Shown: in pieces, positions 1-64,000 of the stretch
Numbering within the stretch: position 1 is the stretch's first letter
How the letters are laid out: each line of letters begins with the position of its first letter
Source of the DNA: Escherichia coli
GTDB lineage: Bacteria > Pseudomonadota > Gammaproteobacteria > Enterobacterales > Enterobacteriaceae
Length of the DNA: 64,000 nt
NCBI RefSeq assembly: GCF_011045215.1
Contig: NZ_CP049201.1
Direction: 5' to 3' (one strand)
Position numbers and translations under genes: made by a program
The notes under the pieces: generated by a model
Told to the model about the DNA's origin: nothing
Database searches by the model: none
Seen by the model: the letters and a program-made list of their open reading frames with translations, nothing else

Positions 1-1
1 T

Positions 2-514
2 TTCTCTGGCGAGCTGGAAACCTTCCTGCTGATGGCGCGCGACGAGCAGGACGATCCGCTCAATCTGAAAGGTTCCTTTGCCGGGGCGATGGGCTACGGA
101 CAGTTTATGCCGTCGTCTTACAAACAATATGCGGTAGATTTCAGCGGCGACGGGCATATCAACCTGTGGGATCCGGTTGATGCGATCGGTAGCGTGGCGA
201 ATTATTTCAAAGCGCACGGCTGGGTGAAAGGCGATCAGGTCGCGGTAATGGCAAACGGTCAGGCTCCAGGCTTGCCAAATGGCTTCAAAACCAGGTACAG
301 CATTTCGCAGCTTGCCGCGGCAGGTTTAACGCCACAGCAGCCGCTGGGCAACCATCAACAAGCCAGCCTGCTGCGTCTGGATGTTGGAACAGGTTACCAG
401 TACTGGTACGGTCTGCCGAACTTCTACACCATTACCCGTTATAACCACAGTACCCATTACGCAATGGCGGTCTGGCAGTTAGGACAAGCCGTGGCGCTGG
501 CGCGCGTGCAGTAA
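2..514 (+). CDS. mltB: membrane-bound lytic murein transglycosylase B, 3' part (5' end lies outside window)
   Basis: ORF 32..514 stays open in frame to the window edge; translation contains MGYGQFMPSSY and ends ...AVWQLGQAVALARVQ; sits immediately upstream of pncC-recA as in E. coli. Confidence 0.75.
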   Translation, partial: FSGELETFLLMARDEQDDPLNLKGSFAGAMGYGQFMPSSYKQYAVDFSGDGHINLWDPVDAIGSVANYFKAHGWVKGDQVAVMANGQAPGLPNGFKTRYSISQLAAAGLTPQQPLGNHQQASLLRLDVGTGYQYWYGLPNFYTITRYNHSTHYAMAVWQLGQAVALARVQ

Positions 515-658
515 CTATTTGCAAGAGGGGGGCGTGAGCTTCCCTCTGGCTAATCAGCTTTTTTCTGAATCCTCCTCGTAAAATTGCAACGCCAACACCA
601 TCTTCCTGACGAAAGTGCTATCTTGTCCGGCATAAATTTTTGACTGACAGAGGTTGTG

Positions 659-1153
659 ATGACTGACAGTGAACTGATGCAGTTAAGCGAACAGGTTGGG
701 CAGGCGCTGAAAGCCCGTGGCGCAACCGTAACAACTGCTGAGTCTTGTACCGGCGGTTGGGTAGCGAAAGTGATTACCGATATTGCCGGCAGTTCCGCCT
801 GGTTTGAACGCGGATTTGTCACCTACAGTAACGAAGCCAAAGCGCAGATGATCGGCGTACGTGAAGAGACGCTGGCGCAGCATGGCGCGGTGAGTGAACC
901 CGTCGTGGTGGAAATGGCGATAGGTGCACTGAAAGCGGCTCGTGCTGATTATGCCGTGTCTATTAGTGGTATCGCCGGGCCGGATGGCGGCAGTGAAGAG
1001 AAGCCTGTCGGCACCGTCTGGTTTGCTTTTGCCACTGCCCGCGGTGAAGGCATTACCCGGCGGGAATGCTTCAGCGGCGACCGTGATGCGGTGCGCCGTC
1101 AGGCTACTGCGTATGCATTGCAGACCTTGTGGCAACAATTTCTACAAAACACT

Positions 1154-1156
<3 letters not shown>
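659..1156 (+). CDS. pncC: NMN amidohydrolase (CinA-like competence/damage-inducible protein)
   Basis: ORF 656..1156; translation MTDSELMQLSEQVGQALKARGATVTTAESCTGGW... recognised as E. coli PncC/YgaD; ATG at 659 preferred over GTG at 656. Confidence 0.9.
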
Positions 1157-2297
<1,141 letters not shown>

Positions 2298-2302
2298 TCG
2301 TT

Positions 2303-2489
2303 CGTTATTGATGATAATAGATAATGTGTGCACGGACGGTCCCCTCGCCCCTTTGGGGAGAGGGTTAGGGTGAGGGGAACAGGCCAGCACTGGCGTGAAA
2401 AATTACTCTCACCTAGATCCTCTAACGAATTGGGCCTGCGGGAACATTCTGCACACTCATTGACTATTAAATCTGTTTATCAGCAAAAC
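2303..2489. repeat. GC-rich palindromic intergenic insertion between recA stop and recA terminator (hairpin CCCCTCGCCCCTTTGGGGAGAGGG at 2341..2364; second inverted pair GGGTGAGGGG 2368..2377 / CTCTCACCTA 2407..2416)
   Basis: Inverted repeats read directly; recA-recX spacer here is 242 bp versus about 68 bp as I recall it in K-12. Confidence 0.6.
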
Positions 2490-2491
2490 CT

Positions 2492-2521
2492 GGGTCGCAT
2501 CTGCGGCCCTTTTGCTTTTTT
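2492..2521 (+). terminator. recA intrinsic terminator (GGGTCGCATCTGCGGCCC hairpin followed by TTTTGCTTTTTT)
   Basis: GC-rich stem plus T-tract immediately upstream of recX start. Confidence 0.75.
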
Positions 2522-2539
2522 AAGTTGTAAGGATATGCC

Positions 2540-3040
2540 ATGACAGAATCAACGTCCCGTCGCCCGGCATATGCTCGCCTGTTGGATCGTGCGGTACGCA
2601 TTCTGGCGGTGCGCGATCACAGTGAGCAAGAACTGCGACGTAAACTCGCGGCACCGATTATGGGCAAAAATGGCCCAGAAGAGATTGATGCTACGGCAGA
2701 AGATTACGAGCGCGTTATTGCCTGGTGCCATGAACATGGCTATCTCGATGACAGCCGATTTGTTGCGCGCTTTATCGCCAGCCGTAGCCGCAAAGGTTAT
2801 GGACCTGCGCGTATTCGCCAGGAACTGAATCAGAAAGGTATTTCCCGCGAAGCGACAGAAAAAGCGATGCGTGAATGTGACATCGACTGGTGCGCACTGG
2901 CGCGCGATCAGGCGACGCGAAAATATGGTGAACCTTTGCCAACTGTCTTTTCAGAAAAAGTTAAGATCCAGCGTTTTCTGCTCTATCGTGGCTATCTGAT
3001 GGAAGATATCCAGGATATTTGGCGAAATTTTGCCGACTGA
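2540..3040 (+). CDS. recX: RecA inhibitor RecX
   Basis: 166-aa [39 protein letters not shown]... directly downstream of recA. Confidence 0.95.
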
Positions 3041-3167
3041 ACGCATACGGTATTTTACTTCCCAGTCAAGAAAACTTATCTTATTCCCACTTTTCAGTTA
3101 CCAGCCCGGCGGTTAAGACACGCTGGAGCTGGTGGCGATATTTCGTTAGCTTGATTTCAGGATAATT

Positions 3168-5798
3168 ATGAGCAAGAGCACCGCTGAGATCCGTCAGGCG
3201 TTTCTCGACTTTTTCCATAGTAAGGGACATCAGGTAGTTGCCAGCAGCTCCCTGGTACCCCATAACGACCCAACTTTGTTGTTTACCAACGCCGGGATGA
3301 ACCAGTTCAAGGATGTGTTCCTTGGGCTCGACAAGCGTAATTATTCCCGCGCTACCACTTCCCAACGCTGCGTGCGTGCGGGTGGTAAACACAACGACCT
3401 GGAAAACGTCGGTTACACCGCGCGTCACCATACCTTCTTCGAAATGCTGGGCAACTTCAGCTTCGGCGACTATTTCAAACACGATGCCATTCAGTTTGCA
3501 TGGGAACTGCTGACCAGCGCAAATTGGTTTGCCCTGCCGAAAGAGCGTCTGTGGGTTACCGTCTATGAAAGCGACGACGAAGCCTACGAAATCTGGGAAA
3601 AAGAAGTCGGGATCCCGCGCGAACGTATTATTCGCATCGGCGATAACAAAGGTGCGCCATACGCATCTGACAACTTCTGGCAGATGGGTGACACTGGTCC
3701 GTGCGGCCCGTGCACCGAAATCTTCTACGATCACGGCGACCACATTTGGGGTGGCCCTCCGGGAAGTCCGGAAGAAGACGGCGACCGCTACATTGAGATC
3801 TGGAACATCGTCTTCATGCAGTTCAACCGCCAGGCCGATGGCACGATGGAACCGCTGCCGAAGCCGTCTGTAGATACCGGTATGGGTCTGGAGCGTATTG
3901 CTGCGGTGCTGCAACACGTTAACTCTAACTATGACATCGACCTGTTCCGCACGTTGATCCAGGCGGTAGCGAAAGTCACTGGCGCAACCGATCTGAGCAA
4001 TAAATCGCTGCGCGTAATCGCTGACCACATTCGTTCTTGTGCGTTCCTGATCGCGGATGGCGTAATGCCGTCCAATGAAAACCGTGGTTATGTACTGCGT
4101 CGTATCATTCGTCGCGCAGTGCGTCACGGTAATATGCTCGGCGCGAAAGAAACCTTCTTCTACAAACTGGTTGGTCCGCTGATCGACGTTATGGGCTCTG
4201 CGGGTGAAGACCTGAAACGCCAGCAGGCGCAGGTTGAGCAGGTGCTGAAGACTGAAGAAGAGCAGTTTGCTCGTACTCTGGAGCGCGGTCTGGCGTTGCT
4301 GGATGAAGAGCTGGCAAAACTTTCTGGTGATACGCTGGATGGTGAAACTGCTTTCCGTCTGTACGACACCTATGGCTTCCCGGTTGACCTGACGGCTGAT
4401 GTTTGTCGTGAGCGCAACATCAAAGTTGACGAAGCTGGTTTTGAAGCTGCAATGGAAGAGCAGCGTCGTCGCGCGCGCGAAGCCAGCGGCTTTGGTGCCG
4501 ATTACAACGCAATGATCCGTGTTGACAGTGCATCTGAATTTAAAGGCTATGACCATCTGGAACTGAACGGCAAAGTGACCGCGCTGTTTGTTGATGGTAA
4601 AGCGGTTGATGCCATCAATGCAGGCCAGGAAGCTGTGGTCGTGCTGGATCAAACGCCATTCTATGCGGAATCCGGCGGTCAGGTTGGTGATAAAGGCGAA
4701 CTGAAAGGCGCTAACTTCTCCTTCGTGGTGGAAGATACGCAGAAATACGGCCAGGCGATTGGTCACATCGGTAAACTTGCTGCGGGTTCTCTGAAAGTGG
4801 GCGACGCTGTGCAGGCTGATGTTGATGAGGCTCGTCGCGCCCGTATTCGTCTGAATCACTCCGCAACGCACCTGATGCATGCTGCGCTGCGCCAGGTTCT
4901 GGGTACTCATGTATCGCAGAAAGGTTCACTGGTTAACGACAAGGTGCTGCGCTTCGACTTCTCACACAACGAAGCGATGAAACCAGAAGAGATTCGTGCG
5001 GTCGAAGACCTGGTGAACGCACAGATTCGTCGCAATTTGCCGATCGAAACCAACATCATGGATCTCGAAGCGGCGAAAGCGAAAGGTGCGATGGCGCTGT
5101 TCGGCGAGAAGTATGATGAGCGCGTACGCGTGCTGAGCATGGGCGATTTCTCCACCGAGCTGTGTGGCGGTACTCACGCCAGCCGCACTGGTGATATTGG
5201 TCTGTTCCGCATCATCTCTGAATCGGGTACTGCTGCAGGCGTTCGTCGTATCGAAGCGGTAACCGGAGAAGGTGCTATCGCCACCGTTCATGCAGACAGC
5301 GATCGCTTAAGCGAAGTCGCGCATCTGCTGAAAGGCGATAGCAATAATCTGGCTGATAAAGTGCGCTCAGTACTGGAACGTACGCGTCAGTTAGAAAAAG
5401 AACTACAACAGCTTAAAGAACAAGCTGCCGCACAGGAGAGCGCAAATCTTTCCAGTAAGGCAATTGATGTTAATGGTGTTAAGCTGTTGGTTAGCGAGCT
5501 TAGCGGTGTTGAGCCGAAAATGTTGCGTACCATGGTTGACGATTTAAAAAATCAGCTGGGGTCGACAATTATCGTGCTGGCAACGGTAGCCGAAGGTAAG
5601 GTTTCTCTGATTGCAGGCGTATCTAAGGACGTCACAGATCGTGTGAAAGCAGGGGAACTGATTGGTATGGTCGCTCAGCAGGTGGGCGGCAAGGGTGGTG
5701 GACGTCCTGACATGGCGCAAGCCGGTGGTACGGATGCTGCGGCCTTACCTGCAGCGTTAGCCAGTGTGAAAGGCTGGGTCAGCGCGAAATTGCAATAA
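3168..5798 (+). CDS. alaS: alanine--tRNA ligase
   Basis: 876-aa [27 protein letters not shown]...; class II aaRS motifs; conserved position. Confidence 0.98.
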
Positions 5799-6032
5799 TA
5801 TAAGCGTCAGGCAATGCCGTGGACTCGCTTCACGGCATTCGCATTAACGCTATCGACAACGATAAAGTCAGGTTGAAGTTGTGTATATCGGCTAAACTTA
5901 GGTTTAACAGAATGTAATGCCATGACTGCTTAGATGTAATGTGTTTGTCATTGCTTACTTTTTGGCGTTATATGATGGATAATGCCGGGATACAGAGAGA
6001 CCCGACTCTTTTAATCTTTCAAGGAGCAAAGA

Positions 6033-6218
6033 ATGCTGATTCTGACTCGTCGAGTTGGTGAGACCCTCATGATTGGGGATGAGGTCACCGTGACAGTTTT
6101 AGGGGTAAAGGGCAACCAGGTACGTATTGGCGTAAATGCCCCGAAGGAAGTTTCTGTTCACCGTGAAGAGATCTACCAGCGTATCCAGGCTGAAAAATCC
6201 CAGCAGTCCAGTTACTAA
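6033..6218 (+). CDS. csrA: carbon storage regulator CsrA
   Basis: 61-aa [64 protein letters not shown]. Confidence 0.98.
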
Positions 6219-6226
6219 TCTTTCCG

Positions 6227-6252
6227 CGTCTCATCTTTATCGGTGAGACGCA
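6227..6252 (+). terminator. candidate csrA terminator hairpin (GCGTCTCA...TGAGACGC)
   Basis: Perfect 8-bp inverted repeat 9 nt after csrA stop; weak T-tract. Confidence 0.35.
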
Positions 6253-6533
6253 CCCTCAAAATTTCTCCTTCACTCTATAGTCTTTTCGCTTTACTCCCGT
6301 TCATTCAACTTAAGTCTCCATTTTTTTACATTACTGCTATCTGTCAGACCTCCGTTTTTCTGTTGATAAAACACTCTTTTTGACGTTTTTACAGACTAAT
6401 TGAGCGTGAAGTGTGCAAACGATAAAAGTGTGGGAAAAATTGTTTGACTTATAAGTCTCAGAAAGTAATATGTGCGCCACGCAGCGACGATGAGCGATAA
6501 ACAAGTTCTTCGAAGCACTCGTAAGAGGCGTGT

Positions 6534-6626
6534 GGTGAGGTGGCCGAGAGGCTGAAGGCGCTCCCCTGCTAAGGGAGTATGCGGTCAAAAGCTGCATCCG
6601 GGGTTCGAATCCCCGCCTCACCGCCA
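6534..6626 (+). tRNA. serV: tRNA-Ser (anticodon GCU)
   Basis: GGTGAGGTGGCCGAGAGGCTGAAGG...GGTTCGAATCCCCGCCTCACCGCCA with long variable arm; matches E. coli serV from memory. Confidence 0.95.
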
Positions 6627-6629
6627 TTT

Positions 6630-6706
6630 GCATCCGTAGCTCAGCTGGATAGAGTACTCGGCTACGAACCGAGCGGTCGGAGGTTCGAATCCTCCCGGAT
6701 GCACCA
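6630..6706 (+). tRNA. argV: tRNA-Arg (anticodon ACG), copy 1
   Basis: GCATCCGTAGCTCAGCTGGATAGAGTACTCGGCTACGAACCGAGCGGTCGGAGGTTCGAATCCTCCCGGATGCACCA, 77 nt. Confidence 0.95.
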
Positions 6707-6905
6707 TATTCTCCGAAATCTTCAGCAATGAAGATATCGAAGAGGTAGCGGAATTAACCGCAGGCACCAGGAAGGATAACGTTGCTTTAGCAACGGCCCG
6801 AAGGGCGAGCCGCAAGGCGAGTAATCCTCCCGGATGCACCATCTCTTACTTGATACGGCTTTAGTAGCGGTATCAAAAAATCTGCAGTAAAGTAAGTTTC
6901 CCGAT

Positions 6906-6982
6906 GCATCCGTAGCTCAGCTGGATAGAGTACTCGGCTACGAACCGAGCGGTCGGAGGTTCGAATCCTCCCGGATGCACCA
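6906..6982 (+). tRNA. argY: tRNA-Arg (anticodon ACG), copy 2
   Basis: Identical 77-nt tRNA-Arg sequence; symbol assigned by order only. Confidence 0.93.
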
Positions 6983-7181
6983 TATTCTCCGAAATCTTCA
7001 GCAATGAAGATATCGAAGAGGTAGCGGAATTAACCGCAGGCACCAGGAAGGATAACGTTGCTTTAGCAACGGCCCGAAGGGCGAGCCGCAAGGCGAGTAA
7101 TCCTCCCGGATGCACCATCTCTTACTTGATACGGCTTTAGTAGCGGTATCAAAAAATCTGCAGTAAAGTAAGTTTCCCGAT

Positions 7182-7258
7182 GCATCCGTAGCTCAGCTGG
7201 ATAGAGTACTCGGCTACGAACCGAGCGGTCGGAGGTTCGAATCCTCCCGGATGCACCA
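7182..7258 (+). tRNA. argZ: tRNA-Arg (anticodon ACG), copy 3
   Basis: Identical 77-nt tRNA-Arg sequence; symbol assigned by order only. Confidence 0.93.
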
Positions 7259-7457
7259 TATTCTCCGAAATCTTCAGCAATGAAGATATCGAAGAGGTAG
7301 CGGAATTAACCGCAGGCACCAGGAAGGATAACGTTGCTTTAGCAACGGCCCGAAGGGCGAGCCGCAAGGCGAGTAATCCTCCCGGATGCACCATCTCTTA
7401 CTTGATACGGCTTTAGTAGCGGTATCAAAAAATCTGCAGTAAAGTAAGTTTCCCGAT

Positions 7458-7534
7458 GCATCCGTAGCTCAGCTGGATAGAGTACTCGGCTACGAACCGA
7501 GCGGTCGGAGGTTCGAATCCTCCCGGATGCACCA
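7458..7534 (+). tRNA. argQ: tRNA-Arg (anticodon ACG), copy 4
   Basis: Identical 77-nt tRNA-Arg sequence; symbol assigned by order only. Confidence 0.93.
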
Positions 7535-7814
7535 TATTCTCCGAAATCTTCAGCAATGAAGATATCGAAGAGGTAGCGGAATTAACCGCAGGCACCAGGA
7601 AGGATAACGTTGCTTTAGCAACGGCCCGAAGGGCGAACGCCAGTGAGTCATCCTCCCGGATGCACCATCTTCTCCAAAAAATTTCCTTCAAAAATATCTC
7701 ATTTCTAAATAACTACTTTATCCATTTCCTGAATTTTCTTCTCCTTCGCCATCAGCGACAAAATCAAGCAATTACGCTAAAGTAGCGTCATATTTTTCGA
7801 CTTGCGAGAAGACC

Positions 7815-8381
7815 ATGTACGAGCGTTATGCAGGTTTAATTTTTGATATGGATGGCACAATCCTGGATACGGAGCCTACGCACCGTAAAGCGTGGCGCGA
7901 AGTATTAGGGCACTACGGTCTTCAGTACGATATTCAGGCGATGATTGCGCTTAATGGATCGCCCACCTGGCGTATTGCTCAGGCAATTATTGAGCTGAAT
8001 CAGGCCGATCTCGACCCGCATGCGTTAGCGCGTGAAAAAACAGAAGCAGTAAGAAGTATGCTGCTGGATAGTGTCGAGCCGCTTCCTCTTGTTGAAGTGG
8101 TGAAAAGTTGGCATGGTCGTCGCCCAATGGCTGTAGGAACGGGGAGTGAAAGCGCCATCGCTGAGGCATTGCTGGCGCACCTGGGATTACGTCGTTATTT
8201 TGACGCCGTCGTCGCTGCTGATCACGTCAAACACCATAAACCCGCGCCAGACACATTTTTGTTGTGCGCGCAGCGTATGGGCGTGCAACCGACGCAGTGT
8301 GTGGTCTTTGAAGATGCCGATTTCGGTATTCAGGCGGCCCGTGCCGCAGGCATGGACGCTGTGGATGTTCGCTTGCTGTGA
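7815..8381 (+). CDS. yqaB: HAD-family sugar phosphatase (fructose-1-phosphate phosphatase)
   Basis: 188-aa ORF with HAD motif I (IFDMDGTILDTE). Confidence 0.9.
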   Translation: MYERYAGLIFDMDGTILDTEPTHRKAWREVLGHYGLQYDIQAMIALNGSPTWRIAQAIIELNQADLDPHALAREKTEAVRSMLLDSVEPLPLVEVVKSWHGRRPMAVGTGSESAIAEALLAHLGLRRYFDAVVAADHVKHHKPAPDTFLLCAQRMGVQPTQCVVFEDADFGIQAARAAGMDAVDVRLL

Positions 8382-8806
8382 GTGAAGCGTTATCGCTTTT
8401 CTCATTGTTTGCCAGTAGTTTTCTCAGCGCTACACTATTACCCGGCAACTCCGAAGTCGTGCTGGTGGCAATGTTGCTTTCCGGGATCAGTCATCCCTGG
8501 GTTTTAGTTTTAACAGCAACAATGGGTAATAGCCTTGGAGGGTTAACTAACGTTATCCTTGGGCGTTTCTTTCCACTGCGTAAAACATCGCGCTGGCAAG
8601 AGAAAGCTACCGGCTGGCTGAAACGCTATGGTGCAGTCACGCTATTATTAAGCTGGATGCCCGTGGTTGGCGATTTACTGTGTCTGTTAGCGGGATGGAT
8701 GCGCATCTCCTGGGGGCCGGTAATCTTTTTTTTGTGCCTTGGTAAAGCGTTACGCTATGTTGCAGTTGCAGCAGCGACCGTTCAGGGCATGATGTGGTGG
8801 CACTAA
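8378..8806 (+). CDS. yqaA: DedA-like inner membrane protein
   Basis: 142-aa hydrophobic ORF overlapping yqaB stop (GTGA coupling). Confidence 0.85.
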   Translation: MSEALSLFSLFASSFLSATLLPGNSEVVLVAMLLSGISHPWVLVLTATMGNSLGGLTNVILGRFFPLRKTSRWQEKATGWLKRYGAVTLLLSWMPVVGDLLCLLAGWMRISWGPVIFFLCLGKALRYVAVAAATVQGMMWWH

Positions 8807-8851
8807 TTGTAGGCCTGCACATATGGTCACCATTACAGTTATGCTAATTAA

Positions 8852-10435
<1,584 letters not shown>

Positions 10436-10443
10436 CAGAAAAG

Positions 10444-10516
10444 AAAAAGGCCACTCGTGAGTGGCCAAAATTTCATCTCTGAATTCAGGGATGATGATAA
10501 CAAATGCGCGTCTTTC
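10444..10516 (-). ncRNA. micA: MicA (SraD) small regulatory RNA with 3' terminator hairpin GGCCACTCGTGAGTGGCC
   Basis: Reverse complement reads GAAAGACGCGCATTTGTTATCATCATCCCTGAATTCAGAGATGAAATTTTGGCCACTCACGAGTGGCCTTTTT, matching MicA; sigma-E-like -35 GAACTC / -10 TCTGA lie upstream on the minus strand (~10517..10555). Confidence 0.9.
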
Positions 10517-10584
10517 ATATACTCAGACTCGCCTGGGAAGAAAGAGTTCAGAAAATTTTTAAAAAAATTACCGGAGGTGGCTAA

Positions 10585-11100
10585 ATGCCGTTGTTAGATA
10601 GCTTCACAGTCGATCATACCCGGATGGAAGCGCCTGCAGTTCGGGTGGCGAAAACAATGAACACCCCGCATGGCGACGCAATCACCGTGTTCGATCTGCG
10701 CTTCTGCGTGCCGAACAAAGAAGTGATGCCAGAAAGAGGGATCCATACCCTGGAGCACCTGTTTGCTGGTTTTATGCGTAACCATCTTAACGGTAATGGT
10801 GTAGAGATTATCGATATCTCGCCAATGGGCTGCCGCACCGGTTTTTATATGAGTCTGATTGGTACGCCAGATGAGCAGCGTGTTGCTGATGCCTGGAAAG
10901 CGGCAATGGAAGACGTGCTGAAAGTGCAGGATCAGAATCAGATCCCGGAACTGAACGTCTACCAGTGTGGCACTTACCAGATGCACTCGTTGCAGGAAGC
11001 GCAGGATATTGCGCGTAGCATTCTGGAACGTGACGTGCGCATCAACAGCAACGAAGAACTGGCGCTGTCGAAAGAGAAGTTGCAGGAACTGCACATTTAG
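10585..11100 (+). CDS. luxS: S-ribosylhomocysteine lyase (autoinducer-2 synthase)
   Basis: 171-aa [28 protein letters not shown]... with HTLEHL metal-binding motif. Confidence 0.97.
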
Positions 11101-11131
11101 TCAGTAAACTATCTTCACAATTAATTGAAAA

Positions 11132-11155
11132 AAGCCAGTTCAAATGAACTGGCTT
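11132..11155. terminator. bidirectional terminator hairpin between convergent luxS and emrB (AGCCAGTTCAAATGAACTGGCT)
   Basis: Perfect inverted repeat flanked by A/T runs on both sides. Confidence 0.6.
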
Positions 11156-11163
11156 AGTTGTAC

Positions 11164-12702
11164 TTAGTGCGCACCGCCTCCGCCGCCACCTGCGCCAAAT
11201 GGCGGTTTAGCAAACCACACCAGCCCCAGCAGGACGAGGAATATCCCGGCTGACATCCAGAAGATCTCATTGGCGGAAATAATCAGCCCCTGGTTAGTGA
11301 TCTGCTGGGCAATCCAGCCGGAGGCCTGCTGTTGCGTCATCCCAAGCCCTTCCAGTTGACTGTACATCGCCTGGGCATTCGGGTTGAACGGGTTTACCGA
11401 CTCAGTCAACTGCGCATGGTGCATCGACTCACGGTTAGTCCACATGGTCGTGGTTATCGATGTGCCGATAGACCCCGCCAGCGTACGCGTAAAGTTGGAG
11501 AGGCTCGATGCCGCCGCCAGTCGTTCCGGTGGCAAACCAGACAGCGTAATGGTGGTCAGCGGCATAAAGAAGCAGGCCACCGCAAACCCCTGGATAAACT
11601 GCGGCCAGGCCGACGCGCCAAAATCCATGCCCGGTTCAAAGGTATAGGCACGCCAGTAGAAGCAGACGGCATACATAATAAAGCTGAAGGTTACCAGCCG
11701 CCGCATATCCAGTTTATGCGCGAAGCGGCCGATAATCGGCGACAGGATCACCGGAATAATCCCTACCGGCGCAGAGGCCAGACCTGCCCACGTTGCCGTG
11801 TAACCGTAGACCTCCTGCAACAACTGCGGCAGCAGAACAATAGCGCCGAAGTAGAGCATATACGCGAGGCTGATACACAAGCAGCCGATGGTGAAGTTGC
11901 GCGACTTAAACAACGACAGATCGACTATCGGGTTATCGTCGGTCAGCTCCCAGACGATCAGGAAGCAGATAGCCACCACCGCCACCACGGTAAGGATGAT
12001 AATTTCCTGTGATGAAAACCAGTCCAGCTCTTTACCGCGGTCGAGCATAATCTGCAGGCTGCCGATACCAATAACCAGCAGTGCCAGCCCCACGGCATCA
12101 ATCCGCCGCCGTTCGGTGCGGGTTTCGCGTCCACGCAGAGTTTGCAGTGTCATCAACACCACCGCCACGCCAATCGGCACGTTGATGAAGAATATCCAGC
12201 CCCAGTGGTAATTATCGCTGATATACCCGCCGAGGATTGGGCCGCAAATTGGCGCGACAATCACCGTCATCGACCACAACGCCAGCGCGATCGAGCGTTT
12301 GGCTGGCGGGTAATTATTCAGCAATAGACTTTGCGAAAGCGGGATCAACGGCCCGGCGACAATCCCCTGAATCACGCGGAAGAAGATCAGCATATTCAGG
12401 CTGCTGGAGACACCACACGCCCACGACGCAATAGCAAAGGCGATGGTTGACCAGAGGAACAGTTTCACTTCCCCGACGCGCTTTGCCAGCCAGCCGGTAA
12501 GCGGGATCGAGATGGCATTCGCCACCCCGAAAGAAGTGATTACCCACGTTCCCTGGCTGAGCGATGAGCCCAGATTCCCGGCGATAGTGGGGATCGCCAC
12601 GTTAGCAATGGTGGAGTCCAGCACCTGCATGAATGTCGCCAGTGACAGCGCAATCGTCATAATGACCAGTTGCGCGCCTTCCAGCGGTTTTTGCTGTTGC
12701 AT
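11164..12702 (-). CDS. emrB: multidrug efflux MFS permease EmrB
   Basis: ORF 11164..12711; EmrB begins MQQQKPLEGAQLVIMTIALSLATFMQVLDSTIANVAIP; 14-TMS MFS. Confidence 0.95.
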   Translation of the reverse strand: MQQQKPLEGAQLVIMTIALSLATFMQVLDSTIANVAIPTIAGNLGSSLSQGTWVITSFGVANAISIPLTGWLAKRVGEVKLFLWSTIAFAIASWACGVSSSLNMLIFFRVIQGIVAGPLIPLSQSLLLNNYPPAKRSIALALWSMTVIVAPICGPILGGYISDNYHWGWIFFINVPIGVAVVLMTLQTLRGRETRTERRRIDAVGLALLVIGIGSLQIMLDRGKELDWFSSQEIIILTVVAVVAICFLIVWELTDDNPIVDLSLFKSRNFTIGCLCISLAYMLYFGAIVLLPQLLQEVYGYTATWAGLASAPVGIIPVILSPIIGRFAHKLDMRRLVTFSFIMYAVCFYWRAYTFEPGMDFGASAWPQFIQGFAVACFFMPLTTITLSGLPPERLAAASSLSNFTRTLAGSIGTSITTTMWTNRESMHHAQLTESVNPFNPNAQAMYSQLEGLGMTQQQASGWIAQQITNQGLIISANEIFWMSAGIFLVLLGLVWFAKPPFGAGGGGGGAH

Positions 12703-12718
12703 CACACGCACCTCTGGA

Positions 12719-13891
12719 TTAGCCAGCGTTAGCTTTTACGATATCGTCGATCAGTTTATTGACAGGTGCCAGGCTGATTTCACGCGCGGTGCTTACCGCT
12801 ACCGGAGTGGAACGTACTTTATTTGCCAGTACCTGACCGTCACGGTTAGTGGTATTGACGCTCACCAGCGTGGATAAACCGATACGCAGCGGGTATTGCT
12901 CCAGCTGTTTCTGGTCCAGTTCGATACGCACAGGCAGACGCTGAACGACTTTGATCCAGTTACCGGTCGCATTTTGCGCCGGAAGCAGTGAGAACGCGCT
13001 ACCTGTGCCCATATCCAGACCAACCACTTTACCGGTGTATTTCACATCATCGCCGTAAATATCGGTGGTGATAGTGACCGGCTGACCGATACGCATATTG
13101 GCAATCTGCGTCTCTTTAAAGTTGGCATCCACCCACATATTGGTGGCTGGAACGACCGCCATCAGCGGCGTCGTTGGGCTAATTTGCGCCCCAGGCTGTA
13201 CCGCGCGGCGGGAGACATAACCGGTCATCGGACTGACAATACGAGTACGCTCCAGCGCCAGCCAGGCGTTACGTACTTCGGTGGCAGCCTGTTGCACGGC
13301 AGGCTGATCTTCCAGTTTAGTCCCCAGAATCATCGCCTGATTGGCATTGTATTGTTGAATCGCGACGTCCAGTTGCGCCTGGGCACTGGTAACGGCGTCG
13401 CGGGCGTGTTGCAGCTCTTCGCGACCAATCAGGTTGGCATTGCCCAGCGGCACACGGCGGTTGTAGTCGCTTTGTGCTTTCGCGAGGGCGATTTTTTGCA
13501 CCTCAATATTCGCCTGCAACTGTTTGCTGTTAATCATCAGCTGGTGGGTTTGGCGAACGCTGGAAGCCAGTGCAGTTTTGGCTTTTTCAAACGCCTGGCG
13601 AGCATCTGTCGGGTCGAGAGTGACCAGAACATCGCCTTCTTTTACAAAATCGGTGTTATCGGCCCAGACTTTCGTCACGCTGCCAGACACCTGAGACATA
13701 ATTTGAATCTGATTCCCTGCCACGTATGCGTCATCGGTTTCTTCGAAGTGACGCAGTACCAAAAACCAATAAATCCCTATCGCTACGGCAATAATTATAA
13801 AGAGCAAGGTGAGAAGGAGGAGCAGACGCTTACGTTTGCCGCTCTTCTTTACCGGTTGCTGCGGGGTTTGAGTCTCCGCATTTGCGCTCAT
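12719..13891 (-). CDS. emrA: multidrug efflux membrane fusion protein EmrA
   Basis: ORF 12719..13903; EmrA begins MSANAETQTPQQPVKKSGKRKR... Confidence 0.95.
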   Translation of the reverse strand: MSANAETQTPQQPVKKSGKRKRLLLLLTLLFIIIAVAIGIYWFLVLRHFEETDDAYVAGNQIQIMSQVSGSVTKVWADNTDFVKEGDVLVTLDPTDARQAFEKAKTALASSVRQTHQLMINSKQLQANIEVQKIALAKAQSDYNRRVPLGNANLIGREELQHARDAVTSAQAQLDVAIQQYNANQAMILGTKLEDQPAVQQAATEVRNAWLALERTRIVSPMTGYVSRRAVQPGAQISPTTPLMAVVPATNMWVDANFKETQIANMRIGQPVTITTDIYGDDVKYTGKVVGLDMGTGSAFSLLPAQNATGNWIKVVQRLPVRIELDQKQLEQYPLRIGLSTLVSVNTTNRDGQVLANKVRSTPVAVSTAREISLAPVNKLIDDIVKANAG

Positions 13892-14017
13892 ATTGTTCTC
13901 CACGATCTTCTTAACTCATCGGCTGAGCCGACCTGCTTGCCAAAAAGGCCAGCATGTTGCGATGCTGGCCGGTCATTTTTTCTTTTATAAATCTGGATTT
14001 TTGAGCGAGATGACGCG

Positions 14018-14548
14018 TTAGCTCATCGCTTCGAGAACCACACCGTCTTGTTCCATCTGGTCGAGACGGGAGAGCAATTTGCGGGTGATTTGCTCGAGCT
14101 GATCTTTTTCTGTTGTGCTGAGCGCGGACCAGAGTTGATGCAGGCAGTTATGCTGCGGTGGTAAAACCTCGCGCAAAAACTCGTGACCTTTTTCCGTTAA
14201 TTGCAGATGCAGGCAGCGGCGATCGTTATCGCTTTCACGACGTTCGATCCAACCGCGTTTTTCCAGTTCATCGGCAATACGCGTCGCGTTGGTACGGGAT
14301 GATCCAAGAGCACAACTTAATTCAGAAGGCTGAATACTGTGGTTTTCCTGAGACTCCAGCGTAATCAACGCCATAAACAACGTCTCGTTAATCCCCTGAG
14401 CCTTCAGCATTTTATTGCGGTTCTCCAGCAGCTTGCTTTGCATGTGCATGCAAAGACGAGTCAGAAGGATCTCCTGATAAGGAAAATCTTCGTGGCGGCT
14501 GGCGCGAAATTTTAGCATTTGTTCAATGGGCGTAAACGAACTATCCAT
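14018..14548 (-). CDS. mprA: MarR-family repressor of emrAB (EmrR/MprA)
   Basis: 176-aa [55 protein letters not shown]... Confidence 0.95.
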
Positions 14549-14638
14549 TTGGGTATGACCTCATTAATTTCAGCCGATATAGTAACGACAGTGACAAATA
14601 AAGTAAATGTATTGTTTTAGAAAAATGATTCTTGTGGG

Positions 14639-14974
14639 TTATATAATCGCCATCACTTTCCAGGCGAGCCCATAGGCCAGCGCACTAAGCAGTGTTGGGA
14701 TGATAATGCTGCGTGTTTTATAGAAACTGGCACCCAGTACCGCGAAGCCGACCAGCGTGGGCACGAAACGGCGTGTATCGTGCATCACTTCTGGTGCGGT
14801 AGAGACAACCAGCAGAGCGCATATCGAGGCGATGCCAATGGTGTCGAGCAAAATACCTACCGCGCCACGTTTGGTTGGGCGGGCATTACCCACACGCAGG
14901 CGCAGCGGCAAATAGCGGAAGCAATAATTCGCCGCGCCAACCAGTAACCCAAGCAGCAGAACCTCATAGCTCAT
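14639..14974 (-). CDS. ygaH: L-valine exporter small subunit
   Basis: 111-aa hydrophobic ORF overlapping ygaZ stop. Confidence 0.85.
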
Positions 14975-15701
14975 CGGGCGCTCCTTGCCAGAATGCCTGG
15001 ATTAACGCAGTGAGGCAGCCACAGACAATGCCTGCCAGAATGGCGACGGGAATAGAAAATAGCGTTACGCCTGCAAGGGCACCAACTAACGCTGCGGTAA
15101 CGCAAAGAGATTGTTTGCGCTGGAAAGAGGCGAGCAGGAAACTCATAAAGAGTGCCGGAAGCATAAAACCTAATGCTGCTTCAACGGCGGGATAACCTTG
15201 CAGCAAGCCGCTGCCGGAGAATGCCCCTATTACCGTACCAAATACCCACGATGACCATGAACTGAAGGCAATGCCGATCATCCAGTTCTCGCTCCAGCGG
15301 CGATTATTGCGTACCAGTTTTGCGGTTGCGGCGGCAAAAACCTCATCCGTCAGGCCAAACGCCCACAGGGCGGTTTTCGATTTTTGCAGACGCTGAATAA
15401 TACGGCTACGCAGTGACGGGCCATACAACACATGGCGAACATCCATTGCCATGACGGTCAGTGCAGCAACCCACAAACTACTCCCGGCTGCCAGCATCGC
15501 GGTAATGACGAACTGGCTCGCGCCTGCATAAATGATGCAGGAGAAAAAAACGCTTTCGAGAGGAGAGAATCCCAGACGGGTCGCATTCAGACCGAACGCA
15601 AAGGCCACCGGAATATAACTAATAACAATCGGTAAACTGTCTTTGCATCCTTCCATGAAGGTCGCCGAACCAGGAGCAGGCTGTGGAGTAGGGCTTTCCA
15701 T
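14964..15701 (-). CDS. ygaZ: L-valine exporter large subunit (AzlC family)
   Basis: 245-aa membrane ORF upstream of ygaH. Confidence 0.85.
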
Positions 15702-15824
15702 AGAGTGTACGCTTAACGATTGTTAATATTATAAATAGACTGAATGAATATCTTAACCTTATCAGACTGATGGGCTTCTTAACACCCTTATAAGTGTAAA
15801 GCCACGAAAACGGTTGCTGATTGC

Positions 15825-17009
15825 TTAATTTGCGGCTTCCTGACGATGAAAACCTCGCCACCAGACCAGTAAGTTAACCAGGGCAATCGTCGCGCCAGCC
15901 AGACAAACGCCAGCCCAACCGCCATGTTGCCAGGCTGAGGCTGAAATTAGCGAACCGGCGGCACCGCCAATAAAGTAGCTGGTCATGTAACCTGCGGTCA
16001 GGCGATTACGCGCATCAGGATGTATTCGATAAATTACCGTCTGGTTAGTGATATGCACGCCCTGTACGGTGAGGTCCAGCACCAGAATGCCGATAATCAA
16101 CGCCAGTACGGAAGTGTGACCAAACCAGATTGCCAGCCATGAAAGTAACAGCAGAAGCAGACCGAAAGTTGTGGTGTGGTGCGATTTGCCCTTGTCGGCA
16201 AAACCGCCCGCCGGACGAGCGCCCAACGCTCCGGCAGCTCCCGCAAGCCCAAACAGACCAATTACACCATCGCTGTAGTTAAAAGGTGGAGCGGCAAGCA
16301 AAAAGGCCATTGAGGTCCAGAGAATGCTGAAGTTGGCAAAGGTCAGGCAGCCCAGCAACGCGCGGGTGCGCAGGATCTTATTGCTGATAAACATGCTGAA
16401 AACGGAACCCAACAACTGTGGGTAGTTGAGGTGGGTTTCTGATTTCATTTGTGGCAGACCACGCCATAATGCCAGCGCCATCAGAGCCATTAACACCGAG
16501 GCAACCCAAAAGACGGTGCGCCAGCCGCCGAGGTTTGCCAGTAACCCGGCAACGGTTCGTGCCAGCAATATCCCCAACAGCAGACCGCTCATAATGGTGC
16601 CAACCACTTTGCCGCGTTTATCCGGTGAAGCCAGCGTCGCTGCCAGCGGAACCAGAATTTGTGCCACGACTGAGAATAAACCGGTTAATGCCGTACCGAG
16701 GATCATCATCGCCAGTGACTGACTGCTGGCAGTGATTAACATACCGCCCGCTGCCAGTAAGGTCATCGAGACAATCAGGCGGCGGCGTTCAAATATATCA
16801 CCGAGGGGAACAAGAAACAGCAGACCGGCGGCATAGCCCAACTGCGCGGCGGTAACAATAAAGCCTGCCGAACTGGCGGAAAGGGAAAAGTTACGCGCGA
16901 TGGTGTCGAGCAATGGCTGGGCGTAATAGTTGCTGGCGACCGCCAGACTGGTGGCGATAGACATCAGCACGATTAGCGCCGGGCTAAGCTCATGATTAGG
17001 TTTGGTCAT
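15825..17009 (-). CDS. ygaY: MFS transporter, apparently intact
   Basis: Uninterrupted 394-aa ORF with 12 predicted hydrophobic segments; in K-12 this locus is a pseudogene as I recall. Confidence 0.75.
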   Translation of the reverse strand: MTKPNHELSPALIVLMSIATSLAVASNYYAQPLLDTIARNFSLSASSAGFIVTAAQLGYAAGLLFLVPLGDIFERRRLIVSMTLLAAGGMLITASSQSLAMMILGTALTGLFSVVAQILVPLAATLASPDKRGKVVGTIMSGLLLGILLARTVAGLLANLGGWRTVFWVASVLMALMALALWRGLPQMKSETHLNYPQLLGSVFSMFISNKILRTRALLGCLTFANFSILWTSMAFLLAAPPFNYSDGVIGLFGLAGAAGALGARPAGGFADKGKSHHTTTFGLLLLLLSWLAIWFGHTSVLALIIGILVLDLTVQGVHITNQTVIYRIHPDARNRLTAGYMTSYFIGGAAGSLISASAWQHGGWAGVCLAGATIALVNLLVWWRGFHRQEAAN

Positions 17010-17110
17010 TATTTTTGTTCATCAGGTGATGATTAAGCTGGAAATCAATAATAGCGGATGTTGATGAATATGGGATGAAAGATAGATTGTTGAAATGTGC
17101 GGTGTGGTTT

Positions 17111-17291
<181 letters not shown>

Positions 17292-17300
17292 GAATAAAAA

Positions 17301-18293
17301 TTACTTCTGTGCAGCCAGCGCCTCCTTTACCCAGCCATCGAACTGCTGCTGATGGGCTTTGATCCAGCCATCAACGTGGCCCTGAATATCGCCTTCTGAG
17401 GCTTTGCCGTCATGCATAATGGCGTTCTGGGCGTTAATATCTGCCACTGGCAACTGCATAATGGCAAACAGTTTCGCTGCTGCCGGGTTTTTCTCGGCCC
17501 AGGCTTTATTGGCAACGATATGCATGGTGCTGACCGGGAAGCCGTAATTCGCGCCATTCGGCAGTTTGGTATCGGCATTTTTATCGCCCGGCAGTGCAGA
17601 GAACGGCACCTGCAACCAGACCACATCTTTCCCTGGCTTCAGCTCATTACTCACCCAGTACGGCGTCCAGGTGTAGTAAAACACCGGTTTGCCCTCTTTG
17701 TAACGACTGATGGTGTCAGCCATCATCGCCGCGTAGTTCCCCTGATTATGCGTCACGGTATTGGTCAGTTCATACGCGGCAAGCTGGTGGTTGATCGCAC
17801 CTTCGCAGCCCCAGCCAGGGTTACAGCCAGTCAAATCCGCTTTACCGTCGCCGTTGGTATCTAACAGTTTGGCGATCTTCGGATCTTTTAGTTGTGCGAT
17901 GTTGGTGATTTTGTACTGGTCGGCGGTTTTCTTATCGATCAGGTAACCCTGTGCCGCGCCGTTAACAAATACCCCTTCACGATAAAATTTCTTATCGCCA
18001 CCGGCAGCTTCGTACATGTTGTCATGCAGTGGCGTCCAGTTCACGGCGGTGAAGGTTGCATCGCCGGAAGCAAGCGAGGTGTAGCCAACGTTGTAATCCA
18101 CTTCGCTGGGTTTATTGACGGTATAACCTAATTTCTCCAGCGCACGACTGACCAGCAGTGTCTGGAAGGTTTCTTCGGTGATGGTGCTTTGAACTGGATT
18201 AACAGTAATGCCTTTGCCCGGCAGATCGGCAGCAAAAGTTTGTGTAGAGATAAGCGTGGCAAACGCTGTCGCAAAAAGTACGCTATGTCGCAT
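17301..18293 (-). CDS. proX: glycine betaine/proline ABC transporter periplasmic binding protein
   Basis: ORF 17301..18341; ProX begins [31 protein letters not shown] (signal peptide). Confidence 0.95.
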
Positions 18294-18349
18294 TGTTATT
18301 CCTTTTTTTGGCAGGGTGATATGCCCGGCGTCACCGGGCAAGTGCAGAG

Positions 18350-19414
18350 TTACTTAATGAATGGGCGGGTCAGCAGACCGACAGGGCCAGTGGTGTACCA
18401 GCGACGGTTGCCGCGACTGCGTGAGTCGCGCCCAACGGCCTGCGTCAGACGATCGAGGATAATGGCGAGGATCACAATCCCGACGCCGCCAACGGTGGCA
18501 AGCCCCATATCCAGACGACCGATACCACGAAGTACCATCTGACCCAACCCGCCGACGGCAATCATCGAGGCGATGACCACCATAGAAAGGGCCAGCATCA
18601 GCGTCTGGTTAACGCCCGCCATAATGGTCGGCATCGCCAGCGGTAACTGAACTTTGAACAGCATCTGGCGCGGGCTGGCACCGAATGAGCGCGAGGCTTC
18701 AATCAGATCCGCCGGAACCTGGTTAATCCCCAGAATGGTCAGACGGATAATCGGCGGCAGAGCAAAGATGATCGTCACCACCACGCCCGGCACGTTACCG
18801 ATACCAAATAGCATGACGATTGGCACCAGATAAACAAACGCTGGCGTGGTCTGCATGGCATCAAGCAGTGGACGAATAATTTTCGCCGCTCGCGGACTTC
18901 TCGCCAGCCAGATCCCCAACGGCAAACCGATGACGATACAGAACAGCAGGGCGGTTAACACCAGCGCCAGAGTCACCATTGCCTGCGACCAGGCACCGAT
19001 TGCGCCGATGGCAATCAGCGAAACCAGCGTCGCCACGCCCATTCCGACCCCGGAAATCTGCCAGGCGATGAGAGCGAAAACGATAATCGCCACCGGCGCG
19101 GGCATACCCAGCAGCAATTGCTGGAAACCGTTGAGGATATAATCAACCGGAACGCGCACGCCCTGGAAGACGGGACGGAAATGGGTAACGACCCAGTCGA
19201 TCCCTTCAGTGACCCAACTGTCGAGCGGGATCAGCGTTTTATGGAACGGATCGAGAATATTAAAATGCTCGACGTTTGGCGCAGGCGTACTGGTCAGCCA
19301 GTCAGCACCACCGCCGTCAGTCGGTGCAGTCGTCGGTGTACCCCAGGCGTCTGCGGATTGCGCGGCACTGTCCGCCGCTGGCGTGGTATCCCACGGATTA
19401 TTTTGATCAGCCAT
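18350..19414 (-). CDS. proW: glycine betaine/proline ABC transporter permease
   Basis: 354-aa [28 protein letters not shown]... Confidence 0.95.
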
Positions 19415-20609
19415 TATTTACCCCCTCACGATCTAAAGCGCGCAGCAGCATTCCTTTCGAAATGATGCCGACATACTGTTGGTCCTCGTCGACCACGGGC
19501 ACCGCACAGGGTGCCTGTCCGACATGAGAGAGCAACTCGCTAAGAGGCGTTTGTGCATCGACTGCTAACGGCGCATCAATCAGCGCCGCATCAAGACCTT
19601 GCTGCTGCGTTAACGCGGTTTTAAGCGAATCGATTGAGACTGCGCCGACAAACTTATTACCGCGTTCGATAACGTAGCCATATTCGCGATCTTCATCCTG
19701 CAATAATTTCAGTGCCGAACGTGGGCCGAAGCCAGGGGTTTTACGAATTAAGCCATTCGGTGTCCGGCGGGCAATATCTTTCGCACTGAATACCTGACTA
19801 ATATCAACGCCACGGAAGAAGGTACGGACATAATCATTCGCCGGATTATTGAGAATTTCATCCGGTGTGCCGACCTGTACCACTTCACCATTTTGCATAA
19901 TGGCAATTCGGTCGCCAATACGCATGGCTTCATCGAGATCGTGGGAAATAAAGACAATGGTGCGCTGATGTTTCGCCTGTAATTTTACCAGCTCATCCTG
20001 CATCTCGGTGCGAATTAATGGATCGAGCGCCGAGAAGGCTTCATCCATTAATAAAATATCCGGATTAATCGCTAACGCGCGGGCTAATCCCACACGTTGA
20101 CGCATCCCGCCAGAGAGTTCATCCGGGTAGCTGTGGGCATAATTTTCCAGCCCGACCTGACGCAGTGCATCAATGGCTTTTTCCCGGCGTTCTTCGGCAT
20201 TAATTCCGGCCAATTCCATACCAAACGCAGTATTGTCCAGCACGGTCATATGCGGCATTAAGGCAAAGGACTGGAAGACCATCGCAATCTTTTTTCTGCG
20301 CACCTCACGGAGTTCGGCGTCGGATATTTTGGCAATATCCACACCATCAATCAGTACTTGCCCGCGGGTGGGTTCAATCAGGCGATTGAGAAGGCGTACC
20401 ATTGTGGATTTACCCGAGCCGGATAATCCCATGATGACAAATATCTCGCCTTCTTCAATGGCCAGACTGGCGTCTTTTACGCCAAGCGATAGCCCAGTTT
20501 TTTCCAGAATTTGTTCTTTCGAAAGTCCTTGTTCGATATATTTGAACGCTCGCTGTGGATGCTCACCAAATATTTTATAAAGATTTTTAATTTCTAATTT
20601 AATTGCCAT
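19407..20609 (-). CDS. proV: glycine betaine/proline ABC transporter ATPase
   Basis: ORF 19407..20810; ProV begins [22 protein letters not shown]; Walker [11 protein letters not shown]-terminal CBS domains; upstream in-frame extension judged non-coding. Confidence 0.93.
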
Positions 20610-20963
20610 GCAATAGAAAGATTCCTTTATTTGTTTATGTCGATATATTACCCAATGGAAATAGTCACTTTTTTCTACCCTAACATACTGAGAATCTGAG
20701 GCAACCCCTGAGGGCAAATGTGGCATGAATATTGATGCGAGCAAATCGCCGGAATTTCCCGTGATATAAGGGCTGAGAGCAAATCGAGAAAAGTTGATAT
20801 TTTTTGTCATAGATAGCGAAAAAACGCCTGAATATTGTAGTTTCAGGCGAATAATGCAACAGAGTATCAGTGTAGATCACTACAGAATATTTGCGTGATA
20901 AAAAGCTATTTGGCGGGAATTATTTCCCTGCTGCGGGTAGTGATATTTTTGAAAATAACACCC

Positions 20964-21932
<969 letters not shown>

Positions 21933-24077
21933 TTAAAGTGCACAGGAGACGCAGCCTTCAATTTCAGTGCCTTCCAGCGCCATCTGACGCAGGCGGATGT
22001 AATAGAGCGTTTTGATACCTTTGCGCCAGGCGTAAATCTGCGCTTTGTTGATATCGCGAGTGGTGGCGGTATCGGGGAAAAACAGCGTCAGCGACAGCCC
22101 CTGATCGACATGGCGAGTCGCTTCCGCGTAGGTGTCGATGATCTTTTCTGCGCCAATTTCGTAAGCGTCCTGATACAGCGCCAGATTCTCGTTAGTCATA
22201 AACGGGGCAGGGTAGTAAACGCGTCCTGTTTTGCCCTCTTTGCGTATCTCTACTTTCGCCACAATCGGATGAATACTCGACGTAGCATGGTTGATATAAG
22301 AGATAGAACCGGTTGGCGGCACCGCCTGAAGATTCTGGTTGTATATGCCGTAGCGCATCACGTCGTCGCGCAGCTGCGCCCACATCTCACGGGTAGGTAA
22401 CGTAATACCGCTACGGGTAAACAGTTCGCCAACTTTCGCCGTTTTCGGCTGCCAGTTCCCTTGCAGATATTGGCTAAAATATTCACCACTGGCATAGCGT
22501 GACTGTTTGAACCCGGCGAAGGTTTCACCGCGTTCGCGTGCCAGCAACATCGAGGTACGCAGTGCATGCCAGGTGATGGCATAGAAATAGAGATTGGTGA
22601 AATCCAGTGCTTCCGGCGAACCATAAGCGATGCCTTCTCGCGCCAGATAGCCGTGTAAATTCATCTGCCCCAGTCCGATGGCGTGCGAGGCGGCATTTCC
22701 GGCTTCGATGGACGGCACGCTGCGAATATGACTCATATCTGATACTGCCGTTAAACCGCGCACGGCAGTCTCTACCGTGCGGGCAAAGTCGGGGGAATCC
22801 ATGGTGTGGGCAATATTCAACGAACCTAAATTGCAGGAAATATCATGGCCTGTACGGGCATAGTCGAGATTCTCGTCATACTCTGAGGCGCTGTTAACCT
22901 GCAAAATTTCTGAGCAGAGATTACTCATATTTATGCGCCCGGCGATAGGGTTAGCACGGTTTACCGTGTCTTCATACATGATGTACGGATAGCCGGACTC
23001 AAACTGGATTTCTGCCAGTCGCTGGAAGAAATCACGGGCGTTGAGGTATTTTTTGCGAATGCGTTCATCGGCAACCAGTTCGTCATAGTGTTGGCTGATG
23101 GGCACATCGGCAAACGGCTTGCCATAAACTCGCTCTACGTCATAAGGCGAAAACAGCGCCATCTGCGCATTCTCTTTTGCCAGATGGAAAGTGATATCCG
23201 GGATCACCACGCCAAGCGACAGTGTTTTAATGCGGATTTTTTCGTCGGCATTTTCCCGTTTCGTGTCGAGAAAACGCAGAATATCGGGATGATGAGCATG
23301 TAAATAGACTGCACCAGCCCCCTGACGCGCGCCGAGTTGGTTGGCATAGGAAAATGCGTCTTCCAGCATTTTCATCACCGGAATTACGCCAGAAGATTGA
23401 TTTTCAATACGTTTAATTGGCGCGCCCGCTTCCCGCAGATTCGACAGCAAAAATGCTACGCCGCCGCCGCGTTTCGACAGTTGCAGTGCGGAATTTACCG
23501 CCCGACCAATCGACTCCATATTGTCTTCAATACGCAGCAAAAAACAGGAAACCAGTTCGCCGCGCTGCTGCTTACCGCAGTTGAGGAATGTTGGCGTGGC
23601 TGGCTGAAAGCGTCCTGACAGCATTTCATCTGTCAGTTGCAACGCCAGCGTCTCATCGCCTTGTGCCAGCGTCAGCGCCACCATCGTGACTCGATCGGCA
23701 AAATCTTCCAGATAACGTTTACCGTCGAATGTCTTCAACGTATAGCTGGTGTAAAACTTCCATGCCCCGAGGAATGTCTGGAAACGAAAACCGCTGGTGT
23801 GTGCGTGGGCAAACAGCGTAATGACAAAGTCGCGAGAGTAGCGATTAAGAACGCTTTCATCATAGTAACCTTCGTTGACCAGCCAGTTCAGGCGCTGCTG
23901 CTGGCTACTGAAGGTCACACTGTTCGGACGCACATGTGTCGCCATAAAAGCGTCAACGGCCTGCCGATCTTTATCGAACTGAATGCGACCTGCGCTATCG
24001 TAAAGGTTAAGCATCGCATTCAGCGCGTGATAATCCATCGTTTCCTGCGTCAGGCGTTCTGCGGTTGTCGTTGCCAA
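21933..24077 (-). CDS. nrdE: class Ib ribonucleotide reductase alpha subunit
   Basis: 714-aa [30 protein letters not shown]... Confidence 0.95.
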
Positions 24078-24460
24078 AATTCGGTTACTCCTTTACGAAC
24101 GTTTTCGATATCGCTTTGCGTACCCATGAGTTCAAAACGGTACAGCCACGGCACGCCGCATTTCCGGGTAATCACATCTCCGGCGCGGCCATACGCCTCA
24201 CCAAAGTTGCGATTACCAGAAGCAATAACGCCGCGAAGCAACGCCCGGTTGTGCTCGTCGTTTAAAAAGCGAATTACCTGTCGTGGCACCGCGCCAGCCG
24301 TACCGCCGCCGCCGTAAGAGGGCACGATCAGGATGTAAGGCTCGTCTACCTGAATCCGTTCCCGCTCATTGAGCGGGATGCGCACCGCGGGCAGCCCTAA
24401 ACGTTCGATAAAACGCTGCGTATTTTCGGAGCTGCTGGAAAAGTAGACGAGCTGGCTCAT
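24050..24460 (-). CDS. nrdI: flavodoxin-like RNR activation protein NrdI
   Basis: 136-aa [26 protein letters not shown]... Confidence 0.95.
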
Positions 24461-24702
24461 GCACTGGCCGCGTGTGGCGCTGGATGCAGACGATTGATCA
24501 TGTCCGGGCGGAAACCAGACCAGCTAAGATCGCCTGCAATCACTACCGGCAACTGACGAAAGCCCTGAGCACGCAACGCTTCTGCCGCTTCAGGAACGCG
24601 ATCGACATTAATCATTTCAAAATCAAAGCCCCGGTTTTCCATCGCCCGTTTGGTGGCGTGGCACTGAACGCAATCGTTACGAGTGTAAATAGTAATGCGC
24701 AT
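24457..24702 (-). CDS. nrdH: glutaredoxin-like protein NrdH
   Basis: 81-aa [37 protein letters not shown] with CVQC redox motif. Confidence 0.95.
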
Positions 24703-24805
24703 GATTCGTATTTCCGTTTAAAATGAAGATACGGCGCGATGATACGCGTCGGGTTGTCTCTCTGTTGATACAGAGATACTAGATGTAGTTGAAAAAAGAT
24801 TCAAC

Positions 24806-24821
24806 CACACAATATATAGCA
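24806..24821 (-). promoter_or_regulatory. candidate NrdR box upstream of nrdHIEF (ACACAATATATAGCAA)
   Basis: 13 of 16 match to the NrdR consensus acaCwAtATaTwGtgt as I remember it; about 100 bp upstream of nrdH. Confidence 0.35.
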
Positions 24822-24887
24822 AATAGTGGTCGAAGTTACCCTGGATATGAGCGTGACGGGGTAGGGGGATTTTTGTGATTCACCAGG

Positions 24888-24919
24888 CAAAAAGAAACCC
24901 CGAAGACAGGCTTCGGGGT
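24888..24919 (-). terminator. ygaM intrinsic terminator (CCCCGAAG...CTTCGGGG hairpin with T-tract on minus strand)
   Basis: Perfect GC-rich inverted repeat directly downstream of ygaM stop. Confidence 0.7.
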
Positions 24920-24949
24920 CAAAGACGCGTATTTATTATCATTTTTGCA

Positions 24950-25279
24950 CTACGATTTGCGCATGCTTAACAGTGCTCCGATAAAAATACCTACCGCAGC
25001 TGCAGTACCCACGCTACACCAGGGTCTTTCACGAACAAAAGAATCCGCGCAGCCAACGGCATCGCGTGCGGCTTGCTGGACGCGAGTACGGCCATGCATT
25101 CGCGCCCTGGTTTCTTTCAGCAATGCCTGAGCTTTACTGCGTGCGGCTTCAGCTTCCCCTTTGGCGTCGCTGCCCCAGGACTTCAATACAGATTCGAGGC
25201 TGTCAGCTAATTGATTGACATCATTCTGGATATCCTGCACGCCATCATCAACGTCGTTGCGGTTCGGTCGGTTAAACAT
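24950..25279 (-). CDS. ygaM: ElaB/YgaM-family ribosome-associated membrane-anchored protein
   Basis: ORF 24950..25291; begins MFNRPNRNDVDDGVQDIQNDVNQLADSLESVLKSW; C-terminal TM segment. Confidence 0.85.
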   Translation of the reverse strand: MFNRPNRNDVDDGVQDIQNDVNQLADSLESVLKSWGSDAKGEAEAARSKAQALLKETRARMHGRTRVQQAARDAVGCADSFVRERPWCSVGTAAAVGIFIGALLSMRKS

Positions 25280-25430
25280 ATGATCCCCCATTAGAATTCG
25301 ATGTAATTTTCAGTGTAGACCATAATTTTCTTAACTGAGGTTCATCGCGGCTTTATGGACTTTTCTGAAAGCGTTGTGAATGCGCAATCAGGTAAGGTAG
25401 GCCCGCGGTTGATAATAACGAGGATCAAAT

Positions 25431-25775
25431 ATGTATTTACGACCAGACGAGGTGGCGCGCGTACTTGAAAAAGTCGGTTTTACTGTCGATGTGGTAACCC
25501 AGAAAGCGTATGGTTACCGCCGTGGGGAAAATTATGTCTATGTTAATCGCGAAGCGCGAATGGGACGTACCGCTCTGGTAATTCATCCAACATTAAAAGA
25601 ACGCAGTTCGACACTGGCTGAACCCACTTCCGATATTAAAACTTGCGATCATTACCAGCAATTTCCGCTCTATTTAGCAGGCGAGCGACACGAGCATTAC
25701 GGTATCCCGCATGGCTTTAGTTCGCGTGTTGCGCTTGAACGTTATTTGAATGGTTTATTTGGCGAAGCCAGTTAA
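25431..25775 (+). CDS. ygaC: uncharacterised protein YgaC
   Basis: 114-aa [56 protein letters not shown]... Confidence 0.85.
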
Positions 25776-25811
25776 AGACGCGACTGGCGATGCCAGTCGC
25801 GAAAAGAAGAG

Positions 25812-26261
25812 TCAGGCTTTTACCTGCTGGTAACGGCTGACTTTAAACAGTCGGCGGCAATAATCGAGGAAGTAGCCATAAACCGCCCCCATCAACATCG
25901 AAACAACGATGTTTGAACTGACCGCCGCCATAATCTGATGCCAGTCTGCGCCCACCACTAACAAGATCGCCACATACACCGGTGACTGGAACGTCACATA
26001 AGCCAGGATATCCGCCAGATTTTTTATCCAGCCCGACGGGCTAACTTTGCGTGCCGCGCGCATAAACAGATCGCGGTACATACCGTATGGCCATGCAATT
26101 AAGATGTTCACCGGAATCGCTACTAATCTGGAATAAAAAGACTGTTCGAAGCTCATTCCGGAGAGGAAAACTTCAATACACATGTTCACGACAGAACAGT
26201 AAACAACCATCGCGAACGTATCTGCAACTGCATGACGCAAGCGTGACTGCGGTGAGAACAT
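25812..26261 (-). CDS. alaE: L-alanine exporter
   Basis: 149-aa membrane [44 protein letters not shown]... Confidence 0.88.
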
Positions 26262-26928
26262 GCTAATGCTCCTTAATAAAAGCGTAATAGGATGTTAATG
26301 GAGATGAAAGCAGTGGATCTCATTGCCATCTGCATTTTCGCATAGCGTATATCGCTGGCTATGACTAATCAATTAGTGAAAAATTTTTATTTAGTCAGTT
26401 TTTGTAGATAAAATATTCCGTAACGGCTCGTTTTTTGTACATTGTGGATTTTTACATGCCGATATGATTTATTTTAAATTAAATCAATTAGATATGGCCT
26501 TTCCTTTAATTTCACTAATGAAAGTTTGGGGGTGAGGTAACGCTATAAGCGTAGAGAATTCGGTGTATGTCGTGACCGGGTCATTTACAGCATTTTTTAT
26601 GCCAGAAAATGTACATTAACAGCAGAAAGCACCAGTGAGGGGTGTTTTATTTTATTCTGTTATATTGCATTTTTATTCACTTTGGTTTTGTCAGGCTTGC
26701 GGAATTAGCGAGCAGAGAGCGCCGTTCTGTTCACCAATAAACTAAATTACTCATCAAAATGGCTAATATATAATCTTGAAATTATTCTGAGAGTTTCAGA
26801 AAATAACAGCTGAAATAATCTCGCGCAGGACTGTAAATAGATTAAATTTTGTGGAAATATAATAAGTGATCGCTTACACTACGCGACGAAATACTTTTTT
26901 GTTTTGGCGTTAAAAGGTTTTCTTTATT

Positions 26929-50303: not shown

Positions 50304-50352
50304 GTTGAGGCAGTATATTGAAACAATGAGAATGAATCACACATATAAGCTC

Positions 50353-51345
50353 TCACAATCTTCCGCCGTTTTTGACTGTTGCAGATATACTTTTAGCAGG
50401 TTTTAAATGCCTGGAGATTTCTTTCTGTTCTCGACGGATTTTGTATGAATTAATTTCTTCATAATCCTTGTGTTTATTTATTTTTGATAAATCAACCAAG
50501 AGATTATTTCTTATCATCCACTTTACAATTCGCTTGTTGATATCTTTATAGAGAGGGCCGCCTTTATATTTATAGAAGTGAATATCATGAATTTCACTGA
50601 TGAAATCAAGTATGGATAAGATTTCTTTATAATCACCAATGTAACTGTTAATGGTGAAATGGTCTTTATTAAGTTCTATTTTGAATCCATGTTCAGAAAG
50701 GTAATACAAGAAAAAGGCTGAGTCGAGATCACAAAAATCTACATGCAGCGTTCTTCTGTCAAATTTATCAATATGCGAGAGAATGATATCATGTAATTCA
50801 TAATCATATACATTTTCAATAAATCCTTTCCCTGAATGATCAATTTGATTGACATTGCATCCAGCATCTATTGCTACGGATAAAACTTCCGGGGAAAGGG
50901 GCATGAAGAGAATATTCATTCCTTTTTTATCGATGTGATTTATATCACAACCAGCATTAATTAATTCTGTCAATCCTTCAGCATTCCTGTAATGTTCAAA
51001 AATGCATGTGTAGCCATTAGTATCCGTATGCGAGGTGTCTAAACCCAGTTCAATCAGTTTCTTCAGTATTTCTGGATTTTTTTGATGAAAGAGCGCATTT
51101 TGCCCATGTCCGTTGATATGGTGTATATTAATTCCATAACTGAGCAGGCAATCCATGGCTTCCAGGGTTCTGCAGGCAAAAATGGCATTGTTGCCGTTAC
51201 TGTTAACAGCATTGATGTCATAGCCTATTTTTAAAGCTTTCTTTATATCATCAGGTGATCTTGCATTGAAGAATGATTCAGAAATGGCAAGGTCTAATGC
51301 CTTTTCTAATAATCCCTTTTGTAATAAGGATATGACTAATTCCAT
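50353..51345 (-). CDS. ankyrin-repeat protein with uncharacterised C-terminal domain
   Basis: ORF 50353..51357; about five degenerate ANK-like repeats (NSNGNNAIFAC..., NGHGQNALFH..., TNGYTCIFEH..., KKGMNILFMP..., HSGKGFIENV...); second ATG at 51345 has GGGGGTG RBS. Confidence 0.7.
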   Translation of the reverse strand: MELVISLLQKGLLEKALDLAISESFFNARSPDDIKKALKIGYDINAVNSNGNNAIFACRTLEAMDCLLSYGINIHHINGHGQNALFHQKNPEILKKLIELGLDTSHTDTNGYTCIFEHYRNAEGLTELINAGCDINHIDKKGMNILFMPLSPEVLSVAIDAGCNVNQIDHSGKGFIENVYDYELHDIILSHIDKFDRRTLHVDFCDLDSAFFLYYLSEHGFKIELNKDHFTINSYIGDYKEILSILDFISEIHDIHFYKYKGGPLYKDINKRIVKWMIRNNLLVDLSKINKHKDYEEINSYKIRREQKEISRHLKPAKSISATVKNGGRL

Positions 51346-51565
51346 AAACACCCCCATGAAAAAATGTTTAAGTCATTAGATATCAGAAATTCTGTGAAAT
51401 GCAACAGCTGGGGAAAGGTGTTCATGATGTGCGGAATAAAAATTTCCACAAACCACCCGTGGATACATCAGAAACACCTGCAGTAAATTTACGCCTGTAA
51501 CCTGCCGTCCGGACTATAGGACCAAACCTTCGCGGGAGATGCTACCATTACATCGGCAATGTTGA

Positions 51566-51958
<393 letters not shown>

Positions 51959-52102
51959 ATTTCTCAGTTCAACTTCCTTCTGGCTAGGTTAACTTGCAAG
52001 CAGGAAGTGCTTTTCATCGATTAGTGAATACGGTAGTTTTTTCAAACTAACTGAACTCTATTCGTATGACTTAAATCTTTAAGAAGGCAGGAGATTTGAA
52101 TT

Positions 52103-52957
52103 TTGAAAAACTGGTCACCAGAGCATACTAAAGAAATCAAAGCTTGGCTTGACATAGATAACTATCGCAAGCTCGAAGACATCAGTTTAAATGCCTTGTA
52201 TCACGAACTTTGGGCAAGAGCACTTCTGTACAAGCCTGGGCCTACTGACGAAGAAAAGAAAGGGCTATGGGTGTACATGACTGAAATTTTCAGTGGGAAC
52301 CCCCATCTTTTCAAAGGGAAGCATCTCGATTATCCAACAGTTAACGATACTCTCTACAGTCCTCCACACATTTTTATCACGGATATCACCAGGCTTGCTG
52401 AACTTAGTGTGATGGCTCTTAGTGTGAATCTTTTCACCTGGGAGGAAGGAAACGATGAATATTGTGTTAATGCGCCTCATCACGAAGCTTATGTGTCACA
52501 ACTCTTGTCCCCCTTATGTGAGAAAACGGTGTTGCTTGAAATCGATCTTGGTAGTGGTACTGACGATGAAATAGCCGAATCGATAAAAGCGGCCCTGCCA
52601 CAATGGAGATCGGTAAAAGGAGTGGAAGTTAATGAAACCGGTATCGTTCGTTTCGGCTATGGAACCATTAAAAAAATTATAAATTACAGGTTGGTTGCGA
52701 TGCTGGACATCTTACTTTGGGCAAAAAGGAAAGAACTAAGAATCTCAGATGATCGCCTCTCCCGGCTTCTTTATACTGATGAAGATGAAGAAACAACTAC
52801 CCGTTTAGGGTATCACATTAAAGACTCAGATCGTCCGCTTGCGATGAAAGCTGCAACGATAGACTTCATTAGGCAGTTCAATTTTTTCATGAACCGAAAT
52901 CCCCACCTGAAAAACATGAGAGTTTCAGATGTGATGAAACTCTCTGATTCTAACTGA
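52103..52957 (+). CDS. hypothetical island protein upstream of alpA
   Basis: 284-aa ORF, TTG start with GGAG RBS; no recognised domain. Confidence 0.55.
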   Translation: MKNWSPEHTKEIKAWLDIDNYRKLEDISLNALYHELWARALLYKPGPTDEEKKGLWVYMTEIFSGNPHLFKGKHLDYPTVNDTLYSPPHIFITDITRLAELSVMALSVNLFTWEEGNDEYCVNAPHHEAYVSQLLSPLCEKTVLLEIDLGSGTDDEIAESIKAALPQWRSVKGVEVNETGIVRFGYGTIKKIINYRLVAMLDILLWAKRKELRISDDRLSRLLYTDEDEETTTRLGYHIKDSDRPLAMKAATIDFIRQFNFFMNRNPHLKNMRVSDVMKLSDSN

Positions 52958-53079
52958 TCTCGAATTCCCGAAGTCTACTACTGCAGGGCAGACCGTAACC
53001 CTGCAGTTAGGAAGCTCGCTCCTTTCTTTTCCCAACTGTTCGTATAGTGATCCCATCACAACGACAAAGGGAAAACAAA

Positions 53080-53286
53080 ATGAACAATCAAAATACCCGC
53101 CTAATTCGCTTGCCAGAAGTTATGAACAGAACCGGCTATGGCAAGGCCTGGATTTATCGTCTAATCAACGAAGGTTTATTTCCACAACCAATAAAAATTG
53201 GTTCGCGTGCAATTGCATTTGTCGAAAGCGAAGTAGATGAATGGATCGCATCTGCAATTGAACGTTCACGTAAAAATGCAGCCTGA
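53080..53286 (+). CDS. alpA: AlpA-family prophage/island transcriptional regulator (excision control)
   Basis: ORF 53047..53286; from MNNQNTRLIRLPEVMNRTGYGKAWIYRLINEGLFPQPIKIGSRAIAFVESEVDEWI, close to the AlpA/MerR-like HTH family. Confidence 0.85.
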   Translation: MNNQNTRLIRLPEVMNRTGYGKAWIYRLINEGLFPQPIKIGSRAIAFVESEVDEWIASAIERSRKNAA

Positions 53287-53490
53287 TTACGGGGCTAATG
53301 ATGAGTGTATTAAATTTGGTGTGTAAAAATAAATGGTGCTATTCAACAATGAGCCGAGGGCCGCCTGATATTTTATAAGTAGTATTAGGTTAGGCTTTGG
53401 TATTAAGAAGTAATAACAATAGTCATTGGTGGAGATTATGATGGCATTTTTACCGTGACATTATAAATTAATAAGTACAGGAGATTTAAA

Positions 53491-53766
53491 ATGAATAATT
53501 CAATCAGAGTACCGGAAGATAAAGATTTTGTATGTGCATTTGTGACTTCACCGGATAGCTTGTATGAGGCTATTGAAACCTATCGTAATTATGTAGATCC
53601 AGTCGAAGAGATAGAGTTTGAGCACGTCCTTCTTTATTTGTTGTGTTCTATACTGGTCGAAGGTGCTACAGATGTTACCATTAATGATGAAGTACGAATG
53701 TGTATTGAGCACCTTGTCAATGAAAAAAATATTATCAGAAAGAATAATGCAGGTAAAAAGGTGTAA
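53491..53766 (+). CDS. hypothetical protein
   Basis: 91-aa ORF downstream of alpA; no recognised motif. Confidence 0.4.
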   Translation: MNNSIRVPEDKDFVCAFVTSPDSLYEAIETYRNYVDPVEEIEFEHVLLYLLCSILVEGATDVTINDEVRMCIEHLVNEKNIIRKNNAGKKV

Positions 53767-53939
53767 AGTCTGTAATAAATTATCATGGGTACAGACAGCA
53801 CAAGTCTGTACCTTCTTATTTTAATCCTACTGGTAATGATATATAAAAATTATGTGCTTTTGATAGCGGTCATGTGGTTTTGCTATAGTAAGCATTGCAG
53901 GATAGGAATATCCTAAACTTTCATTCTCTGCCCTTTGTT

Positions 53940-54245
53940 TTATTTAAGATAACTGAAAAATACAGGGTTTAAACGATACTGGTATTTGAACTCAGTAGGT
54001 ATAATAACATTCGTATCAATCAGTTCATCGATGGCCCGATAAAATCGGGCTGGCGTAATATGTATATCTTCCTGCTGTGCGATGGATGTTGCACGGTGAA
54101 AGTTCAGGTAAACAGTGTTTTTATCTGGTGTGTATGAAGCGATTAATGTGAGAAGCCAAAACACATAGTGAGCAGTATTGTTCAGATTGCGTTGTTCATC
54201 TGATAATTTATTCTGGTAAAGGTAAGCAGGGAGTCTTTGCTTCAT
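53940..54245 (-). CDS. hypothetical protein (possible winged-helix)
   Basis: 101-aa ORF directly downstream of the 187-aa HTH gene on the minus strand. Confidence 0.4.
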   Translation of the reverse strand: MKQRLPAYLYQNKLSDEQRNLNNTAHYVFWLLTLIASYTPDKNTVYLNFHRATSIAQQEDIHITPARFYRAIDELIDTNVIIPTEFKYQYRLNPVFFSYLK

Positions 54246-54314
54246 AAAGATATCCTTTGTTTTATTAAGTTTTTCGCTGGTGTGGGGCGTAAAATCACCG
54301 CGCTGTTATGTCTT

Positions 54315-54878
54315 TTAAAAGGGAATGCCGTCAGTTGGATATCTGTTTCTGGATTTTTTTACAGGCTTTGTTTTGCGCCCTGCGCGATAAAAGTTGAATG
54401 AAGTGGCAAAATCTTCAGTCTCAAGTCTGGATTTACTGAATTTATCCATCAGATCTTCATTGAAACGATGAGGAATACCTTTTACGCATAAATTAGAATT
54501 CAGGTAAACCTGACCGTCTTCAGCGTTACGGATCAGTATTTTCCTCTCAAATAATTCTCTGAATGCACGTGAAACATTCGATTTATTCAGTCCTAACTCT
54601 CTGGCAGTACGTGACTGTGAAAAGTCAGGGATAATATTTCCATAATCAATGACTGAGAAAAGATAAAGAACAATTCTGAATGCCGTTGGTGTCAGATCCA
54701 TTCGGGCGAGTGTGGCCGTATTATCTTTAAAGACCATCGAAAAATCGTCACGAAAGGATGTCTTTTTACAGGCACTTGCTTTAACTTTTATTTCTTCCAG
54801 ATCTTCGGGCATAACATCTAATGCTTCTGCAATGATTGCTTTTTGTTCTTTAGTTAACATAACACTTGTGTTTGACAT
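54315..54878 (-). CDS. HTH-domain protein, RepL-like replication/regulatory protein
   Basis: 187-aa ORF; HTH segment TARELGLNKSNVSRAFRELFERKILIR; basic C-terminus. Confidence 0.5.
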   Translation of the reverse strand: MSNTSVMLTKEQKAIIAEALDVMPEDLEEIKVKASACKKTSFRDDFSMVFKDNTATLARMDLTPTAFRIVLYLFSVIDYGNIIPDFSQSRTARELGLNKSNVSRAFRELFERKILIRNAEDGQVYLNSNLCVKGIPHRFNEDLMDKFSKSRLETEDFATSFNFYRAGRKTKPVKKSRNRYPTDGIPF

Positions 54879-55337
54879 AATGGCTCCTTTTTTATTATTG
54901 TGATAACAGATATGGCATATTAAATTTGTTTGTCAATATTATTAGTAATAAAAATTTTAAAATATTATATTTATTGCTCTGTGATTATTTTTTTAGTGAA
55001 ATATTAAGGGTTGTCAGAGTTATTACGAAGGGTGCTAAATTTCACCATCACCCGTTATGTCATTAATAATTTTTGGTTCTGAAAGATACAACCAATATTC
55101 TATCTTAACTTGTTGATGTAATTGATTAATTTTCTTTTTGTATTTGCAAGATAAAAGAGTGATAAAGAAACAAGAAACCGAAATTTAGCTTTAGACTGAC
55201 ACAAAATTCCATTGTACACAGTTTGATAAACACTGCTATTGCTGATTTTCCTTCGTAATATTATTCCTTAAGTGAAGCCTGCGCACCTGTATGTTGCGCC
55301 ACTGGGCTTCAGAACATTGCTATAGTGTTTAACTGTC

Positions 55338-55430
55338 AGTAGAAATACGCTTCGCGCAGGAGTTCAGACAGTTGGGTTTAGCTCTCAGCACAAATACGCT
55401 TCGCGCAGAGATTCAGACTGCTGAGTTTAG
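55338..55430. repeat. two tandem ~45-bp imperfect direct repeats (AGTAGAAATACGCTTCGCGCAGGAGTTCAGACAGTTGGGTTTAGC / AGCACAAATACGCTTCGCGCAGAGATTCAGACTGCTGAGTTTAGC)
   Basis: Read directly; followed at 55474..55668 by interleaved inverted repeats. Confidence 0.8.
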
Positions 55431-55872
55431 CGAAAGAGTGGACCCGACTACATGATTTACCCGTTAACTTAATACGGCTCACGCCGGAACCCCTTCGGAA
55501 AAATCCTTTCTGCTTCAGCGAGTGAGTGCTGTGGGCACTCAGCGGCGCTGCAAGAGGGATTAAACGTTGGGTTTTCATCTGACGGGTAAAAATAATCTAC
55601 ATATATCTGTCGTCGGGGGCGTGAGCCGGTGCGTAGCACTCTCTCAGAAAAATTCCTGAAGGGGTTTTATCTGAAATCTGGAAACTACCTGGCTTTTGAA
55701 AAAAGGAAGTGGTAATGCAATCGATCGGACTCAACATTGCAACAGCGTAAGCTGTTTCCAGTATTAAAAGAATAAATAGTTGTCATTTTAAAATAAAATA
55801 TTTTCAATTTTGTATTGATTTAAATTTTAAAGCTGATAGTACTTAATTATAAAAACAAAAAAGGAGAGGGTT

Positions 55873-56045
55873 ATGAGTAATATTTTTGTTTCTTCTCAGG
55901 AAGAAAAGTTTATATTTGTTGTTGATAAATATATAACACAGCATCGCGACAGTGTTAATAACAATATTTTTTACAGAAAACTTTATGTGCTTTTCGCTGG
56001 ATACCATCTGAAGTATTTTTATTCACGGGCGCAATATCGCAATTC
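55873..56045 (+). pseudogene. 5' fragment of a gene truncated by the IS21-family insertion
   Basis: Strong RBS AAGGAGAGGG plus ATG at 55873; reading frame runs into the IS terminal repeats. Confidence 0.45.
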
Positions 56046-56151
56046 GTGTTATTGCGTATTCCGCTCTATTCGATCACGGATTGGCATCGAAGTTCGATCA
56101 GCGATTCGCATCCATTCGATCAACCGGGAACTTAACTTTTTCTACCGCTTT

Positions 56152-56907
56152 TTAACTCGTTTTTTCGCTGCTTTCCACTGTCGGGGGATTTTTCCTCAGG
56201 GACTCTCCCTGAAGGACCACTCTGTGTGAGTTATGTACCAGTCTGTCCAGGATGGCATCTGCTGTTGTTGGGTTCTCCATCAGACCATGCCATTTATCTA
56301 CCGGGAACTGGCTTACCACTATCGTGCTGCTTTGTCCGTAACGATCCTCTGTGATCTCCAGAAGGTCATTACACTGGGCGTTACTTAACTGTTCCAGCCC
56401 CAGATCGTCCAGGATTAGAACCTGTATTTTTTGCAACTGTTTCAGATATTTCAGCCAACTGCCATCAACACGTCCCTGAGCCAACTGTTCCAGTAATCGC
56501 CCGGTTCTACAGTACCGGACGCTGTATTTCTGTCGACATGCCTGTTCGCCCAGCGCATTGGCTATCCAGCTCTTACCGCATCCTGTCGGACCGGTTATCA
56601 GTAGGTTTTTCCTGTGGATTATGTAGTGGCCGTTCAGCAGTTCCCTCATCTGTTCAGCCCGCAGACCTCTTGAGGCCGGATAACGCAGCCCTTCCGGTGT
56701 TGCCTGATATTTCAGGCAGGCATTTTTTCTCAACCGTGCCACACGACTGTTTTCTCTGCTCAGAAGCTCGTCATCAACCAGCAGTGTCAGCCTTTCCTCG
56801 AACGACAGTTCGTCGTAAGTCTGAGGCGTTTCCCGTTGCCGTATCAGGCTCCCGGCCATCGCCGGGAGTTTCAGTTGGGTCAGTTTGTTTAACAGATTAT
56901 CACTCAT
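56152..56907 (-). CDS. istB: IS21-family helper ATPase IstB
   Basis: ORF 56152..57150; Walker A LLITGPTGCGKSWIANALG; start taken at MSDNLLNKLTQLKLP. Confidence 0.85.
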   Translation of the reverse strand: MSDNLLNKLTQLKLPAMAGSLIRQRETPQTYDELSFEERLTLLVDDELLSRENSRVARLRKNACLKYQATPEGLRYPASRGLRAEQMRELLNGHYIIHRKNLLITGPTGCGKSWIANALGEQACRQKYSVRYCRTGRLLEQLAQGRVDGSWLKYLKQLQKIQVLILDDLGLEQLSNAQCNDLLEITEDRYGQSSTIVVSQFPVDKWHGLMENPTTADAILDRLVHNSHRVVLQGESLRKNPPTVESSEKTS

Positions 56908-56923
56908 ACGGTTGTTCCTTCTG

Positions 56924-58591
56924 TCAGTGGTAGTAGCCAGGACCACGCAGGTTTTCATGCTCTGAAGCATATGCCGGATGTTGTTCGCCCTGGCGGGATA
57001 ACGGAAGCTCAACGTTATCCCGATGATGACGCAGCAGATTGTCGATAAAGCGTCTGTCCGGGGCGTTATAGTGCAGGGCAACGTAACAGGCCTTTTCCAG
57101 CCGTTCCGGGCCGTATTTTTTCTGAAGTGCCAGCAGACCCAGGACTGCACGGTAAGCCAGCTCCGGATGGGGTTTGGCTTTCAGCATGGATTCAACCACC
57201 CGGCCTGTGGACGGACCTGTACGGTTTCCCTGCTCGATAAGGCGTTCCGGTGTCCATGTCCCATGCCGCCGGTGGCGTTCTGGCATGTGAAGCGGATTGG
57301 TTGTGTGTTTATATTCATGTGTGCTGCGCGGATGTTGCGCCACACACTGCCCCTTGTGCCAGAGCTGTACCACCGACTGCCCCACCTTCAGTGACAGACG
57401 CTGACCGACCAGTTCGTGTGGAACGGAGTACCAGTGACGGGCATATTCAACGTGGTAGTCAGGGCCAACCTTCACGGCTTTGTATTCCGTGTATTCATAA
57501 GGCTCCAGAGGCAGCGGAGAGAGTGCTGGTGCATCCAGCATGCGGAAGCGTTCTGCGCGGGTTTGATTACCGTATCCCTTCATTGGTCGGTTATTCATGT
57601 CCGTCAGCAACTCCCGAAGGCGTGCATTCAGCGCCCTGAGCGTGTGGAAGGTTTCATTACGGATGCGGGCAAGAAGCCATCGCTCGACGATGAGGACGCC
57701 GTTTTCTGCTTTTGGTTTATCTTTAGGTTTGCGCGGGCGGGCCGGGATAATAACCGTGCCATAGTGCTCAGCCAGCGCCTGATAACTGTCGTTGATGACA
57801 GGCTCATAGCGATCGGCTTTTTTCACTGCGCTTCTGAGGTTATCGGGGATGAGCAGCTTCGGTACGCCGCCCAGGAAGGTCAGGCAACGGCTGTGGGCAT
57901 TTAACCATGACATCATGTCCTGACCTTCGCACGCTTCAACATAGGTATAGTTGGACGCCCCCATTACAGCCACGAAGATTGCCACGCGGCGTATCTCTCC
58001 GGTGTCCGGATTAATAACAGGGACCGTAGGACCACAGAAGTCGATAAAGAGCTTTTCGCCAGCACGATGCTCCTGTCGCATGGAGAGGCGTCGCGTTTTT
58101 TTCCACTTCCGGTAGCAACGGCAGAAGTGTGAGTATCCCATCGCTTTGTCACCCGCCTGTGCCTTGTATTCCATCCACAACAGTTGGCGCGTCACGCCAG
58201 GTTTTCTCATTTCCGTATCGAAGTACAGCATGTCAGGCATAACAAGCTCTGACGCAGAGGTGTCTTTGGGCGGGAAAATGAGTTTCTCCAGCGTGTCATG
58301 GGATATATCAGCAGGTAATGGCCATGACAGAGAAGAGGCTTTGAAGCGGGCAAGAACCTCAAAAACGGTTGAGGCGCTGATGTGTAACGTCAGTCCGATA
58401 CAACGGTTAGTCAGCTTCTTATCGAACTTGAGCTGAAGGATCTTAAAACAAGTTTCCATAGTGCTCCTGGATTTTCTCTTTTTGGACATTGACGTCTCCA
58501 CTGGTTTAAACACGGCAATGGAGACTGTGGTGAAAAGAGTTAATTCCCGGAGTGACTGGCGAATTCCAATCAATGATCGGAAGTATGCCAA
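56924..58591 (-). CDS. istA: IS21-family transposase IstA
   Basis: 555-aa ORF with integrase core upstream of istB; true start probably an internal Met (MSKKRK... or METCFK...). Confidence 0.8.
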   Translation of the reverse strand: MAYFRSLIGIRQSLRELTLFTTVSIAVFKPVETSMSKKRKSRSTMETCFKILQLKFDKKLTNRCIGLTLHISASTVFEVLARFKASSLSWPLPADISHDTLEKLIFPPKDTSASELVMPDMLYFDTEMRKPGVTRQLLWMEYKAQAGDKAMGYSHFCRCYRKWKKTRRLSMRQEHRAGEKLFIDFCGPTVPVINPDTGEIRRVAIFVAVMGASNYTYVEACEGQDMMSWLNAHSRCLTFLGGVPKLLIPDNLRSAVKKADRYEPVINDSYQALAEHYGTVIIPARPRKPKDKPKAENGVLIVERWLLARIRNETFHTLRALNARLRELLTDMNNRPMKGYGNQTRAERFRMLDAPALSPLPLEPYEYTEYKAVKVGPDYHVEYARHWYSVPHELVGQRLSLKVGQSVVQLWHKGQCVAQHPRSTHEYKHTTNPLHMPERHRRHGTWTPERLIEQGNRTGPSTGRVVESMLKAKPHPELAYRAVLGLLALQKKYGPERLEKACYVALHYNAPDRRFIDNLLRHHRDNVELPLSRQGEQHPAYASEHENLRGPGYYH

Positions 58592-58614
58592 ATCGTGATC
58601 GATTGTGATGCCAA

Positions 58615-60104
58615 CATATCCTTACCCATAAATCCGAGTGATGTTATTCTGTTGATAAATTAACCATAATTTAGAGGAACTATGGAAAACTGGGTTATTA
58701 AGGAGCTGGAATCTCTGAATGTTGGTGATATCAGGCTCGAAAAGCGAATAAAGCACGTTCTCAGTGTGCTTAGCCGTTCACCAAAGGAAAGTATTCCCGT
58801 ATCCTGCCGTACCTGGAGTGAGACAAAAGCTGCTTATCGTTGCTTTTCCAGTGATAAAATTTCAGCCGATAAAATCATGGCTCCCCATAAGAAAAATATC
58901 ATCGAAAGGACTAAACAGTTTAAACGGGCTCTGGTTTTACAGGATACGACTGAACTAAATTATTCTGGTCAAAAAAAGAAACAGGGCGTCGGTCCCAGAC
59001 GACATGAAAATGAGCGAGATTTGTTTATTCACCCTCAATTGGTTATAAGTGATTCAGGTATTTGCTTAGGGGTTTATGATGATTATCAATGGTTCAGAAA
59101 AGAACTCAAAACTCAGAAACAAAGTCGTAAAGAAATAACTAATGATTCACTTCACAGGAAACATATCAGTGAGAAAGAAACAGGACGGTGGATAGAAGGA
59201 TATAAAAAAGCAACAGAACTGGCTAGGTCCTGTCCTGATACCCAGATAATTTCTGTTTCAGACCGTGAAGGTGATATTTACGACCTCTTTGAGAGTGCAG
59301 AAAATGAAAGTGGGATAAAGGCTGACTGGCTCGTAAGAATGAAGAGCATTAACCGGGCTATACTGAATTCATCAGGAAAAAGAGACTCATTACTCCTGAA
59401 TGAAAAAATGATGCAGATTTTGCCACAGCAGATAATTGAGTTTACCCTTCCGGAAGGACGAGGACAACCTTCCCGCAAAGTCCAGCAGGAGCTACGCTTA
59501 GCAAGGTTGACGCTACATCCACCCACCGGTCGAAGAGGAAAGTTACGTTGTTCTCCGGTAACGGTAACTGTATTACTTGCAAAGGAAATAAATGCTCCAG
59601 AAAGTGTCCAGCCATTAGTATGGTGGCTAATGAGTAGTGTACCTCCAGAAAAGCTGACGGAACCCGCACAGCTTATTCAATGGTATTTATTACGCTGGCA
59701 GATTGAAGTTTTCTTTAAGGTATTAAAAAGCGGATGTCAGGTTGAGAAATTACAACTTGAGACATTTGAACGCACAAGGAACTGTCTGGCCTTATACCTT
59801 ATAATCTCATGGAGAATACTTTATCTTAGCTCATTGTATAAAATGGTTCCGGAGGAACCCTGTGATTTAATTTTCGAAAAGAAAGAATATGAGTATCTCT
59901 GGATATTGGTAGAGAATACGCCTCCACCTGAAAACATACCGAATATAAGAACGGCGGTTTTAATGCTTGCAAGATTAGGAGGATATCTGGCAAGAAAAAA
60001 TGATTCGCCTCCAGGCCCTAAGACTATATGGTCAGGATTAACACAATTAATGCTGTCAATTAATGCCATAGAAATAGCCCAGAAAACTTGTGGGTAAGGG
60101 TATG
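58615..60104 (+). mobile_element. IS4-family (IS50/Tn5-like) insertion sequence, 1490 bp, flanked by 9-bp target duplication TGATGCCAA (58606..58614 and 60105..60113)
   Basis: Direct repeats read directly; imperfect terminal inverted repeats CATATCCTTACCCATAAATCC / CATACCCTTACCCACAAGTTT; 9-bp duplication is the size expected for IS50. Confidence 0.75.
58682..60097 (+). CDS. IS4-family DDE transposase (Tn5 Tnp-like)
   Basis: 471-aa ORF; YLLRWQIEVFFKVLKSGCQVEKLQLE parallels Tn5 YTHRWRIEEFHKAWKTGAGAERQRME; LMLARLGGYLARK parallels MAIARLGGFMDSK. Confidence 0.85.
   Translation: MENWVIKELESLNVGDIRLEKRIKHVLSVLSRSPKESIPVSCRTWSETKAAYRCFSSDKISADKIMAPHKKNIIERTKQFKRALVLQDTTELNYSGQKKKQGVGPRRHENERDLFIHPQLVISDSGICLGVYDDYQWFRKELKTQKQSRKEITNDSLHRKHISEKETGRWIEGYKKATELARSCPDTQIISVSDREGDIYDLFESAENESGIKADWLVRMKSINRAILNSSGKRDSLLLNEKMMQILPQQIIEFTLPEGRGQPSRKVQQELRLARLTLHPPTGRRGKLRCSPVTVTVLLAKEINAPESVQPLVWWLMSSVPPEKLTEPAQLIQWYLLRWQIEVFFKVLKSGCQVEKLQLETFERTRNCLALYLIISWRILYLSSLYKMVPEEPCDLIFEKKEYEYLWILVENTPPPENIPNIRTAVLMLARLGGYLARKNDSPPGPKTIWSGLTQLMLSINAIEIAQKTCG

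Positions 60105-64000: not shown

Follow-up and report, generated by a model that had tools for sequence, protein, structure and literature searches.

The recA-recX insert of Escherichia coli as a catalogued, polymorphic BoxC (PIT/TMECO) repeat

BoxC is a repeat that occurs between the genes of E. coli and some other enterobacteria; it is non-coding and non-autonomous, and no enzyme is known to mobilise it. The early reports on BoxC and PIT elements are said to be those of Bergler in 1992, Bachellier in 1996, and Hoyne and Maher in 2000-2002. First reported under the name BoxC in the 1990s, the repeat received a second description in 2000, as the potential intrastrand triplex (PIT) element, and corresponds to what is now called TMECO (PMC4666352). 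Published TMECO counts are 26-30 in B1 strains, 19-24 in A, 10-11 in O157/O55 and 1-2 in B2 (PMC4666352 supplement), and Holder et al. reported no transposase or integrase remnants near TMECOs (PMC4666352). This literature covers the motif of 34-37 nt; a unit of about 190 nt with conserved arms, and a location between recA and recX, are absent from the published descriptions.

Among the other short repeats with which a structured intergenic insert has to be compared, the BIME/REP family (PU; BIME-1-like pairs) consists of extragenic palindromic mosaics found beside terminators in 3'UTRs, and BIME-1 has named flank motifs. REP has an associated tyrosine transposase (TnpA-REP/RAYT), which is not known to be linked to BoxC. 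MITEs such as ERIC/IRU, Correia and RUP are a further group, and REP325-type elements act as regulators in 3'UTRs.

The window analysed here is a stretch of 64,000 nucleotides from E. coli, in which the coordinates of the open reading frames place 242 bp (2298-2539) between recA and recX. An earlier note on this DNA had given the same 242 bp against about 68 bp in K-12, and the comparison with empty sites agrees, the spacer being 68 bp in the K-12-like strain WG5, 68 bp in CFT073 and 67 bp in O157:H7 1130. Window and empty alleles are identical in alignment through 2301 and again from 2492 onward. The net gain over the short allele is 174 bp, with 190 nt (2302-2491) standing where the short allele has CTTGTTTGATACACAA (16 nt), so that the limits of 2303-2489 first proposed for the insert were essentially exact. 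The same alignment of filled and empty alleles reveals no direct repeat at the junctions and hence no target-site duplication, and the junction is not clean, since 16 nt were replaced and not merely interrupted. The element had also been placed upstream of a retained recA terminator, and the hairpin that begins at 2492 is indeed unaltered in the alignment. The features of the region are as follows.

1236..2297, + strand: recA coding sequence, 353 aa, MAIDENKQ...NEDF, with the stop codon at 2295-2297 (open reading frame list, translation, and annotation of matching E. coli records).
2302..2491, + strand: complete insert, 190 nt long against 16 nt at this place in the short allele, assigned to the long paired form of BoxC/PIT/TMECO (empty-site and family alignments).
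2303..2330, + strand: left outer arm (shell), TTGATGATAATAG..., akin to the flank GATGACAAAGT.AAAA that other long BoxC copies and some BIMEs have; 52% to consensus; one of the inverted-repeat arms.
2331..2341, + strand: pre-box CACGGACGGTC, family consensus GC.CGGAC.GTC, common to 15 of 15 aligned copies; 9/11 to consensus.
2342..2377, + strand: BoxC, TMECO type A 'mm', CCCTCGCCCC-TTT-GGGGAGAGGG-TTA-GGGTGAGGGG; 36/36 to consensus and in accordance with the published pattern.
2378..2405, + strand: central spacer AACAGGCCAGCACTGGCGTGAAAAATTA, which holds the small hairpin GCCAGCACTGGC; 23/26 to consensus; apical loop region of the predicted fold.
2406..2441, + strand: decayed inverted partner, apparently from a type-B BoxC on the opposite strand, with its C-runs broken and outside the BoxC pattern; 23/36 to consensus.
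2463..2491, + strand: right outer arm (shell), ...CTGTTTATCAGCAAAACCT, abutting the terminator hairpin (family alignments and fold).
2492..2521, + strand: recA intrinsic terminator, hairpin GGGTCGCATCTGCGGCCC (2492-2509) followed by TTTTGCTTTTTT (terminator scan); the same in the K-12-like strain and CFT073, with the hairpin kept in both predicted folds.
2540..3040, + strand: recX coding sequence, 166 aa, whose upstream AAGGATATGCC ATG region is the same as in the short allele (open reading frame list, annotation and alignment).

The core at 2342-2377, CCCTCGCCCCTTTGGGGAGAGGGTTAGGGTGAGGGG, is letter for letter the 36-mer designated 'TMECO type A mm', and is the same as K-12 TMECO nos. 7, 11 and 15 (Table 1, PMC4666352) and IAI1 no. 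208. It has one C-block and two G-blocks, could form an intrastrand triplex, and with its four G-runs agrees with a G-quadruplex pattern as well. When the window was scanned with the TMECO pattern CCCTCNCCC N3-6 GGGNGAGGG N3 GGGNGAGGG, a single exact match was obtained, at 2342-2376, and the GC-rich core pattern had 0 matches in 100 shuffles. Pattern and similarity scans detected no second BoxC copy or shell motifs elsewhere within the 64-kb window. Of 5,426 complete E. coli genomes, 5,424 held related places in a sensitive search with the insert alone (median 17 per genome, range 1-30); 49 of the 82,645 places were plasmid-borne. These per-genome counts are in agreement with the published TMECO counts (PMC4666352 supplement). 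The segment is multi-copy, and not the single-copy sequence without palindromic relatives that the earlier note had allowed for, just as the K-12-like spacer is short and not of the length seen here. Homologous long copies lie at sstT-alx, yggL-yggN, yijF-gldA, gcvP-ygfF and cca-bacA, and the related copies elsewhere are intergenic, as is the copy between recA and recX.

Because the 36-mer fits the published pattern, equals TMECO type A mm and has homologous copies elsewhere, we identify 2302-2491, from its sequence, as one copy of BoxC (PIT/TMECO). It agrees with this family in the 36-nt core, the intergenic position, the multi-copy occurrence (26-30 in B1) and its own entry in Table S8 of PMC4666352. 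The B1 reference strain IAI1 makes the last point explicit: its recX runs to 2867247 and its recA begins at 2867490, so that the spacer is 242 bp, and the geometry of the window predicts the BoxC at 2867445-2867410. Holder et al. (2015) list TMECO no. 208 of IAI1 at 2867445-2867410 in Table S8, with the same sequence as the window copy, and give no flanking gene names for it (PMC4666352). A literature search for polymorphism of the E. coli recA-recX spacer turned up nothing relevant. Of the earlier reading, the structural part stands, namely a GC-rich palindromic mini-element that K-12 does not have here and that has many relatives, whereas the family name BoxC/PIT/TMECO had not been recognised. 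The family has been on record for about 30 years, the window copy is already tabulated, and it can be taken as an ordinary polymorphism. An odd-looking insert beside a central DNA-repair gene is in this case a catalogued selfish or neutral repeat, which carries little weight alone.

We analysed the organization of the copy with a family alignment composed of the insert, sstT-alx (K-12), yggL-yggN, yijF-gldA, gcvP-ygfF, cca-bacA and eight more K-12 loci, and scored the identity of each segment against the consensus of four full-length BoxC copies, to which the outer arms show 52-56%. The pre-box (GC.CGGAC.GTC) and the type-A BoxC are common to all aligned copies. A subset forms long units of about 180-190 bp, which run from the left arm (...GATGACAAAGT.AAAA...) through the pre-box, BoxC-A, a 28-nt spacer and an inverted type-B BoxC to the right arm (...CAGTTTGTTAGCAATCTCAAA). 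The nested GC-rich inverted repeats described in the earlier note are present as three nested arm pairs between 2308 and 2486: 2340-2350/2368-2378 (11 nt, 91%) lies within 2315-2344/2440-2469 (30 nt, 70%), and this in turn lies within 2308-2317/2477-2486. The best local alignment of the arms matched 18 of 20 columns with one 2-nt gap; in other BoxC copies the arms share just 7-12 nt. The pairing of an A-type with an inverted B-type box is the one seen at five K-12 loci, but the inverted partner of the window copy has decayed below the motif definition (type A has a TTA loop and type B a CCG loop). In its arrangement the recA-recX copy is of the long type, a paired form whose inverted partner has decayed, and what its sequence preserves of the palindrome is half decayed.

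The decay is asymmetric: BoxC-A has kept 36/36 positions against 23/36 in the inverted partner, in which nearly all C-runs are broken, and Escherichia sp. E1V33 shows the same. Selection or gene conversion, and not passive decay, could account for such an asymmetry. The selection could have disfavoured a long palindrome kept perfect within a spacer that is transcribed, and the conversion could have been a homogenisation of type-A boxes.

The element resembles MITEs in being shorter than 200 bp, non-coding and multi-copy, in its transcribed intergenic site and in a long RNA hairpin, which is predicted for the window element. Its terminal inverted repeats are imperfect and of little length and strength (a core of 9 nt; in the window copy 30 nt at 70%), a target-site duplication is missing, no cognate transposase is known for BoxC, and most members of the BoxC family are bare cores without arms. 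In view of the missing duplication, the weakness of the terminal repeats and the lack of a known transposase, we do not call the element a bona fide MITE.

Of the 5,426 complete E. coli genomes, 1,634 (30%) carry the long allele; they have the junctions of the window and are 98.4-99.5% identical to it across the insert, and the remainder have the short allele. Its carriers include IAI1 and strains labelled O111:H8, O103 and O128:H27. Beyond E. coli, Escherichia sp. E1V33 carries the filled allele with the same junctions and a divergence of about 4% as judged by eye, and Escherichia sp. MOD1-EC7003 carries a truncated BoxC element whose left junction is the same as in the window. Since the junctions are shared by the 1,634 genomes and E1V33, and the left one by MOD1-EC7003 as well, the data point to one old insertion that is now segregating by descent and homologous recombination. 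In some old lineage of Escherichia, a copy would have entered the recA-recX spacer once, directly 5' of the recA terminator hairpin, and the resulting presence/absence allele would now be maintained through vertical descent and homologous recombination. The recA and recX flanks of the window have 0/909 mismatches to the empty O157 allele, whereas those of the filled E1V33 allele differ from the window at 33/909 positions, and for this reason the history of the allele appears to involve recombination.

Among species representatives, the spacer measures 66-72 bp in most genera of the Enterobacteriaceae, and about 20 nt of it lie between stop codon and hairpin. Because this length is the norm, we take the short spacer to be the ancestral form. 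An origin of the K-12 short form as an excision scar was considered and rejected, since about 20 nt between stop codon and hairpin is the norm across genera.

Over positions 1-9000 of the window, the best of the 5,426 complete E. coli genomes reaches at most about 99.0% identity, and IAI1 98.5-99.2%. Despite that divergence, the 3' end of recA and the 5' end of recX are identical to those of an O157:H7 strain.

An allele that is present in about 30% of genomes and absent from the others offers a natural experiment on the effect of BoxC on mRNA stability or read-through, because it sits on otherwise near-identical recA and recX sequences. The stoichiometry of RecA to RecX is physiologically relevant, and the function of BoxC has been a question since the 1990s.

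The percentage of read-through from recA into recX is low. recX is co-transcribed with recA in E. coli, according to Pages et al. (2003) as cited in PMC3062782, and the element would be transcribed both within the recA 3'UTR and within the recA-recX read-through transcript, where it would fold into one long imperfect hairpin. Folded as RNA, 2285-2525 is predicted to form such a hairpin across the insert at -94.5 kcal/mol, compared with a shuffle mean of -65.3 (z = -6.8), and the short allele is predicted to fold at -18.7 kcal/mol. In the predicted fold of the long allele the terminator hairpin is intact and separate, and GCAAAA at the right end of the element pairs with the terminator U-tract. 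A terminator scan of 2200-2650 found the hairpin at 2492-2509, followed by TTTTGCTTTT, as the only terminator-like site, and a promoter scan of the same interval found no promoter-like site. We considered an internal recX promoter created by the insert and rejected it, as the promoter scan was empty. The ribosome-binding region and start codon of recX are the same as in the short allele by alignment. [quoted passage not shown]

The element would therefore appear to leave both the terminator and the translation signals of recX intact, and because these signals are intact, a tolerated passenger is the most likely interpretation. A quantitative effect of the predicted hairpin nevertheless has to be reckoned with, because REP repeats can act as combined terminator and stabiliser elements in a 3'UTR (bioRxiv 10.64898/2026.03.23.713779). 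Any such effect on recA/recX would probably be modest at most. Taken together, the identity as BoxC and the role of a tolerated passenger of this kind are in our judgement very probable. At the level of DNA, repeats of this type mark places where local sequence turnover is raised, and the recA-recX spacer behaves in this way across Escherichia.

It was proposed in the earlier note that the structured insert could change the recA:recX ratio and the 3'-end stability of recA mRNA. On this idea the BoxC would have been taken up as a cis-acting RNA regulator by the recA-recX operon, serving as a stabiliser of recA mRNA, a nuclease-processing site or a read-through attenuator, and carriers would differ in their RecA:RecX ratio. 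Such a role would suit an element that lies in the transcribed spacer of two co-transcribed genes (Pages et al. 2003, as cited in PMC3062782), 5' of the terminator, with a very stable predicted hairpin (z = -6.8) and a right-end GCAAAA predicted to pair with the terminator U-tract, and the activity of REP repeats as combined terminators and stabilisers in 3'UTRs (bioRxiv 10.64898/2026.03.23.713779) provides a precedent. The closest parallel is that of REP325-type 3'UTR regulators, in which a structured repeat also stands between co-transcribed genes and could stabilise the upstream message and limit read-through (bioRxiv 10.64898/2026.03.23.713779); however, that activity was shown for a REP array and not for BoxC, and the window element is followed by a separate intrinsic terminator. 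About 70% of E. coli are without the element, yet have the same RecA and a near-identical RecX, and copies of the BoxC family occur in all gene contexts and orientations (PMC4666352). PIT elements, as cited in the same paper, are without terminator or promoter activity, the terminator and the recX initiation region are unaltered here, and the element is conserved no better than its flanks, both showing about 4% divergence from E1V33. We consider recruitment as a regulator unlikely, and prefer the tolerated BoxC passenger.

An encoded product, either a 71-aa small protein or an independent small RNA gene, is a highly improbable explanation of the segment. An open frame with a GTG start (2328-2543) does cross the element, but it is made of repeat sequence and runs into recX, BoxC copies stand in either orientation and are often truncated, and there is no promoter-like site in 2200-2650. 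A permissive Rfam search of 2100-2700 gave no hit near threshold, the best scores being 18.4 and 15.3 bits against gathering thresholds of 40 and 37. The 71-codon frame ends inside the start region of recX, and is probably an artefact of the repeat sequence.

The element may also be considered at the level of DNA. An oligonucleotide of the identical TMECO type formed an intrastrand triplex in vitro, as determined by CD and NMR, and sequence variability was raised around TMECO loci (PMC4666352). It is therefore conceivable that the BoxC acts as a non-B-DNA motif (triplex, hairpin or G-quadruplex) beside the terminator, where slippage, repair and recombination would make a rearrangement hot spot. 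In line with this idea, the Escherichia recA-recX spacer is strikingly variable (window, E1V33, MOD1-EC7003 and E. albertii), and the BoxC pair at gcvP borders a presence/absence region. However, Holder et al. found no evidence of a stable triplex in vivo (PMC4666352), the filled allele is nearly invariant across the 1,634 E. coli genomes, and other genera without BoxC also have various inserts in the recA-recX spacer. Because these BoxC-less genera carry inserts, the hot spot may belong to the site, with its terminator hairpin and non-essential spacer, and not to BoxC. A hot spot caused by the BoxC itself is a rather unlikely explanation, and we retain the reading of a tolerated BoxC copy.

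Downstream of gcvP, genomes without the BoxC pair are also without ygfF and have bglA directly adjacent, and the BoxC pair after gcvP forms the boundary of a larger presence/absence region. The gcvP-ygfF comparison is uninformative on the ends of the element, since the BoxC-less genomes also lack ygfF.

Judged by the spacers compared, the stretch from the recA stop codon to the terminator is a repeated landing site across the Enterobacteriaceae. Spacers of 104-195 bp that result from unrelated inserts were observed in Silvania, Kluyvera, Raoultella terrigena, Superficieibacter, Citrobacter and Salmonella enterica subsp. arizonae, and the insert of Silvania confinis is an ERIC/IRU-like sequence. 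In Escherichia sp. MOD1-EC7003 the spacer is 1,022 bp long (479-1500 of the fetched segment), and the truncated BoxC is followed by a tandem array at 597-1471 with 5.1 copies of a 169-bp period and 94% matches, each unit consisting of a BIME together with one recA terminator hairpin. The E. albertii NBRC 107761 spacer (238 bp, 5' of recX at 1501) contains a REP pair (BIME) whose outer flank motifs are those of the window element, and on either side of it stands a terminator stem, GGGACGTATCTGCGAC and GGGTCGCATCTGCGGCCC. The window, where the cargo is BoxC, and E. albertii, where it is REP, have an identical right junction, CAGCAAAACCT-GGGTCGC.

The window element has several features in common with BIME/REP, being likewise an extragenic palindromic mosaic beside a terminator in a 3'UTR and having the outer flank motifs GATGACAAA... 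/ ...TTTGTYAKCAA, and REP and BoxC pairs occupy one position in different genomes at both yggL-yggN and recA-recX. It differs in that it contains no REP/PU, with no GTAG/CTAC-bounded palindrome, and in that the copy number of BoxC is far lower; a scan for y- or z-type REPs found none in 2302-2491. At yggL-yggN most genomes have a REP pair (BIME) and 65 of 5,426 a full BoxC pair, and the flanks ...CGGGCGATGACAAA and TTTGTTATCAATCTGGGGCC... are exactly alike in both alleles. The comparison of E. coli AF46 (360-610 of the fetched segment) with C600 (190-420) at this locus illustrates the exchange, as the same flanks ...GATGACAAA and TTTGTTATCAATCT... enclose a replaced cargo inside one shell. Since the yggL-yggN flanks are exact in both alleles and the right junction at recA-recX is identical, we suggest that BoxC pairs and REP pairs can swap inside the same short shell beside a terminator-like hairpin. 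Bachellier et al. in 1997 (Genetics 145:551) reportedly described boxC insertions at BIME loci.

A more general proposal would be that BoxC and REP pairs are interchangeable cargo in a common shell (GATGACAAA... / ...TTTGTYAKCAATCT) that lands beside terminator hairpins. Many BoxC copies in the family alignment are without the shell, and of eight REP matches in the fetched E. coli sequence, about 158 kb in all, just one more had a shell-like arrangement. Because only one of the eight was shell-like, the shell is a feature of a subset, and we put the general proposal forward tentatively, as a possibility that is rather unlikely to hold. If it were true, both repeat families would share one mechanism of insertion or exchange with the recA-recX spacer as a recurrent target, and about 30% of E. 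coli would, as a side effect, possess a naturally occurring variant form of the recA-recX transcript. A shared shell could also link the origins of the BoxC and BIME repeats, and this side observation may outweigh the main finding in value.

The window itself has REP-like palindromes (GGCGGATGCGGCGTAAACGCCTTATCCGCC) at 17161-17295 and 31322-31355. Two REP-like palindromes stand 100 bp apart with near-identical left flanks and look like a small tandem array of the BIME type.

Follow-up and report, generated by a model that had tools for sequence, protein, structure and literature searches.

tRNA-linked repeats in the serV-argVYZQ tRNA operon of Escherichia coli and the variable number of its tRNA-Arg genes

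In a stretch of 64,000 nucleotides from an Escherichia coli chromosome (contig NZ_CP049201.1; hereafter, the window), the tRNA-Arg genes form a tandem array, and each gene is followed by a spacer that carries a second copy of the tRNA's 3' end. What are these spacers, and does the repeated tRNA end tell us how the array arose? A sequence-only reading had described the repeated ends as pseudo-fragments and had taken them as a sign of expansion by unequal crossing-over. We estimate a probability of roughly 80% that the array is a known tRNA operon with tRNA-linked repeats (TLRs) that are processed together with the tRNAs, and that it has been reshaped by recombination.

The array itself is as had been described, with four copies of a 276-bp unit in the tRNA-Arg cluster. 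TRF reports positions 6629-7670 of the window as one tandem array (period 276, 3.8 copies, 99% matches, score 2042). ARAGORN and Rfam identify a tRNA-Ser(GCU) gene and four identical 77-nt tRNA-Arg(ACG) genes (Table 1). Each 276-bp unit begins with the 77 nt of a tRNA-Arg(ACG) gene, continues with a TLR of 135 nt, and closes with a 64-nt linker; a fourth, terminal TLR lies behind the last tRNA gene. Units 1-3 are 100% identical to each other; unit 4 agrees with them through nucleotide 178, up to about 7635, and differs beyond that. The array is genuine and far above chance expectation, and it is ordinary in kind.

The chromosome belongs to the E. coli lineage, and at positions 6534-7690, between csrA and yqaB, it carries the serV-argV/Y/Z/Q tRNA operon. 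The gene order (alaS, csrA, tRNA-Ser, four tRNA-Arg genes, yqaB, yqaA, gshA) matches that of K-12, and the flanks are at least 99% identical to those of 3,972 complete E. coli genomes (99.9% for strain PapM-32-1). Judging from its position about 60 nt upstream of tRNA-Ser, a promoter-like site is likely to be the operon's promoter. A terminator-like hairpin ahead of yqaB (7815-8381) is similarly placed for the end of the operon, which is a possible role for it.

Table 1. Features of the serV-argVYZQ locus, in positions of the window
Feature	Position	Strand	Evidence
Promoter-like site (TTGACT, 16-nt spacer, TAATAT) upstream of serV	6444..6471	+	Consensus scan only
tRNA-Ser(GCU), serV orthologue, first gene of the operon	6534..6626	+	ARAGORN; Rfam tRNA 56.8 bits; position as K-12 serV
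tRNA-Arg(ACG) copy 1	6630..6706	+	ARAGORN; Rfam tRNA 67.1 bits
TLR 1, 135 nt, allele 'c'; 19-nt copy of tRNA 3' end at 6823-6841	6707..6841	+	Rfam RtT below threshold; alignment to K-12 tyrT RtT repeats; fold
TLR 1, predicted 5' hairpins	6710-6743, 6748-6761	+	Fold
TLR 1, predicted 5' strand of closing helix	6764-6777	+	Fold
TLR 1, predicted hairpins 1, 2, 3	6778-6795, 6796-6806, 6809-6818	+	Fold
Linker, 64 nt, with 5' leader of the following tRNA	6842..6905	+	Identical to K-12 argV-argY linker
tRNA-Arg(ACG) copy 2	6906..6982	+	ARAGORN, Rfam
TLR 2, same sequence as TLR 1; pseudo-3'-end 7099-7117	6983..7117	+	Unit comparison, 18-mer count
Linker, 64 nt	7118..7181	+	Unit identity
tRNA-Arg(ACG) copy 3	7182..7258	+	ARAGORN, Rfam
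TLR 3, same sequence as TLR 1; pseudo-3'-end 7375-7393	7259..7393	+	Unit comparison, 18-mer count
Linker, 64 nt	7394..7457	+	Unit identity
tRNA-Arg(ACG) copy 4	7458..7534	+	ARAGORN, Rfam
Terminal TLR, 133 nt; 18-nt pseudo-3'-end 7650-7667	7535..7667	+	Unit and strain comparison; Rfam RtT 22 bits
Terminator-like hairpin ACGCTAAAGTAGCGT then CATATTTTTC	7774..7788	+	Consensus scan only
Four antisense ORFs, judged non-genes	6618-6842 (74 aa), 6873-7118 (81 aa), 7149-7394 (81 aa), 7425-7691 (88 aa)	-	ORF listing

Every TLR begins at the base right after the CCA of a tRNA-Arg gene, and the TLRs end in ...GGAUGCACCA at 6841, 7117, 7393, and 7667. The 18-mer ATCCTCCCGGATGCACCA occurs eight times in the window: at the four true tRNA ends and in the spacers at 6824, 7100, 7376, and 7650 (0.00 expected from shuffling). 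[quoted passage not shown] The repeated end had been put at about 21 nt in each spacer. A second tRNA 3' end does lie behind each gene, but the 21-mer is present just three times (at 6821, 7097, and 7373), and its match to the tRNA covers just the final 19 nt (AATCC...CCA), together with the T after the CCA. In the fourth spacer, the copy reads GTCATCC..., with 18 nt that match the tRNA end instead of the full 21-mer. This last spacer had also been called diverged; it does differ beyond nucleotide 178 of the unit, but it is a separate terminal TLR, with 100% identity to its counterpart in O157:H7 strain FRIK2069 and 93% to the one in K-12.

The spacers of the Arg operon (133-135 nt) are TLRs, of the same family as the tyrT RtT repeats, and not debris from crossing-over. 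The TLRs of E. coli K-12 were described by Egan & Landy 1978 and Rudd 1999, as summarised in Stenum et al. 2021 (PMC8144298), which gives 22 copies at 10 loci. As published, TLRs are found within tRNA or rRNA operons and have an 18-19 bp 3' end that is identical to the upstream tRNA or rRNA; the family includes the tyrT RtT repeats and the RrA/B/F RNAs of rrn operons (PMC8144298). The Arg spacers lie in a tRNA operon directly downstream of a tRNA gene, and their last 18-19 bp are the upstream gene's 3' end. They also share a core with other TLRs, as seen in alignments to the K-12 tyrT repeats and to Rfam's RtT and at about 46 listed loci. The window TLRs and the K-12 tyrT repeats have in common AACGTTGC-loop-GCAACGGCCCGAAGGGCGA...GAGTAATCC, followed by the tRNA-specific end. 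Both the array and the spacer type are already known: this is a textbook tRNA operon with a repeat family that has been catalogued since 1978-1999, so the array should not be flagged as new.

At Rfam's gathering threshold, the tRNAs alone pass across the window, and RtT surfaces only in E-value mode. Against the full model (RF00391), the four TLRs score 27.8, 27.8, 27.8, and 22.0 bits, with the 3' half aligning cleanly, and TLR 1 reaches 32.7 bits (E = 5.9e-5) in a local, 5'-truncated alignment. The Arg TLR is a relative of RF00391 that falls outside its curated cutoff (gathering score) of 45 bits.

We also scanned genomes with a 17-mer from the core as the query. Of the at least 120 loci that this gave, we set aside about 60% as matches by chance or to coding sequence in GC-rich genomes (such as Streptomyces). 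Among the matches listed, the core lies behind tRNA-Tyr, tRNA-Lys, tRNA-Arg(ACG), tRNA-Pro (CGG and UGG), and 5S-type ends across the Enterobacterales. Listed elements that end in the 3' end of 5S rRNA are from Superficieibacter, Pseudocitrobacter, Phytobacter, Rahnella, and Siccibacter. For most of the listed cores with an upstream tRNA (37/44), a stretch of at least 14 nt agrees exactly with the 3' end of that very tRNA, and the matching extends to species-specific variants, such as the tRNA-Arg of Hafnia (ATCTTCCTGGGTGCACCA). Because the pseudo-3'-end is a defining feature of TLRs and is also present behind single tRNA and 5S rRNA genes, always matching the local gene (PMC8144298), it is not evidence of unequal crossing-over, contrary to the sequence-only reading.

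TLR 1 has a predicted fold of -53 kcal/mol (z = -5.0), and the predicted fold, with a closing helix on the pseudo-end and three hairpins, is conserved. When we folded 13 Arg, Tyr, Lys, and Pro TLRs independently, the pseudo-end paired with an upstream strand in 12 of them, and 1-8 nt of ...CCA were left unpaired in 12. Compensatory changes are seen between Hafnia and E. coli (GGAAG/CUUCC vs GGAGG/CCUCC). The 5' region of a TLR is predicted to pair better with its own 3' end than with the ends of other types (-16.9 vs -12.4 kcal/mol; 28/30 cases), and two positions in hairpin 1 carry compensatory pairs. When we aligned the core with MAFFT and ran RNAalifold, hairpins 1 and 2 were recovered but the length-variable hairpin 3 was misaligned, so we counted hairpin 3 by script with a chimera control. 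Its 38 distinct sequences have 15 distinct stem strands, and at least 3 bp form in 76% of them, versus 21% of the chimeric controls. This covariation argues that the TLR fold is under selection. The conserved hairpins could instead reflect constraints at the level of DNA.

Within the window, the closing helix of the 'c' allele has a mismatch (GGAAGG for GGGAGG) and is predicted at -13.2 kcal/mol, compared to about -17 to -20 kcal/mol in relatives. The terminal TLR is identical to TLRs 1-3 for its first 102 nt and has a degenerate hairpin 3 (ACGCCAGT). Folding the tRNA, TLR, linker, and next tRNA as a single 353-nt RNA was uninformative, as the two tRNA copies pair together; the 3' domain of the TLR still forms.

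If the pseudo-ends say nothing about how the array expanded, does anything else? For a strain census, we combined 60 rows sampled from 5,425 E. coli genomes with nine loci that we inspected. A comparison of copy number with other strains had been proposed, and the nine inspected loci have 2-6 tRNA-Arg genes each. Array architectures vary widely between E. coli strains: the spacer alleles that other strains have at these positions differ from one another (a, b, and c), and individual TLRs are precisely present or absent. Where a TLR is missing, a near-identical linker of 62-64 nt alone separates the tRNA genes, so that the tRNA is followed exactly by the linker. For instance, PapM-32-1 lacks only the terminal TLR, and its TLR 3 is 100% identical to TLR 1 of the window. 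In strain 2014C-4135, where there are six of the tRNA genes, the alleles run a-b-c-b-c-d, which is a two-unit duplication. A search of 5,426 complete E. coli genomes with the identical three-unit block (828 nt) gave no full-length, single-piece match among the top 60 rows; the best place among these has 98.7% identity in four pieces, but because the search tiles a repetitive query onto single units, this result is suggestive and not a strict census.

As far as the array is concerned, the claim of expansion by unequal crossing-over (or gene conversion) holds up, given the three identical units here versus alleles a, b, and c elsewhere and the duplication in 2014C-4135. The strain comparison shows that the 276-bp units recombine unequally or convert one another, which alters the number of tRNA-Arg genes. 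In this strain, spacer allele 'c' has replaced the others, giving three identical units. The TLR-less junctions match what deletion between the 19-20-bp direct repeats of the true and pseudo tRNA ends would produce, which suggests recombination as their route.

How might TLRs be processed? By analogy with rtT and RrB, they would be transcribed together with the tRNAs of the operon. In the predicted structures, the closing helix forms between the pseudo-3'-end and a complementary stretch nearer the 5' end of the TLR; it would keep ...ACCA unpaired and would resemble the acceptor stem stacked on the T stem in the cognate tRNA. Because of this resemblance, the enzymes that cut behind the real tRNA (RNase E, then 3' exonucleases) would cut behind the TLR as well. 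Such cutting would free a discrete structured RNA of about 135 nt per TLR, again by analogy with rtT and RrB, and would leave every tRNA copy with an identical trailer and leader. The 3' terminus of RrB is 3 nt past its repeat, and the repeat was proposed as an RNase E recognition signal (PMC8144298). According to the same paper, the sole phenotype once credited to rtT RNA was later retracted, so TLRs could be tolerated, self-perpetuating spacers without a function.

We also considered that TLRs might be functional mimics of the cognate tRNA's acceptor/T-arm "minihelix," with the T loop swapped for a conserved three-hairpin module, or that the module might be a propagating element. The Arg TLR (GCACCAG-GGAGG-AU[module]AAU-CCUCC-CGGAUGC-ACCA) can be set against the tRNA (GCAUCCG...GGAGG-UUCGAAU-CCUCC-CGGAUGC-ACCA). 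If TLRs are mimics, they would be produced in fixed proportion to their own tRNA and might serve as decoy or buffer substrates for enzymes that recognise the 3' end or T arm of a tRNA, such as RNase E, RNase P, 3' exonucleases, the CCA-adding enzyme, or T-loop modification enzymes; alternatively, after landing behind a stable RNA gene, the module would copy the 3' end of that gene. We view this proposal as improbable.

Could the repeated ends be something other than part of a TLR? It is very unlikely that they are tRNA pseudo-fragments left by unequal crossing-over and lacking any identity of their own. It is true that the array evolves through unequal exchange and that the fragment has the same sequence as the tRNA 3' end, but the same design of core plus fragment is found behind single tRNA and 5S rRNA genes in many genera, and the literature uses the pseudo-end to define the TLR family (PMC8144298). 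Also, the same conserved core always precedes the fragment, a co-varying 5' strand pairs with it, and the terminal TLR bears a pseudo-end with no tRNA gene following. A direct repeat of a tRNA 3' end around an insert is the classic mark of integration at tRNA genes, which raises the idea that the pseudo-ends are attachment-site duplications from integrase-mediated insertion and that the TLR is a decayed remnant or a miniature, non-autonomous derivative. The precise presence or absence of TLRs between strains would fit, as would the presence of the core next to the 3' ends of six or more different stable RNA genes. However, recombination between the 19-20-bp repeats explains presence and absence equally well. 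The insert measures just about 116 nt. Between the tRNA and the 3' fragment there is neither an integrase nor another mobile-element gene, nor a sense ORF of 30 amino acids or more, and each unit has one such insert, placed within an operon and between tRNA genes. Furthermore, the 5' strand co-varies with the tRNA end and the hairpins are compensatory, which points to a selected folded transcript instead of decay. We give an origin by integration only a very slim chance.

Other alternatives concern what the TLRs might encode or bind. The Arg TLR RNAs could be trans-acting regulators that report transcription of the tRNA operon, for example by binding CsrA or Hfq as RrA/B/F do; this operon lies directly downstream of csrA. 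RrB binds both proteins in vitro (PMC8144298), each Arg TLR has four GGA triplets, and the structure is conserved. CsrB and CsrC-type RNAs expose several GGA triplets in hairpin loops, but the four in each Arg TLR are in predicted stems. The 19 tRNA-operon TLRs of K-12 score below 0.01 in InvenireSRNA, a predictor for RNAs of the CsrB/C type, and RrA/B/F are called unique in the family (PMC8144298); even for these, phenotypes are modest. A regulatory role is therefore unlikely, and because of the stem location and the published predictions, we dropped the specific idea of a CsrA sponge. The antisense ORFs almost certainly do not encode small proteins. Four ORFs of 74-88 amino acids had been reported as beginning with MVHPGG and as spurious but prone to mis-annotation; all four exist, but the 88-aa ORF starts at TTG (MKEIF...). 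The exact 81-aa sequence has been deposited in public protein collections, in a cluster whose members are named "hypothetical protein, partial [Escherichia coli]," and K-12 annotates an analogous protein, YchS, antisense to the tyrT TLRs. But the antisense ATG is just the complement of the tRNA's CCA and the following T, and the ORF passes antisense through a tRNA gene. From this same ATG, the ORF ranges from 6 to 216 amino acids and shifts frame among E. coli alleles, Enterobacter, Phytobacter, Brenneria, and Hafnia, so neither length nor frame is conserved, and the variation tracks covariation of the RNA hairpins and not codon structure. PGAP annotates no CDS at these ORFs in the complete genomes that we inspected. 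The 81-aa frame does not align with YchS, and a 40-aa antisense frame matches it at 14 of 19 aligned positions; YchS is the same sort of artefact. On the sense strand, we found no small ORF like tpr of at least 30 amino acids in the spacers; by eye, there is a single ATG-started sense ORF, of 6 codons.

Reading the locus as a tRNA operon with TLRs has consequences for annotation: the array yields antisense ORFs that have reached protein databases as hypothetical proteins, and Arg-type TLRs are missed by Rfam's RtT model. It also bears on gene dosage. The serV-argVYZQ locus is the site of all of the tRNA-Arg(ACG) genes, and tRNA-Arg2 is the only tRNA substrate of TadA. When the tRNA-Arg2 genes were cut from four to one, the tRNA fell 16-fold, growth in rich medium slowed, and editing of individual RNAs was altered, while duplication of the operon lowered mRNA editing globally (PMC13170351). 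The 2-6 copies in the strains that we inspected represent natural variation in this dosage.

How do the Arg TLRs compare with known systems? The TLRs that K-12 has at this locus are near-identical (87-97% identity to the window TLRs), but there are three of them, of three alleles, plus one TLR-less spacer; the window has four, and three of these share one sequence. The pseudo-tRNA fragments of K-12 that adjoin cryptic prophages are duplications of tRNA 3' ends at attachment sites. [quoted passage not shown] 3'ETS-leuZ, as cited in PMC8144298, is a functional by-product of tRNA-operon processing, and the Arg TLR RNAs could be another; it acts as an sRNA sponge, and its sequence is unrelated to the Arg TLRs.

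The closest relatives are within the TLR family. The 178-bp repeats of tyrT (RtT, RF00391; rttR of K-12) have the same order of a tRNA, an element with a pseudo-3'-end, and the next tRNA. Their 3' half and that of the Arg TLRs are homologous and share hairpin 1, GCCCGAAGGGC, hairpin 3, and GAGTAATCC, and the predicted closing helix is on the pseudo-end in both. However, the Arg type scores 22-33 bits, while the true K-12 tyrT copies score 133-137 bits (the threshold is 45). The 5' half of the Arg type is unrelated, without the hairpin region that contains TTCGA and without a tpr-like ORF, and its end is from tRNA-Arg instead of tRNA-Tyr. RrA, RrB, and RrF, the TLRs behind 5S rRNA in rrnA, rrnB, and rrnD, belong to the same family, but they are placed between two terminators, end in the 3' end of 5S rRNA, and bind CsrA and Hfq in vitro (PMC8144298).

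The tandem array of 276-bp units that the sequence-only reading had described in the tRNA-Arg cluster is real: it is supported by TRF (one array with 3.8 copies, 99% matches, and a score of 2042), ARAGORN, Rfam, and the identity of the units. Units 1–3 are 100% identical across the whole 276 nt, and unit 4 matches them for 178 nt and diverges afterwards. The local gene order is alaS, csrA, tRNA-Ser, four copies of tRNA-Arg, yqaB, yqaA, and gshA; this locus is the serV-argV-argY-argZ-argQ operon of K-12. The 3 kb of flanking sequence matches 3,972 complete E. coli genomes at 99% identity or more, and strain PapM-32-1 at 99.9%.

Features of the array and of the rest of the window (window coordinates)
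Feature	Position	Evidence or remark
Promoter-like site	6444-6471	consensus scan only
tRNA-Ser(GCU)	6534-6626	ARAGORN and Rfam
Tandem array, period 276	6629-7670	TRF
Four identical tRNA-Arg(ACG), 77 nt each	starts 6630, 6906, 7182, 7458	ARAGORN and Rfam
Match to RF02902	6758-6852	Rfam
GCACCAGGAAGGAU, strand closing the multibranch domain	6764-6777	predicted fold
40-aa antisense ORF of the Arg core	6787-6909 (-)	aligns with YchS
Terminal (fourth) TLR	7535-7667	behind the last tRNA
Terminator-like hairpin	7774-7788	consensus scan only
tRNA-Met(CAT)	39588-39663 (+)	sole further tRNA in the window

Because the spacers belong to the family of tRNA-linked repeats (TLRs), each unit can be divided into a tRNA (77 nt), a TLR (135 nt), and a linker (64 nt). 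The family goes by this name in the literature and was first noticed in 1978 (PMC8144298). Rudd's 1999 catalogue, as summarised in PMC8144298, contains 22 TLRs at ten K-12 loci. By definition, the 18–19-bp 3' end of a TLR is an identical copy of the end of the adjoining upstream tRNA or rRNA gene, and TLRs are described as having "no known function" (PMC8144298). The window spacers have all of the TLR-defining features that are testable. The 18-mer ATCCTCCCGGATGCACCA occurs 8 times, at the four true tRNA ends and in four spacer copies (shuffle expectation, 0.00). A 21-nt copy of the tRNA end had been claimed for each spacer; this 21-mer does occur three times, but just its final 19 nt match the tRNA. 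Direct alignment of the Arg TLR with the K-12 tyrT repeats gives a common core, AACGTTGC-loop-GCAACGGCCCGAAGGGCGA-(short hairpin)-GAGTAATCC, downstream of which both switch to the local tRNA 3' end (TCCCGGATGCACCA for Arg and TTCCCCCACCACCA for Tyr). We did not find the core elsewhere in the 64,000-nt window.

A scan for a 17-nt core, with one genome per species, found at least 120 loci. About 60% of those listed match by chance or within coding sequence, in GC-rich genomes, and at least ~46 have a genuine element, mainly in Enterobacterales and in a few other Gammaproteobacteria. The 3' end after the core is that of tRNA-Tyr, tRNA-Lys, tRNA-Arg(ACG), tRNA-Pro(CGG or UGG), or 5S rRNA. Among the 44 listed cores with a same-strand upstream tRNA, 37 are followed by 14 nt or more (typically 18–22 nt) that exactly match the 3' end of that same tRNA, and lineage-specific tRNA variants, such as Hafnia tRNA-Arg ATCTTCCTGGGTGCACCA, are mirrored in this pseudo-end. 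The element is old, given that Arg-type TLRs also occur in Enterobacter, Phytobacter, Brenneria, and Hafnia. Because the core and a matching local tRNA or 5S end recur across genera, the pseudo-fragment is intrinsic to the element, and array expansion is not its source.

In Pectobacterium zantedeschiae, the core (hairpin 1 plus GCCCGAAGGGT) lies inside a 73-bp tandem repeat with 2.8 copies (L092 980-1187, and L091). No tRNA gene was found in either locus, so the module exists beyond tRNA operons too. In the 5S-type TLRs (loci L018, L094, L096, L110, L111, L121, and L123), the core lies between GAGAGTAGGAC... and ...AACTGCCAGGCAT, which we take to be the 3'-terminal sequence of 5S rRNA; in L018, a tRNA-Thr gene is next downstream. 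The cores in a Pasteurellaceae MAG (L076, L077) and in Photobacterium (L063) have no obvious tRNA-type 3' end within the 50 nt downstream. The weak match of Aggregatibacter sRNA 22 (RF02902) to the window TLR (16.9 bits) suggests that this RNA is a Pasteurellaceae relative of the TLRs.

The predicted fold of the window TLR (-53 kcal/mol, z = -5.0) has a multibranch domain behind two 5' hairpins. The domain is closed by pairing of GCACCAGGAAGGAU with AUCCUCCCGGAUGC and has three hairpins inside; ACCA is free in the centroid structure. Across 13 independently folded TLRs (Arg, Tyr, Lys, and Pro types), the pseudo-end pairs with an upstream strand in 12, and 1–8 nt of ...CCA are left unpaired in 12. 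Between E. coli and Hafnia, the tRNA end changes from CCUCC to CUUCC, and the 5' strand changes to match, from GGAGG to GGAAG. Pairing with the 5' region of a TLR reaches -16.9 kcal/mol for the 3' end of that TLR, versus -12.4 kcal/mol for the ends of other types (the former better in 28/30). Hairpin 3, with 38 distinct sequences and 15 distinct stem strands, has at least 3 bp in 76% of sequences versus 21% of chimeric controls, and hairpin 1 shows compensatory changes at two positions. The covariation argues for selection on the TLR fold. The 5' strand can be likened to the 5' strands of the tRNA's acceptor and T-stem (GCACCAG plus GGAGG versus GCAUCCG plus GGAGG), and the Tyr, Lys, and Pro types visibly keep the T-stem 5' strand and TTCGA. 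We infer that the 3' domain resembles a cognate-tRNA minihelix in which the module replaces the T loop.

We measured array length as the span between the flanks, using a flank-only query and a spread sample of 60 genomes (~58 usable). The K-12 type (~1018 bp) was found in 24 genomes, ~744–756 bp (the single locus examined has three tRNAs) in 14, and ~1151–1163 bp, with four tRNAs and four TLRs like the window, in 11. The O157:H7 type (788 bp) was found in 4 genomes; other architectures of ~723–726, ~849–852, and 878–890 bp in 2, 2, and 3; and 1703 bp, with six tRNAs, in one. The sequence-only reading had proposed comparing copy number with other E. coli: in the nine loci that we parsed, the number of tRNA-Arg genes ranges from 2 to 6. 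Four or more TLR alleles can be told apart in these nine loci (a, b, c, and a terminal type), each at characteristic positions, and strain 2014C-4135 has a-b-c-b-c-d, a two-unit duplication. Single TLRs are present or absent between strains, and the TLR-less spacers (62–64 nt) are the exact junction predicted by recombination between true and pseudo 3' ends, as seen in K-12, O157:H7, A39, WP7-S18, and PapM-32-1.

In the window array, the alleles run c-c-c, followed by the terminal type. The c allele matches TLR 3 of PapM-32-1 at 100% identity, and the terminal TLR matches its counterpart in O157:H7 FRIK2069, also at 100%. Since the three-unit block has no full-length identical match among the best-ranked complete E. 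coli genomes (the search tool tiled the query repeat-wise), and since the exact 81-aa antisense ORF that crosses the unit junction is called on 10 public contigs, recent homogenisation via unequal exchange or gene conversion is well supported. Unequal crossing-over, as originally proposed, holds for the array itself, but not for the pseudo-fragment, which belongs to the element itself.

The 102-nt spacers of O157:H7 FRIK2069 (L126 1954-2055) and WP7-S18-ESBL-09 (L128 2088-2189), and a 210-nt tail in the latter (L128 2267-2476), lack the pseudo-3'-end and are neither full TLRs nor plain 62–64-nt linkers; they are probably partial TLR deletions. In E. coli strain 124 (NZ_CP048344.1, H47), an IS2 transposase is annotated between the flank matches, and the span exceeds that of K-12 by ~1.3 kb. 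The top-ranked three-unit matches, from Origami2-DE3 (H91/L130) and BL21(RP) (H92), are in an odd tRNA-Lys/tRNA-Gly/tRNA-Arg cluster near the record end, among broken prophage pseudogenes. This cluster may derive from a rare-codon tRNA plasmid whose sequence was joined to the chromosome record during assembly, and it is irrelevant to the natural locus.

Four antisense ORFs (MVHPGG...) had been flagged as spurious and liable to mis-annotation. All four are present, and the warning was apt: the exact 81-aa sequence is deposited in a cluster of 28 members, the named ones being listed as "hypothetical protein, partial [Escherichia coli]". The start ATG is the complement of CCA and the next T, and the ORFs cross a tRNA gene on its opposite strand. 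From the same start, the length varies from 6 to 216 aa, and the frame shifts among alleles, strains, and genera. A coding gene fails its tests, as frame and length are unstable among relatives; PGAP calls no CDS at this locus in complete genomes. K-12 ychS ("putative uncharacterized protein YchS"; L003 1210-1485, +) is antisense to the tyrT TLRs, and the C-terminus of YchS aligns with the 40-aa antisense ORF (14/19 residues, E = 7e-7), in a frame that differs from the 81-aa frame. YchS, too, is probably such a spurious ORF.

The analysis shows a conserved, structured spacer that is matched to the tRNA end. We propose that the TLR would be co-transcribed with the tRNAs, that the pseudo-end and the closing helix would mimic a tRNA 3' context, and that RNase E and 3' exonucleases would set the end at the pseudo-end, releasing a discrete RNA. 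For RrB, a TLR behind 5S rRNA, recognition of the repeat by RNase E has been proposed (PMC8144298). A trans-acting role for the Arg TLR RNA is possible but unsupported: tRNA-operon TLRs score below 0.01 in a published predictor of CsrB/C-type RNAs (PMC8144298), and the GGA triplets of the window TLRs sit in predicted stems. The window TLR fails the tests for a CsrA sponge, and also those for an att-site remnant.

The remaining interest of the locus lies in the function of the TLRs, where the covariation argues for a selected fold, and in tRNA-Arg2 gene dosage, which this locus determines and which measurably affects growth and TadA editing (PMC13170351).

Among known systems, a close comparison is RtT (RF00391), the tyrT repeats of K-12. 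The Arg TLR is a relative, yet it lies below the RtT threshold: the three internal spacers score 27.8 bits each and the terminal one 22 bits, against a gathering score of 45 and 133–137 bits for the K-12 tyrT copies. A local search gave 32.7 bits (E = 5.9e-5), and the 3' half aligns convincingly. The annotated rtT RNA of K-12 ends exactly at the pseudo-CCA, in line with the processing proposed for the Arg TLR, and rrA, rrB, and rrF (PMC8144298) are the counterpart of the 5S-type TLRs. The element is already known in kind, and known at the same locus in K-12; what is particular to this strain is the homogenised arrangement with three identical units, and nothing else.

Follow-up and report, generated by a model that had tools for sequence, protein, structure and literature searches.

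MicA and its sigma-E-type promoter in the gshA-luxS spacer of Escherichia coli, and a terminator hairpin that is leaky on the gshA strand

MicA of Escherichia coli K-12 (SraD, b4442, RF00078) is a small RNA of the sigma-E response through which ompA and further mRNAs of the envelope are repressed and degraded in an Hfq-dependent manner (PMC1851643). Its strict dependence on sigma-E has been demonstrated both in Salmonella and for the exact K-12 sequence that occurs in the DNA analysed here; specifically, MicA is undetectable in delta-rpoE cells and rapidly induced by overexpression of rpoE, while fusions remain at background without rpoE (PMC1851643, PMC1804206). RybB, the other conserved sigma-E small RNA, resembles MicA in having a sigma-E promoter, in being a short Hfq-binding RNA, in repressing omp mRNAs through a 5' seed and in its role in the envelope-stress feedback loop (PMC1804206). 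However, RybB belongs to another RNA family and another locus; it has no antisense relation to the leader of an adjacent mRNA, and MicA differs in having an additional cis activity on luxS (PMC2956633). MicA itself, its control by sigma-E, the omp mRNAs that it targets and its position antisense to luxS are all already known and have been studied for two decades.

A different kind of system with which the locus can be compared is the bidirectional terminator of convergent gene pairs in E. coli, as treated in the collision model of the Liu lab. The micA/gshA locus is like these terminators in that a convergent pair has a common hairpin and overlapping 3' ends. It is unlike them, comparing the two by description, in that its two sides are unequal: on the MicA strand there is a U-tract and a textbook intrinsic terminator, on the gshA strand a leaky element. 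A SEnd-seq list of E. coli bidirectional terminators has reportedly been given by Ju et al. 2019.

The DNA analysed here, referred to as the window, is a stretch of 64,000 nucleotides from E. coli. A scan of the whole 64-kb window against Rfam at gathering thresholds gave a single match to MicA (RF00078), on the minus strand at 10445..10516. This match scores 83.9 bits (gathering score 41; E = 1.4e-11) and extends untruncated over model positions 1-75 of 75. The minus-strand sequence, GAAAGACGCGCAUUUGUUAUCAUCAUCCCUGAAUUCAGAGAUGAAAUUUUGGCCACUCACGAGUGGCCUUUUU, is that of canonical MicA. An earlier note on this DNA, made from the sequence alone, had placed MicA in the gshA-luxS spacer and had proposed an Rfam search as the check; the placement is borne out by this search, which returned the RF00078 match over the full model rather than no hit, and nothing was found against the identification. 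The gene and its two neighbours are as follows.

8879..10435, plus strand: gshA, glutamate-cysteine ligase (TIGR01434, 917 bits)
10441..10516, minus strand: MicA sRNA gene (Rfam RF00078, K-12 annotation, Term-seq)
10585..11100, plus strand: luxS, S-ribosylhomocysteine lyase (NF002602, 349 bits)

The first nucleotide of MicA (+1) is the G at 10516, and its 3' end falls at 10445 by Rfam, at 10444 by the K-12 annotation and at 10441 by Term-seq (GGCCUUUUUCUU). The curated K-12 record carries the ncRNA micA, b4442, at 2814802..2814874, which corresponds to 10516..10444 of the window when K-12 coordinates (x) are converted as w = 2825318 - x, a conversion verified on the gshA stop. Over its 149 nt the gshA-luxS spacer shows no difference from that of E. 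coli K-12 MG1655, so that experimental coordinates from K-12 can be transferred base for base. Neighbours, strands, promoter and terminator are likewise the same, and it is in the flanking gshA and luxS coding sequences, rather than in the element, that 20 positions differ from K-12. The window element is E. coli MicA itself, with the sequence of the K-12 reference and with all the defining features that can be assessed in silico, and the earlier description of the arrangement as a known one is accurate, as K-12 carries micA at the equivalent position. The analysis presented here covers identity, structure, promoter motif and conservation, synteny, complementarity of the seed to ompA and asymmetry of the terminator; the literature on the identical sequence supplies the sigma-E dependence, the Hfq dependence, the regulation of targets, the processing of luxS transcripts and the mapped RNA ends. 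The element at 10441-10516 on the minus strand is almost certainly MicA in the full sense, an Hfq-dependent sRNA of the sigma-E regulon of ~72-76 nt with ompA-type targets, whose hairpin is leaky on the gshA strand.

The spacer is found in 5,423 of 5,426 complete E. coli genomes. A PGAP-annotated E. coli record with an identical spacer (NZ_CP049204.1, 1637-1785) shows gshA and luxS only and leaves micA unannotated, in agreement with the earlier view that the sRNA is invisible to ORF-based annotation, although the K-12 record has b4442. The annotation value of the finding is small, as micA is missing from the PGAP record and yet the spacer is near-universal in complete E. coli genomes; a scan which recovers micA therefore behaves correctly. 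For the other top spacer matches the search output likewise gives gshA and luxS alone.

micA is antisense to both neighbours, being convergent with gshA and divergent from luxS, and 5-9 nt separate the gshA stop codon from the 3' end of MicA. Conservation was assessed in a sample of 120 loci, one genome per species, each chosen for containing the 23-nt 5' core of MicA without a mismatch. The sample includes Escherichia, Citrobacter, Enterobacter, Klebsiella, Yersinia, Serratia, Pantoea and Erwinia, as well as Dickeya, Pectobacterium, Edwardsiella, Hafnia, Rahnella and others; it yielded 114 unique sequences, aligned without gaps and anchored on +1, and a MicA alignment of 90 distinct sequences. 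The arrangement luxS(-)/micA(+)/gshA(-) was present across Enterobacterales in all 109 informative loci, the sequence of the remaining 11 running out within 180 nt. With both ORFs on the plus strand and MicA on the minus strand, the sRNA is antisense to gshA and luxS, as had been claimed. From the luxS ATG to the MicA +1 the median distance is 72 nt (116 loci), and from the edge of the gshA stop to +1 it is 81 nt (62 loci), which places the stop directly against the MicA terminator. Two small ORFs across the spacer, of 46 aa on the plus strand and 48 aa on the minus strand, were dismissed, neither being supported; the minus-strand ORF was set aside because its ATG begins upstream of the MicA +1. 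Further upstream on the plus strand, at 6534-7534, a tRNA-Ser(GCT) is followed by four tRNA-Arg(ACG) at an exact 276-nt spacing, a cluster equivalent to the serV-argVYZQ operon, which precedes yqaB-yqaA-gshA.

The predicted fold of MicA reproduces the two hairpins that have been published for it, with an energy of -20.5 kcal/mol (z = -2.98), and 0 of 200 dinucleotide shuffles folded as well. From the 5' end onward, an unpaired stretch is followed by a stem-loop, an A/U-rich linker, a GC-rich hairpin and a U-tail, with the following positions.

10493..10510, minus strand: single-stranded 5' seed of MicA, nt 7-24 (ompA duplex, conservation)
10474..10493, minus strand: stem-loop 1 of MicA, nt 24-43, CAUC-C-CUG/AAUU/CAG-A-GAUG (Rfam consensus, MFE fold, alignment)
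10467..10473, minus strand: A/U-rich linker AAAUUUU, nt 44-50, ahead of the terminator (alignment)
10449..10466, both strands: palindromic hairpin GGCCACU/CACG/AGUGGCC, the stem of the MicA intrinsic terminator (terminator scan, folds)
10441..10448, minus strand: U-tail of MicA, UUUUUCUU (114 loci)

Among the 90 distinct sequences, 98.6% of the cells of the family structure are paired, compared with 28-52% when the partners are slid, and in the helix of stem-loop 1 (helix 2 of the alignment) 97.5% of cells are paired, with three pairs altered on both sides. Covariation is nevertheless thin, with four pairs changed on both sides in 14 cells, because most pairs never vary. Nucleotides 3-25 are invariant in these sequences except for nt 16, and nt 2 is ~99% conserved; since the search pattern was MicA nt 5-27 its conservation follows by construction, so that only nt 1-4 are independent, and the sample tilts to close relatives. 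The linker is A/U-rich throughout the alignment, with T48 and T49 invariant, and we take nt 44-50 to be the expected region of contact with Hfq.

Upstream of the gene, a sigma-E-type promoter had also been claimed, and the following elements were found on the minus strand.

10542..10550, minus strand: sigma-E -35 element TGAACTCTT, at -34..-26 (consensus match, conservation)
10523..10528, minus strand: sigma-E -10 element GTCTGA, at -12..-7 (consensus match, conservation)
10556..10566, minus strand: AT-rich element tttttttaaaa, at -50..-40, upstream of the -35 element (conservation)

Read along the minus strand, the promoter consists of TGAACTCTT, 13 nt, GTCTGA, the six nucleotides gtatat and the +1 G at 10516. 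Its core boxes are TGAACTC, with the -35-like GAACTC at 10549..10544, and the -10-like TCTGA at 10527..10523, with 16 nt between them. Papenfort et al. (PMC1804206) quote GGAACTTTT and GTCAAA as the sigma-E consensus, with which the -35 element agrees at 7/9 positions and the -10 element at 4/6. The window holds one copy of the loose pattern GAACT-N17-TCWRA, where 0.38 would be expected, and 31 of 100 shuffles hold at least one; such a frequency is at chance level in 64 kb, and the motif count alone was rejected as evidence. The weight of the motif comes instead from its being placed precisely in register with the start of MicA, and from the comparative data. Across the 114 loci the AAC at -32..-30, T-11, C-10, A-7 and T-1 are 100% conserved, followed by the TT at -27/-26 (97-99%), T-9 (96%) and G-12 (95%), while the spacer from -25 to -13 is weakly conserved and near-random, at 0.1-0.9 bits per position with the lowest values at -24..-17. 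[quoted passage not shown] This tract, noted upstream of micA by Udekwu & Wagner (PMC1851643), is also conserved in the 114 loci, with T at -46 in 100% and positions -50..-45 at 86-100%. On the plus strand the tract at 10556-10566 is an A-rich stretch just 5' of the luxS ribosome-binding site, and because the same bases precede that site the constraint on the tract could stem from either strand.

When sigma-E is active, RNA polymerase carrying sigma-E would be expected to initiate at G10516 from TGAACTCTT-N13-GTCTGA and to end MicA transcription at the GGCCACU/AGUGGCC hairpin and U-tract. The unstructured nt 7-24 of the RNA would then pair with the ribosome-binding regions of outer-membrane-protein mRNAs, for example ompA, and this seed pairing would block translation and make mRNA decay faster. 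The first 24 nt of MicA (paired nt 7-24) are predicted to form a duplex of -21.7 kcal/mol with the K-12 ompA leader at -22..-5 (GGAUGAUAACGAGGCGCA), a value equalled in 3 of 1000 shuffles, and the pairing spans the ribosome-binding region. A duplex of -44.5 kcal/mol computed with full-length MicA was discarded in favour of the 24-nt seed result, as it disregards the hairpins of MicA itself. As far as complementarity can tell, the pairing of the seed with ompA agrees with the published Hfq-dependent translational repression and decay. Regulation in trans by MicA of ompA, phoPQ and further targets is well documented.

On the plus strand, two luxS transcript ends mapped by others fall in or next to this region.

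10253 (G), plus strand: distal luxS start P1 (-332, sigma-S dependent), inside gshA (Udekwu 2010, PMC2956633)
10502..10503, plus strand: 5' end of the short luxS mRNA species R3 (Udekwu 2010, PMC2956633)

The P1 transcript spans the entire micA region and is shortened in a MicA- and RNase III-dependent manner, and the R3 5' end overlaps the MicA 5' end by 14-15 nt (PMC2956633; window positions mapped here). The level of LuxS protein is unaffected by overexpression of MicA, and a polycistronic gshA-luxS message has not been reported (PMC2956633). Since its gene lies antisense inside the gshA-luxS spacer, MicA is perfectly complementary to the long luxS 5' leaders, and these are cut in dependence on MicA and RNase III.

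The claim of a shared terminator is the one part of the earlier note that reaches past textbook knowledge. The hairpin begins 14 nt past the gshA stop. On the MicA strand, a 7-bp stem with five GC pairs is followed by TTTTTCTTTT (UUUUUCUUUU after the stem), and at 114 of 114 unique loci 6-7 of the 8 nt that follow the stem in the MicA sense are T; by its GC-rich hairpin, its U-tract and a Term-seq end within the tract, this strand is an intrinsic (Rho-independent) terminator. The hairpin at 10449-10466 also forms in gshA-sense RNA, where the plus-strand fold has an energy of -22.8 kcal/mol (z = -4.18), but the terminator scan reported it on the minus strand only. After the stem the gshA strand reads AAAAUUUCAU (tail AAAATTTCAT), and a U-tract was found there in 0 of the 114 loci: the gshA-sense tail begins with AAA in nearly all loci and with GAA in two, and has a mean of 2.1 T and a maximum of 4 T in 8 nt. 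Judged by sequence, the hairpin is no canonical intrinsic terminator for gshA in any species examined. The outer 6 bp of the stem, GGCCAC/GUGGCC, are invariant in the 114 loci, from Escherichia to Yersinia, Dickeya and Pantoea, and the seventh, innermost pair covaries as A-U, U-A and G-C. Such rigidity is unusual for a terminator stem, and the constraint may come from both strands or from Hfq binding; an artefact of the search pattern was considered and rejected, as no locus failed the pattern.

Mapped RNA 3' ends were taken from the Term-seq tables in supplementary file 1 of Adams et al. 2021, in which each string gives 50 nt upstream, the 3'-end base and 10 nt downstream, a register that we verified on SgrS. 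The label "primary" in these tables denotes an end within 50 bp downstream of a gene and describes position only, with no mechanism implied. For MicA the three Term-seq conditions agree on a 3' end at 2814877 (window 10441) (Adams et al. 2021); the gshA-sense ends vary with condition as follows.

10457, plus strand: gshA-sense 3' end in LB OD 0.4 (K-12 2814861), in the hairpin loop; 34.6k reads, with a minus-strand floor of ~23k
10404, plus strand: gshA-sense 3' end in the second sheet, presumably LB OD 2.0 (K-12 2814914); 306k reads
10471, plus strand: gshA-sense 3' end in the third sheet, presumably M63 (K-12 2814847), GGCCAAAAU, 5 nt past the stem; 178k reads

In the second sheet, the end at 10404 lies inside the gshA ORF, 31 nt before the stop, and none is listed at the hairpin (Adams et al. 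2021). This end appears in that condition only, which is presumably stationary phase. The gshA and MicA transcripts would overlap by 17 nt with the end at 10457 and by 31 nt with that at 10471, the 31-nt overlap being centred on the hairpin. The Rho-termination table of Adams et al. 2021 also has a region antisense to gshA at ~10073 on the minus strand (K-12 2815245, +), some 370 nt beyond micA in its own direction of transcription, which suggests that some transcription passes the MicA terminator and is then halted by Rho.

The earlier note had held that the MicA terminator doubles as the gshA terminator, and this claim stands in part. The hairpin does mark gshA-sense ends in two of the three Term-seq conditions. 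However, the gshA strand is without a U-tract in 114/114 species, the remaining condition has no end at the hairpin, one of the two ends that were seen lies in the loop and near the detection floor, and luxS transcripts that start within gshA read through. The most fitting description of the hairpin on the gshA strand is that of a 3'-end element that is non-canonical and leaky. The manner in which the gshA 3' end forms is something we infer, and our reading is that the hairpin helps to define gshA 3' ends in some conditions, with pausing or termination, collision, exonuclease stalling and MicA-guided cleavage as the candidate mechanisms. MicA is also complementary to the final ~30 nt of the gshA 3' UTR, and the same hairpin on the gshA strand, leaky and without a U-tract, would contribute to the mRNA 3' end.

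To one account of these ends we give a little less than an even chance, namely that they are processing products, made when transcription reads on toward luxS and the RNA is then either trimmed to the stem by a 3' exonuclease or cut by RNase III where it is paired with MicA. The stem is GC-rich and stable, and the plus-strand fold has the energy given above. The end at 10471, 5 nt past the stem, is at a typical stalling site of exonucleases, and the end at 10457, being in the loop, cannot be an intrinsic termination site. Cleavage of plus-strand RNA in dependence on MicA and RNase III is known at this locus for the luxS leaders (PMC2956633), and most ends that are neither intrinsic nor Rho-dependent are attributed to processing by Adams et al. 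2021. The label "primary", though, is a positional one, and the data also fit pausing or termination at the hairpin.

More tentatively, the hairpin may be a genuine bidirectional terminator of the convergent micA and gshA genes, at which pausing and both head-on and rear-end collisions release polymerases, although on balance we doubt it. The pair is convergent, with the hairpin just beyond the gshA stop, and in the third Term-seq condition the gshA end lies 5 nt past the stem and the MicA end 8 nt past its other side, giving the 31-nt overlap. This is the geometry that the Liu lab describes for such terminators, which are Rho-independent and unlike intrinsic ones, and the lack of any reported gshA-luxS polycistronic message (PMC2956633) is in keeping with it. 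The 3' ends, however, overlap across the hairpin in one Term-seq condition (10441/10471) and not in the second, where a gshA-sense end at the hairpin is missing, and the LB OD 0.4 end, with its 34.6k reads against a floor of ~23k, is in the loop. Moreover, the gshA strand, on which the scan reported no terminator, has no U-tract at any of the 114 loci and at most 4 T in 8 nt, and the luxS P1 transcripts, starting at -332 inside gshA, traverse the hairpin (PMC2956633). Read-through thus occurs on the gshA strand, and on the other strand some read-through is suggested by the Rho region downstream of micA. A literature search on micA as a bidirectional terminator found nothing relevant.

Less probable still, and in our view unlikely, the hairpin could serve as a condition-dependent gate, at which MicA transcription (through collision) or MicA RNA (through pairing and RNase III) sets the 3' end or stability of gshA mRNA and the read-through into luxS. 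This reading rests on the perfect complementarity between the gshA 3' UTR and the 3'-terminal ~31 nt of MicA. If true, glutathione synthesis and the production of AI-2 would both be linked to envelope stress; the searchable literature, RIL-seq included, gave no report of regulation between MicA and gshA. The loose ends at this locus are the formation of the gshA 3' end at a hairpin without a U-tract and the effect of the 31-nt MicA/gshA overlap, and a regulatory effect of that overlap, if real, would add modestly to what is a well-known system.

That the locus acts chiefly in cis, with MicA serving to control luxS, and possibly gshA, through antisense pairing or interference with transcription, and the trans regulation of omp mRNAs being secondary, is very improbable: the synteny with luxS and gshA in 109/109 informative loci, the 14-15 nt overlap of the micA and luxS starts, and the full complementarity to MicA of the long luxS leaders, which are processed with RNase III (PMC2956633), would suit such a role, but LuxS protein does not change on MicA overexpression (PMC2956633), conservation of MicA, the terminator apart, is highest in the 5' seed, which matches targets in trans, and the action of MicA on these targets is well documented.

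A few minor observations concern the plus strand and the rest of the window. A sigma-70-like site, ATGATA-N18-TATACT (9/12), lies at 10494-10523 on the plus strand, inside the micA 5' end and promoter; it was weighed as a candidate for the proximal luxS promoter, but its predicted start, ~10530, disagrees with the published 5' end of the short luxS transcript at 10502/3. The strong Term-seq 3' end at 10404 (+) is 151 nt 3' of the luxS P1 start at 10253, and these two ends could delimit an ORF-internal RNA of ~152 nt; we make no claim for it, as its fold is no better than that of shuffled sequences (z = -1.05). Elsewhere, the Rfam scan gave two adjacent matches to naRNA4 (CssrE) on the minus strand, at 17114-17191 and 17214-17291 (73.9 and 75.8 bits), which are repeats of the REP/BIME type. 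A lone tRNA with a CAT anticodon at 39588-39663 (+) is called tRNA-Met by ARAGORN and could be a tRNA-Ile2 of the ileX/ileY type.

Follow-up and report, generated by a model that had tools for sequence, protein, structure and literature searches.

The window analyzed here, a stretch of 64,000 nucleotides of Escherichia coli DNA, carries on its minus strand the gene ygaY as an uninterrupted open reading frame of 1185 nt (394 codons and a stop); no start codon lies between its ATG and the upstream stop. The original prediction had placed an uninterrupted 394-codon frame at 15825-17009 without stating a strand; the list of open reading frames bears this out and assigns it to the minus strand. The gene lies between proX and ygaZ, where its ortholog is annotated as "MFS transporter" in O157, PapM-32-1, and NEBExpress, and the order proVWX-ygaY-ygaZH-mprA-emrAB is common to the window, K-12, O157, and PapM-32-1. 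Coordinates of the genes and sequence features considered here are given in Table 1.

Table 1. Genes and sequence features at and around ygaY, in window coordinates.
Feature	Position	Strand	Remarks
mprA/emrR	14018-14548	-	Downstream of ygaY
ygaH	14639-14974	-	Downstream of ygaY
ygaZ	14964-15701	-	Downstream of ygaY
σ70-like site, TTAAGA-17-TATAAT	15728-15756	-	In the ygaY-ygaZ spacer; 10/12 match
ygaY coding sequence, intact	15825-17009	-	ATG 17009-17007, stop 15827-15825; open reading frame list, Pfam, orthology
GGCAGCG, deleted in K-12	16749-16755	-	Gene positions 255-261, codons 85-87, predicted TM3; alignment
TM2-TM3 cytoplasmic loop PLGDIFERRRL	16776-16808	-	Residues 68-78; motif-A-like; conservation among relatives
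Codon 72	16794-16796	-	ATA (Ile) here, ATG (Met) in almost all E. coli; variant base 16794
Codon 21	16947-16949	-	AGT (Ser) here, GGT (Gly) elsewhere; TM1; variant base 16949
proX-ygaY spacer	17010-17300	-	291 bp here; 191 bp in K-12, O157 PV15-279, and PapM-32-1
Tandem REP-pair/BIME units	17108-17190, 17208-17290	-	Two copies, period 100 bp, 96% identical
proX, then proW	from 17301	-	Upstream of ygaY

The GC content of ygaY (54.9%) is similar to that of the neighboring genes, and a horizontal-transfer origin of the gene was rejected on this ground. Mean GC content of the window is 47.6%; the stretch from about 36000 to 64000 is low in GC (34-44% in most 2-kb bins, compared with approximately 50-55% around ygaY), broken by bins of 49-53% at 44-48 kb and 56-58 kb, a pattern that points to one or more islands gained by horizontal transfer downstream of the ygaY neighborhood. 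The proX frame (17301-18341, minus strand) was mechanically begun at an upstream TTG, giving 346 amino acids; ProX as annotated in related genomes has 330 amino acids and starts MRHSVLFA, a detail of ORF calling and not a biological difference.

In K-12 MG1655 (NC_000913.3), ygaY (b2681, 2808316-2809493) spans 1178 bp and is annotated as a pseudogene, as the original prediction had stated; RefSeq labels the gene of an MG1655-derived strain "frameshifted". The K-12 and window genes share locus, start, and stop. Global pairwise alignment of the window coding sequence with b2681 gives 42 substitutions (96.4% DNA identity outside the indel) and a sole indel of 7 bp absent from K-12 (CGCTGCC on the plus strand of the window), so that K-12 is frameshifted and does not carry an identical intact frame. 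Without these bases the original frame of K-12 ygaY ends after 88 residues, in TM3, with 14 stops beyond; unlike it, the window copy has the 7 bp, and its reading frame therefore stays open to the end. The deletion site falls in helix 75-94 of the AlphaFold model and reads ACT GGC AGC GGG CGG, with GGC...GGC microhomology flanking the 7 bases; a deletion between such GGC microrepeats is as expected for replication slippage, which would be its probable origin. The rest of K-12 YgaY is still open in another frame, which accounts for the old split annotation ygaX/ygaY; both names appear in an earlier publication (Shimada et al., 2014; PMC3946193).

Apart from the frameshift, the K-12 gene has hardly departed from its relatives at the protein level. 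With the frame restored, its product differs from that of the window at three residues (G21S, M72I, and D210N), and with the 7 bases masked, comparison of K-12 with the O157-type allele shows 39 synonymous changes and one nonsynonymous change. Because a single residue separates repaired K-12 from O157, the K-12 lesion is recent and has been followed by no further decay.

The distribution of the lesion was followed with a 40-mer over the K-12 junction, for which an undeleted allele offers no megablast seed word. Among 5426 complete E. coli genomes, 353 contained this 40-mer at 100% identity, and each of the 60 rows sampled across these matches is a laboratory derivative of K-12 or an O16:H48 strain, including MG1655, BW25113, C600, J53, JM109, MC4100, DH10B-type strains, and S17-1; roughly 93% of complete E. 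coli genomes are without the K-12 lesion. The whole ygaY coding sequence was matched in 5418 genomes, with at least 80% of it covered in 5413. When the span of the gene was surveyed in 60 genomes spaced evenly through the match ranking, it measured 1185 bp in 54, 1182 bp in one (PO06101, annotated as an intact protein of 393 amino acids), and 1178 bp in four, all of them K-12 types. The remaining genome, PCP06021, has a large, independent deletion running from about codon 53 of ygaY into ygaH. In this Galapagos seawater isolate (NZ_CM129877.1, 4001-4463), ygaY is cut off after approximately 53 codons, ygaZ is missing entirely, and ygaH has lost its start; the fused remnant is annotated as a partial MFS pseudogene beside a shortened ygaH. 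In the B strain NEBExpress ygaY is intact. A 40-mer for the intact allele was found in 2145 genomes, a count that is a lower bound only, owing to nearby SNPs; this census was set aside, the junction count and span survey being more informative. Among public assemblies there are also shorter ygaY-like proteins of 175-323 amino acids, 89-98% identical at the N-terminus and diverging after it, and one metagenome protein of 596 amino acids with 72% identity; these odd lengths probably reflect other frameshifted alleles or assembly errors.

The comparison of genomes thus presents the intact gene as the ancestral and usual state of ygaY and the 7-bp deletion as specific to the K-12 lineage. The original prediction was right to conclude that the strain is not K-12, given 42 substitutions in ygaY alone and a junction 40-mer that is confined, in the sample, to K-12 derivatives. 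With some 93% of genomes free of the lesion and the intact form ancestral, an intact ygaY used as a marker nevertheless tells only that a strain is "not K-12". Over 20 kb, the best match to the window is the baboon isolate PapM-32-1 (99.5%), and no complete genome is identical.

Conservation of the gene extends well beyond E. coli. Intact proteins of 390-397 amino acids, most of them 394 long, are listed by the protein search for E. coli, Shigella sonnei and flexneri, E. fergusonii, E. marmotae, and E. albertii (identities of 95-99%) as well as for Citrobacter (92-93%), and the Escherichia matches of exactly 394 amino acids are 97-99% identical; the high full-length identity and equal length place the window protein in the ygaY ortholog group. 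Contigs of Citrobacter, E. fergusonii, and E. albertii share the order nrdEF-proVWX-ygaY-ygaZH-mprA(emrR)-emrAB. By the Nei-Gojobori method, dN/dS is 0.03-0.05 for every between-species pair (dS reaches about 1.2-1.5 in the comparison with Citrobacter), which amounts to strong purifying selection. Such selection argues for an expressed and useful YgaY protein, and together with the conserved synteny it indicates that ygaY may be functional in this strain, as had been proposed. As a pseudogene, ygaY is specific to K-12, owing to the 7-bp deletion, and it is not decaying throughout E. coli.

That the open frame might be no real gene, or the difference from K-12 a sequencing artifact, can be given almost no credence. 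The translation matches Pfam MFS_1 at 143.2 bits, far over the gathering score of 33.4 (E = 1.2e-41), same-length orthologs number in the thousands and are under strong purifying selection, and the K-12 junction recurs in 353 independent assemblies; nothing was found in favor of either idea, and both were discarded as refuted.

The allele in the window is intact without being quite "wild type", since it carries two rare substitutions. Its nearest allele, WP_000165714.1, an "MFS transporter" of O157:H7 and relatives such as PV15-279 and 2013C-4465, encodes 394 amino acids in the same context and is identical to the window at 1183 of 1185 bases (99.8% DNA identity). Both differences, G21S and M72I, are nonsynonymous and C>T on the plus strand; there is no synonymous difference. 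Positions 21 and 72 are invariant across 101 homologs of 394 amino acids among the matches listed. A 40-mer specific for S21 was found in one of 5426 genomes, the chicken isolate GZ2408C (at a 95% match that had to include the central base), and one specific for I72 likewise in a single genome of the 5426, PapM-32-1. In the wider family of 92 full-length relatives, position 21 is Gly in 80, Ala in 10, and Ser in none, and position 72 is Ile in 14. The G21S change in TM1, from one small residue to another, is probably tolerated. A hypermutated or degraded allele was considered and rejected: Ile72 is present in PapM-32-1 and frequent among wider-family members, and the flanking genes diverge to an ordinary degree.

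Upstream of ygaY, the spacer to proX is longer in the window than in the genomes compared with it. K-12, O157 PV15-279, and PapM-32-1 have a single copy of the REP-pair unit that is duplicated here, and the longer spacer appears to be shared by some other E. coli, judging from single-piece matches with 100% coverage. Both units match Rfam RF02564 (naRNA4) on the minus strand above the gathering score (75.8 and 73.9 bits), and an Rfam scan of the spacer found this REP-derived family only, with no riboswitch or leader. The final 100 bp or so ahead of the ygaY ATG are conserved, and any promoter or ribosome-binding site for ygaY in the spacer must sit there. A consensus scan of the 291-bp spacer found no σ70-like promoter on the gene strand; such a simple scan misses weak or non-σ70 promoters. 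Promoter and terminator counts over 15500-17500 were not above those in shuffled sequence, and the one good promoter site in that interval is that of ygaZH, in the ygaY-ygaZ spacer. The same hexamer pair is listed as a constitutive ygaZH promoter (Shimada et al., 2014; PMC3946193), which suggests that ygaZH is transcribed independently of ygaY.

In K-12, the ygaY locus is weakly transcribed, somewhat more so after hyperosmotic shock, and is one anchor of a bridge, mediated by H-NS, to the downstream regulatory element of proU; RT-qPCR on the pseudogene showed that transcription across it is low and influenced by H-NS and StpA (bioRxiv 10.1101/2023.07.10.548347). These observations bear on the idea that the reading frame is intact and yet silent or impaired in this strain, through poor expression or damage by the private G21S change, which is considered improbable. 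It would fit the lack of a promoter-like site on the gene strand, the REP elements and H-NS-bound region upstream, and the low, H-NS/StpA-influenced transcription in K-12, and it draws further on the rarity of the two substitutions (each in one of the 5426 genomes), on a position 21 at which 90 of 92 relatives have Gly or Ala and none has Ser, and on the nonsynonymous character of both differences from the nearest allele. Against it, a genus-wide dN/dS of 0.03-0.05 speaks for a gene expressed and selected in nature, the consensus scan is blind to weak or non-σ70 promoters, Ser is a small residue like the Gly it replaces, Ile72 is frequent in the wider family, and two substitutions are too few to indicate relaxed selection.

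The preferred explanation, held with considerable confidence, is that the window carries an intact, ancestral ygaY ortholog encoding a 12-helix MFS secondary transporter most like DHA1-type exporters. Membership in the superfamily follows from the MFS_1 match, accompanied by a weaker one to MFS_4. The typical MFS hydrophobicity noted in the original prediction is upheld by a hydropathy profile that fits about twelve membrane spans, and the AlphaFold model is all-helical with roughly 12 TM helices (pLDDT 94.3, pTM 0.92; built with a 93-sequence alignment in which the window protein stands beside 92 full-length relatives). The twelve-helix, two-bundle MFS fold is further evident from Foldseek TM-scores of 0.79-0.85 to 12-TM MFS crystal structures. 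The family is large: at E ≤ 1e-30, an exhaustive HMMER search gave 1118 clusters when sequences were grouped at 50% identity. In the 93-sequence alignment G70, D71, R151, D272, D312, and R336 are near-invariant and R75-R76 mostly conserved, and there are charged residues within TM5 and TM10.

MFS motif A, in the TM2-TM3 loop, has the consensus G-x-x-x-D-R/K-x-G-R-R/K. The corresponding loop of YgaY, PLGDIFERRRL, has family-conserved G70, D71, and R75-R77 in a spacing that departs from this consensus, and a second A-like element, ADKG, lies at residues 270-273. The antiporter motif C of TM5 has the consensus G-x8-G-x3-G-P-x2-G-G; in YgaY the TM5 sequence is TIMSGLLLGILLARTVAGLL, and the 394-residue translation contains no "GP" dipeptide.

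DHA1 exporters head both the profile and the structure searches. Searched against the PDB, the profile of the family alignment matched SotB over its full length (E = 2e-15), then EmrD (E = 7e-14) and YajR, and Foldseek was led by SotB, MdfA, and NorA at 15-17% identity. SotB, a DHA1 sugar efflux protein of E. coli (PDB 6KKI/6KKK), is the best solved relative and has the same 12-helix MFS fold (TM-score 0.85, rmsd 2.6 Å over 381 columns); its identity to YgaY is about 17%, however, and the SotB-type sugar efflux model NF002921 scores 63.1 bits against a cut-off of 401. YgaY is therefore no SotB ortholog, and no substrate can be transferred from it. The multidrug:H+ antiporters MdfA, EmrD, and NorA share the fold and a similar length (TM-scores 0.81-0.84 for MdfA and 0.79-0.80 for NorA), whereas YgaY is only 15-17% identical to them and lacks the "GP" core of motif C. 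Every subfamily or equivalog match in the NCBIfam scan fell far under its curated cut-off, so that no named subfamily applies: this holds for the full-length matches to a Cmx/CmrA model (52 versus 400 bits) and to TIGR00710 Bcr/CflA (49.6 versus 200.9 bits; cut-offs of the Bcr/CflA models, 201-303), for NF008654 EmrD (36.7 versus 479 bits), and for the best partial match, to the aromatic acid/H+ symporter model TIGR00895 (residues 34-187). On sequence and model together, YgaY is an MFS member that probably works like a DHA1-type proton-coupled exporter, outside any named DHA1 subfamily.

As such a transporter, YgaY would be made and would run the usual alternating-access (rocker-switch) cycle of MFS proteins. 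The coupling residues are likely to be among the family-invariant charged residues R151 (TM5), D312 (TM10), and R336, and the protein would most probably move a small solute outward against the proton gradient; with the "GP" of motif C absent, this direction is favored only tentatively. The converse possibility, that YgaY is an importer (a proton symporter) of, for example, an osmoprotectant or amino-acid-like solute tied to proVWX or ygaZH, is unlikely but carries more weight than a silent allele. Besides the missing "GP", it can appeal to the position of ygaY directly downstream of proVWX in Escherichia and Citrobacter, the rise of K-12 ygaY transcripts after hyperosmotic shock, and the partial match to the symporter TIGR00895. 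Set against these are the full-length profile and fold matches headed by the exporters SotB, EmrD, MdfA, and NorA, full-length NCBIfam matches that are all to efflux models (SotB-like, Cmx/CmrA, and Bcr/CflA), and the neighborhoods of distant homologs, which have no link to proU-like genes; MFS similarity at 15-17% identity cannot fix direction either way. The neighborhoods of three homologs of 49-57% identity are mutually unrelated and gave no clue to the substrate. A literature search on ygaY returned no functional study and no expression or transport experiment for any ortholog; the gene figures there as a K-12 pseudogene, a neutral integration site, a control, or an H-NS bridge anchor.

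The pseudogene status of ygaY in K-12 and the existence of intact orthologs are already recorded in RefSeq, in EcoCyc-style annotation, and in the literature, and the intact gene described here is an ordinary polymorphism. Nearly all of E. coli physiology comes from K-12, which has recently lost ygaY, and for that reason a real physiological role could have been overlooked, such as metabolite or osmolyte export coordinated with proVWX (osmotic stress) or with ygaZH (amino-acid export); this is a speculative reading with little probability behind it, slightly less even than that of a silent allele. If it were true, the rare G21S/M72I allele of this strain could alter YgaY activity. For practical purposes, ygaY serves widely in K-12 as a "neutral" site of integration or as a pseudogene control; the assumption of neutrality does not extend to B strains (NEBExpress is intact) or wild isolates, in which an unbroken gene is kept under strong purifying selection.

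Follow-up and report, generated by a model that had tools for sequence, protein, structure and literature searches.

Within a stretch of 64,000 nucleotides from Escherichia coli (contig NZ_CP049201.1, assembly GCF_011045215.1), referred to below as the window, a segment at 52103-54878 carries five open reading frames, all of which match the PGAP/RefSeq annotation in identical E. coli genomes (Table 1). The genes for DUF6387, AlpA and hyp91 are co-oriented and form a unit that closes at a terminator-like stem-loop, while the RepL-like gene and hyp101 run divergently from this unit and face a conserved 1-kb noncoding region. The original prediction had described a 284-aa protein with a TTG start directly upstream of and co-oriented with alpA, followed by small ORFs and a divergent HTH protein, and each of these lies where it was placed and agrees with RefSeq.

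The alpA gene proved to be real, with a match to Pfam PF05930 (Phage_AlpA) over the full 51-position profile at E 3.5e-20 and 72.1 bits against a cut-off of 21, and with a PHROG described as 'excisionase and transcriptional regulator'. Its start is ATG 53080 according to PGAP and GTG 53047 in the ORF list. By analogy with its family, AlpA is presumed to be a recombination directionality factor (RDF) and regulator. SEN1998, the AlpA-family RDF of ROD21, binds both att regions by EMSA (PMC8844411), and deletion of alpA in PIME1 showed that the gene is essential for excision of that integrative mobilizable element (IME) (bioRxiv 10.64898/2026.01.12.698999). Regarding the small ORFs, hyp91 is kept downstream of alpA in five other loci (L009, L051, L040, L049 and L061) and has no family match. 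The protein hyp101, which is present in L009 and L051 and absent in L024 and L061, gave a weak match to F-93 WHD (E 0.065) and may contain a winged helix.

Table 1. Positions in the window of the genes, sites and sequence motifs discussed in the text.
Feature	Positions	Strand	Description
attR core	47594-47608	-	reads GGGACGCCAGCACCA; gapped copy of the ssrA 3' end, CGCCAGCTCCACCA
Palindrome GGTTCC-N5-GGAACC	47669-47685		some 70 bp inward from attR; candidate arm-type or accessory binding site
Cargo between attR and module	48112-51345	-	SIR2-family protein (48112-49464) and ankyrin-repeat protein (50353-51345)
IS remnants	51520-51862		IstB-like ATP-binding pseudogene and IS3 transposase fragment, just 5' of the DUF6387 promoter region; PGAP annotation from L001/L002
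DUF6387 gene	52103-52957	+	284 aa; TTG start; pI 5.6; Pfam PF19924
Hairpin	52981-53006	+	CTGCAGGG-N10-CCCTGCAG; GC-rich; directly after the DUF6387 stop codon; read from the sequence
alpA leader	53027-53079	+	anti-SD TTTTCCC 53027-53033; -10-like TATAGT 53043-53048; SD GGGAAAA 53069-53075
alpA	53080-53286	+	AlpA-family winged-helix protein; 68 aa; pI 9.8; presumed RDF and regulator
hyp91	53491-53766	+	acidic, 91 aa; last gene of the rightward unit; ORF and PGAP CDS
Terminator-like stem-loop	53787-53813		between convergent hyp91 and hyp101; 10-bp stem, then T-rich tail
hyp101	53940-54245	-	small basic protein; 3' of the rep-like gene
RepL-like gene	54315-54878	-	RepL-family winged-helix protein, 187 aa, ending ...TDGIPF; presumed replication initiator of the excised island
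1-kb noncoding region	54879-55872		conserved; candidate oriV; alternatives oriT or regulatory RNA
Palindrome in noncoding region	55031-55054
Hairpin in noncoding region	55277-55313
17-mer in noncoding region	55327-55424		AAATACGCTTCGCGCAG, two copies, within a 49-nt tandem repeat at these positions
Invariant block in noncoding region	55445-55560		about 100 nt
hyp142	55873-60435	+	conserved backbone gene; split by a 4.1-kb IS21-like and IS4-like insertion (56053-60189)
Mobilization operon	61821-63451	-	NikA-like gene (63047-63451) and MobA/VirD2-type relaxase (61821-63050); 6-8 kb beyond the core

Island boundaries, mobilization genes and IS damage

The attR end was found by comparing island-chromosome junctions across hosts. 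Homology to the island copies of Kluyvera (99.8%) and Phytobacter begins at 47593, and homology to E. coli strains with other islands at this site stops at 47611 and 47690. Ungapped searches of the window for the ssrA 3' end returned nothing useful; short deletions set the attR core apart from ssrA, one more than in the Kluyvera and Res13 copies. Across five islands of four genera, one of them an otherwise unrelated O157:H7 island, the palindrome inside attR hardly varies, with a single-base change of the left arm in one of the five. Similar motifs, GGGTCC/GGGACC, adjoin ssrA at attL, and for the attR-proximal palindrome we infer a binding role. The integrase and ssrA fall outside the window, past its right end; next to ssrA, clean strains carry a P4-type tyrosine integrase, its architecture assigned by Pfam.

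Between attR and the module, the SIR2-family protein matches Pfam SIR2_2 (E 2.9e-24) and PADLOC PDC-S25 (E 4e-77) and has ThsA-like matches, and its neighbour matches Pfam Ank_2. The O157:H7 and Res13 islands are without this cargo, and their DUF6387 lies about 260-450 bp from attR/ypjA. Islands of this type move anti-phage systems between genera, SIR2 in the present copy and Kiwa and type I restriction-modification in sister copies. At the other side of the core, the relaxase matches Pfam Relaxase (PF03432 only) at E 1.4e-22 and the NikA-like protein its family at E 8e-4, and the N-terminal domain of the relaxase shares 42-49% identity with relaxases from small mobilizable plasmids of the MobC type. 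Both genes had been overlooked by the original prediction, in the same window.

As for the features that define an IME, an integrase with flanking att sites is represented by the P4-type integrase of clean strains and by the attR core that copies the ssrA 3' end, and mobilization by the relaxase and NikA-like protein, with T4SS genes absent from the full island annotation. In PHROGs, the backbone proteins matched integrase, excisionase and unknown-function families only, and no phage structural, packaging or primase family. Because of the relaxase and NikA-like protein, the lack of phage and primase matches in PHROGs and the essential absence of DUF6387 from phages, the island is read as a conjugation hitch-hiker. 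The segment is thus likely to be the excision-control and replication core of an IME at the E. coli tmRNA gene ssrA, spanning from attR to beyond the right end of the window. The island, known here from sequence alone, is an ordinary member of a known element class, probably able to excise, to copy itself and to ride conjugative plasmids.

The 3.4-kb module was found at a coverage of at least 80% in 39 of 5,426 complete E. coli genomes, and the segment is 99.6-100% identical to its copies in other strains. A backbone of roughly 8 kb also occurs in Salmonella, Kluyvera, Superficieibacter, Pseudocitrobacter and Phytobacter at different attachment sites; in one Salmonella locus (L061), the identical gene order stands beside a different integrase. 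The E. coli and Kluyvera copies share 99.8% identity over 5.2 kb, which argues for recent transfer between genera. Two PLSDB entries, OX345049 and OX345050, appeared as small plasmids with the module and were rejected; they are linear 3.6-kb Salmonella draft contigs with island DNA.

The module in the present genome could also be an inert remnant, that is, part of an island inactivated by IS elements whose ORFs are intact only because the damage is recent. IS3 and IstB fragments adjoin the region upstream of DUF6387, the attR core bears its extra deletion, and hyp142 is interrupted; in fact, the window is colinear with the clean strain L003 except for this insertion, which has 5 bp common to both junctions and transposase ORFs inside. 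However, full-length genes for DUF6387, AlpA, hyp91, hyp101, the RepL-like protein and the relaxase are present, with nearly or fully identical copies elsewhere, and the Kluyvera copy speaks for recent movement. Inertness is therefore regarded as somewhat improbable, and it concerns present activity rather than the identity of the module. Mobility of the island may already be impaired in this copy, since IS elements damage it.

The RepL-like gene and the adjoining noncoding region

The 187-aa protein is named MarR/HTH in RefSeq, and its best Pfam matches, Cro (E 2.9e-5) and HTH_36, are both below cut-off, with RepL unlisted at E <= 0.1. Its kinship to RepL, as had been proposed, is supported by its homologues: against PF05732, with a cut-off of 20.3, an island homologue of 65% identity scores 24.4 and a plasmid homologue of 39% identity over 124 aa scores 33.2. 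Furthermore, homologues with 44-47% identity are the sole large ORF on circular enterobacterial plasmids of 2.5-2.9 kb. Neither an RNAI/ColE1-type RNA nor any relevant Rfam family was found on these plasmids, so they must encode their own initiator; one of them has iterons and lacks RNAI. The rep slot of a Citrobacter island is occupied by a PF03090 Replicase, whose match to PriCT_1 is weak and below threshold. The structural model of the 187-aa protein, a weak one with pLDDT 60, adopts a winged-helix fold like that of DnaD-N and a plasmid initiator. The family ends in D(D/G)IPF, a C-terminus which the SSB tip sequence resembles.

An opposing view is that this protein serves as a master repressor of the MarR/Cro type, transcribed away from the alpA operon in the manner of a cI/cro switch, and that it is no initiator. 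The Cro and HTH_36 matches and the RefSeq name would fit, as would a palindrome, conserved and bearing a compensatory change, that lies some 150 bp before the start codon, but a repressor is hardly expected as the only large gene of autonomous plasmids, relatives of the protein pass the RepL cut-off, and the sister-island slot is filled by a primase-type Replicase. A pure repressor is thus considered unlikely. Autorepression is common among initiators, the two roles are thus not mutually exclusive, and the protein is presumed here to be a replication initiator.

The 1-kb noncoding region shows 77% column identity across six islands. Some of its blocks stay unchanged even between islands whose flanking proteins share just 68-70% identity, and the region is confined to loci with the RepL-like gene. 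Its 17-mer, present in 1-3 copies per island, was the only repeat found beside the RepL-like gene, where neither iterons nor a DnaA box was detected, and a search of the island against Rfam gave no match in the region and no relevant family. Judged by these sequence features, the region is a candidate origin of replication (oriV), and it could equally be an oriT or a regulatory RNA. An oriT was not located in the island. Neither this region nor the one upstream of the NikA-like gene had a match in the plasmid DNA search, and for this reason no helper-like oriT is proposed.

DUF6387 as a partner of alpA

DUF6387 matches its Pfam family over profile positions 2-258 of 258, with E 9.7e-62 and 209.3 bits against a cut-off of 28.9. 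An AGGAG lies 9 nt before its TTG start, which is followed by an N-terminus, MKNWS, that is kept in 30 homologues; among 43 related loci, the start codon is TTG in 8 and ATG in 34. Among 45 species-representative loci, 29 have AlpA as the next gene after DUF6387, and 5 more have an insertion between the two; the integrase is directly upstream in about 13 of the same 45, and a relaxase backbone follows in about 15. Sampling of seven distant DUF6387 genes gave int, DUF6387 and AlpA in one orientation in four, where int is followed by 0-2 small ORFs; AlpA is retained in two others, one with only an IS between and the other with int cut by the contig end. The pairing is thus almost constant across Enterobacterales and distant relatives, beside a P4-type integrase, and the int/alpA cassette has in DUF6387 a third, fixed member. 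It had been noted already in 2018 that an 843-bp gene of unassigned role accompanies the RDF gene in most ROD21-like islands (PMC6035254), and ICEKp258.2 ends with AlpA and then DUF6387 (PMC10763509). Hundreds of island lineages have DUF6387 alongside the excision factor, among them Salmonella ROD21 and ICEKp258.2, the latter from epidemic Klebsiella ST258.

Neither a profile search against PDB sequences nor a fold search found a sequence or fold relative of DUF6387 in the PDB, and the protein has no detectable homology to any regulator. Its relatives in a profile search of 1.84 billion representatives are single-domain proteins of 250-340 aa, among which no informative fusion was seen; nine distant ones scanned against Pfam match DUF6387 only. 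One of 50,697 phage records matched DUF6387, and this record is a misfiled Salmonella chromosome contig. Co-variation with AlpA or the integrase was moderate (Spearman 0.37-0.54), too weak to argue for a physical interaction with either. The N-terminal half is variable and the C-terminal half is conserved.

DUF6387 might be no more than a passenger, for example a defence or exclusion gene at the island end, functionally unconnected to AlpA. Cargo often accumulates at island ends, the SIR2 and ankyrin genes adjoin DUF6387 here, and the protein is acidic with no recognisable DNA-binding domain. Nevertheless, its position is fixed where all else varies, with a spacer of about 80-125 nt before alpA in most loci (alpA begins 122 nt after DUF6387 here), and it precedes alpA directly in IMEs, ROD21-like islands, recombinase-trio islands and phage-like elements alike; moreover, it has no PADLOC match. 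The passenger role is accordingly judged quite improbable. Our best guess for this partner of alpA is that DUF6387 controls the timing of alpA expression or activity; it could, for instance, be a sensor or a regulatory protein whose N-terminal half varies while its C-terminal half is conserved.

Upstream of alpA, an invariant TAnnnT box and a predicted hairpin occluding the Shine-Dalgarno (SD) sequence were observed. In 22 divergent alpA leaders, the only invariant columns are T-A-N3-T and the TG of the ATG start. The mean pairing probability of the SD is 0.74 in the alpA leader versus 0.53 in 53 control genes. RNAalifold on a MAFFT alignment of the leaders predicted no pairs because the arms were misaligned by indels, and it was replaced by an alignment-free swap test, in which cognate arms reached -13.1 kcal/mol versus -9.0 kcal/mol for unrelated arms, giving moderate support only. 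In other loci, hairpins of differing sequence fill the position after DUF6387. A more specific and doubtful model would make DUF6387 an excision switch whose variable N-terminal half senses, for example, a helper plasmid or phage, and which acts jointly with the leader: the SD of read-through transcripts would be occluded, and only transcripts from the TAnnnT promoter, downstream of the anti-SD arm, would be translatable. DUF6387 is made testable by its position in the int/alpA cassette, its variable N-terminal and conserved C-terminal halves, its absence from phages and plasmids and the conserved alpA leader.

Proposed life cycle and known systems

In the proposed life cycle, AlpA, as RDF and regulator, would excise the island with the integrase. 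The RepL-like initiator would then fire an origin in the adjoining noncoding region and keep the excised circle from loss, and the relaxase and its NikA-like partner would nick oriT so that a co-resident conjugative plasmid could transfer the island.

That the module is instead the regulatory or replication core of a PICI- or P4-like phage satellite, dependent on a helper phage for induction and on phage capsids for packaging, is highly improbable and for this island largely refuted: the order int, alpA and rep-like gene is the layout also of Gram-negative PICIs and P4, the cassette of the distant locus L064 is followed by a 940-aa protein with DUF927, which we take to be a primase/helicase-associated domain, that of L057 lies beside S24-family repressors and an ORF6N protein, and PHROGs holds a DUF6387-like family, but the island has a relaxase and a NikA-like protein, no primase, helicase, terminase, capsid-redirecting or cos-type function was found in the window or in the full island annotated in clean strains, and the sole DUF6387 record among phages is misfiled. 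From the original proposal of a satellite-type or PICI-like regulatory or replication core, the core survives as that of a mobile island and the satellite does not. Its remark that no primase or helicase is visible in the window holds, and extends to the whole island in clean strains; nor did the proteins match housekeeping families, the outcome it had named as contrary. The int-DUF6387-alpA cassette itself is modular, as L064 with its DUF927 illustrates, and the resemblance to PICIs and satellites is therefore real at the level of the cassette and not for the island here. The distinction between a plasmid-mobilized, self-replicating IME and a phage satellite changes which helper is to be sought.

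Gram-negative PICIs and P4-like satellites share with the island a front end of integrase and AlpA/Vis-family regulator and a modular replication slot, whereas the island has a relaxase in place of primase-helicase and capsid-size redirection or packaging genes. RepL-type small plasmids (PF05732) and the cryptic plasmids of 2.5-2.9 kb have a single replication protein that is 39-47% identical to the 187-aa protein, with a common winged-helix core. These plasmids are autonomous, with short iterons upstream of rep, whereas the gene here is embedded in an integrated island, and the noncoding DNA beside it has no detectable sequence in common with theirs. CP4-57 of E. coli K-12, the original source of AlpA, reportedly sits at ssrA-ypjA like the present island, and its AlpA, of the same small-regulator family, is said to trigger integrase-dependent excision (work attributed to Kirby, Trempy and Gottesman, 1994); CP4-57 is a defective prophage rather than an IME and differs in gene content.

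PIMEs (Pseudomonadota integrative mobilizable elements) and SGI1 have their functional logic in common with the island, combining int, alpA, a second regulator, a plasmid-type replicase with an adjacent origin, mobilization genes and a large defence cargo. Experiments on PIME1 showed that IMEs with int, alpA and repA excise, replicate and are mobilized, with alpA being essential (bioRxiv 10.64898/2026.01.12.698999). PIMEs are defined by repA/repC, trbJ and trbL, and PIME1 also has a divergent LuxR-family regulator, none of which is in the clean-strain annotation of the island; in contrast, the partner of alpA here is the tandem DUF6387 gene and the replicase is RepL-like.

The ROD21-like (EARL) islands, including ICEKp258.2, insert at Asn-tRNA genes with a 25-bp repeat, whereas the island here lies between ssrA and ypjA with an att core derived from ssrA. 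They encode a MobA/MobL (MOBQ) relaxase, TraD, type IV pilin genes and often an H-NS homologue; the present island has a PF03432 relaxase with a NikA-like protein and a RepL-like gene, and TraD and pilin genes are absent from its annotation. Both kinds of island carry a P4-type integrase at one end (PMC6035254, PMC8844411, PMC10763509). At the opposite end, an inward-reading AlpA-family RDF follows a DUF6387 gene, which measures about 843 bp in EARL islands and 855 bp here, and both kinds are mobilizable, relaxase-encoding elements without a type IV secretion system that bear defence or virulence cargo.

Extent and class of the ssrA-ypjA island

The window belongs to the E. coli chromosome and is placed there by two ordinary landmarks of the core genome, an array of tRNA-Ser and four tRNA-Arg genes at 6534-7534 and a tRNA with a CAT anticodon at 39588-39663, tRNA-Ile in RefSeq, which we take to be ileY. 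In strains free of IS damage, a single island occupies the interval between ssrA and ypjA. From the ssrA side, it was found to carry a P4-type tyrosine integrase (domains Arm-DNA-bind_3, Phage_int_M and Phage_integrase), a large serine recombinase with two ParB-like proteins, type I restriction-modification (also Kiwa in E24377A) with ankyrin-repeat proteins, the pair of NikA-like protein and MobA/VirD2 relaxase, a trio of small proteins with hyp142 (hyp, a small ORF, numbered by its length in aa), the module of the 187-aa protein, hyp101, hyp91, AlpA and DUF6387, and, last before ypjA, IS fragments followed by an ankyrin protein and SIR2. Kiwa and type I restriction-modification are also carried by sister copies of the island, and E24377A has an IS21-like element at another position in the island than the copy studied here.

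An ungapped search did not detect the ssrA 3' end a second time, and attR, the island end inside the window, was located by comparing island-chromosome junctions between hosts. A Kluyvera cryocrescens contig (5489-10688) matches window 47593-52790 at 99.8% identity over 5.2 kb and begins exactly at attR, which indicates a very recent intergeneric transfer of the island. A Phytobacter island shares the first base of this match, 47593, and the match to E. coli strains bearing other islands at the site ends at 47611 or 47690. With the junctions and the attR core mapped, the island therefore extends from 47594 beyond the window end. Even the O157:H7 and Res13 islands at the site, which are otherwise unrelated, keep the palindrome GGTTCC-N5-GGAACC apart from one single-base change. 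GGGTCC/GGGACC motifs adjoin ssrA at attL, the other island end.

The original prediction likened the module to the regulatory or replication core of satellite-type and PICI-like islands; the core was borne out, the satellite was not. In its nuclease domain, the relaxase shares 42-49% identity with relaxases from small mobilizable plasmids of the MobC type. Neither the window nor the complete island was found to contain a primase, helicase, terminase or capsid-related gene, which upholds and extends the remark that primase and helicase are missing, and PHROGs returned only integrase, excisionase and families of unknown function. DUF6387 matched one of 50,697 phage records, that one being a misfiled Salmonella chromosome contig, and four of 72,556 plasmid records. 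The plasmid status of the PLSDB records OX345049.1 and OX345050.1, which contain the island's DUF6387/AlpA/RepL-like genes and relaxase gene, was rejected, both being linear contigs of ~3.6 kb from a Salmonella draft assembly. The presence of a relaxase and a NikA-like gene, the absence of phage-type genes and the near-absence of DUF6387 from phages argue that, by gene content, the element is an integrative mobilizable element (IME) and not a PICI or P4-like satellite.

Features of the island within the window
Feature	Position	Strand	Remarks
attR core	47594-47608	-	GGGACGCCAGCACCA, gapped copy of CGCCAGCTCCACCA at the ssrA end
Palindrome GGTTCC-N5-GGAACC	47669-47685		~70 bp inside attR
SIR2-family protein	48112-49464		matches candidate defence family PDC-S25, E 4e-77
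Ankyrin-repeat protein	50353-51345		after SIR2; one of several scattered across the island
DUF6387 protein	52103-52957	+	284 aa; full-length Pfam DUF6387 match, E 9.7e-62
alpA leader features	53027-53079		same position in related loci L004-L052
alpA		+	next gene after DUF6387; AlpA family, E 3.5e-20
187-aa protein (RepL-like)	54315-54878	-	sub-threshold Pfam matches: Cro, HTH_36, Rep3_N, phage O N-terminal domain
Noncoding region	54879-55872		between RepL-like gene and hyp142; 994 bp without credible ORF
Palindrome	55031-55054		in noncoding region; compensatory change in two islands
Hairpin	55277-55313		in noncoding region
17-mer AAATACGCTTCGCGCAG			in noncoding region; 1-3 copies
Invariant block, ~100 nt	55445-55560		in noncoding region
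Composite IS21-like + IS4-like insertion, 4.1 kb	56053-60189		interrupts conserved backbone gene hyp142; 5 bp common to both junctions
Relaxase	61821-63050
NikA-like gene	63047-63451

The RepL-like protein and its noncoding neighbor

Homologues of the 187-aa protein occur in other island copies at 63-88% identity, some with precomputed HTH_36 and RepL domains, and in 61 records of a plasmid collection, most of which are non-mobilizable circles of 2.5-2.9 kb from Klebsiella, Enterobacter, Escherichia and Citrobacter (44-47% identity). In an example of 2,675 bp, the homologue is the sole annotated gene and the sole large ORF, with an array of four 22-bp repeats located 5' of it, and no RNAI-type RNA was found on this plasmid. 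The homologue of a 2,924-bp plasmid, 39% identical to the window protein over 124 residues (E 3e-32), clears the Pfam RepL cut-off (33.2 vs 20.3), as does an island homologue of 65% identity. Since plasmid homologues stand as the sole large gene and relatives score above the RepL cut-off, the 187-aa protein is presumed to be a RepL-family initiator, which probably also autoregulates; that it acts as a repressor only is unlikely. A D(D/G)IPF C-terminus (window 54315-54335) is frequent among the RepL-like island proteins in their alignment, and most of the small-plasmid relatives have PF or LF there instead. The SSB C-terminal tip, which recruits replisome proteins, is resembled by the D(D/G)IPF ending, a likeness to be taken as a lead.

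The 1-kb noncoding region next to the presumed initiator gene shows 77% column identity among six islands, and some of its blocks are invariant even where the proteins on either side share no more than 68-70% identity. Conservation across this kilobase exceeds that of the flanking genes. The region was found only alongside the RepL-like gene, and searches of Rfam families and of plasmid DNA gave no match to it. A candidate replication origin (oriV) is the simplest reading of these features, while the same stretch could be an oriT or could encode a regulatory RNA.

The DUF6387-AlpA pair and the alpA leader

All ORFs of the original prediction were recovered and match the NCBI PGAP gene calls in genomes 99.7-100% identical over 51900-55300. 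The TTG proposed as start of the 284-aa protein proved credible, with AGGAG located 9 nt 5', the N-terminus MKNWS kept in 30 homologues and TTG serving as the start in 8 of 43 related loci. For alpA, GTG at 53047 was rejected as the start, ATG at 53080 being the one annotated by PGAP.

Among 45 DUF6387 loci sampled from species-representative genomes, AlpA lies directly 3' on the same strand in 29 and behind an insertion in 5 more, most remaining loci being truncated contigs; the spacer is mostly 80-125 nt. In ~13 of the 45, a P4-type integrase lies directly 5' of DUF6387 on the same strand, and in islands of the present type the integrase sits at the far end from DUF6387, so that circularization would then bring the two together across attP. 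Searching 1.84 billion representative proteins with a profile yielded 449 DUF6387 clusters, nearly all of 250-340 aa, and nine distant members matched DUF6387 only in a Pfam scan. Four of seven sampled contexts of distant members show int, DUF6387 and AlpA in order and two more keep AlpA, one with only an IS between and one with int cut by contigs. Some distant islands also have tandem duplicates of DUF6387 (L063, 2015-4131) or AlpA (L062, 6131-6561) within the cassette.

What follows this cassette differs widely between elements: the IME backbone in this island, a PF03090 replicase in Citrobacter, S24 repressors in locus L057, a DUF927 protein, a domain associated with primase/helicases, in L064, and, in O157:H7 and many others (L004 10049-14197; L018 11492-15640; L032; L011), a pair of tyrosine recombinases with a 543-aa DNA-binding protein, which fill the slot held here by the RepL-like gene.

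DUF6387 has an acidic pI of 5.6 and AlpA a basic one of 9.8, and the N-terminal half of DUF6387 diverges faster (mean pairwise identity 0.48 vs 0.66 in the C-terminal half). DUF6387 co-varies with AlpA or Int to a moderate degree only, and no match to DUF6387 was found in PADLOC. The pairing is already recorded in the literature: most ROD21-like islands have an 843-bp gene beside the one for the recombination directionality factor (PMC6035254), and AlpA and DUF6387 form an end of ICEKp258.2 (PMC10763509); SEN1998, the AlpA homologue of ROD21, binds both att regions (PMC8844411), and helper-induced excision of PIME1, a Pseudomonadota IME, needs alpA plus a second regulator (bioRxiv 10.64898/2026.01.12.698999). 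From its position and by analogy with PIME1, our best guess is that DUF6387 may have a regulatory or sensing role.

In 22 divergent alpA leaders, only T-A-N3-T and the TG of the ATG start are invariant; the box, a -10 hexamer signature, lies ~35 nt 5' of the start codon. Nearly all leaders have a pyrimidine tract, located at the TAnnnT box or just 5' of it, that pairs with the Shine-Dalgarno (SD) sequence and often with the ATG as well, and this SD-occluding hairpin recurs with differing arm sequences in ~30 leaders. The mean SD pairing probability was 0.74 for 30 unique leaders versus 0.53 for 53 control genes, and cognate arms paired at -13.1 versus -9.0 kcal/mol for arms from unrelated leaders, with 17% of swaps equaling the cognate pairing. 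RNAalifold on the MAFFT leader alignment found nothing. A hypothesis that fits both geometries is that alpA translation depends on the promoter used, in which read-through transcripts from DUF6387 would carry the occluding arm and transcripts begun at the TAnnnT box would not.

Relation to known elements

The conserved backbone runs from DUF6387 and AlpA through hyp91, the RepL-like gene and its 1-kb noncoding neighbor to hyp142, a trio of small genes, the relaxase and finally the NikA-like gene, and its order recurs across several genera beside different integrases and attachment sites, as seen in Salmonella (beside clpA), Superficieibacter, Pseudocitrobacter and Phytobacter. By module, the closest described relatives are the ROD21-like islands of Enterobacteriaceae, whereas by life-cycle logic they are the PIMEs and SGI1.

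Follow-up and report, generated by a model that had tools for sequence, protein, structure and literature searches.

The window, a stretch of 64,000 nucleotides from the Escherichia coli chromosome (contig NZ_CP049201.1), contains an island that starts at a tRNA gene with the anticodon CAT (39588-39663), which we take to be ileY. In this island a 994-nt intergenic region (54879-55872) separates a Rep-like gene from a gene encoding a 141-aa protein, p141, and a block inside this region, at 55265-55700, is non-coding. The non-coding element has a length of roughly 200-400 bases; the G+C content is about 50% over 55270-55700, and 18-25% in the flanks on either side. The features of the locus are as follows.

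54315..54878, minus strand: Rep-like winged-helix gene (187 aa), divergent from the element
55146..55179, no strand given: purine/pyrimidine tract GCAAGATAAAAGAGTGATAAAGAAACAAGAAACC, invariant across island clades
55274-55310, plus strand: hairpin H1, outer stem GAAGCC/GGCTTC, inner stem GCGCA.C/G.TGCGC
55327-55375 and 55376-55424, plus strand: the two units of a tandem direct repeat, 49 nt each, 80-82% identical
55327-55424, plus strand: repeat-unit hairpins, potential stems AACTGTC/GACAGTT and CTCAGCA/TGCTGAG
55475-55485 and 55618-55628: X (CGGCTCACGCC) and X' (GGCGTGAGCCG), 11 nt with perfect complementarity
55475-55486, plus strand: local hairpin X, CGGC-TCAC-GCCG, containing the first arm of an inverted repeat reported earlier
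55488-55500 and 55653-55666: Y (AACCCCTTCGGAA) and Y' (TTCC-T-GAAGGGGTT), 13 pairs with one bulge
55488-55500, plus strand: 5' arm of the closing helix Y, the partner of which is 55653-55666
55502-55513/55550-55561, plus strand: lower stem of the long hairpin P, which spans 55502..55561
55523-55541, plus strand: upper stem of P with the palindrome, above a middle stem CAGCG/CGCTG
55524-55540: palindrome GAGTGC-TGTGG-GCACTC
55618..55627, plus strand: local hairpin X', GGC-GTGA-GCC, the complementary arm of that earlier inverted repeat
55629..55639, plus strand: hairpin P2, GTGC-GTA-GCAC
55653..55672, plus strand: 3' arm of Y followed by a T-run (55667-55672), GGGGTTTTAT
55873..56052 (5' part) and 60190-60440 (3' part), plus strand: p141 (141 aa), which always follows the element
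63534..63573, minus strand: probable island oriT, inverted repeat GAGCAGATT-N11-AATCTGCTC followed by CACCTATCTTA, upstream of the NikA-like/relaxase operon

The first-pass annotation had described, upstream of an IS21 insertion, two tandem repeats of about 45 bp followed by two inverted repeats and a palindrome. The two repeat units were found, with a length of 49 nt instead of 45; both inverted repeats (X/X' and Y/Y') and the palindrome at 55524-55540 are present, and the crossing order X-Y...X'-Y' that had been claimed is true of the sequence. The identity of the 49-nt repeats was matched in none of 300 dinucleotide-preserving shuffles of 55270-55700 (maximum 63%). Seven of 300 shuffles also had perfect inverted repeats of 11 nt or more, and the X/X' inverted repeat taken alone is only mildly unusual. 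The heptamer GCTTCGC is found once per 49-nt unit, at 55349 and 55398, and reads GCGAAGC on the minus strand.

An IS21 element does lie downstream of the repeats, but it is not adjacent to them, being about 380 nt away and inside the next gene. In the window, p141 is split by an insert of about 4.1 kb that comprises an IS21-family element (IstA, IstB) and an IS4/Tn5-type transposase; the two pieces of the gene, mapped by comparing the window with the intact E24377A gene (blastn), overlap by 5 bp. The IS21 element was inserted later, into the adjoining gene, and is unrelated to the repeats. The p141 family is confined to Enterobacterales, and searches of Pfam, PHROG and NCBIfam with p141 gave no match. 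The protein is predicted to be all-helical. AlphaFold models of p141 and of the Rep-like protein (pLDDT 54.5 and 53.9, respectively) were both too poor for use, and the fold search yielded just 'winged helix, MarR-like'.

The element and its orientation are fixed within one module at every locus examined, Yersinia included. The module starts with an integrase gene, followed, in islands inserted at the mutS site, by a gene for a 191-aa HTH_17 protein, and then by the helix-turn-helix (Rep-like) gene on the minus strand. About 1 kb of non-coding DNA and p141 (plus strand) come next, then the genes for two small predicted lipoproteins and a 90-aa protein, all on the minus strand, and finally those for a PF03432 relaxase with weak MOBP-type matches and for a weakly NikA-like protein, both also on the minus strand. 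Insertion sites differ: the tRNA gene at 39588 in the window, a site adjoining mutS in other islands, and a site adjoining lptF/lptG in Yersinia. These islands are a family of integrative mobilizable elements, hosted by E. coli, Klebsiella, Salmonella, Citrobacter, Enterobacter and Yersinia. In E24377A and its relatives, the homologous DNA is annotated with AIDA/YpjA-type autotransporter, SIR2, ankyrin and DUF6387 genes, together with helix-turn-helix genes, a relaxase/mobilization nuclease, Kiwa and type I restriction genes; the defence cargo differs between islands and, at the loci examined, included Kiwa, type I restriction, SIR2, retron Eco8 and BamHI-type genes.

A sensitive blastn search found the element in 181 of 5,426 complete E. 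coli genomes, always on the chromosome, with a median of one place per carrier genome and a maximum of two; the 511-base query was 99.8% identical to E. coli E24377A, a carrier in which the locus is undisrupted (NC_009801, 2929326-2929836). The core of the element (about 55475-55555 and 55613-55645) is at least 90% identical between clades in which the flanking proteins have diverged (63-69% identity for the helix-turn-helix proteins, 54-63% for the relaxases and 38-69% for the p141 proteins). Judged by these identities, the non-coding element is under stronger constraint than the surrounding genes. The absence of a conserved reading frame shows that it is non-coding: there are stops in all six frames of every sequence and indels are mostly of 1-2 nt, which rules out a decayed gene or a small protein.

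No annotation or description of the element was found in Rfam or in a search of the literature. An Rfam scan of the whole window at gathering thresholds reported nothing in the region of the element, and a relaxed scan of 54000-57000 gave no match even at E up to 1. Neither the element nor, at E up to 1, its core alone matched any of 72,556 plasmids by blastn, and the element matched none of 50,697 phages. The exact core pattern had no match in a set of one genome per species representing 100,044 species; the element is accessory and missing from those genomes.

Conservation is the strongest evidence that the element does not result from chance. The first-pass annotation had judged the block too organised for random intergenic DNA, and this judgement is borne out: the same block, in the same gene context and in single copy, is conserved across islands, and we regard it as a functional element. 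Its suggestion of relic element ends fails, as the element is single-copy per genome, occupies a constant position in the island backbone and is unrelated to the IS21 insertion. A REP sequence, a MITE or an IS end, which would need many dispersed copies, was rejected on the same copy numbers. Within the block, the 49-nt repeats are the least conserved part, with three copies in FORC64 (L003) and two in the window; the K56-43, L021 and Yersinia types have degenerate units or none. Hairpin H1 is kept in all clades including Yersinia, and its outer stem carries a compensatory change in K56-43-type sequences (GAAGCC/GGCTTC to GAAGTC/GACTTC).

Base pairing was analysed in an alignment (A2) of 31 core sequences, 29 of which are distinct, and pairs were counted on a structure specified by hand. 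RNAalifold recovered X/X', P and P2 from A2 with a covariation term of just -0.48 kcal/mol, and chose Y/Y' over X/X' on a clade-balanced subset. In Y/Y', 81% of the cells are paired, and both partners are substituted in five of the 13 pairs (examples are C-G to U-A and A-U to G-C); this helix is weak in the L002, L042 and L021 types. The covariation score of the whole structure was 0.095, compared with 0.074 in shuffles (none of 500 reached 0.095) and with at most 0.061 when partner columns were slid.

In X/X', one pair is compensatory, and 9 to 14 of the 29 distinct sequences lack pairing at the three positions in the centre. Both X (CGGC-N4-GCCG) and X' (GGC-N4-GCC) are self-complementary, GC-clamped hairpins, and because the two hairpins have the same palindromic stem, eight of the 11 mutual X/X' pairs are automatic. 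A nested model, in which X and X' pair locally, pairs 93.3% of the cells, compared with 89.6% for the crossing model. A pseudoknot is not needed, since the nested model pairs more cells and the centre of X/X' is often unpaired; X/X' is better read from these alignments as two separate GC hairpins, the loops of which are complementary in the window by mere coincidence. An H-type RNA pseudoknot, in which both crossing helices must be kept, was rejected on the contrast between one compensatory pair in X/X' and five in Y/Y'. The pseudoknot-like reading proposed at first inspection is therefore abandoned: X/X' is explained by local hairpins and, beyond the one pair, compensatory change is seen in Y/Y' alone of these two helices. 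A lack of conservation and covariation in homologous islands had been named as refuting the original proposal; on this point the proposal stands, as the block is conserved and Y/Y' has compensatory substitutions in those islands.

The stem of X is invariant in the 29 distinct sequences, with the loops TCAC, TTTC, TTAC, ATAC and ATAA (the latter at the Yersinia locus). The X' hairpin is paired in 96.6% of the cells and has the loops GTGA, GTAA, GGAA and GATA, which are GNRA-like on the plus strand. In P, the seven upper pairs are invariant below the loops TGTGG, TGCGG, TGAGG, TGCGT and TTTGT, and the middle stem shows a change of G-C to G·U in 12 sequences. The stem of P2 is essentially invariant (99% of the cells paired), with the loops GTA, GAA and AAA. 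Most helices are invariant, hence uninformative for or against pairing; the combination of invariant stems with variable loops in P, P2, X and X' is suggestive of hairpins.

Compared with shuffled sequences, 55265-55700 folds better both as plus-strand RNA (z = -4.0) and as minus-strand DNA (z = -3.7). Among the cells that are not Watson-Crick paired, G·T outnumbers A·C by 22 to two in Y/Y' and by 12 to none in the middle stem of P. This G·T excess favours the plus strand as the pairing strand, the asymmetry probably representing just about six independent events. The consensus folding energy was -32.6 kcal/mol for the plus strand versus -26.4 kcal/mol for the minus strand; the plus strand is richer in G and T, and after correction with shuffles the minus strand at least equals the plus strand in folding in five of six clades, which renders a strand call by shuffle-corrected folding ambiguous. 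On balance the plus strand is preferred, without certainty.

A run of four to seven T residues follows the G-rich Y' arm in every clade. The helix that precedes this U-tract encloses about 150 nt, unlike that of a canonical intrinsic terminator, and the tract has just a weak local hairpin in front of it. Scans upstream of X and of H1 revealed no sigma-70 promoter that was both convincing and conserved, nor more hits than in shuffles, and promoter and terminator scans of the plus strand found nothing conserved. Weak terminator-like hairpins were found on the minus strand only, in the repeat units and, in the K56-43 type, at X.

The gene divergent from the element provides a context for its function. 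The 187-aa protein matches Pfam HTH_36 above the cut-off, and has weak matches to RepL, to Phage_rep_O (the phage replication protein O N-terminal domain) and to Rep3_N/Rep_3. Homologues with 42-47% identity are encoded by complete circular plasmids (2,674 and 2,811 bp) that have just one further gene, for a Mob_Pre relaxase; contigs of about 3 kb, circular or concatemeric, encode related proteins. Upstream of rep, the small plasmids have a T-rich tract and four palindromic iterons of 22 bp. The presence of homologues in two-gene circular plasmids, with iterons before the gene, identifies this helix-turn-helix family, by homology, as a plasmid replication initiator. Plasmids L045 and L062 have a tract like GCAAGATAAAAGAGTGATAAAGAAACAAGAAACC, namely GGTTTCTTCTTTCTTATTTTCTT, just before their iterons; in the islands, the T-rich tract lies between rep and the element. 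An iteron array such as that of the plasmids (four copies of 22 bp) was sought in the islands and found to be absent; the islands may keep one iteron-like site, at 55054-55069. Judging from this gene context, the element is located where an origin or a replication-control element would be expected. One sequence, OX345049 ('plasmid 132'), encodes a Rep that is 68% identical; it was rejected as an autonomous plasmid, being a linear 3.7-kb contig that starts at the rep promoter, and is probably an island fragment.

The probable oriT of the island lies directly upstream of the NikA-like/relaxase operon (63534-63573). Relative to its repeat, CACCTATCTTA is placed like what we take to be the RP4 nick region, CACCTATCCTG (|C), and matches it at nine of 11 bases. 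The repeat that other clades have here is a different one. If the nick is read correctly, the transferred strand is the minus strand, an orientation opposite to that of RP4 itself, and p141 would be the sole backbone gene that has the transferred strand as its template.

Taken together, the structural and contextual data make a structured RNA or a single-strand origin signal the most likely identity of the element. Our leading but tentative proposal is that it specifies, on the plus strand, a structured RNA acting in the replication/maintenance module of the island. The RNA would have a core of about 200 nt (55475-55672), or possibly about 400 nt with H1 and the repeat hairpins. The multi-branched domain closed by helix Y/Y' would hold the long invariant hairpin P together with X' and P2, both small GC hairpins. 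A U-tract directly after the 3' arm of Y would end the transcript. Transcription and the two ends of the RNA are inferred, and the RNA might regulate the Rep-like gene or p141, for example in the control of copy number, incompatibility or expression. Fixed synteny, constraint, the non-coding nature of the element, covariation in Y/Y', the wobble bias, the T-run and folding argue for a plus-strand RNA; the absence of a conserved promoter, the atypical terminator, the folding of the minus strand, the invariance of most helices and the absence of an Rfam match weaken it.

Structured transcripts of a few hundred nucleotides with several stem-loops are well known in plasmid replication regions, as exemplified by RNA I/RNA II of ColE1 and by the Inc RNA of IncI-alpha and IncB plasmids; such RNAs adjoin or replace a rep gene, and the Inc RNA system has a pseudoknot in the leader. 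The RNA predicted here is similar in its size, in its multiple stem-loops and in its location in the replication region of a mobile replicon. It differs from these RNAs in that it has no Rfam similarity, points away from rep without overlapping a rep leader, and has a form in which the pseudoknot is not supported.

A bolder version of the plus-strand RNA proposal is unlikely, namely that the element represents an undescribed class of structured RNA, confined to these widespread, defence-carrying mobilizable islands of Enterobacterales, that serves as a copy-number, incompatibility or activation switch. Such a switch would act in trans or in cis, for instance by sensing excision or a helper plasmid, and would gate the Rep-like protein or p141. 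If true, this role would explain why the element is more constant than any island protein.

The strongest alternative to a plus-strand RNA, rather unlikely but to be taken seriously, is a single-strand DNA initiation signal of the ssi/sso type. Known signals of this kind, G4-type ssi of enterobacterial plasmids, ssoA/ssoU and the sso of ICEBs1, are conserved, orientation-dependent clusters of hairpins that are constrained by the host machinery. Here, hairpins on the transferred or displaced strand would recruit primase, PriA or RNA polymerase and prime the complementary strand once the excised island has undergone conjugative transfer or rolling-circle replication. A single-stranded stage is expected from the MOBP-like relaxase, its NikA-like partner and the probable oriT, and the element, like the known signals a conserved non-coding cluster of hairpins, is made up of many short GC stems with variable loops; conservation of the core beyond that of the island proteins fits recognition by a conserved host machinery. 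The good folding of the minus strand as DNA, with corrected z-scores at least equal to those of the plus strand in most clades, is also in favour of this explanation, as the minus strand is the transferred one if the nick site is read correctly. In addition, d(GCGAAGC) is an exceptionally stable DNA mini-hairpin, and this motif is present in each repeat unit on the minus strand, but it is confined to the clades that have the repeats. The wobble pairs of Y/Y' and of the middle stem of P point to the plus strand, which is probably not the transferred one. Furthermore, no plasmid sequence, those with known ssi sites among them, was similar by blastn, and the assignment of the transferred strand itself depends on a 9/11 match to the presumed RP4 nick region, in an orientation opposite to that of RP4.

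Duplex binding sites for proteins, within a vegetative replication origin of the island, would account for the palindromes in another way, and this explanation is improbable, although also a serious rival. The 49-nt repeats would be iterons for the Rep-like protein, and CGGC-N4-GCCG, GAGTGC-N5-GCACTC and GTGC-N3-GCAC would be operators for dimeric proteins. Islands of another mobilizable family excise, replicate from their own repA-oriV and are then mobilized, and these repA-oriV islands, which have iterons, set a precedent (preprint 10.64898/2026.01.12.698999). In the present islands, the neighbouring gene belongs to the family of the sole candidate initiator of the two-gene plasmids, in which four 22-bp iterons lie upstream of rep; the T-rich tract is common to the island intergenic region and the plasmid origins, and the copy number of the repeats varies from 2 to 3. 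As in the origins of the small Rep plasmids and of the repA-oriV islands (PIME), the element is upstream of a homologous rep and has direct repeats, AT-rich flanks and a T-rich tract. Unlike the plasmids, which have four palindromic iterons at a 22-bp spacing, the islands have no such array, and their repeats are 49 nt long, in two to three copies, and missing from three clades that keep the Rep-like gene. An iteron-type origin, which requires at least three regular repeats of about 17-22 bp wherever rep is found, was rejected on these grounds. No DnaA box or IHF consensus was found in 54879-55872. The core is invariant while the Rep-like protein falls to 63% identity, without co-variation between them, and the compensatory changes in Y/Y' and the strand-biased wobble indicate base pairing and not recognition of a duplex.

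An origin of transfer, or a second one used by the relaxase of a helper plasmid, was also considered, with the conserved GGGGCGTAAGCCAGTGCGTAGCAC as the nick region and X/X' or P as the relaxase-binding repeat. The nick region is usually the most conserved part of an oriT and the core is more conserved than the relaxase; the motif AGTGCG, which follows a GC hairpin and presumably resembles the 5' side of an RSF1010-type nick sequence, was also counted in favour of this role. A better candidate is nevertheless present at 63534-63573, and other clades also have a repeat at that position. Searches of 55270-55700 for the MOBP (YATCCTG|Y, one mismatch) and MOBQ (AAGTGCG|CCCT, two mismatches) nick consensus found neither. 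The better candidate and the absence of a nick consensus from the core make a transfer-origin role unlikely; in addition, about 3.5 kb separate the core and the relaxase operon where IS elements are absent, and the lack of a blastn match in 72,556 plasmids speaks against mimicry of a helper origin. We consider this role very improbable.

Least credible among the graded explanations is a single-strand DNA promoter of the Frpo type, which would switch on p141 early, from a structure folded on the incoming strand. Frpo-type elements, as in F and ColIb-P9, are non-coding parts of leading regions with a high degree of structure (PMC9849209), and the element is similarly a non-coding, structured block upstream of a gene that may have the transferred strand as its template. 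It is always directly upstream of p141, which is always opposite in orientation to the relaxase operon. It lacks, however, a long hairpin that rebuilds -35 and -10 boxes: the fold of the minus-strand DNA is multi-branched, with stems that contain no promoter hexamers by inspection. It has no blastn match in plasmids, and the wobble bias favours the plus strand when a folded promoter would need the minus strand. Moreover, a conventional promoter-like block is conserved at 55834-55856, between the element and p141.

Two other candidates were rejected. In type III toxin-antitoxin systems such as ToxI and CptI, a small gene follows tandem repeats of about 36-49 nt, from which a terminator-like site separates it; the island repeats are of comparable length and also upstream of a small gene, but they are absent in several clades and are 450 nt from p141, which has no ToxN-, CptN- or TenpN-type match. 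A Xer/dif-like site was suggested by GGTGCGTAGCA, which we take to resemble an XerC arm, but no XerD arm was found by eye and the first G of this sequence is not conserved.

The element looks like a non-coding control or origin element of mobile replicons, a known class, and the present result is a lead rather than a demonstrated mechanism. The most conserved backbone feature of these islands, which carry anti-phage genes, is a non-coding block and not a protein. Whether this block is an RNA regulator, a priming signal or part of an origin, the answer would show how the islands replicate and establish themselves after transfer. The element would also serve as a compact sequence marker for locating such islands. 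A 28-nt core pattern matched 36 metagenome contigs, and the core was also found in islands of Yersinia enterocolitica.

The gene p141 (141 aa, starting at 55873) is found in two pieces, 55873-56052 and 60190-60440, separated by an insert of about 4.1 kb (56053-60189). Two insertion sequences, one of the IS21 family and one of the IS4/Tn5 type, are carried by this insert:

56152-57150, IstB of the IS21-family element
56924-58591, IstA of the IS21-family element
58682-60097, transposase gene of the IS4/Tn5 type

The two p141 pieces share 5 bp at their junctions, an overlap that looks like a target duplication. The E. coli strain E24377A, which has a related island, carries an unbroken p141, and there an IS21 element occupies another gene. 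p141 received no family assignment; its fold is predicted to be all-helical, and in the family alignment (A3) the C-terminal end is an invariant R-x-R-L motif (variants RKRL, RRRL and RPRL). Among the backbone genes, only p141 runs opposite to the relaxase operon. A role of p141 in establishment or anti-defence is conceivable.

Three sites may be related to transfer or replication:

63534-63573, minus strand, probable transfer origin of the island, made up of the inverted repeat GAGCAGATT-N11-AATCTGCTC and then CACCTATCTTA
55146-55179, invariant tract, reading GGTTTCTTGTTTCTTTATCACTCTTTTATCTTGC on the minus strand
55054-55069, iteron-like site GTTATGTCATTAATAA

In the first of these, the CACCTATCTTA that follows the inverted repeat is similar to the RP4 nick region. 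In this orientation the relaxase operon would enter the recipient first, whereas the reverse is the case for RP4. The invariant tract also occurs in Klebsiella and Enterobacter plasmids of 2.7-3.2 kb with a homologous Rep, where it lies in the origin region; it includes TATCTTGC, which is the MOBP nick consensus with one mismatch. The iteron-like site is similar to one palindromic 22-bp iteron (ATTATGAAAATCATAAT) of related small plasmids; it could be an operator, or what is left of a site once bound by Rep.

Loci L045-L054, L061 and L062 belong to a plasmid family of Klebsiella, Enterobacter and Citrobacter. Its members are circular, very small (2.7-3.3 kb) and encode only a Mob_Pre relaxase and a HTH_36-type Rep. 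This Rep appears to be mis-annotated, because public records list it as a regulator, whether of the Crp/Fnr, MarR or plain helix-turn-helix kind.

Cargo of the island (48112-51357), with the autotransporter gene on one side and the backbone on the other, includes:

48112-49464, SIR2_2-domain protein
50353-51357, ankyrin-repeat protein

In related islands, too, ankyrin-repeat genes recur, there adjoining the NikA-like gene. Rfam detected two naRNA4 (CssrE) copies and MicA, at 17114-17291 and 10445-10516, in the window's chromosomal part; these are ordinary, already known features.
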